Source of the DNA: Edaphobacter aggregans
GTDB taxonomy: Bacteria > Acidobacteriota > Terriglobia > Terriglobales > Acidobacteriaceae
Direction: 5' to 3'
NCBI RefSeq assembly: GCF_003945235.1
Contig: NZ_RSDW01000001.1
Coordinates: 5,160,001 to 5,192,000 of the forward strand
Length of the DNA stretch: 32,000 nt
Part shown: positions 1-32,000 of the stretch, in pieces
How the letters are laid out: each line of letters starts with the position of its first letter
How positions within the stretch are numbered: the first letter of the stretch is position 1
Program-made: the position numbers and the translations under genes
The notes under the pieces: generated by a model
Told to the model about the DNA's origin: nothing
Databases searched by the model: none
The model's input: only the letters and a program-made list of their open reading frames with translations

Positions 1-114
1 AAACGGAGTGAACGAAGAGACTGGATATTTGCAAACGTCGGGAAGGATCTGCTTACGCAGACTTCTGGGTTCAAGATCGACTTTGGAGCGATGAAACTGA
101 CGCTTGAGCCCTGA
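1..114 (+). CDS. 3' end of an unidentified CDS entering from the left edge (partial)
   Basis: Frame 1 is open from base 1 and ends in a double stop, TGA TGA, at 112-117. Only 37 codons are visible (..DWIFANVGKDLLTQTSGFKIDFGAMKLTLEP), so no family call is possible. A weak hairpin GAATGGC/GCCATTT follows at 158-175. Confidence 0.25.
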   Translation, partial: KRSERRDWIFANVGKDLLTQTSGFKIDFGAMKLTLEP

Positions 115-202
115 TGATTCGATTTGCGTGGGGAAGGGAATGGTTTGCGCTTTGCCCGAATGGCCCATGCCATTTTCAGAATAAGTCAGCTTGCTATTTA
201 TG

Positions 203-223
203 TGTACTATGCGTAATAGTACA
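203..223. promoter_or_regulatory. Candidate GntR/YtrA operator: perfect 7-bp inverted repeat
   Basis: TGTACTA (203-209), a 7-nt spacer tgcgtaa, then TAGTACA (217-223). This fits the general GntR GT-Nx-AC palindrome logic. It overlaps the upstream candidate start codons of the regulator gene. Confidence 0.55.
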
Positions 224-628
224 CGTGTGATCCCCTTTCGCCTGACAAACCGTCCAGGTATTCCCATCTATGAGCAGGTTGTGTATGCCGCCACACGTGC
301 CATCGTGGCTGGGCAGCTTAGCGAGGGTGATCCGTTTCCTTCTGTACGTACGCTTTCTCGGGAACTCCATATCAACCCGAATACTGCACATAAAGTGATT
401 GCGCAATTGATCGACGACGGATTGCTTGAATCCCGCCCAGGCATCGGTACTGTTGTCGCTTCCTTTCGTACTGCAACCGCCAGAGAACGTACAGAGCTTC
501 TCAATAGACAAATCGAAGAGCTTGTTGTCGAGGCAAAGCGCCTTTCGATCGAACTCAATGAAGTGACGTCGGCAATATCACGGCACTGGAAACGTCTGTC
601 CACCTTATCGCAGGAAGTATCCAAATGA
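209..628 (+). CDS. GntR-family transcriptional regulator, YtrA-like short subfamily
   Basis: The winged-HTH signature is PIYEQVVYAATRAIVAGQLSEGDPFPSVRTLSRELHINPNTAHKVIAQLIDDGLLESRPGIGTVVA, followed by a short helical C-terminus. The stop overlaps the next start (ATGA at 625-628). The start is uncertain: TTG 191, ATG 200/209 or GTG 227. GTG 227 would give the family-typical MIPFRL..PIYEQ N-terminus. Confidence 0.85.
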   Translation: MRNSTRVIPFRLTNRPGIPIYEQVVYAATRAIVAGQLSEGDPFPSVRTLSRELHINPNTAHKVIAQLIDDGLLESRPGIGTVVASFRTATARERTELLNRQIEELVVEAKRLSIELNEVTSAISRHWKRLSTLSQEVSK

Positions 629-1566
629 CCCCACAGCCTCCGGCAATCGAAGTACGTCAACTCAGTAAACAATTCGGTGCAGCTCAGGTTCTCTCGCCGC
701 TTGATCTGGTTGTTCCCGCTGGATCGATCTTCGCGCTTGTAGGGCATAACGGCGCGGGCAAGACAACGCTTATTAAGCTGCTGATGAATATTCTTCGACC
801 GTCTGCGGGCGCTGCTACCGTTCTTGGGCAATCGACGACCTCTCTCTCGAGTTCAGCGTTCACTCGCATTGGTTATGTGTCCGAGAACCAAGAGCTGCCG
901 GAGTGGATGACAGTTCAGGGGTTTCTTGATTATCTGCGGCCCTTCTATCCCACGTGGGACGAGTCGGGGCTTCTCGCTGATCTCGATCTTCCACGCGATC
1001 AGAAGCTCAAGCATCTTTCGCGTGGTATGCGGATGAAGGCTCTCTTCGCCAGCGTGCTTGCGTTTCATCCCTCCTTGATCCTGATGGACGAGCCCTTCTC
1101 TGGGCTTGATCCGGTTACACGCGACGAGCTTATTCAAACGCTGCTTGGACGAATGAGCCCGGAGGATGAATTGAATCATCGCGGGACCACGATCCTCATC
1201 TCTTCGCACGATCTTGCAGAGATCGAATCGTTCGCCACTCACGTAGCTTTTCTGCACCGAGGAGCGCTCCTCTTCGCGGAACCGATGGACACGCTCATTG
1301 CGCGGTTTCGCGAGGTTACTGTGACGCTTTCGACGGGGGAGACAGTTGGAGCTAACGCCGATCTCCCTGCTGACTGGTTGTCGCCAGAGTCGTGTGGCGC
1401 GGTTCTTCGATTCGTACACAGCAGGGCCGACAGGGAAGATCCCGAGATGGAGGTTCGCAAACTCCTGCCCGGGATCAGGCATGTCGAATCGGAGCCGATG
1501 ACGCTTCGAACGATCTTCCTTGCGCTTGCAAAGGCGAATCGCCATCAGGAATGGAGTCGTTCATGA
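625..1566 (+). CDS. ABC transporter ATP-binding protein (ABC-2/YtrB-like) with a C-terminal accessory domain
   Basis: Walker A GHNGAGKTT, ABC signature LSRGMRMK, Walker B LILMDEPFSGLD and H-loop SSHD are all present. Both ends are coupled to neighbouring genes by 4-bp ATGA overlaps. Confidence 0.9.
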   Translation: MTPQPPAIEVRQLSKQFGAAQVLSPLDLVVPAGSIFALVGHNGAGKTTLIKLLMNILRPSAGAATVLGQSTTSLSSSAFTRIGYVSENQELPEWMTVQGFLDYLRPFYPTWDESGLLADLDLPRDQKLKHLSRGMRMKALFASVLAFHPSLILMDEPFSGLDPVTRDELIQTLLGRMSPEDELNHRGTTILISSHDLAEIESFATHVAFLHRGALLFAEPMDTLIARFREVTVTLSTGETVGANADLPADWLSPESCGAVLRFVHSRADREDPEMEVRKLLPGIRHVESEPMTLRTIFLALAKANRHQEWSRS

Positions 1567-3011
1567 TGCAAGCTTTTCACATCTTTCGCAAAGATCTCCG
1601 CCATCTGTGGCCGGAGTTTGGAGTTTATGTTCTTTTACTTCTGGCCTATGCGGTCGCCGCTCCTGAGGTTCGGCCCGGATCGGGCTCGCCCGACTCTCTG
1701 GTACTCATATCCGTCAGGCTGCTGACGTACCTGATCGCCATTGCCTTTTTTGTCCTCATTGTTCGAGTGATTCACGAAGAGCGTCTTGTTGGCGTGGAAC
1801 AGTTTTGGATCACACGTCCCTATCGCTGGAGTTCGTTGCTGATTGCAAAGGTCATCTTTATCTTTACCTGTGTGGTTCTGCCGTTTGTCGTCATGCAGGG
1901 GTGGTTGCTTTCCCAGGCTGGGCTCGGCATGCTTGATTCTCCATCGGGCATGATGCGTTCTCTGCTGATGATTTGTCTGATTGTGTGGCTCCCTTTCACG
2001 CTGATTGCGGCAATTACATCGACGCTCAGTGAAGCGTTTATGGTGCTGATTGGAGTGCTCGTTGTCTGGGTAAGTCTTCTGCTTTCTCTCTTTCGCGGGG
2101 AGGGTTTAACAATGTCGCCGCCATTTGCGTTTGAAGTCCTCGCAGTCTTCTTCGCGGGTCTACTGAGCGGTGTTCTGATTTACCAGTATGCAAAACGTCG
2201 CACATCGCGGTCCCGTATCGCTCTGGCTGTGATTGCGGCTTTGTTCGTGCTCCTGCTGTACGGTTTCGCGAACGCTCACTTCGGATCTCCTGTGAGGGCG
2301 TTGATCCGAAGTCGATATCCGGTCTCTTCCGAGTCATCGTTGCGTTTGGTCTATCTGCCCGGCCCTGTGGCTTATGAAGATCGCAATGAGGATACGCATG
2401 TGCCGCGAGGCTTCGTGGGAATAACGCTTCCGGTCCGGTTGGAAGGCCTTCCAGCGGACTATAAACTTCACAACACGAATGTCTCGTTTACCGTCGATGC
2501 GCAGGGATTTCGCTATGTTTCGCCGTGGCGATCCGCAACCGTCGGAGACGGTAGTCTCTCCTTCGTGGTGCCGCAAAAGGTTTTCGATCGGGTCGCTATA
2601 GGTGACGCGCATCTTCATCTGGAGTTCCTGGCAGAGAAGCTGCGTCCGGGCGCTTCGCAGGTTGTCTCTGCAAGCGACAGCTTTCGAGTTCCCGGCAATG
2701 GACGATGCGTGCTCAACCACGGCGTACCTGTCTGCCAATATGCGTATTGGCTTCCGGTACCTACACGGGTAAAGGCGTCGGATGATCACGGCACCTGCGG
2801 AGCCTCAAATTCGACCGGGTCGGCGTACACCACGCTGCGACTGATACCGGCCGGAACAAATGTAGATCCGGTCATCCAGCAGGTACTTCATTTGGAAAGT
2901 ACGGTCTGCTCAGGCAGCCAGCTCACGTTCTCCGAATATTATCCTGCAGGAAATTTTCGCCTTGAGCTTGATCTCCCCTCGGTCAATTTGGGGCAATACA
3001 AGACACGTTGA
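1563..3011 (+). CDS. Integral membrane protein, putative ABC-associated permease-like component: about 7 TM helices plus a ~235-aa C-terminal extracytoplasmic domain
   Basis: ATG at 1563 overlaps the ABC stop (ATGA). The ORF-track extension back to 1392 lies inside the ABC gene. Seven hydrophobic segments run from FGVYVLLLLAYAVAA to IALAVIAALFVLLLYGFA. They are followed by a beta-rich soluble domain with 4 Cys. I recognise no family. Confidence 0.75.
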   Translation: MMQAFHIFRKDLRHLWPEFGVYVLLLLAYAVAAPEVRPGSGSPDSLVLISVRLLTYLIAIAFFVLIVRVIHEERLVGVEQFWITRPYRWSSLLIAKVIFIFTCVVLPFVVMQGWLLSQAGLGMLDSPSGMMRSLLMICLIVWLPFTLIAAITSTLSEAFMVLIGVLVVWVSLLLSLFRGEGLTMSPPFAFEVLAVFFAGLLSGVLIYQYAKRRTSRSRIALAVIAALFVLLLYGFANAHFGSPVRALIRSRYPVSSESSLRLVYLPGPVAYEDRNEDTHVPRGFVGITLPVRLEGLPADYKLHNTNVSFTVDAQGFRYVSPWRSATVGDGSLSFVVPQKVFDRVAIGDAHLHLEFLAEKLRPGASQVVSASDSFRVPGNGRCVLNHGVPVCQYAYWLPVPTRVKASDDHGTCGASNSTGSAYTTLRLIPAGTNVDPVIQQVLHLESTVCSGSQLTFSEYYPAGNFRLELDLPSVNLGQYKTR

Positions 3012-3137
3012 AACAAGGAATCGTATGATCTATCCGCCCCGTCCTATAACCCAGCGGTGGGGCTACCCTTTGTGTTTCGCGTTCTGCGATACTTACTGCG
3101 AAGGTGCGAAGTGGTGATCGGACCTGGTAGAAGCTCG

Positions 3138-4160
3138 ATGATGCAGGGTGCGTGGCGCGGTTTGTGCGCGCTGGCGTTTATGGCGCTGGGCGTTTCGGCG
3201 CTTGTGGCGCAGAACGCGCTGCCGACGCATGATGACAACATCACAACCCTGCGTGTGTATGCCGACCTGGTACAGATTCCGACGCTGGTGCTGGGAAAGA
3301 ATTACCAGGCAGTCCCTCCGATTGCAGAGAACAGGTTCTTCGTGAGTATTGATGGGGGGCCGAAGTTTCGGGTAACGCATGCGAGGCAGGAGGGTGACGA
3401 TCCTATTTCTCTGGCGATCCTGCTGGACCTCGGTCAGTCGGAAACGGAGCTGATGAATCGGATCGACGATGCAATTGCGGGGCTTTCCCTGACGGCAAGG
3501 GACCGGCTGTGGGTATACGCACTCGATTGCAAGTTGTATCGCTCGACGGTTCACGATCCGACCGATCCCGCAGTGGTGAAGCAGGCTGTGGATTCGGTTC
3601 TGGCATTGTGGAACGCACGCGCCGGAGTGCGGCCGGGCGGAAGTTGCCCTCTATACCTTTGGGACTCGGTGTCGGTGGTTACGAAGGAGCTCCAAGCGCG
3701 ACCTGGATTACGCGTCATGCTGGTCGTCTCGGACGGGGTCGATCGAGGAAGCAGGAACAACTGGAACGCGGTGCGGGAGTATGCCCAGGGCAGCAGCGTG
3801 GCGATCTTCGGCGTAACCGGTGTGACGAACTCCCGTGTAGAGAACGCTTTCAATTCTGTATGTCAGTTGAGCGGGGGAATTCTTTTGCCGGCAAATCCGC
3901 AGAATCTCGCGACGCAGATGCAGTGGCTGATGACGATGGTTCGTGGGCGCTATATCGTGGAGTTTCCGCACCCGGTGACTACGAAGCCGGCACATCTCCT
4001 GATGGAGATTACGATTGCCAAGAGCCATGATTTCATTCGACCAGCCGGCGCGGCGGTGTTGGTGGATGATCCGAAGATTTTGAATGATCCGATGACAGTA
4101 CTTCCGGATGCATCGTATGCGCCGCAGGTGGGGAATCGGAAGGTGATGACGCCGCATTAG
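3138..4160 (+). CDS. Secreted VWA domain-containing protein (acidobacterial VWFA-related, TIGR03436-like)
   Basis: The signal peptide is MMQGAWRGLCALAFMALGVSALVAQ from ATG 3138. The N-terminal module is LRVYADLVQIPTLVLGKNYQAVPPIAENRFFVSIDGGPKF, followed by a VWA-like core (ISLAILLDLGQSE ... MLVVSDGVDRGS). The family call comes from motif recall, not a search. Confidence 0.7.
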   Translation: MMQGAWRGLCALAFMALGVSALVAQNALPTHDDNITTLRVYADLVQIPTLVLGKNYQAVPPIAENRFFVSIDGGPKFRVTHARQEGDDPISLAILLDLGQSETELMNRIDDAIAGLSLTARDRLWVYALDCKLYRSTVHDPTDPAVVKQAVDSVLALWNARAGVRPGGSCPLYLWDSVSVVTKELQARPGLRVMLVVSDGVDRGSRNNWNAVREYAQGSSVAIFGVTGVTNSRVENAFNSVCQLSGGILLPANPQNLATQMQWLMTMVRGRYIVEFPHPVTTKPAHLLMEITIAKSHDFIRPAGAAVLVDDPKILNDPMTVLPDASYAPQVGNRKVMTPH

Positions 4161-4193
4161 GGCTTTTTGTTCGCGAATCGCTAAAGCAGGAAA

Positions 4194-4586
4194 TTACTTC
4201 TTCCTGGCTGCCCGTTCAGCGCGCACTGCGTAGTTTTCCGCTACTGCGGCGCGGATGAGTTGTTTGAAGGCAGCTTCGTTGATCTTCTCCCCTTCGCGAA
4301 TGTCGATCGCACGCCGCGTGTTTCCTTCGAGGCTGGAATTGAAGAGCTTCTTCGGGTCTTCGATGGAGGCTCCGCGAGCGAAGGTGAACTTCACGACCTG
4401 CTTGTACGATTCTCCTGTGCAGACGATGCCGTCATGGGACCAGACGGGGGTTCCCCTCCACTTCCACTCCTCCTGGATGTTGGGGTCGGCGTCGTGGATG
4501 AGCTTACGGAGATGAGCAAGCGTCTTCCCGCGCCAGTCACCAAGTTCCTTGATCTTTTCGTCGATGAATGTAGCGGCAGATTCCAT
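4194..4586 (-). CDS. DUF1801 (YdhG-like) domain protein
   Basis: The 130-aa protein has the typical ..WRGKTLAHLRKLIHDADPNIQEEWKWRGTPVWSHDGIVCTGESYKQVVKFTFARGA.. pattern. Confidence 0.8.
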   Translation of the reverse strand: MESAATFIDEKIKELGDWRGKTLAHLRKLIHDADPNIQEEWKWRGTPVWSHDGIVCTGESYKQVVKFTFARGASIEDPKKLFNSSLEGNTRRAIDIREGEKINEAAFKQLIRAAVAENYAVRAERAARKK

Positions 4587-4693
4587 TCAGTGCGGCCCCT
4601 TTCGTATATAGCTCCAGCTTGCGCCTAATTTCGCTGCGCTCAATATAACTCGCGACCTTTTGTGACGCCATGTCGAGTTGGTAAGCGACAGAA

Positions 4694-4735
4694 CGAACAG
4701 TGAAGCAAGTCATTTACGATTCGCTTCACTGTTCG
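4694..4735 (-). terminator. Perfect 13-bp stem hairpin after the VOC gene (possible terminator or attenuator before the DUF1801 gene)
   Basis: CGAACAGTGAAGC (4694-4706) / GCTTCACTGTTCG (4723-4735), with a 16-nt loop. The downstream tract on the - strand (GTTCTGTCGCTT) is only moderately T-rich. Confidence 0.4.
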
Positions 4736-4769
4736 CCCCCGTGTTCATGGGAGATGGCGTCCTCGTCGC

Positions 4770-5159
4770 TTACCAGGCCGGTTGAAAGAGCTGAATCAGA
4801 TTCCCGCAGGTGTCATCCAGCACCGCAATAATCGAGCCGGTGACCTTGGTGACAGGCATCGTGAACTTCACGCCCTGAGCGGCCAGTCGGTCGTGTTCGG
4901 CCTGAACGTCGTTCACGAGGAACTGAGCCGCCCGCATCTGTTGGCCGTACAGAGCCTCCTGGTAGGCTTTCGCCGCCGAGTTGGTGGTGGACTCGAGAAT
5001 CAGTTCAACCCCATCCGAATCCTCGGGTGCAGCGACAGTTAGCCATCGATAGGGGCCCTGTGAGAAATCGGCCTTCTTCTGAAAGCCCAAGACGTCGGTG
5101 TAGAACCGGAGTGCTTTTTCCTGATCGTTTACATACAGGGTGGTCCATTTGATCTTCAT
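4770..5159 (-). CDS. VOC family protein (glyoxalase/bleomycin-resistance/dioxygenase fold)
   Basis: MKIKWTTLYVNDQEKALRFYTDVLGFQKK... is the classic VOC N-terminus. ATG at 5159 is preceded by GAAGGAG. The ORF-track extension to 5285 has no support. Confidence 0.85.
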   Translation of the reverse strand: MKIKWTTLYVNDQEKALRFYTDVLGFQKKADFSQGPYRWLTVAAPEDSDGVELILESTTNSAAKAYQEALYGQQMRAAQFLVNDVQAEHDRLAAQGVKFTMPVTKVTGSIIAVLDDTCGNLIQLFQPAW

Positions 5160-5262
5160 TGCATTTGCTCCTTCACATTTCTGTCGGTTACTGGGATTTA
5201 TCGAGATGTACTGAATGCAGTCAATGCTTCTCCGTTTCGGTCGGCCCGTTCGTTGCAGCGTG

Positions 5263-5463
5263 TCAGGCGGCTCTTTTCGAAACAAGTCGTCGAAGGAGAT
5301 GGCCTTTCCACATCAACAAGCCCGTGAGGACCATGAGAGGGAAGAAGACGAACCGAGTAGGCGGGGCGTACAGCGGAAGCTTGTCAAACGGGCTGTAAAT
5401 ATAGCCGTATATCGGGATCGCGAGGATGATGTGGATCCAGCGAAGAATCAAACGTTGGTTCAT
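5263..5463 (-). CDS. Small two-TM membrane protein, hypothetical
   Basis: The 66-aa ORF has a strong GGAGG 6 nt upstream of its ATG (aaaaggaggaacatcATG). It has two hydrophobic helices and lies inside a co-directional operon. Confidence 0.55.
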   Translation of the reverse strand: MNQRLILRWIHIILAIPIYGYIYSPFDKLPLYAPPTRFVFFPLMVLTGLLMWKGHLLRRLVSKRAA

Positions 5464-5489
5464 GATGTTCCTCCTTTTCGATGGCGACG

Positions 5490-5915
5490 TTATTGCAGCC
5501 CGGCGACAACTCGTTCCAGGCCACCGATAAATTTCTGCCAGCCGTAGGTCGCGCCTTTATAGGCGGCCTCCTGATCGGGACGGAAGCCAGACTGCTCCAC
5601 GCGCACGCGGGTGCCGGCATCGGTCGGTGTCAGCGTAAAGGTGACGACGCTCCCAAGCCCTAAAGCGCCCCAGGTGTAAGAAAGTGTCTTGCAGGGTTCT
5701 ACGGCAACGACCTCGCAGTCGATGACTCCGTTCCAGTTCGGCACTGGGTCCATGCGCAACGTGAACGCGTGCCCCGCGACAGGCTGAAAGTCATTCCTCA
5801 TCAGCCACTGCTCGATCAAAGAGCTCTCGGTGAGGGCCCTCCATACTTTCTGTGGGGGATGAGGGAATTCTTTTTCCACGATAACGGAACGGGTGGAAGT
5901 GTCAGGCGTTGTCAT
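5490..5915 (-). CDS. SRPBCC-superfamily protein (AHSA1 / activator of Hsp90 ATPase homolog-like)
   Basis: VIVEKEFPHPPQKVWRALTESSLIEQWLMRNDFQPVAGHAFTLRM.. is typical of AHSA1-type SRPBCC proteins. Its start overlaps the arsR-family stop by 4 bp. Confidence 0.85.
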   Translation of the reverse strand: MTTPDTSTRSVIVEKEFPHPPQKVWRALTESSLIEQWLMRNDFQPVAGHAFTLRMDPVPNWNGVIDCEVVAVEPCKTLSYTWGALGLGSVVTFTLTPTDAGTRVRVEQSGFRPDQEAAYKGATYGWQKFIGGLERVVAGLQ

Positions 5916-6235
5916 TTGTCCATCCTTTCAAGAACGTCTCCGAGTTCATCCAATTTGCTTCGCCAGAAGGCACTATAGTGGCTGATCCAGTCAACGAGAG
6001 GGGCTAGAGCTTCCGGTCTGGCGCGGTAGTGGGTCTCGCGCCCCTGGCGGCGATTGTGAACCAGCCTTGCGCGCTTCAGAGCGGACAGGTGCTTCGAAAC
6101 CATCGGCTGAGAGACACCCGCGACCTCGGTCAAAGCGTGAACGGTCTGCTCGCCGTCGCGGGTCAGTCGCTCGAAGATAGCTCGGCGAGTGGGATCGGCG
6201 AGGGCACGGAAGAGACTGTTGGCTGCGGTCGACAT
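5912..6235 (-). CDS. ArsR/SmtB-family transcriptional regulator
   Basis: LFRALADPTRRAIFERLTRDGEQTVHALTEVAGVSQPMVSKHLSALKRARLV is the canonical ArsR wHTH. It is the first gene of the operon, with a perfect palindrome just upstream. Confidence 0.9.
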   Translation of the reverse strand: MSTAANSLFRALADPTRRAIFERLTRDGEQTVHALTEVAGVSQPMVSKHLSALKRARLVHNRRQGRETHYRARPEALAPLVDWISHYSAFWRSKLDELGDVLERMDK

Positions 6236-6244
6236 GCTGAAACC

Positions 6245-6260
6245 ATAACCAATTGGTTAT
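6245..6260. promoter_or_regulatory. Candidate ArsR-family operator: perfect 16-bp palindrome
   Basis: ATAACCAATTGGTTAT at 6245-6260, beginning 10 nt upstream of the arsR-family ATG (6235, - strand). It is flanked by further AACCA/TGGTT half-site echoes. Confidence 0.6.
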
Positions 6261-6407
6261 TGGTTGTCAAGAGGGAATATGCTGCGTCTTTGCGGTCGAG
6301 CGGGAGTTTATTCGGGCAAGTCCGGAACGTGTCGCCATGCACGCGAGTGGGGAAGTGGACGATTTCCTTTCCGACGGAAGGAAGCGGTTCGCGCTTTGCG
6401 CGAATAT

Positions 6408-6438
6408 CCCAATCATGCGATGAGACCGCATGATTGGG
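6408..6438. other. Perfect 12-bp stem hairpin in the intergenic region
   Basis: CCCAATCATGCG (6408-6419), loop atgagac, then CGCATGATTGGG (6427-6438). It is embedded among fragments resembling the REP-like element: TTCGCGCtttGCGCGAA at 6388-6404, and gccacccgcc at 6473-6482, identical to 15643-15652. Confidence 0.6.
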
Positions 6439-6490
6439 GCACCCAGAGTATGAGTGGATTTTTGATGTATGGGCCACCCGCCGAAGGAGA

Positions 6491-7393
6491 TCACTTTGCC
6501 GCAGGGAAGCGGAAGAGCAATTCTCCTTTACTGGAAAAAACGAAGACGCTATTAGCAGCATAGTCAGCAACGGCCACCCGGCCGTTCGAGACCAGAGTCA
6601 GCCCAAACGGCGATCTCAATGGCTCCGATGCAAATGAAGCAGCGACCGGATTGCTCGCACGTGTATCGACGAAAAATATTCCCCTACGTCCCGGATCAGC
6701 GACAAAGAGCCGGTTCGTTTCGGCATCAAAAGCCAGCGCGGCTGGAGCACTGAAGCCTGTCACAAAGACCCTCGAATGCTTTGTCGCGACTGAATACTGG
6801 TAGATGTTCCCGTTCGCAACGTCCGCTACGTAGATCTCTTGCCGTATGTCGTCGTAGGCAACCGGACCAAGCTTAGTTGCAGAAGGGATCCGCGCAATCA
6901 GAGTGATGCGTGGTTTTTCGATATCCAATTTGTAAATTTCGTTCGAATCAGATGTTGCGACGTAAGCGGTGTGGTTGACCGAGCCCGAATCAATTCCTGA
7001 GCAAACGTTTTGAAATCCCCACGTCTTCAGCAATTTGCCGTCCAGAGAATACCTTGCCACCAGTCCCTGGCCTGACTGGGTTCCAGCGATGAGTAGCGAT
7101 CTTTCCGAGCGGTCGTAAGACATGTCTGCTGCTTTGAAATCCTGCGGCACGGAGAAGCTGCCATATTCCGCAAGGCCGTTATCTGACACGTTGAATTTGT
7201 GGAGAGTTCCTAAATCGTCCAGCACATACAACTCAGTACTCGGGCCATTGCTATCCATCATCACCGGACGTTCGAGCTTCGCGCGATCTGCTCCAGCGGC
7301 GGTGTGCGGGACGAGTAGCAGTGCCAGGAGCACCGTGGACAGGATCCTGACACTCACCGGCAAGCTTCGAAGATGCGACCCAGATATCATCAT
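6491..7393 (-). CDS. Secreted beta-propeller repeat protein (NHL/YncE-like repeats), function unknown
   Basis: A signal peptide ends ..LLVPHTAAGA. Blade motifs recur: AYVATSDSNEIYKLD, IYVADVANGNIYQY, LFVADPGRRGIFFVD, VAVADYAANSVFVFS. The ATG overlaps the upstream stop (ATGA at 7390-7393). Confidence 0.7.
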   Translation of the reverse strand: MMISGSHLRSLPVSVRILSTVLLALLLVPHTAAGADRAKLERPVMMDSNGPSTELYVLDDLGTLHKFNVSDNGLAEYGSFSVPQDFKAADMSYDRSERSLLIAGTQSGQGLVARYSLDGKLLKTWGFQNVCSGIDSGSVNHTAYVATSDSNEIYKLDIEKPRITLIARIPSATKLGPVAYDDIRQEIYVADVANGNIYQYSVATKHSRVFVTGFSAPAALAFDAETNRLFVADPGRRGIFFVDTRASNPVAASFASEPLRSPFGLTLVSNGRVAVADYAANSVFVFSSKGELLFRFPAAK

Positions 7394-8577
7394 GATGTCT
7401 TCCCGAATAGTTCCTTGATCCAGGACACTACCGCCGCGCCCCCGCTCACCAGGATTGCGAGAATAAAAGCTGGGAACAGTTGCCGCGGGTCAATGTCCAG
7501 ACCAAAGATGACTAATCTCGAATTTCCGTAGGCGGTGAGCATGATGCCCACGAATTCGGCAATCACTCCAAGCACAAGCGCAGTGAGGATCGCGTGCAAA
7601 GCGCGTTCGTCCTGCTTGCCGAGCTTGCCGGTGAGCTGATACTTTGCCAGCAAACCCAAAGCGATGCCTCCGCAGAGCGCCAGCCCAAGCCCAATTAGAC
7701 CAGGGCCAAAGCGAACCTTGACGAGAACCGTCTGTCGTCTATCTGATCCTCCCGGGACCGTGTGGTACGTGAGGATCAGTGAAAGGGTATCGTGTGGCAC
7801 ATCGGTCTTAATCGCGAGAGCTCCCTGCATCAATGCGGGTATCGTGTTCGGGGAAAGATTCAGAAGCAGGTTCGCACTCGTTCCTGGATCGACCGTCAAA
7901 GGGTTCTTCTCGCTCACCGAGGAAGCGATTCGTGTCCAACACCTCGGGCAGTCTTCACTCACTGTCACGTCCGTCACAGCGATCGGTAATGTGTCCGCGA
8001 CATTTCCCAGATGGATTTGGAGTGGAGTCGTACCTGAGACGCTTACATAAGCCGGTTCGTTTTGTTTCTCCACCGTGAGCAGGTCTGCAGCGGCGGCGTT
8101 GTACACAGGCATCAAGATCGAGCCCGGGAAGGTGTTCGAATCAATCTTGACGTGAAACGAAACCCTGACCGGCGAATCGCGAAATGATCCCGCCGGGTTT
8201 CCGGTTATTTGATACTTATATGCTTCTCGCGCTGTCCCTTTTGCGCTCACCAGATATGCGGTAAGCGTGAACGCATTGAATCGGACTTGCTGGATGCTGG
8301 CCATATCGATGCAGAGCCGGAACGCCTGATCATCAGTCTGTGCAACCGTGAATTGCGGGACGGGACAATCTGCGCGACTATCCGGTCCGAGGGCAAGGGT
8401 GGAGAAGCTGACCACTCCCTCCTGTCGCACATTCACGGAATCGATGACGAGCTGCGGCTTCGTTGGTTGTCCGAAAACATGGGAGGTGCAAAAGATCGAG
8501 ACCAGCAGAAAAACGCCGAGGTTATGCCCATAAGCTCCGCATAAATGTCTCGAATTCGCGCGTGCGCAGTTTGGCAT
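7390..8577 (-). CDS. Hypothetical envelope protein: N-terminal signal/anchor, ~270-aa beta-rich exported domain, three C-terminal TM helices
   Basis: The 395-aa ORF has a hydrophobic N-terminus, LGVFLLVSIFCTSHVFGQ. The C-terminal helices are GLIGLGLALCGGIALGLLA, ILTALVLGVIAEFVGIMLTAY and FPAFILAILVSGGAAVVSW. It is translationally coupled to the propeller gene. No family recognised. Confidence 0.65.
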   Translation of the reverse strand: MPNCARANSRHLCGAYGHNLGVFLLVSIFCTSHVFGQPTKPQLVIDSVNVRQEGVVSFSTLALGPDSRADCPVPQFTVAQTDDQAFRLCIDMASIQQVRFNAFTLTAYLVSAKGTAREAYKYQITGNPAGSFRDSPVRVSFHVKIDSNTFPGSILMPVYNAAAADLLTVEKQNEPAYVSVSGTTPLQIHLGNVADTLPIAVTDVTVSEDCPRCWTRIASSVSEKNPLTVDPGTSANLLLNLSPNTIPALMQGALAIKTDVPHDTLSLILTYHTVPGGSDRRQTVLVKVRFGPGLIGLGLALCGGIALGLLAKYQLTGKLGKQDERALHAILTALVLGVIAEFVGIMLTAYGNSRLVIFGLDIDPRQLFPAFILAILVSGGAAVVSWIKELFGKTS

Positions 8578-8758
8578 AGTCGAACGCCAAGTTATTCTCA
8601 GACTCGTTCACACTCGTGCAGTAGCCCAGGCACTTTTCGCCGGCATCAAGATAACTGGGAAGCAGTCATAAAACTGCGCTTTGCCACCGGTCCCAGCGAT
8701 TGATCATTATGCATGAGCTAACGCTCAGTATCAAGGTGCATGTCGGTGGGCGGTTGGG

Positions 8759-10195
8759 CTAACAGCCTTTCCTGGATCGTTCCTGGATGGCTTTGTGGGC
8801 GGCGGCCCAGCCGAGTTTGTTGGCCTGGCGGGCGCGGCCGAGGGCCAGGGCTCCTGATGGGACGTCTTCGGTGATACAGCTTCCGGCGGCTACGTAGGAT
8901 CCGGACTCGACGGTGATTGGGGCAACTAGGGTGGAGTCGGAGCCGATGAAGACGTTGTCGCCGATGGTGGTGAGGTGCTTGTTGACGCCGTCGTAGTTGC
9001 AGGTGATGGCTCCGGCGCCGATGTTGGTTCCGGTGCCGATGACGGCGTCGCCGAGGTAGCTGAGGTGGTTGGCCTTGGAGCCCTTGCCGAGGGTGACTTT
9101 TTTGGTCTCGACGAAGTTGCCGACGTGGCAGTTTTCGCCGATGTTGCTGTCGGGACGGACGTGAGTGTAGGGGCCGATGAGCGCGCTGCTGGCGATGGTG
9201 GCGGAGTCGATGATGCAGCCGTTGCGGATGGTGACGTTGTCGCCGATGGTTGTGTTCTGGATGACGGAGTAGGAGCGGATGCGACAGTCGGAGCCGATGC
9301 GGGTGGCGCCGAGGAGTTGGACGTAGGGCTCAATGACGGTGTCGGGTTCGACGGTGACCTGCGCGTCGATGATGCAGGTTTCCGGGCGGAAGATGGTGAC
9401 CCCGGAGGCCATGAGGCGGCGGGCGGTGGCGAGGCGCATGGCGGCATCGAGGTGCATCATCTCGGCGATGGTGTTGGCTCCGAGGACTTCGTCGATGCTG
9501 TCAGCTTTGACGGCTACGACGCGTTCGCCGTCGGCTACGAGCATGGCGGCGACATCGGTGAGGTAGAACTCGCCGTGGGCGTTGTTGGTGTCGAGAGCGT
9601 CGAGTTTGGCGAAGAGCTTCGAGGTTTCGAAGCAGTAGATGCCGGAATTGATCTCGGGGGCTTTTAGCTGATTGGGCAGGAGGGATTTTTGTTCGACGAT
9701 GGCGGTGACTTCGGGGCCGTCGGGTGTGACGCGGATGACGCGGCCGTAGCCGGTGGGGTCTGCCGGGACGGCGGTGAGGATGGTCATGGCGGCGCGCTCG
9801 GCGAGGTGGAGGTCGCGGATGGCGGCGAGGGTTTCGGGACGGATGAGGGGGACGTCGCCGGAGAGGACGAGAAGATGCTCGGGGAGGGAAGCGCCGGTGA
9901 GGGCGAAGTCGGCCTTGAGCATCTGGAGGGCGTGGCCGGTGCCGCGCTGCTCGGCTTGCAGGACGAACTGGACGCCGGTTGGGGCGACGGCGGTGCGGAC
10001 GCGGTCGGCTTCGTGGCCGATGATGCAGTAGATGTGCTCGGCTGGGACGAGGGTTTTGGCGGCGGCGATGACGTGAAGAAGGAGGGCCTGGCCGCCGATC
10101 TCGTGGAGAACTTTGGGGCGCTTGCTCTTGAGGCGGGTGCCTTTGCCGGCGGCCATGATGGCGATGGCGAATCCTTTGGTGTCCATGTTGTCCAT
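8759..10195 (-). CDS. glmU: Bifunctional UDP-N-acetylglucosamine diphosphorylase / glucosamine-1-phosphate N-acetyltransferase
   Basis: The N-terminal nucleotidyltransferase motif is AAGKGTRLKSKRPKVLH. The C-terminal left-handed beta-helix has hexapeptide repeats (IGDNVTIRNGCII.., IGENCHVGNFVE.., IGTGTNIGAGAITCNYDG). Length is 478 aa. Confidence 0.95.
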   Translation of the reverse strand: MDNMDTKGFAIAIMAAGKGTRLKSKRPKVLHEIGGQALLLHVIAAAKTLVPAEHIYCIIGHEADRVRTAVAPTGVQFVLQAEQRGTGHALQMLKADFALTGASLPEHLLVLSGDVPLIRPETLAAIRDLHLAERAAMTILTAVPADPTGYGRVIRVTPDGPEVTAIVEQKSLLPNQLKAPEINSGIYCFETSKLFAKLDALDTNNAHGEFYLTDVAAMLVADGERVVAVKADSIDEVLGANTIAEMMHLDAAMRLATARRLMASGVTIFRPETCIIDAQVTVEPDTVIEPYVQLLGATRIGSDCRIRSYSVIQNTTIGDNVTIRNGCIIDSATIASSALIGPYTHVRPDSNIGENCHVGNFVETKKVTLGKGSKANHLSYLGDAVIGTGTNIGAGAITCNYDGVNKHLTTIGDNVFIGSDSTLVAPITVESGSYVAAGSCITEDVPSGALALGRARQANKLGWAAAHKAIQERSRKGC

Positions 10196-10343
10196 GAGGA
10201 TATGGTCTCACGGTGGGCGGGTCGGATGGCACACCTAGTGTTTCGACTGGGTTAGGAAGGCAGGTAGTGCTTTAGTCCGAATGATCTAGTCATGCGATAA
10301 GGACTGCAGGAACGTTGGTCATGTCGCTCTTCAAGGAAAACAA

Positions 10344-10769
10344 TTGATGAAGATAAAAATCGCATCTTTAACTGTGCTTATGTCCTCAGTTGTATCGGTT
10401 CTCTCCATGGGCCATGCAGCTTATGCCGCGGTTCGCATTGGAGGATCGTCTTTGCGCGCCAATGGGCAGGTTGCCGAGGGGTATCAATATAGCGGACCGT
10501 GCCCGGTTGACCTTAAGTTCGGCTGGGGAGTTATCGCCTCGTCACCCACGGCAGTGACCTATACGTTTTCCCGGAGCGATGGCGGGCATACTTCCTCGTC
10601 TCGGACGGTTGACTTATCGCAACCGAACCGCTCTGTGCCGATCTATGACGATTGGCGGCTTGGGGCGAACACGCCGCAGTTCAGAAGCTATAGGGGTTGG
10701 GTACAGATCGACATCCAGTCTCCGAATGCTGTTGCGCAGAAGATTCCGTTCACCATTCATTGCCAGTAG
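10344..10769 (+). CDS. Small secreted protein, hypothetical (two Cys, beta-rich)
   Basis: The signal peptide is MMKIKIASLTVLMSSVVSVLSMGHAAYA. The mature part is ~113 aa, with Cys at residue 53 of the precursor and at the penultimate position. A strong terminator lies 23 nt after the stop. The 5' end is noticeably AT-richer than neighbouring genes. Confidence 0.6.
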   Translation: MMKIKIASLTVLMSSVVSVLSMGHAAYAAVRIGGSSLRANGQVAEGYQYSGPCPVDLKFGWGVIASSPTAVTYTFSRSDGGHTSSSRTVDLSQPNRSVPIYDDWRLGANTPQFRSYRGWVQIDIQSPNAVAQKIPFTIHCQ

Positions 10770-10791
10770 TGGGGTATCGCGCAAAAAGCTA

Positions 10792-10823
10792 AGGGGCGAG
10801 CTCCCTTTCGAGATCTCGCCCCT
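10792..10823. terminator. Bidirectional intrinsic terminator
   Basis: A 9-bp GC-rich stem, AGGGGCGAG (10792-10800) / CTCGCCCCT (10815-10823), with an extra inner CTC/GAG pairing. A T-tract follows on both strands: + gctttccgattttt, - tagcttttt. Confidence 0.8.
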
Positions 10824-11003
10824 GCTTTCCGATTTTTCGAAGATCTGGTTCGGGATCCAGATCACACCGATCGTCACGTCGTAGTTTGTTCGGATCCTAC
10901 GAGCTTGCGCCCGCGCTCTCCTTACTCTTCCGTCATTCCATTCGCTGTAAGAGCTTTCTCGTGCCACCCATCCGCATCCAGTTTCCTGGATACTTCTGCG
11001 AGT

Positions 11004-11091
11004 TCCGTTCCCGGCTCTCTCGAGTTTCGTTGCCGATTCCCTTGAGCTCCGTTGTCGGTTGTCTGAGTCTCGTTGCCGATCCTCTTGATGG
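11004..11091. repeat. Tandem repeat, 4 units of 21-22 nt (a degenerate 5th at 11092-11113), with a higher-order ~43-nt period
   Basis: The units are tccgttcccggctctctcgagt / ttcgttgccgattcccttgagc / tccgttgtcggttgtctgagtc / tcgttgccgatcctcttgatgg. CCGTT/TCGTT cores start at 11005, 11027, 11049 and 11070. Units 2 and 4 share 21/24 nt (gagtttcgttgccgattcccttga vs gagtctcgttgccgatcctcttga). Confidence 0.8.
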
Positions 11092-11188
11092 CTCTTGTCT
11101 ACTCTCTCCTTCTGGAAGATCTCTCTTCCGTTGAGATGAATAGTACGCTTGATATTCGGGAATGCAAGTGGTTATAAGAGGCTTTTTA

Positions 11189-11218
11189 TGTGGAAATTAC
11201 GCGTGTTTTGTGGAAATT
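11189..11218. promoter_or_regulatory. Perfect 10-bp direct repeat TGTGGAAATT x2 at 20-bp spacing: candidate response-regulator (LytTR-type) box
   Basis: TGTGGAAATT occurs at 11189-11198 and 11209-11218, which reads AATTTCCACA on the - strand. The pair lies 18 nt beyond the stop of the LytTR gene. On the - strand, the proximal copy ends 12 nt upstream of a TATAAC hexamer. Confidence 0.4.
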
Positions 11219-11235
11219 CGACCTAAGTGAATGTG

Positions 11236-11988
11236 TCACGACGTTTGCGAGTTACTAACTCCCAAACGATTTTGTAGTTGCTTGCGATAACTCCGACTTA
11301 GTCGAAGTTTAGTTCCGTTTTCGAGCAGCACTTCATATTCGCCGTCTTCGTTGAGCTTTAGGCCACGGACGTGATTCATGTTGACGATGGTTGAACGGTG
11401 GATGCGGCAGAACGTCGCTGAGTCCAGGTCTTGCTCGAGTTCAGATATGCTGCGACGCAACATGTGTGTTCGCTGTCCGACGTGAAGGCAGGCGTAGTAG
11501 TCGGCGGCTTCGATCCAATCGATCTCGGAGGCTCGCAGGAACGAGACACGGCCGGCGCTCTTGATGGCGAGGCGTTCGAGTTTTTCTGGGAGATCTTTGC
11601 CGAGTTTGATTTTTTGTTTTGCACGGTCGAGGGCGAGATCGAATCGCGCGTTGTCGAATGGCTTCAAGAGGTAGTCGAGTGCTCCGGCTTCGAAGGCGCG
11701 TAGTGCGTATTGATCGTAGGCGGTTACGAAGACGATGGCTGGGGGGACATCTTTGCCAAGAAGTTCGAGTACGTCGAAGCCGTCGCACTCGGGCATCTGG
11801 ACGTCGAGGAAGACAAGGTCGGGTTTGGCGTTGCGGATTAGTGCAGGTGCGTCTACGCCGGAGCCGCATTCGGCTACGATTTCAATCTTCGGATCGAGGC
11901 GCAGGAGCACGGCGAGATTGCTTCGCGCGAGTGGTTCGTCGTCCACAATGACCGTGGTTATTTTGTCGGGTCGTTCTGATGCGGGCAC
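11236..11988 (-). CDS. Two-component response regulator, LytR/AlgR family (REC + LytTR DNA-binding domain)
   Basis: The REC domain is VIVDDEPLARSNL..DLVFLDVQMPECDGFDVL..VTAYDQYALRAFEAGALDYLLKP. The LytTR domain is ..IDWIEAADYYACLHVGQRTHMLRRSISELEQDLDSATFCRIHRSTIVN. Confidence 0.92.
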   Translation of the reverse strand: MPASERPDKITTVIVDDEPLARSNLAVLLRLDPKIEIVAECGSGVDAPALIRNAKPDLVFLDVQMPECDGFDVLELLGKDVPPAIVFVTAYDQYALRAFEAGALDYLLKPFDNARFDLALDRAKQKIKLGKDLPEKLERLAIKSAGRVSFLRASEIDWIEAADYYACLHVGQRTHMLRRSISELEQDLDSATFCRIHRSTIVNMNHVRGLKLNEDGEYEVLLENGTKLRLSRSYRKQLQNRLGVSNSQTS

Positions 11989-11992
11989 GAAA

Positions 11993-13084
11993 CTACTCCT
12001 TGAAGGGTACGGAGACGGAGACTTCTACACCGCCGGGGGCCTGGTTTTGCATGTTCAGTTTGAAGTCGTCTCCGTAGAGGCTTTGCAAGCGGGTTCGGAT
12101 GTTCGAGATTCCGATTCCGGTTTGGGTCTCATTGTTCGCGGGAAGGCCGGGGCCGTCGTTGTAAACGCTGAGGGTGAGCATGTCGTTGGAGCGAGACGCG
12201 AGGATGCGGACTGAGCCTCCCTGGGCTCGTTTTGCGATGCCGTGTTTGATGGCGTTTTCGACCATGGGTTGCAGGATGAGTGTCGGGACTTGGGCGAGAA
12301 GAAGGTCGTTGGGGACGTTCACGGTGCACTGGAGGCGCTCGACGAAGCGGGCTTTCTGGATTTCGAGATACTTCCGCGCGAACTCGAGTTCTTCGCCGAG
12401 GGGTACTTGTTGACGATTGGAATCTTCGAGGACGCGGCGCATGAAGTCGCTTAGCTCGACGATCATGGTTACGGCTGCGTCGGTTCTCTTTTCGCGGACG
12501 AGACCGGCGATGGAGTTGAGTGTGTTGAAGAGGAAGTGCGGCTCGATTTGTCTGCGGAGGGCGCTGAGTTGGGCCTTTGAGAGCTGCTCGTTGAGGCGCG
12601 CGGTCTCGGTTTGTTCGAGGGCGAGACGCTCGCGTGAGTCGAGCATGTGACTAGCCAGAAGGATCGTAATGTAGAGGACCAAGTACGAGAGAAGTCCGCT
12701 GTAGAACTTCTCCAAAAAGAGCCTTGAATAAGTTCCGGGCCCTGGCATGTTGGCGTATGGGTTCATCAACTTTTCCAGGGCGGCGGTCCATGCGGCGGAG
12801 ATGAGGCCAATGGCGGTGCAGGCGGCAAGATGCCTGATCCATCTTGAGATGGGTCTCCACTGTATGGGAGGGTAACGGCGACCGAGGCGAAGCACCGTCG
12901 GCGTCGCAAGTGCCCATGGCAGCCAGCCGATCAACAAGGCTATGAAGAGGCGTCCCCAGTTGTGGTGCATGCCTTCGGCGCGCATGACGAAGACGTTCTG
13001 CGTGGCATCGAACAGCCCGACGGCGGACCAGATGGCTGCAATCCAGAACCATTGTTGCGATTGCGCGCGTGTGTGCTTGTCCAT
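11993..13084 (-). CDS. Sensor histidine kinase, LytS/YehU-type (His_kinase PF06580-like + HATPase_c), multi-TM N-terminus
   Basis: Signature LRRQIEPHFLFNTLNSIAGLV; ATPase boxes LQPMVENAIKHG, VYNDGPGLP and GIGISNIRTRLQSLYG; four to five N-terminal hydrophobic helices. It ends 4 nt before the regulator start. Confidence 0.9.
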   Translation of the reverse strand: MDKHTRAQSQQWFWIAAIWSAVGLFDATQNVFVMRAEGMHHNWGRLFIALLIGWLPWALATPTVLRLGRRYPPIQWRPISRWIRHLAACTAIGLISAAWTAALEKLMNPYANMPGPGTYSRLFLEKFYSGLLSYLVLYITILLASHMLDSRERLALEQTETARLNEQLSKAQLSALRRQIEPHFLFNTLNSIAGLVREKRTDAAVTMIVELSDFMRRVLEDSNRQQVPLGEELEFARKYLEIQKARFVERLQCTVNVPNDLLLAQVPTLILQPMVENAIKHGIAKRAQGGSVRILASRSNDMLTLSVYNDGPGLPANNETQTGIGISNIRTRLQSLYGDDFKLNMQNQAPGGVEVSVSVPFKE

Positions 13085-13125
13085 AGGGAGAATCGTATTC
13101 TACGGCACTGGCTACGCGCCAAAAA

Positions 13126-13153
13126 TGCAGCGAATTGCCATCCAGGTGCAGCG
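13126..13153. promoter_or_regulatory. Direct repeat TGCAGCG x2 at 21-bp spacing in the divergent kinase / P460 promoter region
   Basis: TGCAGCGaA at 13126-13134 and TGCAGCGgA at 13147-13155. On the - strand these read TTCGCTGCA / TCCGCTGCA, pointing toward the kinase operon. The 21-bp phasing matches two helical turns. Confidence 0.3.
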
Positions 13154-13167
13154 GACGGTCTGGCTAA

Positions 13168-13821
13168 ATGAAAGAGTGTGGCGCGATACTTACCAGCATG
13201 ATCAGCAAAGTGATTCTTGGCATGTTCAGCATGGCGATGGTAGCGGCGCCGGCTTACCTTCGCGAGTATGTGGTTCCACCACCACCTCCGCCGAGCGTTG
13301 TTCCGGAGTATACGGGCGACGGGCAGATGAAGTTGCCCGAGCACTATCGGGAGTGGGTCTATCTGACGACCGGGTTCGACATGAGCTACAGCACCGGGGG
13401 GATGCAGATGGATCACCACATGTTCGACAACGTGTTTGTGAATCCTGAGGCGTACCGAGCCTTTGTGGAGACAGGCAGGTGGCCGGACAGGACGATGTTT
13501 GTGCTTGAGGTTCGCCGCGCTGAGGGAAGAGGCTCGATCAACCAGAAGGGCAATTATCAGGGGTCAGAGATCATGGGGCTTGAGGTGCATGTGAAGGATG
13601 AAGCACGCTTTCCGGGTAAGTGGGCGTTCTTCGGCTTTGATGACGGCAAGACGGCAAAGATGACTCCGACGACGGCTAGTTGCTACAGCTGCCATAGCGA
13701 ACATGGTGCGGTTGATACTACGTTCGTGCAGTTCTATCCGACACTGCTGCCGATTGCGAAGAGTAAGGGGACGTTTGCGGAGGGGTATTTGAAGGAGATG
13801 GCGGTGCCGGTGCAGAAGTAG
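13168..13821 (+). CDS. Cytochrome P460-family protein (exported mono-heme c-type)
   Basis: Hydrophobic signal ..MISKVILGMFSMAMVAAPA. A single CXXCH heme motif, CYSCH, lies near the C-terminus. Family-typical blocks are NVFVNPEAYRAFVETGRWPDRTMFVLE, GKWAFFGF and AVDTTFVQFYPTL. The start could be 13198 instead. Confidence 0.75.
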   Translation: MKECGAILTSMISKVILGMFSMAMVAAPAYLREYVVPPPPPPSVVPEYTGDGQMKLPEHYREWVYLTTGFDMSYSTGGMQMDHHMFDNVFVNPEAYRAFVETGRWPDRTMFVLEVRRAEGRGSINQKGNYQGSEIMGLEVHVKDEARFPGKWAFFGFDDGKTAKMTPTTASCYSCHSEHGAVDTTFVQFYPTLLPIAKSKGTFAEGYLKEMAVPVQK

Positions 13822-13822
13822 C
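13790..13822 (+). repeat. Left copy of a 33-nt imperfect direct repeat (last 10 codons + stop of the P460 gene)
   Basis: tgaaggagatggcggtgccggtgcagaagtagc matches 15659-15691 at 29 of 33 positions. Both copies read ..KE(M/R)(A/V)VP(V/A)QK-stop in frame. Confidence 0.85.
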
Positions 13823-13832
13823 TGTCGCGAAG

Positions 13833-15605
13833 ATGGGGCGGCCGGAGTTTAGACTGGATTGGATGTCGGCCACTCTCCATTTCGGAGCAAGGGTGAAGTT
13901 CGGTCTGTTCGTTTGCACAATTGTTCTGCTCAGTTCACCCTTCGTCGATTGTTTCGCACAGAGTGCTGGTTGTAAGGACATGCTGGTTTTCCCTAGCCGG
14001 TACCTTGGGCCTTTGGGCTCGACCTATGTGCCAGTTGATAACTGGATCTATCCAGCGATGGTTCGCCTGCAGGGGCTTGGCTATGTCGATACGGCCTATC
14101 TTGGAATGCGCCCTTGGACTCGCTTGAGTATCGTAAATATGCTCGTTGAGACTGCGGGCAAGATTGCTGATGTTGACGACGATTCAGAAGCCTGCAAGAT
14201 CTTTCATGCTCTGCAACGGGAGCTGGAACCGGATGTGGAGCAGTTTAATGGGCCGCGCGAGCCGAATGTGCTGTTTGAGACTGCCTATACCCGGCCACTG
14301 GGTATCGCAGGCACGCCGCTGCGTAATAGCTTTCACCTTGGGCAAACCATCATCAATGACTATGGCAGGCCTTATGCAGAAGGCTTCAACAACATAACCG
14401 GCTTCAGCGGCCGCAGCGAGTATCGACGGTTTGCCCTGTATTTTCGTGGGGAATACCAGCATGCTCCCAGTACCGCAGGTTATTCCACCGAACTCAGCAC
14501 CTTGCTGTCGAACATCGATGGCATCTCGTTCGCGGATAATCCCAGGCAAGACACTATTCCCACTGGACCGATTCCTGCGGCAAATTACTTTCGGATCATC
14601 GAAGCGAACGCTTCTTATACCTGGGGGAACCACTCGTTTTCTTTTGGGAAGAACGATCATTGGCTTGGGCCTGCGAAGGGTGGCAGCTTTCTTTGGAGCA
14701 ACAACGCGGAGAATATCTATGCCTTTCAGATCGACCGCGTTGAACCTTTGCAAATTCCCCTTCTTTCTCGGCTCACGGGGCCATTCCGCTACCAATTTTT
14801 CGTGGGCAGCTTGAAAGGACACACTACGCCGAATGGTCCGTGGGTCCACGTTGAGAAGGTCAGCTTCAAGCCTACCGAGAACTTGGAATTCGGTTTTGCG
14901 CGATCCGTCATCTGGGGAGGGAAAGGCCATGTTCCGATTACGATTCATACCTTCTTGAGGAGTTTTTTCAGTCTCTCGAATGTTTCGCTGGACGAAAAGC
15001 TGTCTCGAGATGATCCGGGCGCGCGTTTTGGTTCCTTTGATTTTTCCTATCGCCTACCTTACCTGCGCAGATGGCTTACTTTGTATACCGATTCGTTTGC
15101 GCACGATGATGTCAATCCAATCAGTGCGCCTCGTCGCGCGGCCATTCGTCCGGGGATTTACCTGTCGCAGTTTCCGGGAGCGAGACATCTGGACTTTCGG
15201 GTAGAGGCGGCGAGCACGGATCCTCCGACGAGCAGAAGCAATGGCGGCGATTTTATTTATACAGAGCTTGTCCAAAAGCAGGGCTATACCAACAAAGGAT
15301 TCATCATGGGGGACTGGATTGGCCGCGAGTCAAAGGGTGGGCAGGCATGGCTCACGTACCATCTTTCGCCCGAGGAGCAGGTGCAGATTGAATATCGTAA
15401 TGCCAAAGCGGCGAAAGATTTTATTCCCGGTGGCACGACGCAGAATAGTTTTCTAATCTCCGGGGTCAAGAAGATTCACAAGGATTTTGAAGTGCAAAGT
15501 TGGTTGCAGTACGAACGGTGGAAGGCACCTGTTTACAAGCCAGGACTGCAAAGCAATACGAGCATTGCGGTGCAGATTACCTGGTTTCCGGATATCAAGA
15601 AGTGA
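13833..15605 (+). CDS. Capsule assembly Wzi-family outer-membrane beta-barrel protein
   Basis: The N-terminal helical motif VPVDNWIYPAMVRLQGLGYVDTAYLGMRPWTRLSIVNML is typical of Wzi-like proteins. A long beta-strand-rich body ends in an aromatic-rich C-terminus (..SIAVQITWFPDIKK). The true start may be ATG 13863 (MSATLHFGARVKFGLFVCTIVLL..). Confidence 0.7.
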   Translation: MGRPEFRLDWMSATLHFGARVKFGLFVCTIVLLSSPFVDCFAQSAGCKDMLVFPSRYLGPLGSTYVPVDNWIYPAMVRLQGLGYVDTAYLGMRPWTRLSIVNMLVETAGKIADVDDDSEACKIFHALQRELEPDVEQFNGPREPNVLFETAYTRPLGIAGTPLRNSFHLGQTIINDYGRPYAEGFNNITGFSGRSEYRRFALYFRGEYQHAPSTAGYSTELSTLLSNIDGISFADNPRQDTIPTGPIPAANYFRIIEANASYTWGNHSFSFGKNDHWLGPAKGGSFLWSNNAENIYAFQIDRVEPLQIPLLSRLTGPFRYQFFVGSLKGHTTPNGPWVHVEKVSFKPTENLEFGFARSVIWGGKGHVPITIHTFLRSFFSLSNVSLDEKLSRDDPGARFGSFDFSYRLPYLRRWLTLYTDSFAHDDVNPISAPRRAAIRPGIYLSQFPGARHLDFRVEAASTDPPTSRSNGGDFIYTELVQKQGYTNKGFIMGDWIGRESKGGQAWLTYHLSPEEQVQIEYRNAKAAKDFIPGGTTQNSFLISGVKKIHKDFEVQSWLQYERWKAPVYKPGLQSNTSIAVQITWFPDIKK

Positions 15606-15609
15606 TTTT

Positions 15610-15652
15610 ATTCCCACCCTTCGCAAAAAGCGCGAAGGATGTGCCACCCGCC
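15610..15652 (+). repeat. REP-like intergenic element, copy A
   Basis: attcccacccttcgcaaaaagcgcgaaggatgtgccacccgcc contains the hairpin CCTTCGC-aaaaagc-GCGAAGG. It aligns with 16685-16722 at about 33 of 40 positions with one indel. It lies between the convergent wzi-like and M48 genes. Confidence 0.7.
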
Positions 15653-15658
15653 TGCTTA

Positions 15659-15691
15659 TGAAAGAGAGGGTGGTGCCGGCGCAGAAGTAGC
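15659..15691 (+). repeat. Right copy of the 33-nt imperfect direct repeat (orphan P460-tail-like sequence)
   Basis: tgaaagagagggtggtgccggcgcagaagtagc is intergenic, 6 nt after REP-like copy A. Confidence 0.85.
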
Positions 15692-15714
15692 GCCTCAATC
15701 TGGACAACTGTTCC

Positions 15715-16551
15715 TCATTTTGTATTTGGGTGCAAAAAGGTTTCAGGCGCGTTTTTCTGCACGTTGAATGGAGTCGCAGATTTCTTATCGGAACTGAACT
15801 TGGAGAAGGTAGCGGGGTTGTCTTTGAAGTGCTTCTCTAGAGTTTGTATTCTCGTGCCATCGGCAGGGTGATCGGAGAGAAGCTGTGGGATCTGTGCGGC
15901 GTTCGCGTTCTGAAAATCTTGAAACAGCCATGTCAGGCCCCAAGGATTAAAACCTGCCGCTGCGCAAATATCCGAGCCAGTTACATCCGCGTTCGATTCG
16001 GCCTCACGCGAGTAACCGAGCGAGTGCAACCTGCCGAGTAGAGCGATTGCGATAAGGTGAGCTCGTGTCGGTCCCAGCAGTATTGCGGCTTCTATTTCGT
16101 GCCTTTGGATCCTCTTCTCTTTTTCCATGAGCGTAACGCCATCTCGATGGATCGTGTGAGAGACCTCGTGGCAAAGGGTTCCAGCCAACTCCTCTTTGTT
16201 CTTAACAAAGTACAGGAGAGAGTCCACTACATACACATTGCCGCCGGGCGTTGCGAACGCATTGGGTTGGGATTCATGGACAATAATGAATTTAAAAGGA
16301 TGAGGGTAGCGGGGCTGAGCCGCACGCGAGATCGCGTCCGCGATAGGTTTCAAACTCTCGTAGAGCGGAGAGGATTCGACGATCTCTCCCTTGGCCAACA
16401 ATTGTTTGTAAGCCTCAAGACCGAGTTCAGTTTCCTGATCCGACACTGGTTCGGGACGGGGAGCCTGCCCCAAGCTTGCGGTGCAGAGGGTGACAAGCAT
16501 CAGTCCTACCCGCAATCCGAGTTTCGAGACTTGTGACTTCGGCATTTTCAT
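15715..16551 (-). CDS. M48-family zinc metalloprotease (exported)
   Basis: HExxH motif in TLCHEVSHTIHRDG. The family block PNAFATPGGNVYVVDSLL lies upstream of it. The signal peptide is MKMPKSQVSKLGLRVGLMLVTLCTASLGQA, starting at ATG 16551. The ORF-track start at 16620 is an unsupported extension. Confidence 0.85.
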   Translation of the reverse strand: MKMPKSQVSKLGLRVGLMLVTLCTASLGQAPRPEPVSDQETELGLEAYKQLLAKGEIVESSPLYESLKPIADAISRAAQPRYPHPFKFIIVHESQPNAFATPGGNVYVVDSLLYFVKNKEELAGTLCHEVSHTIHRDGVTLMEKEKRIQRHEIEAAILLGPTRAHLIAIALLGRLHSLGYSREAESNADVTGSDICAAAGFNPWGLTWLFQDFQNANAAQIPQLLSDHPADGTRIQTLEKHFKDNPATFSKFSSDKKSATPFNVQKNAPETFLHPNTK

Positions 16552-16600
16552 CCGTGTCTCCGTCGAGAGTCCGTGCGTCTGACTGGTACTGAGTGGCAGG

Positions 16601-16630
16601 ACTGTAGATTGCAGTGCCAATGGTTGTCAA
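16601..16630 (-). promoter_or_regulatory. Sigma70-like promoter candidate for the M48 gene
   Basis: On the - strand: a perfect TTGACA (16630 to 16625), an 18-nt spacer, then TACAGT (16606 to 16601), about 50 nt upstream of the ATG. Confidence 0.35.
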
Positions 16631-16684
16631 TTATAAGGGCGGTCTTATGGCGAGATTAGGATATCGGTCTCACTGGCAGTTTAC

Positions 16685-16722
16685 ATTCCCACTCTTGGAA
16701 AAAGCGCGAAGGACGGGGCCCC
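16685..16722 (+). repeat. REP-like intergenic element, copy B (degenerate stem)
   Basis: attcccactcttggaaaaagcgcgaaggacggggcccc has the same orientation as copy A. The two copies bracket the M48 gene. Confidence 0.65.
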
Positions 16723-16798
16723 GAGGGCTGGTGAATTTCTAGTATGGACCGCCCGTCCCGCCGCCCTCCTGAACATCGGGTGCTCCTGCGGGTCATTA

Positions 16799-17182
16799 TC
16801 ATTTGCACATGTACAGGTCCTCGTTGCCGTCGACTAGCAAGCACACTTTTCCCCACATTATGCTTACCTCCGGGGTGTAGAAACCCGGTTTCGACATGTC
16901 GAGGCCAGGTTCTGGGAAGAACTCAATCACTCGATCGATCGTGATGTGGCCATCCAAGGGACCTACTTGCCATCTCCCCTGCGTGATCTTGGAGGAACCA
17001 TCCGGATCTTGTCGTGTTTGAACTGATGTGCCGTCTTTTCTCAGTTCTAAAGTGGTGACATAATTTGATCGCGAAAAGTGATAGGTCCCTGGAATCCAAG
17101 AGCTTGGGGCACCCGGGTAGCAGCCGGTTACCGAGATGCTCAATAGGCACATCAAGGCAGAGTGCAAGTATCTAAGTCGCAC
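16799..17182 (-). CDS. Small lipoprotein, hypothetical
   Basis: Lipobox-like SISVTGC after a hydrophobic leader. GTG start with GAGG 8 nt upstream. It lies 30 nt downstream of the M16 pair on the same strand. Confidence 0.55.
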   Translation of the reverse strand: MRLRYLHSALMCLLSISVTGCYPGAPSSWIPGTYHFSRSNYVTTLELRKDGTSVQTRQDPDGSSKITQGRWQVGPLDGHITIDRVIEFFPEPGLDMSKPGFYTPEVSIMWGKVCLLVDGNEDLYMCK

Positions 17183-17212
17183 GGGTCAGCCTCATCGTAA
17201 TGAATTGATGGC

Positions 17213-18703
17213 CTACTCGGCGGGTTTGGCGGGTGGGGGTGGGATGGTGATGTCGAGTGGGGTTACTTTGCCCAGGGCGTCTAGGGTGGGTTTGATCTCG
17301 GCCTGGTTGCCTACGACTACGATTCCTAGCTTGGACTGGTCTACGTACTTGTTGGCTACGCGGGTGATGTCGGCGGCGGTGACTTTTTCGATGCCGGTCT
17401 TGTACTTCTCGAGGAAGTCGGCGGGGTAGCCGTAGAAGGCCAGCGTGACCTGCTCGCCAAGGGTCTTCTCGGGGGAGTCGTAGTGGAAGATGAAGGAGTT
17501 GAGGAGCTGGTCCTTCGCTTTGGCCAACTCGGCCGGGGTGGGTGGGACGGTCTTGAGGCGGTTGACCTCTTCGAGCATCGCTTTGGTGGCGTCCACGGTC
17601 GAGGCGCTCTTGGTACCGGCGATGACGTAGAAGATGCCGGGGTGGTCGTAGGAGGCGCCGAAGCTGCCGTCGACCGAGTAGGCGAGGCCCAGCTTGGTGC
17701 GGACGTTCTGGACGACGCGGGAGCCGAAGCCGCCGGAGAAGATCTCGTTCATGACGCTGAGGGCGTAGTAGTCGGGGTTGCTGCGCTCGGTGCCGAGGCC
17801 GACAATGAGGACGTTGGACTGGTTGACATCATCCTTCTCGGCGAAGTTGACGCCGGGTTTGGGGTCGGTGAAGGTGAATTTTTCGGACTGGAAGGCTTGG
17901 CCGCGGGGAAGGTGCTCGAAGGCGGCTCGGAGCTTGGCTTCCATGGCGGCGGAGTCGAAGTCGCCGGAGACGGAGACGATCATGTTGTTGGGAACGACGG
18001 TGCGGTCGTGCCATGCCTTGAGGTCATCGAGGGTCACGGCGCCGATGGTGGCGTACTCGGGCTGGCGGGCGTAGGGGCTGGTGGGGCCATAGACGAGCTT
18101 GACGGCCTCGCGGATGGCTATGCCGCCGGCGTCGTCGTTGCGGCGGGAGATGCCGCTGGCGATCTGGCGCTTGCCCAGGGCGAGTTTGTCAGCCTTGAAG
18201 TTCGGGTTGAGGAGCAGGTCCATGGTGGAGGCGAAGACGGTGTCGAAGTCGCCTTTGAGGCTGGACCAGTGGACGGATGTGGACGCGGAACCGCCGGAGG
18301 TTTCGATGCTGGCGGCCTTGGCTTCGAGCTTGTCGTCTAGCTTATCGCCGTCGATGGTTGCAGTCCCGCTGGTACGCCAGGCATGGCCGTAGAGGGAGAC
18401 AAGGCCGATTTTGTCGGCGGGTTCATCCCGGCTGCCACCGCGGATGAGGATGCTTCCATTGATGAAGGGGAGCTCGTGGTCCTCTTGCAGGAAGATGACG
18501 AGGCCGTTGGAGAGCTCGATGCGCTTGGGCTGCGCGGGCTTGAAGGCGTGGAGCGGGGGGATGGGGATCTTCGTCCAAGGCTGGGCTGCCGCGGGCTTTT
18601 CTGCTGGTGCGGTTGCCGTTTGCGCCAAGGCTGCGGGCGCGGCGATTGCGATGCTCAGGGCAGAAGCGAGAACTGACGTCAATCCTTTTGCGAAATACTT
18701 CAC
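17213..18703 (-). CDS. M16-family (pitrilysin/insulinase) peptidase subunit, non-catalytic type
   Basis: M16 fold blocks with a signal peptide (..AIAAPAALAQ). The position of the zinc motif reads LYGHAWRTSG, so there is no HxxEH. Its start overlaps the stop of the upstream M16 gene by 4 bp. Confidence 0.85.
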   Translation of the reverse strand: MKYFAKGLTSVLASALSIAIAAPAALAQTATAPAEKPAAAQPWTKIPIPPLHAFKPAQPKRIELSNGLVIFLQEDHELPFINGSILIRGGSRDEPADKIGLVSLYGHAWRTSGTATIDGDKLDDKLEAKAASIETSGGSASTSVHWSSLKGDFDTVFASTMDLLLNPNFKADKLALGKRQIASGISRRNDDAGGIAIREAVKLVYGPTSPYARQPEYATIGAVTLDDLKAWHDRTVVPNNMIVSVSGDFDSAAMEAKLRAAFEHLPRGQAFQSEKFTFTDPKPGVNFAEKDDVNQSNVLIVGLGTERSNPDYYALSVMNEIFSGGFGSRVVQNVRTKLGLAYSVDGSFGASYDHPGIFYVIAGTKSASTVDATKAMLEEVNRLKTVPPTPAELAKAKDQLLNSFIFHYDSPEKTLGEQVTLAFYGYPADFLEKYKTGIEKVTAADITRVANKYVDQSKLGIVVVGNQAEIKPTLDALGKVTPLDITIPPPPAKPAE

Positions 18704-20232
18704 TCAGCACCTCCCGTGCTCGTGGCCGGTTTTTGCGGCTCTACGTATTCGATCCGTGCGCTGGTGCGATTGTTTTCAACGAAGATCTTGTTGGCGACGC
18801 GGCGGATGTCGGCTTTGGTGACGGCGTCGATCTGGTCGAGCTCGCGGAAGAGCTGACGCCAGTCGCCATAGCGTGTCTGGTACTCGGCTAGCTGGTGGGC
18901 GAGGCCGTCGTTGTCGGCGAGGCCGCGGAGAAGATCGGCGCGGGCGCGGGTCTTGAAGCGGGCGAGCTCTTCGTCGGTGATGTCCTCGTTCTTGAGGCGG
19001 TCGAGTTCCTTGTGGATGGCGGTGCGCATCTCCTCTGGGGTGTGGCCGGGGAGGGGAACCGCGTAGACGGCGAAGAGGCCGGGATACTTCTGGCCGGGGA
19101 ATCCGCTGAAGCCTTCAGCCGTGGCGGCAATCTTCTGGTCGCGAACGAGCGAGCGATAGAGGCGGGCGGTGCGGCCGTTGGAGAAGATGTCGGTGATGGC
19201 ATCGTAGACGGAGTCATCGGGGTCGCGATAGTCGGGACGGTGATAGCCCTCGATGTAGAAGGGCTGGGTGGCTTCCTTGATGACGACGGACTTTTCAGCG
19301 AACTGTGGGGGTTCGATGGTCGTCATGGGCTCGGGCTTGGGGCCGGCGGGGATCTTCGAGAAGTAACGCTCGAGGATGGGCATGGTTTCGCTGGCTTTCA
19401 CGTCGCCGACGACTGCGATGACCATGTTGGAAGGGACGTAGTATTTCTTGTGGAAGGCTTCGGCCTCGGTAGCGGAGACCTGGCTGATCTCGCTCTCCCA
19501 GCCGACGCCGGGGCGGCCGTAAGGATGGGCGATGTAGGCTGCGGCGAGGAACTGCTCGACCATGCGTCCGGTGGGAGAGGAGTCGGTGCGCATGCGGCGC
19601 TCTTCCTGGACGACATCACGCTCCTTGTAGAACTCGCGCTGGACGGGCTGGCCGATGCGCTGACTTTCAAGGTATGCCCAGAGCTCGAGACGGTTGGAGG
19701 GCATGCTCCAGAAATACTGGGTGGAGTCTTCGGCGGTGGAGGCGTTGATGCCGGTGGCGCCTTGCTGCTCGGCGATCTCGGAGAACTGGTTGGGGATGAC
19801 GAACTTCTGGGCTTCGGCCTGAGCGTCTTCAAAGGCCTTTTTCAGCTCGGCGAGTTTGGCGGGGTCCTGTCCGACGAGTTTGCGGAGTTCGGCGTCGTAG
19901 GCTGCATAGGCGATCTCAACTTTGGCGAGGGCTACCTTTTCGGCGGGGTAGTTGGTGGTGCCGATCTCCTGGGAGCCCTTGAAGGCCATGTGTTCGAACA
20001 TGTGAGCGAGGCCGCTGGCTCCCTGAGGGTCGTCGGCTGAACCGGCGTCGACGAGGGTGTAGAAGCTGAAGACGGGGGCTTCGGGCCGCTCGGAGATGAT
20101 GAGAGTGAGGCCGTTGGGCAGCACCTTGACCGTGGTTCGTTTCTCGAAGCTGGCCAGATCTTGTGCCGGAGCGCCAGAACACAAGGCCATTCCGAGCATA
20201 ACTGTAGCCGCTACTAAACTTCGTACTCGCAC
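18700..20232 (-). CDS. M16-family zinc metallopeptidase, catalytic subunit
   Basis: Inverted zinc motif HxxEH in GLAHMFEHMAFKGS. Signal peptide ..GMALCSGAPAQD. GTG start with GGAGG 8 nt upstream. Confidence 0.9.
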   Translation of the reverse strand: MRVRSLVAATVMLGMALCSGAPAQDLASFEKRTTVKVLPNGLTLIISERPEAPVFSFYTLVDAGSADDPQGASGLAHMFEHMAFKGSQEIGTTNYPAEKVALAKVEIAYAAYDAELRKLVGQDPAKLAELKKAFEDAQAEAQKFVIPNQFSEIAEQQGATGINASTAEDSTQYFWSMPSNRLELWAYLESQRIGQPVQREFYKERDVVQEERRMRTDSSPTGRMVEQFLAAAYIAHPYGRPGVGWESEISQVSATEAEAFHKKYYVPSNMVIAVVGDVKASETMPILERYFSKIPAGPKPEPMTTIEPPQFAEKSVVIKEATQPFYIEGYHRPDYRDPDDSVYDAITDIFSNGRTARLYRSLVRDQKIAATAEGFSGFPGQKYPGLFAVYAVPLPGHTPEEMRTAIHKELDRLKNEDITDEELARFKTRARADLLRGLADNDGLAHQLAEYQTRYGDWRQLFRELDQIDAVTKADIRRVANKIFVENNRTSARIEYVEPQKPATSTGGAE

Positions 20233-20336
20233 AGAACTACCTCCAGGGGATTACAGCCGGAAGACTTACTATACCGGAGCAGGAATAGGGTCTTCCCATT
20301 CGACGGAGAGATTTGAGAATAGCTGCAGTTTTAAGC

Positions 20337-20381
20337 AAAAAAAGCTCCCGGAGCGCTTTGTGCAACTTGGCGCTCCGGGAG
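20337..20381 (-). terminator. Intrinsic terminator downstream of the TonB-dependent receptor gene
   Basis: A perfect 12-bp stem, CTCCCGGAGCGC (20345-20356) / GCGCTCCGGGAG (20370-20381). On the - strand it is followed by CTTTTTTTGC. Confidence 0.85.
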
Positions 20382-20395
20382 GTTGGGAGGTTTAT

Positions 20396-23300
20396 TTAGA
20401 AGAGGATACGGCCGCCAACCTGGATGATGCGTTGGCTGCCACCACTACCGGTGATCTGGCCGTAGGTTGAGCTGTTCATCGCCGCCGACGGAGTGCCAAG
20501 GTTCACGAGGTTGAAGACGTTGGAGACCTCACCGCGGAACTGGAACTGGAGCGATTCGCGGATGTTGAAGCTGCGGAAGAGCGAAGCATCAACATTGCGA
20601 TAGCCCGGGACGTCAAGCTGCGCAGGGCGCTCGTTGCCGAGCAGACCGAGCGGGCCGACGCCAGCGCATCCGGCATCGGTTCCGGGACGGCAGTAGGCCG
20701 TTGTATCGAACCACTGCTTCATCTCGCCTACACGAGAGCTCTGAGGGAGCGTGTGAGGCGACTTGCCGGGGATGATGCTCGGGCGATTGTTGCCAAGGCC
20801 CGAGAAGTAGTTGTCGTTGCCGGTGGTTACGGTGAAGGGCTGGCCGCTGTTTGCCGTCCAGATACCGGTGACCGTCCAGCCATTGAGTGCGGTCCTGACC
20901 ACACGGTTATAGCCGTCGAAGTAGTCAGGCTTCCAGACGAAGGACATTGTCATCATGTTGCGACGATCCTGATCTGAACGCTGGCGGTACTCGAGTTGTG
21001 GGAAGTTGGCGTCTACAAAGGTACCGTTGAGGCCACTGGTGGCATCGAGCGTGTTGCTTTGCAGCGTCTTGCTCCAGGAGTAGTAGCCGCGCGCGCTAAC
21101 GCGATGCGTGAGGCGCTGCTCCAAGGTGACCTGAAGGCCGTTGTAGTTGGAGTTCTGGTTGGAGCGAATGACCCACACGTTGCTATACATGGGGTTCGCT
21201 GCCGAGTTACCGAACATGGAGTTAAGGGGGCGACGGTTATTGACCGTGGCGCTGCTGTTGGCGTAGCCGCAAGCCTTCGTCAAATCGGTGCAGCTTGCAC
21301 CGCTGGCGCCGGCCGCTGTGATGTTGAACTGCGGTCCGTTGATGTCGTTGTAGAGCGGTGTCTTGCGGTTGAACGAACCCACGTAGTAGACGCTCATCGC
21401 GAAGCTGTTGGTGAACTGTTGCTGGACGCCAAAGTTGAGCTGCATGGAGTAGGGCCAGCGATAGTTCGGATCCATCGTCACAACCTGGTTCAACGGCAGG
21501 AACGTTGCAGCGCTGTTCTTGTAGTCGAACATCAGTTGGGGATATGGATTTACGCCGCCCGGAAACTCGGTTGGATCGTTTGAGTAAGGATGGGTGAGTG
21601 AAGTGACCCGGGTGTATCCGCTATTACGGACAGCGAACGGGGCGTAGTTCGAGGGGAATTCCCACTCGTTGCCGGAGATACCGCCGAAGAACAGACCGGC
21701 AGCGCCGTGGAAGACGGTTCTACCATTGTTGAACGGATCATAGGCAAAACCCAGACGGGGCGAGACGTGGTTGAGGGGAGTGAATGCGCCACCGACCGGC
21801 ACGCCAGGATCGCCGGGGAAGAGCATACCAAGAGGAGCAAGTTTTGATGTGGTGCCGATAATGCTGACGTTCTGGAATGCATGTGACTGCACGCCGGGGC
21901 TGAAGTTCGACGTCATGTGCTGGGGATCGGTCGGCGCCTGCTGCCAGTCGTAGCGGATGCCGAGGTTGAGAGTCAGGTTGGTAAGGATGCGCCAGTCATC
22001 CTGGGCAAACGCGCCGAAGGAGTACCAGTTGGCATTTGCGTAGAGGCCGGTGTCCTGTCCCATGCCGGCGGGAACGCCCATCATGAAGTCAGAGAGACCG
22101 TTGGTGGTGCGGGCAAACTTCGCACCGTTCGTGGTGGAGAAGGTAAACGAGCCGTAGTTATTGAGTGAGGTGAGTTGGAAGTCCTTCTCTAGACCTGCTT
22201 CACCGCCGAAGTAAAGAGAGTGCTTTCCGCGGGTTGTGTTGAGCACGTCACGAACGTTGTAAACGTTGGCTCCAGCTTTGGGGCCAGTGATTGCCTGAGC
22301 GAGCGTGAAGCCTTGCACGCCACCTACGCTGATGTTTGGGAGTGAAGGTGCGCCTACAACGCCAAAATCCGAGCCAAAGTCGGCAAGGGTCTTCTTGGTG
22401 GGATCGCTGGTGACCGGGATACGTCCGCCATTCTGACGCGTGTAGTTGAGCCAGAACTGGTTGACGGTACGGGAGTTTATGGTCCAGACGTCGCCGAGGT
22501 TCGCATTCTGCTGTTTGTTGGCGTAGTTAGAGTACGACCATGCCTGAGTAAATCCGCCGAGGTTGTTGCGGATGCTGTAGTTGAGAAGGAAGTAACTGAG
22601 GCTGAGACGGTGCGAAGATGTGATCTGATGATCGGTCTTGATCAGATACTCTTCGTTCTGCTCGGGCGTTGCTTCGAGCACGCGATAGGTATACGGGGTA
22701 TCGCCTGTACGGAACGGCTGCTTAGTTTCCTTGCCTAAGGCGGTGGTAATGTACTTCACGATGTTGACGGCTGTCGGATCGAGGCTGCTTGTGGGAATCG
22801 TATTGTTTGCAAACGGCTGGCCAGTGGCAGGATTGCAGACCAGGAACTTGATGTTGGTGTTATCAGCGGTCGAGGGTGTATCCGTGCACTTTGTAATGTC
22901 CGACGGCATATTTTCGGAGAAATTGCCTGCGAGCTGGGCTGCGGACGGAAGATTACCGCTGTTTGTGGCGGTCGTTCTAAAGCGGTAGCCCGCGAAACTA
23001 CCAAAGAAGAAGTCTTTGTCGTGACGAATGGGACCGCCCAAGGTGGCGCCGAAACGGTGTAGATTGTATGGGCTCTTGACGGCGCCTGCTCCGGCATTGT
23101 GTGCCACCGCGTTGAAGTTTCTGTCACGGTAGAACTCGAAGGCCGAGCCATGGAAGCTGTTGGTGCCGCCCTTGGTGATGACGCTGACGACTGCCGCGGA
23201 GTAACGGCCGAGCTGAGCGCTGTAGTTGTTGGTGACGACGTTGAACTGACTGACCGCGTCAGGGTTGGGGATCTGGTTTCCGCTGTTGCGGAGACCCGTC

Positions 23301-23920
23301 ATATTGAGACCGCCGTCTAAGTAGTACGACACCTGACCGACGAATCCGTCAGTCGATCCGTTTGCGAGGACTTTGATCTCCTGATAGCCGAGGTTATTGA
23401 TGGTGCTGACTGTCTGGACGCCAGGGACGAGTTGGAGGAGGCGGTCGACGTTGCGATTGACCAGCGGAAGGTTTTCGATCTCGACGTTGGAGACGGTTTG
23501 CCCGATGGTGGAGTTGCCGGAGTTCACGAGGGGTACATCGGCTGTGACGTTGACGGTCTCGGTTGCGGTACCGACATCGAGAGAGAGCGACAGCTCTGCG
23601 TTCTGCATGACTGCGAGGACAACTCCGTTGCGTACCAAAGACTTGAACCCAGGTGCCGATACAGAGATTTTGTACGGACCGACCGGAAGGAATTCCTCGC
23701 GATAGGAGCCGTCGTCCTTGACTTTAGCGACGCGGACGAAGTTGGTGTCTGTCTGCGTGAGAGTAATGGTCGCGTTGGGAACGACGGCGCCGGTGGTATC
23801 GGTAATGCTGCCGAATAGAGTGGCGGTGCTGAGCTGCGCTATTGCATTGGTAGTCAATATGGCAGAAGCAAGCACGAGGAGCACGAGCTTCCACTTACTG
23901 AACCTGGGACCCGTAATCAT
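20396..23920 (-). CDS. TonB-dependent receptor with N-terminal carboxypeptidase-regulatory-like domain
   Basis: 1174 aa. Signal peptide ..ILTTNAIAQ. CarboxypepD_reg-like segment ATLFGSITDTTGAVVPNATITLTQTDTNF..GPYKISVSAPGF. Plug-like region ..NVEIENLPLVNRNVDRLLQLVPGV... Long beta-barrel ending ..QVGGRILF with a terminal aromatic residue. GGAGG lies 6 nt upstream of the ATG. Confidence 0.9.
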   Translation of the reverse strand: MITGPRFSKWKLVLLVLASAILTTNAIAQLSTATLFGSITDTTGAVVPNATITLTQTDTNFVRVAKVKDDGSYREEFLPVGPYKISVSAPGFKSLVRNGVVLAVMQNAELSLSLDVGTATETVNVTADVPLVNSGNSTIGQTVSNVEIENLPLVNRNVDRLLQLVPGVQTVSTINNLGYQEIKVLANGSTDGFVGQVSYYLDGGLNMTGLRNSGNQIPNPDAVSQFNVVTNNYSAQLGRYSAAVVSVITKGGTNSFHGSAFEFYRDRNFNAVAHNAGAGAVKSPYNLHRFGATLGGPIRHDKDFFFGSFAGYRFRTTATNSGNLPSAAQLAGNFSENMPSDITKCTDTPSTADNTNIKFLVCNPATGQPFANNTIPTSSLDPTAVNIVKYITTALGKETKQPFRTGDTPYTYRVLEATPEQNEEYLIKTDHQITSSHRLSLSYFLLNYSIRNNLGGFTQAWSYSNYANKQQNANLGDVWTINSRTVNQFWLNYTRQNGGRIPVTSDPTKKTLADFGSDFGVVGAPSLPNISVGGVQGFTLAQAITGPKAGANVYNVRDVLNTTRGKHSLYFGGEAGLEKDFQLTSLNNYGSFTFSTTNGAKFARTTNGLSDFMMGVPAGMGQDTGLYANANWYSFGAFAQDDWRILTNLTLNLGIRYDWQQAPTDPQHMTSNFSPGVQSHAFQNVSIIGTTSKLAPLGMLFPGDPGVPVGGAFTPLNHVSPRLGFAYDPFNNGRTVFHGAAGLFFGGISGNEWEFPSNYAPFAVRNSGYTRVTSLTHPYSNDPTEFPGGVNPYPQLMFDYKNSAATFLPLNQVVTMDPNYRWPYSMQLNFGVQQQFTNSFAMSVYYVGSFNRKTPLYNDINGPQFNITAAGASGASCTDLTKACGYANSSATVNNRRPLNSMFGNSAANPMYSNVWVIRSNQNSNYNGLQVTLEQRLTHRVSARGYYSWSKTLQSNTLDATSGLNGTFVDANFPQLEYRQRSDQDRRNMMTMSFVWKPDYFDGYNRVVRTALNGWTVTGIWTANSGQPFTVTTGNDNYFSGLGNNRPSIIPGKSPHTLPQSSRVGEMKQWFDTTAYCRPGTDAGCAGVGPLGLLGNERPAQLDVPGYRNVDASLFRSFNIRESLQFQFRGEVSNVFNLVNLGTPSAAMNSSTYGQITGSGGSQRIIQVGGRILF

Positions 23921-23947
23921 TTACAGCCTCCAATTAGTCAATCGTTT

Positions 23948-23987
23948 GCCTAGCGGTCTTTAGAAGGATCTAGAGATCGCCTAGCGG
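23948..23987. promoter_or_regulatory. 9-bp perfect direct repeat GCCTAGCGG x2 (31-bp spacing) in the TBDR leader
   Basis: Copies at 23948-23956 and 23979-23987. Three CTAG tetramers fall within 40 bp. The repeat lies between the predicted -10 and the ribosome-binding site of the receptor gene. Confidence 0.25.
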
Positions 23988-24008
23988 GTTTAATTTTGGG
24001 AACGATGA

Positions 24009-24038
24009 AAGATAGTTCGCTGAATGAACAATTGTCAA
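24009..24038 (-). promoter_or_regulatory. Sigma70-like promoter candidate for the TBDR gene
   Basis: On the - strand: a perfect TTGACA (24038 to 24033), an 18-nt spacer, then TATCTT (24014 to 24009). Confidence 0.35.
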
Positions 24039-24054
24039 CATCCTTATCGGCCAT

Positions 24055-24100
24055 TTAAGAAAAAATGTAAACGCAGCGATTCCCCGCATCAATCGCGGCG
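24055..24100 (-). terminator. Probable intrinsic terminator after the GH2 gene
   Basis: A 10-bp stem with one mismatch, CGCAGCGATT (24072-24081) / AATCGCGGCG (24091-24100), and a 9-nt loop. On the - strand it is followed by TTTACATTTTTTCTT. Confidence 0.45.
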
Positions 24101-24120
24101 ATTAATGAAACCGGTTACGT

Positions 24121-26652
24121 TCAGGCGATCGTAGAGAATGCGCTGGGAATATCGGCCGAACTGACCGCAGCGACAGTCTGTCCGGTAGGGCTTTTTTCGA
24201 GGGTGATCTCGGCGCGGCCGTTGTAGAGCTGCACGACTCGCGAACCGGATGGGGTGCCCATGTTGTCGATGAGCTTGCCGCCGCCCGCCAGGCTGAAGCG
24301 AACCTGGTTGCGGGCGTCGAGGCAGATAACTCCCTTGTCATCATAGAGTTTCGCTTCAATGGTGACTCTGTTTCCGGCGCGATTTTTTTCGTTAAGCTTG
24401 AGGGTGGTGGGGGGACCCCAGGTTTCGGTCTGATAATCGAACACCAGCTCGTCGATGACCGTCGTTGAGCCTCGCTTGGCGACGACGCGGAGATGGTTGT
24501 TACCTGCTACAAATGGGGTCATCCAGCGTAGACCTGCGGCAGGGAAGTCCTGACTGTCGCGGTGGCGCACACCGGCGGACTTGCCGTTGACGAAGAGCTC
24601 AGCGGTCTCGCAGTTGGAATACACCTTCACCATCTTTTCCTCGTTAGGCTCACCCCAGCGGATGGGCCAGGTGTGTCCGTAGAGGCGCACCATGGGGACG
24701 TCGGTCCAGTAGGACTGGAAGACGTAGAAGGCCTCCTTTTTTTGCATGTCGCGGGTGACGACGCCTTTCTGGTTGACGCGTGGGACGGGGTTTTCGACAC
24801 GCAGGGGAGTGGTGAAGTCCTTGAAGATCCACTGGGCCGAGCCGGTGAACCAGGGGAGGGTTTGCTGCACTTTGAGGTGCCAGTCGAAGAGGTTGCAGGC
24901 GTAGGTTTCGGACCAGTCGCCGTCCTTGGAGACGCGGGCTTCGCCGCCGGTGTTCATGTAGGCGAGGCCGCGCTCGTCGGTGCCGTGGCCGGTCGCAATC
25001 TTGGCGAGGACCTTGTCTGGGTTCTCGGAGTGGCGGCCGGCGTGGCTGTCGGCTCCCCACTCGGCATGGAAGAGATGATTGACCCGCTCGCGCTGTGTTT
25101 CGAGGGATTTCTGGTACTCGGGGAAGGTGCCGCTGTACCAGCCGGCCCAGATGGAGGGCGAGTAGACGTCGGGGATGTCGCGGGCGAAGTCGAGGCGACG
25201 GATGGTGGTGAGACGCGAAGGGTCGAGCTGGTGGGACAGGTCGCGAAGTTCGGTGAGGAAGGCGCGGATCTCAGGCTGGTTGATCTCGGGATACTCGGTG
25301 GGCCAGTCGTTCTCGTTGCCGAGGCCCCAGAGGAGGATGCTGGGGTGGTTGTGGTGCTGGGCGATCATGTTGCGAAGCACGCGGCGCGCCATCTCTTTGA
25401 AGATGTCGTTGCCGACGCCTCCGCGGCACCAGGGGATCTCTTCCCAGACAAGGATGCCGAGGCGGTCGCAGTGCTCGAGGACGCGGCGCGACTGCTGGTA
25501 GTGGGCGAGTCGGATGAAGTTCGCGCCCATGTCCTTGATGAGCTGCATCTCCTGGTCGATGAGATCGTCGGGCATCGCTGCTGCGTAGCCTGCGTGATCT
25601 TCGTGACGATGAGTTCCGCGGAGTAGGAGGCGTTCGCCGTTGAGCTTGAAGGGGCCGTGGTCGACCCACTCGGTATGGCGAATGCCGAAGGTTTCGTGTG
25701 CGACGTATTCGCCGGTGGGGCTGGTGAGGGTGATGCGGCATTGGTAGAGGTGAGGTGAGGAGGGGCTCCAGAGCTCGGGTGTAGCTACGCGGAAGGTGAC
25801 GATCTCACTGGCCGCGGTCCACGGCTTCATCGTGTGTTTAGATCTGTGGACGGAAGCTCCTTTGGCGTTGAGGACTTCGACGACGACTTCGAGGGGATCG
25901 ATTGTGCCGGTGGGGTTGTAGAGGGTCGCCACTATGGATATATCGGCCGGGGCCTTGGGGGAGGCGAGCTTTGTCTGCACGTGCACGGTCTCGAAGGAGA
26001 CGGCAGGGACGTAGACGAGGTTGACATGACGGTACATGCCGCCGTAGAGGCTGAAGTCGCTGAAGTCGGAGGGGATCCGGTCGAGGTCGCGGGAGTTGTC
26101 GCACAAGACGGCGATGGGGACGCCTGCGGGCTGCTTCTTCGATTTGGGTTTGGGGGCTGGGTTCGTGGATGGTGCAGCGTTGTTGAGAAACGGAGGGAGA
26201 AGGTCGGTGATGTCGAAGACGAACTCGTCGTAGCCGCCGACGTGCTTGCCTGCGAGCGCTTCGCCGACGTAGACAGTGGTTGCCTGGCCTGCGCCCTCAA
26301 AGTGGAGCAGGGTACGTCCGCCCTTATACGGATTCGTGATGGGTGCGTGGGTGCGGTACCAGCCGTTGCCTCGGTAGTAGGGGACGTCCGGGTCGCAGCC
26401 ATCGTATGCGTTGAAGCAGTGAGGCATTGCCACGGGCTGCCATGTGGCGAGCTCTTCGCTGTGCCATGCCTCCCACGGGCTGGCCAGTGGACCCTGAAAG
26501 TACTCCCAGCCTGTTGTGAGGCGCGTGGATACGGGGCTGTCTGCAGATGCCTGGGCCAGCGTAGCAATCGAAGCACTGAGCGATGGGCGTGGCAGCAACG
26601 AGACCGCAGCTACGGTCGCACTGGACTTCAAGAATTGCCTGCGGGAGTACAT
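24121..26652 (-). CDS. Glycoside hydrolase family 2 protein (beta-galactosidase/beta-glucuronidase-like), TAT-exported
   Basis: Twin-arginine signal MYSRRQFLKSSATVAAVSLL from ATG 26652. GH2 TIM-barrel blocks are MGANFIRLAHYQQS and NHPSILLWGLGNEND (acid/base Glu). LFHAEWGADSH carries the nucleophile-type Glu. C-terminal beta-sandwich domains follow. Confidence 0.88.
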   Translation of the reverse strand: MYSRRQFLKSSATVAAVSLLPRPSLSASIATLAQASADSPVSTRLTTGWEYFQGPLASPWEAWHSEELATWQPVAMPHCFNAYDGCDPDVPYYRGNGWYRTHAPITNPYKGGRTLLHFEGAGQATTVYVGEALAGKHVGGYDEFVFDITDLLPPFLNNAAPSTNPAPKPKSKKQPAGVPIAVLCDNSRDLDRIPSDFSDFSLYGGMYRHVNLVYVPAVSFETVHVQTKLASPKAPADISIVATLYNPTGTIDPLEVVVEVLNAKGASVHRSKHTMKPWTAASEIVTFRVATPELWSPSSPHLYQCRITLTSPTGEYVAHETFGIRHTEWVDHGPFKLNGERLLLRGTHRHEDHAGYAAAMPDDLIDQEMQLIKDMGANFIRLAHYQQSRRVLEHCDRLGILVWEEIPWCRGGVGNDIFKEMARRVLRNMIAQHHNHPSILLWGLGNENDWPTEYPEINQPEIRAFLTELRDLSHQLDPSRLTTIRRLDFARDIPDVYSPSIWAGWYSGTFPEYQKSLETQRERVNHLFHAEWGADSHAGRHSENPDKVLAKIATGHGTDERGLAYMNTGGEARVSKDGDWSETYACNLFDWHLKVQQTLPWFTGSAQWIFKDFTTPLRVENPVPRVNQKGVVTRDMQKKEAFYVFQSYWTDVPMVRLYGHTWPIRWGEPNEEKMVKVYSNCETAELFVNGKSAGVRHRDSQDFPAAGLRWMTPFVAGNNHLRVVAKRGSTTVIDELVFDYQTETWGPPTTLKLNEKNRAGNRVTIEAKLYDDKGVICLDARNQVRFSLAGGGKLIDNMGTPSGSRVVQLYNGRAEITLEKSPTGQTVAAVSSADIPSAFSTIA

Positions 26653-26907
26653 GAACGTGATTGCTCCTGAATTGCTCGTGGGAAAAACTGAAATATGGGG
26701 TGCCCGGAGTGTATTTGTCGCCATATAATTCACAGCGTCTACAAAATGCCGGACTCAAGTGGTATAAAGACTCGTTGCAGGTGATGTCAAGAGATGAAGC
26801 CGTAACTCCGATCTCATGATGAAGGAACTGTTTTATTAGGAAAAATGGGGTCTCGCGTTACTGCCGCCTGCTGTTTTGTAGCTCTATGCCGGAAAGTCAA
26901 GATTAAA

Positions 26908-28080
26908 ATGTCCATACCGCCGACACAAACATTTTCGCTTACAAGAAAGCAGAGCGCGTCCAACAAGACGCCGCGGCAGATCAACCGGAATCTCGTGTTC
27001 AATCTCATCCGTACGCGCCAGCCGATTTCGCGAGCCGACCTTGCCCGCGTATCTGGCCTGCAGCGCAGCACGATCTCTTTGATTGTTGAGGACCTGATCC
27101 GCGACCGGTGGATTCTTGAAGGATCGACTGGTCGGCTGCCCCGCGGACGGAGGCCAACCTTTCTTGAACTTAACCACCAGCGTGCCGTGATCGCGGTGGA
27201 CATCCATCCTTCGCAGACGACGGTTGCGGTGACGGATCTTGGTGGCAGGATTGTCGCGCAGAACGTGGTTGCTCTGCCTGTTGATCCGGCCAAGGCGATT
27301 CAGCCGATGATTACCGCCATCCGCAAACTGATCGCGGATCATAGCGAAAAGTCATTCGACGGAATCGGCATCAGTCTTCCGGGACGTACGGATCCGCTGT
27401 TGGAGAAACTCATCTTTGCGCCGAACCTGAATTGGCCGGTGCTAAGCCTGAAGTCCCGTATCCAGCGGTCCACTGGTTTGCGCGTGGAGATGGACAACGT
27501 GGCCAATGCGTGCGCGCTCTCCGAGGTGTGGTTTGGCGACAGCGATGGCGTTCATGACCTGGTCGTCGTCAATGTGTCGGAGGGGATTGGGACGGGGATC
27601 TTCTCGAACGGACGTTTGCTGCGCGGCGCTAATGGCATGGCTGGCGAGTTCGGTCACGTCGAGATGGAACACAATGGGCATCCTTGTGGCTGTGGCGGGC
27701 GGGGTTGTTGGGAGACGCTTGCTTCCAATCGTGCGGGCCTCCGCTACTACAAAGAACTCAACGGAGGCAGCGTTCCGCAGAGTTTTGCTGCGCTGGTGAA
27801 GATGGCGCAGGCGGATGATGCCAACGCGATCAAAGCTCTGGAGAAGATGTCTTCTTTTCTCGGCCGAGGACTGCGCATGATCGCGTCGGCGCTGGCTCCA
27901 AGCGAGATCATCATCGTGGGAGACATTACCGCTGCTTGGCACATGTTCGGCCCGAAGGTTGAAGCCGAATTTAAACGGAACTCACTCTCAAAGGCGCCGA
28001 AACTCAGGCCCTCCTTTGAGGGCAACACGGCCCGCTTACGCAGTGCTGTTGCGCTGGTGATGAACGAAGGTCCGGTCTAA
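26908..28080 (+). CDS. ROK-family transcriptional regulator (NagC/XylR-like)
   Basis: N-terminal wHTH NRNLVFNLIRTRQPISRADLARVSGLQRSTISLIVEDLI. ROK signature with zinc site GMAGEFGHVEMEHNGHPCGCGGRGCWETLAS. The likely start is ATG 26908 (MSIPPTQ..). Confidence 0.9.
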   Translation: MSIPPTQTFSLTRKQSASNKTPRQINRNLVFNLIRTRQPISRADLARVSGLQRSTISLIVEDLIRDRWILEGSTGRLPRGRRPTFLELNHQRAVIAVDIHPSQTTVAVTDLGGRIVAQNVVALPVDPAKAIQPMITAIRKLIADHSEKSFDGIGISLPGRTDPLLEKLIFAPNLNWPVLSLKSRIQRSTGLRVEMDNVANACALSEVWFGDSDGVHDLVVVNVSEGIGTGIFSNGRLLRGANGMAGEFGHVEMEHNGHPCGCGGRGCWETLASNRAGLRYYKELNGGSVPQSFAALVKMAQADDANAIKALEKMSSFLGRGLRMIASALAPSEIIIVGDITAAWHMFGPKVEAEFKRNSLSKAPKLRPSFEGNTARLRSAVALVMNEGPV

Positions 28081-28096
28081 ACAACAAAAGGAAAAA

Positions 28097-29353
28097 TTGA
28101 CTATGTTTGCTGTAGATGTGTCTACGACATTCGGTGCCGAGGCCGAATGCAGGTATCGCCGTTCGAATTTGGCAAGTGCACTTGTACTGGGTGCTTTCCT
28201 TGGAACCGCGTGTTTTTCTTCGATGGCGCAAACTGCTCCTGCTGCTCAGCCGACGGGGAAGGTTGTTCCGGTGGACGGCTATGCCGCCGGAGACCAGCCT
28301 GACAATCCCGGACCTCTGGCGACTGATCTCTCTCCTGAGATCAAGTCCAAAGCCATCGTCGCGGCGATGAAGAAAGTTGCGGACTGGCAGGTGGCGTATG
28401 CCGAGCCGAAGTTCAATAAACAGTGGACGTTTGCCGCACTGTATGACGGCTTGCTTGCTGCCTCGAAGACTACAGGCGATCCGAAGTATCGCGATGCCGT
28501 ACTACATCTGGCGGAGCGGTCGGACTGGACATTGATTGATAATCGCTTTCCTCATGCGGATGATCAGGCGCTCGGCAAGGCCTACATGGAACTGTATCTC
28601 GACGATCCCAAGAGTGATCGCAAGCCGATTCGTATGGCGAATACGAAGGAGATCATGGACCGGCTTGTTGTAAGGCCGGATGATCCGAACAAGCTGTTGT
28701 GGTGGTGGTGCGATGCGCTCTACATGGCGCCGCCTGTGCTTTCGCGCGTGTATCTGGCGACTGGTGACAAGAAGTATCTCGACTATATGGATCGTCAGTG
28801 GTGGCTTACCTCGGATCTACTGTTCGACAAGGAAGAACACCTCTATTTCCGCGACAGCCGTTACCTGACGCAGAAGCAGGCTAATGGGCAGAAACTGTTC
28901 TGGTCGCGCGGCAATGGCTGGGTGCTTGGTGGGCTAGTAAAGGTGCTTCAGATCATGCCGAAGGACTATCCAAGCAGGCCGAAGTATGTTGAACAGTACA
29001 AGCAAATGGCTGCGAGAGTAGCAGCGATTCAGGGCAAGGATGGCTTGTGGCGATCGGGGCTGCTCGACCCTGATGCGTATGAGCTGCCGGAGATCTCGGG
29101 TTCGGCCTTCTTTACGTATGCAATTGCTTATGGGATCAACGAGAACATCCTCGACCGCAAGACTTATCTGCCTGTGGTGGAGAAGTCGTGGAAGGGTATG
29201 TTGAGCCACATCTACGCTGATGGACGGTTGGGTTCGATTCAGCCGATCGATGGGCAGCCAGGTAAGTTCAAGCCGTCTTCGAGCTATGTCTTCGGTGTCG
29301 GCGGATTTTTGCTGGCCGGTTCTGAGATGAATCGGTTGGCCGGTAAGCACTAA
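28097..29353 (+). CDS. Glycoside hydrolase family 88/105 protein (unsaturated glucuronyl / rhamnogalacturonyl hydrolase type, PF07470-like)
   Basis: Blocks LLWWWCDALYMAPPVL, FWSRGNGWVLGGLVKVL, DGLWRSGLLDP and SGSAFFTYAIAYGI are typical of the (alpha/alpha)6 YteR/UGL fold. It has an N-terminal signal sequence. It starts 16 nt after the ROK gene (TTG 28097 or ATG 28103). Confidence 0.85.
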   Translation: MTMFAVDVSTTFGAEAECRYRRSNLASALVLGAFLGTACFSSMAQTAPAAQPTGKVVPVDGYAAGDQPDNPGPLATDLSPEIKSKAIVAAMKKVADWQVAYAEPKFNKQWTFAALYDGLLAASKTTGDPKYRDAVLHLAERSDWTLIDNRFPHADDQALGKAYMELYLDDPKSDRKPIRMANTKEIMDRLVVRPDDPNKLLWWWCDALYMAPPVLSRVYLATGDKKYLDYMDRQWWLTSDLLFDKEEHLYFRDSRYLTQKQANGQKLFWSRGNGWVLGGLVKVLQIMPKDYPSRPKYVEQYKQMAARVAAIQGKDGLWRSGLLDPDAYELPEISGSAFFTYAIAYGINENILDRKTYLPVVEKSWKGMLSHIYADGRLGSIQPIDGQPGKFKPSSSYVFGVGGFLLAGSEMNRLAGKH

Positions 29354-29378
29354 GACCTTCGCGGTAGTTTGCAGGATA

Positions 29379-29428
29379 AAGAGCCGCTGCTGTCGTTCTT
29401 CGAATCGAAGGCGACGGAAGCGGCTCTT
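29379..29428. terminator. Long imperfect hairpin between convergent genes (probable bidirectional terminator)
   Basis: AAGAGCCGCT (29379-29388) pairs with AGCGGCTCTT (29419-29428). Inner GTCG/CGAC and TTCGA/TCGAA pairings add to the stem. It sits between the GH88/105 stop and the lyase stop. The T-tracts are weak. Confidence 0.5.
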
Positions 29429-29437
29429 CTACGTCTG

Positions 29438-30655
29438 CTAGGCTTTGGCTGGGACCGTTGACTTCGTCACCCATAGGAGCGGCTGGCGGATAGGGAAGTT
29501 TCGGATGACTTCGGGGACAACGGGGTCGGGGTTCAGCGTCTTCCAGAGGGCGATGTAGTTCGGTTGTGTATAAGCGATGCCCGAGAAGAGGAGCGCCGGG
29601 TTACGAACGGGAAAGTCCTCGAAGTGCTCGACGTCATGCGCGAAGGGCCATGCGCTGCGGTCTTTAATGAAGGGGTACATGAATTCCATCATCTTGCGAA
29701 TGCCACGACCGTCGGGGGTCGCGAAGCTCCAAAGGCTGTCCTTTTCTGTTGACAAGCTTTGTGCAAGGCCGCAGAGCACATCCATGTTGAAGAGAGAGTA
29801 GCTATAAGGTTTGGTTCGAGCCAACTCCAGCGGAAGACTACCGTCGGGGGCGACCTGGTGGGGGACCAGAGTGGTGCGGAAGCGGTCGCGACACCACGCC
29901 ATGACCTCGTCGTTGCCGGTGAAACGGGCGAATTCGCCAGCCTGAAGGACCCAGCAGGTGCCATGGTTGTTGTTGGCATCGCGCTCCTCTTGTCCGTTCT
30001 TTGAGGTGCGCATCCAATCGAGGTACTGGACGAACCAGCTTCGAACTTCCCCAGAACCGGTGAGAGCGCTGGCTTCGGTCAACAACGTTGCGGCACGGGC
30101 GACCTCGACCAATTGTAGGGTGTCGATGATGCCGATGCCGCGTCCTTTGTTCACGCCGAAGATCGCCTGCGCGTGTTCCAGGTTTGGATTCATCCTGGTT
30201 GCCGCATCTACGAACCAGGCGCGAAGATGCTTACCCGCGTGGTCAGCATACTTTTTCTGTCTGGTTAGAACCCAGGCGGCTGTTAGCGCAGGTACGATCA
30301 GGCTAAGTCGCACCATGGCCTCGCGATGCTCGTTGAAGTTGGCAGGGTTGGAGAAGCCGTCGCGACGAATGTAGGGACCGCCCGGATTCTTTGGATCGGG
30401 CCACCAGTAGTCGCCTTCGGAGTAGAAGTCGTGTGGGCCGCCGGGGCTTCGGTCGCATTTGGCGGCCGTCACCGTGATGGGCTGTGCCGAAAGATATTTG
30501 TCTGCTGCGGCAAAGATACGAGCGCGATCGGTGAGAGCGACAAGGCCGAAGAGGGAGCCGGCAGACGGCTCTGTTGCCCAGGCAGGTGCGAGGGCAACGC
30601 TGGCCGCAGTGGCTCCGGCAATCGAACAAAACTCCCGTCGGGTTAGAACTTTCAT
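29438..30655 (-). CDS. Alginate-lyase-family (PF05426-like, alpha/alpha toroid) polysaccharide lyase, TAT-type signal
   Basis: Signal MKVLTRREFCSIAGATAASVALAPAWA. Blocks DYWWPDP, GIGIIDT, NNNHGTCWVLQ (compare the NNHSYW block of PL5 lyases) and APDGSLPLELARTKPYSYSLFNM. Confidence 0.75.
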   Translation of the reverse strand: MKVLTRREFCSIAGATAASVALAPAWATEPSAGSLFGLVALTDRARIFAAADKYLSAQPITVTAAKCDRSPGGPHDFYSEGDYWWPDPKNPGGPYIRRDGFSNPANFNEHREAMVRLSLIVPALTAAWVLTRQKKYADHAGKHLRAWFVDAATRMNPNLEHAQAIFGVNKGRGIGIIDTLQLVEVARAATLLTEASALTGSGEVRSWFVQYLDWMRTSKNGQEERDANNNHGTCWVLQAGEFARFTGNDEVMAWCRDRFRTTLVPHQVAPDGSLPLELARTKPYSYSLFNMDVLCGLAQSLSTEKDSLWSFATPDGRGIRKMMEFMYPFIKDRSAWPFAHDVEHFEDFPVRNPALLFSGIAYTQPNYIALWKTLNPDPVVPEVIRNFPIRQPLLWVTKSTVPAKA

Positions 30656-30799
30656 CCTTCAGTATTACCTTTCGCTGGCGGAAGATTTCGGGTTTGCAGC
30701 GAGTGCCAATCTGCACCCGTCGAATGATAACGGCTTCTATGCAAAAGAACATCAGGGAGCTCATAAGACAAAGAATTTACTGGACTTTCATGCTATGTC

Positions 30800-30829
30800 T
30801 TGACGAAATGAATGACCATTCAGTATGCT
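30800..30829 (+). promoter_or_regulatory. Sigma70-like promoter candidate for the 3-hydroxyacyl-CoA dehydrogenase gene
   Basis: TTGACG (30800-30805), an 18-nt spacer containing the inverted repeat GAATGaccATTC, then TATGCT (30824-30829). GGAG lies 8 nt upstream of ATG 30869. Confidence 0.3.
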
Positions 30830-30868
30830 TCATCGCGTTCGGGAATATTTCCCATCGGAGCCTGCCTG

Positions 30869-32000
30869 ATGCCGCCCAGCACCACCGCTGCAACGAAACA
30901 GATTCGCAAAGTCGCTGTCCTTGGCGCTGGAACCATGGGGTCGCGTATCGCTGCGCACATCGCGAATGCCGGCTTGCCTGTGGTGCTGCTCGACATCGTT
31001 CCCCCAGGAACCGCGACGGACGCTTCGAAGGCTGAGCGCAGCAAATTTGTTCTCAGCGCGCTGGATGGATTGAAGAAGTCCAAACCTGCGGCCTTTTACA
31101 TTCCTGAGAGCGCACGCTTGATCACGATAGGGAACTTCGATGATGATCTTGCGCTGATTGCCGACTGTGATTGGGTCATCGAGGTGGTCGCGGAGAATCT
31201 TGAGATTAAGCACGCGCTGCTGCAAAGGGCGGAGCAGCATCTTCGTGCTGGCTCAATTCTGACGACCAATACGAGCGGCCTGCCCATCGCCAACATTGCA
31301 GCCGGTCTCAAGCCCGAGACGCGGGCACGGTTTTTCGGGACGCATTTTTTCAACCCACCTCGTTACATGAGATTGCTCGAGATCATTCCTACGCACGAGA
31401 CGGACTCTGAGGCTATGGCCACGCTTGCGCACTTCTGCGATCAGCGGCTTGGGAAGACGATCGTTCGCTCGCACGATACGCCGAACTTCATCGCCAACCG
31501 CATCGGGACGTTCAGTATGGGGAATGCGATTCGGCTGATGCAGGAGCAAGGGCTGACCATCGAAGAGGTAGACGCGTTGACAGGATCAGCGCTGGGGTGG
31601 CCGAAGACTGGGACCTTCCGACTGGGCGACATGGTTGGGATCGACGTGCTGGCGCATGTCGCGAATAACTTTTCTGCGCAGGCTGCCGCGATCAAGGATG
31701 AACGAGCGGAGATCGTGCTGGCTCCATTTATCGGCAAGATGATCGAGCAGAAATGGCTCGGAGATAAAGTGGGGCAGGGGTTTTACAAGAAGGCGGGCAA
31801 GGACGCGGAGGGACGTGATCTGCGGCACGTTCTCGATTGGCAGACGCTCGACTACAAGCCAGTAACGCGTCCGAAGTTTCCCGCGATCGATATGGCGAAG
31901 AATGTAGAGTCAACTGGCGCACGGGTAGCGCAGCTGCTTCATGCCGATGTTCGTACGGATAAGGCTGCGCGATTTTACTGGCCGCTGCTGACGGAGTTGT
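30869..32000 (+). CDS. 3-hydroxyacyl-CoA dehydrogenase family protein (long FadB/FadN-like form), 5' part; runs off the right edge
   Basis: It is not in the ORF track because no stop is reached. My translation is MPPSTTAATKQIRKVAVLGAGTMGSRIAAHIANAGLPVVLLDI.. (Rossmann GxGxxG), ..ILTTNTSGL.., ..GTHFFNPPRYMRLLEII.., ..DTPNFIANRIG... The frame is open for 377 codons to base 32000. Confidence 0.9.
   Translation, partial: MPPSTTAATKQIRKVAVLGAGTMGSRIAAHIANAGLPVVLLDIVPPGTATDASKAERSKFVLSALDGLKKSKPAAFYIPESARLITIGNFDDDLALIADCDWVIEVVAENLEIKHALLQRAEQHLRAGSILTTNTSGLPIANIAAGLKPETRARFFGTHFFNPPRYMRLLEIIPTHETDSEAMATLAHFCDQRLGKTIVRSHDTPNFIANRIGTFSMGNAIRLMQEQGLTIEEVDALTGSALGWPKTGTFRLGDMVGIDVLAHVANNFSAQAAAIKDERAEIVLAPFIGKMIEQKWLGDKVGQGFYKKAGKDAEGRDLRHVLDWQTLDYKPVTRPKFPAIDMAKNVESTGARVAQLLHADVRTDKAARFYWPLLTEL

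Follow-up and report, generated by a model that had tools for sequence, protein, structure and literature searches.

A putative stand-alone structured RNA gene with a predicted activator-type promoter beside a LytTR regulator gene of Edaphobacter aggregans

Introduction

In Clostridium perfringens, the LytTR regulator VirR drives the unlinked gene of the approximately 400-nt VR-RNA via imperfect direct repeats upstream of its promoter. For an RNA gene of the VR-RNA type, adjacency to the regulator gene is thus not required. PMC4847170 mentions the VirR repeats (its ref. 7). LytTR sites in general are made up of repeats of 9–11 nt with spacers of 11–13 nt (PMC4847170), and the proximal repeat of AgrA, the regulator of RNAIII in Staphylococcus aureus, has its centre near −60 (PMC4227749).

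The locus compared with these systems here lies in a window of 32,000 nucleotides of Edaphobacter aggregans (contig NZ_RSDW01000001.1, positions 5,160,001 to 5,192,000), and all positions below are those of the window. Acidobacteria are among the most abundant bacteria in soil, and no work on their regulatory RNAs turned up in a literature search. Rfam yielded two Acidobacteria motifs, both without an assigned function. Acido-1 and Acido-Lenti-1 have the accession numbers RF01686 and RF01687, Acido-1 originating from Acidobacteria (PMC2864571).

An original prediction, made from the letters of the window, placed a regulator-controlled non-coding RNA on the minus strand between a LytTR gene and a terminator and compared the layout with agr P3/RNAIII. 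A long 3'UTR, a sponge RNA of the CsrB/RsmZ kind and a decayed gene were named as alternatives, and an Rfam scan and a covariation analysis of related spacers as checks.

Results

The locus and its relatives

The LytTR response-regulator gene has its stop at position 11236. Beyond it the following gene was predicted.

10783–11134, minus strand: RNA gene of 352 nt, predicted by fold and family alignment

The 5' end is predicted to within about 4 nt of 11134, and the 3' end is placed at the U-run at 10783–10787. The strong bidirectional hairpin at 10792–10823 was present as claimed. The asymmetry between the strands was also found, the minus-strand RNA consisting for 64% of purines (A115, G111, C77, U49).

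Family members were collected from metagenome contigs with an exact 24-nt probe from the 5' end of the RNA. The probe matched at least 64 soil metagenome contigs, which yielded 50 unique RNAs with a length of 253–405 nt, each ending in a homologous terminator. The 5' 33 nt are nearly invariant in this probe-selected set, an invariance of the 5' end that is there by construction because the probe was an exact 24-mer. Compared with close relatives, the RNA shows 83–90% identity (93–98% over the 5' 46 nt) and the flanking genes 80–91%, so that conservation of the RNA is on par with that of its neighbours. One copy was found per contig, and a profile HMM (nhmmer) likewise matched the window once and none of the 80 species-representative loci. 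A search of species representatives with the regulator protein recovered the synteny of the cytochrome P460, kinase and regulator genes with a spacer lacking similarity; the reading drawn from these loci, that the block is not conserved, was overturned by the closer relatives. The family is probably spread across Terriglobia (Acidobacteriota).

Scanning the whole window against Rfam 15 (4227 models) gave no match at the gathering score. In permissive scans of 10700–11300 at E≤10 and of 12 family loci at E≤1, only chance matches to eukaryotic families appeared. The scan proposed as a check thus assigned the RNA to no known family, whether at the gathering score or in permissive mode. The Acido-1 and Acido-Lenti-1 models gave no match in either permissive set. 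The RNA was not described in any paper reached by literature searches, which used both topics and sequence strings. On these Rfam 15 and literature results, the family is undescribed so far.

A conserved fold on the minus strand

The minus-strand RNA has a minimum free energy (MFE) of −133 kcal/mol, with a z-score of −6.29 against shuffles. The plus strand (z = −1.04) does not stand out from its shuffles in this way. Without constraints, the MFE structure is the same fold as the family consensus. In paired columns of the alignment, G.U occurs in 235 cells against 17 for A.C, which supports the minus strand as the transcribed one.

The family RNAs have 13 helices in common. Paired cells amount to 96.4% (n = 2047), compared to 31–50% when the partners were slid. 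Compensatory double changes were found in 26 of the 64 pairs (106 cells). In the shuffle control they reached 12.3±2.1 pairs and 29 cells, with the observed level attained in 0 of 500 shuffles, and sliding the partners left 4–13 pairs and 7–21 cells with double changes. Covariation in the family RNAs thus came out above both controls, and the predicted 13-helix fold is backed by compensatory changes. An all-against-all column scan for pseudoknots was too permissive in the purine-rich alignment and yielded nothing usable.

Architecture of the RNA

From the 5' to the 3' end, the predicted RNA contains these elements.

11114–11129, minus strand: P1 hairpin GGAAGA-GAGA-UCUUCC with a GNRA loop and a single-stranded UCAAC on its 5' side
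11101–11106, minus strand: 5' strand (GAGAGU) of the long-range helix H2, in the purine tract AGAAGGAGAGAG
11005–11084, minus strand: hairpin array inside domain 1, four units of about 22 nt with the approximate consensus RGRAAYCGG-CAA-CGRRACUC
10974–10993, minus strand: H6 hairpin of the CCAGG-AAAC-CUGG type
10864–10948, minus strand: domain 2, nested helices H7–H11, closed by ACAGC/GUUGU and with a GCAA-capped tip
10842–10863, minus strand: H12 hairpin GAUCUGG-loop CCGAAC-CCAGAUC, then the conserved UUCGAAAAAUCGGAAA
10784–10831, minus strand: intrinsic terminator (helix 13), stem 10793–10822 followed by UUAGCUUUUU

The tetraloop hairpin of the original prediction is P1, found at its predicted position. 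In the probe-selected set P1 is invariant by construction. Among independently found loci, L155 reads GGAGGA-GCGA-UCCUCC, a compensatory variant, and L151 has a GUGA loop. The partner of H2 lies at 10949–10954 (GCUCUU), and the helix closes domain 1; it is 94% paired, with compensatory changes in two of its six pairs.

The 22-nt tandem repeat noticed earlier was confirmed at 10999–11088 and corresponds to the hairpin array, each unit of which is able to form a GNRA-capped hairpin. The number of units varies: four in the window and in L083, about three in L086, two in L084, one in most members of 280–290 nt, and six to seven in the members of about 405 nt (L102, L133, L139 and L155). In H6, 16 sequences have A-U and 13 have G-C at pair 152–159. 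Helices 7–11 carry compensatory changes in 9 of 19 pairs and H12 in five of seven, the latter helix being 99% paired. An invariant CCGA in the H12 loop could possibly pair with a UCGG downstream.

The terminator is common to the RNA and the convergent gene p141, which meet head-to-head, and it covaries in the family. It is retained without p141 in L118 and in all non-syntenic loci, and is therefore part of the RNA gene.

The predicted promoter

Upstream of the RNA, the family has a conserved layout: ATTTCCACA-N11-ATTTCCACA, TTGCAT, 16 nt, TAnnaT, 5 nt, the RNA and its covarying terminator. In the window the elements are as follows.

11209–11217, minus strand: distal direct repeat ATTTCCACA, approximately −83 to −75, putative activator half-site
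11189–11197, minus strand: proximal direct repeat ATTTCCACA, approximately −63 to −55, with a 20-nt period to the distal repeat
11162–11167, minus strand: −35-like TTGCAT (3/6 versus TTGACA), 16 nt upstream of the −10 element, family consensus cTTGCAt
11140–11145, minus strand: −10-like TACTAT (TAnnaT in the family consensus), separated by 5 nt from the conserved 5' end of the RNA

A perfect repeat pair had been described here, and GTGGAAATT indeed starts at 11190 and 11210 with a period of 20 nt; without mismatch it occurs nowhere else within the window. The ATTTCCACA pair upstream of the RNA is kept in 42 unique promoters, and in 1.07 Mb of loci it is found upstream of this RNA family only. 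Repeat spacing is 20 nt (11-nt spacer) in 50 loci and 21 nt (12-nt spacer) in six. The distance from the start of the proximal repeat to the RNA start is a constant 62–63 nt, and the phasing of repeats, −35 and −10 is constant across the 42 promoters.

The −10 hexamers of the family include TATGCT, TACTAT, TATGAT, TATTGT and TATTAT. Together, the −35 and −10 elements agree with the consensus at 7 of 12 positions, taking the E. coli consensus as that of the acidobacterial sigma-A. A generic E. coli-style scan called no promoter at the locus, which fits a weak, activator-dependent one. As predicted by conservation, the promoter, with its start and activator site, would be sigma-70-like and weak. 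The earlier idea of a weak promoter behind phased repeats is supported, but not its −10 hexamer: TATAAC (11176–11171) was rejected because it is not conserved, close relatives reading TAGAAC, TACACC and CAGACC, and the conserved elements lie further downstream. A sigma-54 reading of CTTGCA was also discarded, as no GG was seen by eye at the −24 position.

With repeats of 9 nt, a spacer of 11–12 nt and a proximal centre near −59, the promoter has the dimensions of a LytTR operator, and since this geometry matches the published pattern, some LytTR-type activator is a reasonable guess. In 15 loci of one clade ATTTCCACA is missing and another upstream inverted repeat is present, GTGCAAAA...TTTTGCAC; this mode of regulation is therefore not universal.

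Discussion

A stand-alone RNA gene and its possible mode of action

The stretch from 11134 to 10783 on the minus strand quite probably encodes a structured RNA as a gene of its own, which has an activator-type promoter and represents an undescribed family. Two things generally expected of a free-standing non-coding RNA gene were seen here, namely a predicted promoter and terminator of its own in varied neighbourhoods and a covarying fold with a clear strand. This supports the discrete, structured, purine-rich non-coding unit that had been foreseen on the minus strand, with repeats and a weak promoter before it and a terminator after it.

In the proposed mechanism, an activator bound to the two ATTTCCACA repeats (centres near −79 and −59) would be required for transcription, in a LytTR-type geometry. 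From the conserved phasing, such activator dependence appears fairly likely. The RNA would then act in trans through its fold, as a protein-binding scaffold or decoy without a linear antisense seed, with a capacity that scales with the hairpin array. This fold-dependent protein binding is put forward tentatively, as the weakest step of the mechanism.

A somewhat doubtful alternative is a base-pairing small RNA of the Hfq type, pairing as antisense with mRNAs via a conserved single-stranded segment, for which the UCAAC at the 5' end and the A-rich tract ahead of the terminator are examples. An inducible promoter of its own, a U-tailed terminator and an A-rich tract are typical of trans-acting small RNAs. 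The predicted inducible promoter, the U-tailed intrinsic terminator and the conserved A-rich UUCGAAAAAUCGGAAA just upstream agree with this picture; terminator, U-tail and A-rich tract are fitted equally well by base-pairing, and the near-invariant 5' 33 nt might contain a seed. However, with 253–405 nt, 13 covarying helices and two closed domains, the RNA is far more structured than is typical, and the purine tract that looks accessible lies paired in H2, with covariation. The RNA is also purine-rich, whereas a pyrimidine-rich sequence is the rule in seeds directed at ribosome-binding sites.

The neighbouring LytTR regulator

The original prediction saw an agr P3/RNAIII-like circuit, in which the adjacent LytTR regulator would activate the RNA, as its effector, by binding to the ATTTCCACA repeats. 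The repeat geometry is indeed LytTR-like, and wherever the regulator is 84–100% identical the RNA directly follows its gene, without a terminator between them. The exception is L154, where the P460-kinase-regulator module is 86% identical and has no RNA. Orthologous modules of 78% identity or less have no RNA either. Conversely, many unrelated neighbourhoods contain the RNA together with its repeats, promoter and terminator; on most contigs no response regulator is present within the flanks examined, and the clades have no neighbour gene in common.

The promoter region of the regulator itself contains a different conserved repeat, YRCTGCA-N14-GCTGCAT with a 21-nt period, which is kept even in gammaproteobacterial homologues and is unrelated to ATTTCCACA; the latter is absent from that region. 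The GCTGCA repeats at 13126–13152 are likely the regulator's own site, from which it would probably act on its operon and on the divergent cytochrome P460 gene. With the RNA unlinked in most contigs and the repeats different, the agr-like link to the adjacent regulator is not supported and is considered unlikely. The activator of the RNA would most likely be another protein, and on the distribution of the repeats the neighbouring regulator is very probably not the one. That the RNA seems to be controlled by its neighbour probably reflects no more than a chance order of genes in one clade, although in the clade with 84–100% identical regulators read-through or a local functional link with the RNA may exist.

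GGA content

The count of 15 GGA trinucleotides in 291 nt was reproduced, but their excess is an effect of composition. The full 352-nt RNA contains 17, compared to 11.4 in mononucleotide and 14.7 in dinucleotide shuffles (P = 0.22), and the excess vanishes because the purine-rich composition accounts for the count. A mild excess persists for A-N-GGA (9 versus 4.7 expected, P about 0.03). These numbers, and a variable-copy repeat array that recalls CsrB and RsmZ, are what would speak for a sponge whose GGA motifs titrate a CsrA-family protein. However, most conserved GGAs lie within covarying helices, the loops of the array are GNRA (GCAA or GAAA) and not GGA, and the Rfam models of CsrB, RsmX, RsmY and RsmZ gave no match even at E up to 10. 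A CsrB/RsmZ-type sponge was accordingly abandoned as very unlikely.

Read-through and coding potential

The RNA could also be a promoterless long 3'UTR of the kinase/regulator operon or a fragment derived from it. In favour of this, no canonical terminator separates the regulator stop from the RNA; the hairpin at 11242–11268 lacks a U-run on the minus strand. Against this, the repeats, −35 and −10 keep their constant distance even where the upstream gene is a different one or faces the opposite way. As these promoter elements are kept with other upstream genes, a 3'UTR and nothing else is hardly credible.

The spacer was said to hold no believable ORF, and just two were found there, both without a Pfam match: one of 82 amino acids on the plus strand (10886–11134) and one of 117 amino acids on the minus strand (10614–10967), the latter running across the terminator into the neighbouring gene as described. 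Their tblastn searches "hit" other loci. Stop-free runs are long because the sequence is T-poor and are hence uninformative on coding. Among the homologues (n = 50) no consistently open frame exists, an ATG-started antisense ORF of at least 60 amino acids occurs in 1 of 50, and indels between close relatives measure 1, 21 and 43 nt. A conserved frame, indels confined to multiples of three and a protein family match were thus all lacking. A decayed or unrecognised protein gene, or mobile or repeat DNA without RNA function, can practically be set aside, since covariation preserves base pairs and not codons, the RNA is single-copy without terminal repeats, and searches of viral contigs and plasmid collections found no copy.

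Comparison with known systems

The stand-alone RNA gene proposed here resembles agr P3/RNAIII of S. aureus, controlled by AgrA, in its weak promoter behind two phased direct repeats (PMC4227749), and both RNAs are several hundred nucleotides long with multiple helices. Unlike RNAIII, to which it has no homology (no Rfam match), it lacks an embedded peptide ORF and belongs to another phylum. It also differs from agr in that the promoter-region repeat of the neighbouring LytTR regulator is another one and in that the RNA usually adjoins no regulator. The likeness to VirR/VR-RNA is in the repeats before the promoter; there is no homology, the repeat sequence is unrelated, and the RNA described here is known from sequence alone.

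In E. coli, the YpdB operator at yhjX, GGCATTTCAT-N11-GGCATTTCAT, has the same 11-nt spacer as the RNA promoter. Several family members read GCATTTCCACA and have the core (G)CATTTC in common with that operator, which may serve as a lead. The target of YpdB is a transporter mRNA, in contrast to an RNA gene here.

With the sponges CsrB, RsmZ and CrcZ the RNA shares a predicted inducible promoter and terminator of its own and hairpin modules of varying number. Their motifs are GGA or A-rich, whereas its module loops are GNRA without GGA enrichment beyond composition, and long-range helices and a second closed domain are added. The orphan non-coding RNAs that comparative genomics has brought to light, Acido-1, Acido-Lenti-1, raiA and OLE among them, likewise have conserved, covarying multi-helix structures. 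Compared with most orphan motifs, the present family has a clearly conserved activator-type promoter.

The locus therefore offers a concrete handle, an RNA family with a supported fold, predicted ends, a sharply defined promoter and a candidate activator site. The ATTTCCACA site could lead to the regulator and through it to the signal, and the RNA could lead to its partners. The variable-length hairpin array is unusual and suggests a dosage-like mechanism, and the analysis also points to the likely real operator of the neighbouring regulator. More speculatively, and with considerable doubt, the Terriglobia RNA might be the dedicated output of a LytTR-type pathway, or of a similar one binding tandem repeats, and represent a new class of regulatory RNA, in which a conserved three-dimensional core and an expandable array of GNRA hairpins would capture a protein or RNA. 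If this is true, it would not be merely another small RNA, but would fill the role of RNAIII or VR-RNA outside Firmicutes.

A predicted RNA gene in the spacer 3' of the LytTR gene

The spacer 3' of the LytTR response-regulator gene holds a predicted structured RNA of 352 nt on the − strand, with predicted ends at 11134 and 10783. It is a stand-alone RNA gene, with a fold that is conserved, phased repeats in a likewise conserved promoter, and its own terminator. The layout given in the original prediction, a LytTR gene followed by an ORF-poor block and a hairpin, matches the annotation of the region:

13168–13821, + strand: cytochrome P460 gene, divergent
11993–13084, − strand: kinase gene (His_kinase/HATPase_c), 5' of the regulator gene
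11236–11988, − strand: LytTR response-regulator gene (Response_reg, LytTR)
10792–10823: G+C-rich hairpin, beyond p141
10344–10769, + strand: p141, a 141-aa gene without a family match

The only ORFs within 10824–11235 encode 82 aa (+ strand) and 117 aa (− strand, running through the hairpin), and a Pfam search found no match for either. The N-terminus of the p141 protein resembles a signal peptide, and the protein belongs to no Pfam family. Its gene is variable among close relatives, being missing in L118 (L numbers denote fetched loci) and in the JGI contig with P0014, where GlmU directly follows the RNA. A 13-bp hairpin with one mismatch was located at 11242–11268, within the final codons of the LytTR gene, and L086 retains part of it, with changes that compensate each other. 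On the − strand no U-run follows this hairpin; on the + strand ATTTTGTAGTT does, so the hairpin could act there as a terminator of antisense or convergent transcription. The GlmU homologue of L085 (4761–6274) is broken over several frames and is intact in the near-identical L084, so the split probably reflects a frameshift introduced in sequencing or assembly and has no biological meaning. Long alternative-frame ORFs overlap the GlmU gene at 8900–10250 (e.g. 8926–9447 −, 8975–9667 + and 9501–10232 −). Their translations are low-complexity, rich in P/R/S/T/A or G/D/A/V, and they look like artefacts of G+C composition, not genes.

Nothing in Rfam 15 matched the RNA, whether at the gathering score or with E as high as 10. 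Among the families thus covered are RNAIII, the Csr/Rsm families and the two motifs from Acidobacteria, Acido-1 and Acido-Lenti-1. Literature searches by topic and by sequence string found no description of it, and the RNA family appears undescribed so far.

Conservation and gene neighbourhoods

A species-level search (GTDB, one genome per species, regulator protein as query) returned orthologous P460-kinase-regulator modules, all at an identity of 78% or less, and none of these loci showed similarity in the spacer, p141 or the downstream GlmU. Many regulators at 80–94% identity were found in a protein search, on contigs keeping the order regulator, spacer, (p141), GlmU, and in these relatives the spacer is alignable end to end. 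Its conservation is on par with that of the flanking genes, with identities to close relatives of 93–98% for the 5' 46 nt of the RNA, 87–91% for its 3' 217 nt and 80–91% for five flanking genes. Indels of 1, 21 and 43 nt separate the spacer copies, a pattern incompatible with coding.

The family was collected with the exact 24-nt probe TCAACGGAAGAGARATCTTCCAGA, the most conserved block (− strand, 11134–11111), which matched in 64 metagenome contigs. By profile search, a single copy was found in the window and none in 80 species-representative loci; the viral contigs and plasmids searched held no copy. The regulator, kinase, p141 or GlmU occur near the RNA in the window's own clade only. Neighbours in other clades differ, for example an NHL-repeat-like or SRAP-like protein on the opposite strand, and among the probe-matched contigs no neighbour is shared between clades. 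The RNA lies directly 3' of regulator genes at 88% and 84% identity (L151–153, L155) and is absent after the one at 86% (L154), where an acetyltransferase is found instead. Adjacency to the regulator is thus peculiar to a single shallow clade, and the RNA gene family is, judged by these neighbourhoods, free-standing. The acetyltransferase gene of L154 (3247–3798) overlaps the regulator stop codon in place of the RNA cassette, which shows a recent rearrangement at the regulator/RNA junction. The window's gene neighbours point to Terriglobia, e.g. Ca. Sulfotelmatobacter and Acidobacteriaceae MAGs.

Promoter, repeats and terminator

Upstream sequences anchored on the probe yielded 42 unique promoters with the fixed order aTTTCCACA, 11 nt, ATTTCCACA, AAAAT, cTTGCAt, ~16 nt, TAnnaT (TATGCT, TACTAT, TATGAT and others), 5 nt, UCAAC, the last being the conserved 5' end of the RNA as predicted from sequence. 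Fifty loci have a repeat period of 20 nt and six one of 21 nt, and the proximal repeat always starts 62–63 nt upstream of the RNA. Across the 1.07 Mb of DNA fetched, no repeat pair was found other than upstream of the RNA. The elements in the window are:

11217–11209, − strand: distal repeat
11197–11189, − strand: proximal repeat
11167–11162, − strand: predicted −35
11145–11140, − strand: predicted −10

The perfect repeat pair of the original prediction is present: GTGGAAATT stands at 11190 and 11210 of the + strand and reads ATTTCCACA on the − strand. The TATAAC proposed as −10 is not conserved, close relatives reading TAGAAC, TACACC and CAGACC. The predicted hexamers share only 7 of 12 positions with the E. 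coli consensus, and a generic promoter scan reported no promoter at the RNA 5' end, as is to be expected for a promoter that depends on an activator.

Nearly all full-length copies close 250–400 nt downstream with a homologous hairpin, GGGGCGAG..CYCGNAAGRG..CGCCCC, and a U-run after it. This hairpin is retained where p141 is missing (L118 and all non-syntenic loci), and the supposed bidirectional terminator is thus primarily the RNA's own. No terminator lies between the regulator stop codon and the RNA promoter, so some read-through into the RNA would be possible in the window's clade.

One clade (L089, L097, L103, L105, L114, L129, L130, L137, L146) lacks the ATTTCCACA repeats; ~95 nt upstream of the RNA an inverted repeat takes their place, namely GTGCAAAA-N(about 29)-TTTTGCAC. 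Here the same RNA appears wired to a different regulator. A different −35/−10 pair lies downstream of this inverted repeat.

Secondary structure and strand

The 32 diverse family members in A2 gave a good alignment, on which RNAalifold predicted 68 pairs; compensatory changes are seen at 26 of these. A dubious outer helix, GAAG (alignment columns 23–26) with CUUU at the terminator 3' end, was left out, leaving 64 pairs in 13 helices. Phylogeny is disregarded in the shuffles but not in the control with slid partners, which agrees.

Table. Support for the consensus fold (observed; slid partners; shuffles)
Cells paired (64 pairs): 96.4% of 2047; 31–50%; n/a
Pairs with double changes: 26; 4–13; 12.3±2.1 (0/500 reach 26)
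Cells with double changes: 106; 7–21; about 29

Paired columns contain 235 G·U cells versus 17 A·C cells, which places the RNA on the window's − strand. The window RNA folds at −133 kcal/mol (z = −6.29, 0 of 100 shuffles equally good; its complement, z = −1.04), and its unconstrained fold agrees with the consensus. From 5' to 3' the parts are:

UCAAC: single-stranded 5' end
P1: hairpin with GNRA loop
Domain 1: closed by helices H2 (purine tract GAGAGU/GCUCUU) and H3, holding the hairpin array and hairpin H6
Domain 2: H7–H11
H12: hairpin with CCGAAC loop, then conserved UUCGAAAAAUCGGAAA, then the terminator

The invariance of P1 in the probe-selected set follows from the construction of that set; two independently found loci have GGAGGA-GCGA-UCCUCC (compensatory) and a GUGA loop. 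Another 18 members, those of the most divergent clades among them, retain 43–62 of the 64 pairs when simply added to the alignment. The GGAAGA-GAGA-TCTTCC hairpin noticed earlier at 11114–11129 was found, as were the strand asymmetry (− strand 64% purine) and the 22-nt tandem repeat. In the fold model the latter is an array of units, each able to form a GNRA-capped hairpin, numbering 4, 4, about 3 and 2 in close relatives, 1 in most members and 6–7 in members of roughly 405 nt. Relative to sister loci L087 and L109, L101 and L117 carry a 17-nt internal duplication (GATTCAGGAGACTGGAT twice) at RNA positions ~75–110, a further local repeat expansion in domain 1.

Control and proposed action of the RNA

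Induction of the RNA would come from an activator that binds both repeats. Such an activator probably exists, LytTR being the best guess as to family. Action in trans is suggested by the lack of a conserved neighbour and of a downstream ORF. Most speculatively, the function may depend on the fold, for instance as a protein-binding scaffold or decoy, a reading put forward tentatively. It is favoured over an antisense seed because the RNA is large, with two closed multi-helix domains and conserved junction nucleotides, because its accessible-looking purine tract is actually paired, and because the copy number of the hairpin array drifts freely; a base-pairing small RNA is rated slightly less probable.

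Activation by the neighbouring LytTR regulator, for which the LytTR-like repeat geometry upstream of the RNA speaks, is unlikely, since this regulator has an unrelated candidate operator of its own and the RNA is unlinked from it in other clades. The 83-nt P460/kinase intergenic region holds a repeat, YRCTGCA-N14-GCTGCAT, upstream of a TAGAAT/TACGAT element, kept wherever the P460-kinase-regulator module occurs (Terriglobia and gammaproteobacterial MAGs). In the window these are:

13152–13147 and 13131–13126, − strand: GCTGCA repeat, 21-nt period, reading CCGCTGCAC-N12-TTCGCTGCAT
13102–13097, − strand: TAGAAT element, downstream of the repeat

ATTTCCACA does not occur in this region and is unrelated in sequence to the GCTGCA repeat, which is probably the neighbouring regulator's real operator. 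This suggests regulation of cytochrome P460 by the kinase/LytTR module.

A CsrA sponge is disfavoured: A-N-GGA is mildly enriched in the full RNA (9 versus 4.7 expected, P about 0.03), but the earlier hand count of 15 GGA in ~290 nt, although exact, reflects composition (17 in the full RNA versus 14.7±2.4 in dinucleotide shuffles, P = 0.22), and no Csr/Rsm family matched. The element first proposed is real and was largely observed correctly. Half of the original interpretation holds, in that this is an activator-type RNA gene; it is probably neither the effector of the neighbouring regulator nor an RNA of the CsrB kind.

The operator-like repeats are 9-nt direct repeats with an 11–12-nt spacer, a geometry as described for LytTR regulators (repeats of 9–11 nt, spacers of 11–13 nt; PMC4847170). 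In several family members the repeat is GCATTTCCACA; its resemblance to the YpdB site GGCATTTCAT-N11-GGCATTTCAT may serve as a lead only. The centre of the proximal repeat lies near −59, compared with near −60 for AgrA (PMC4227749).
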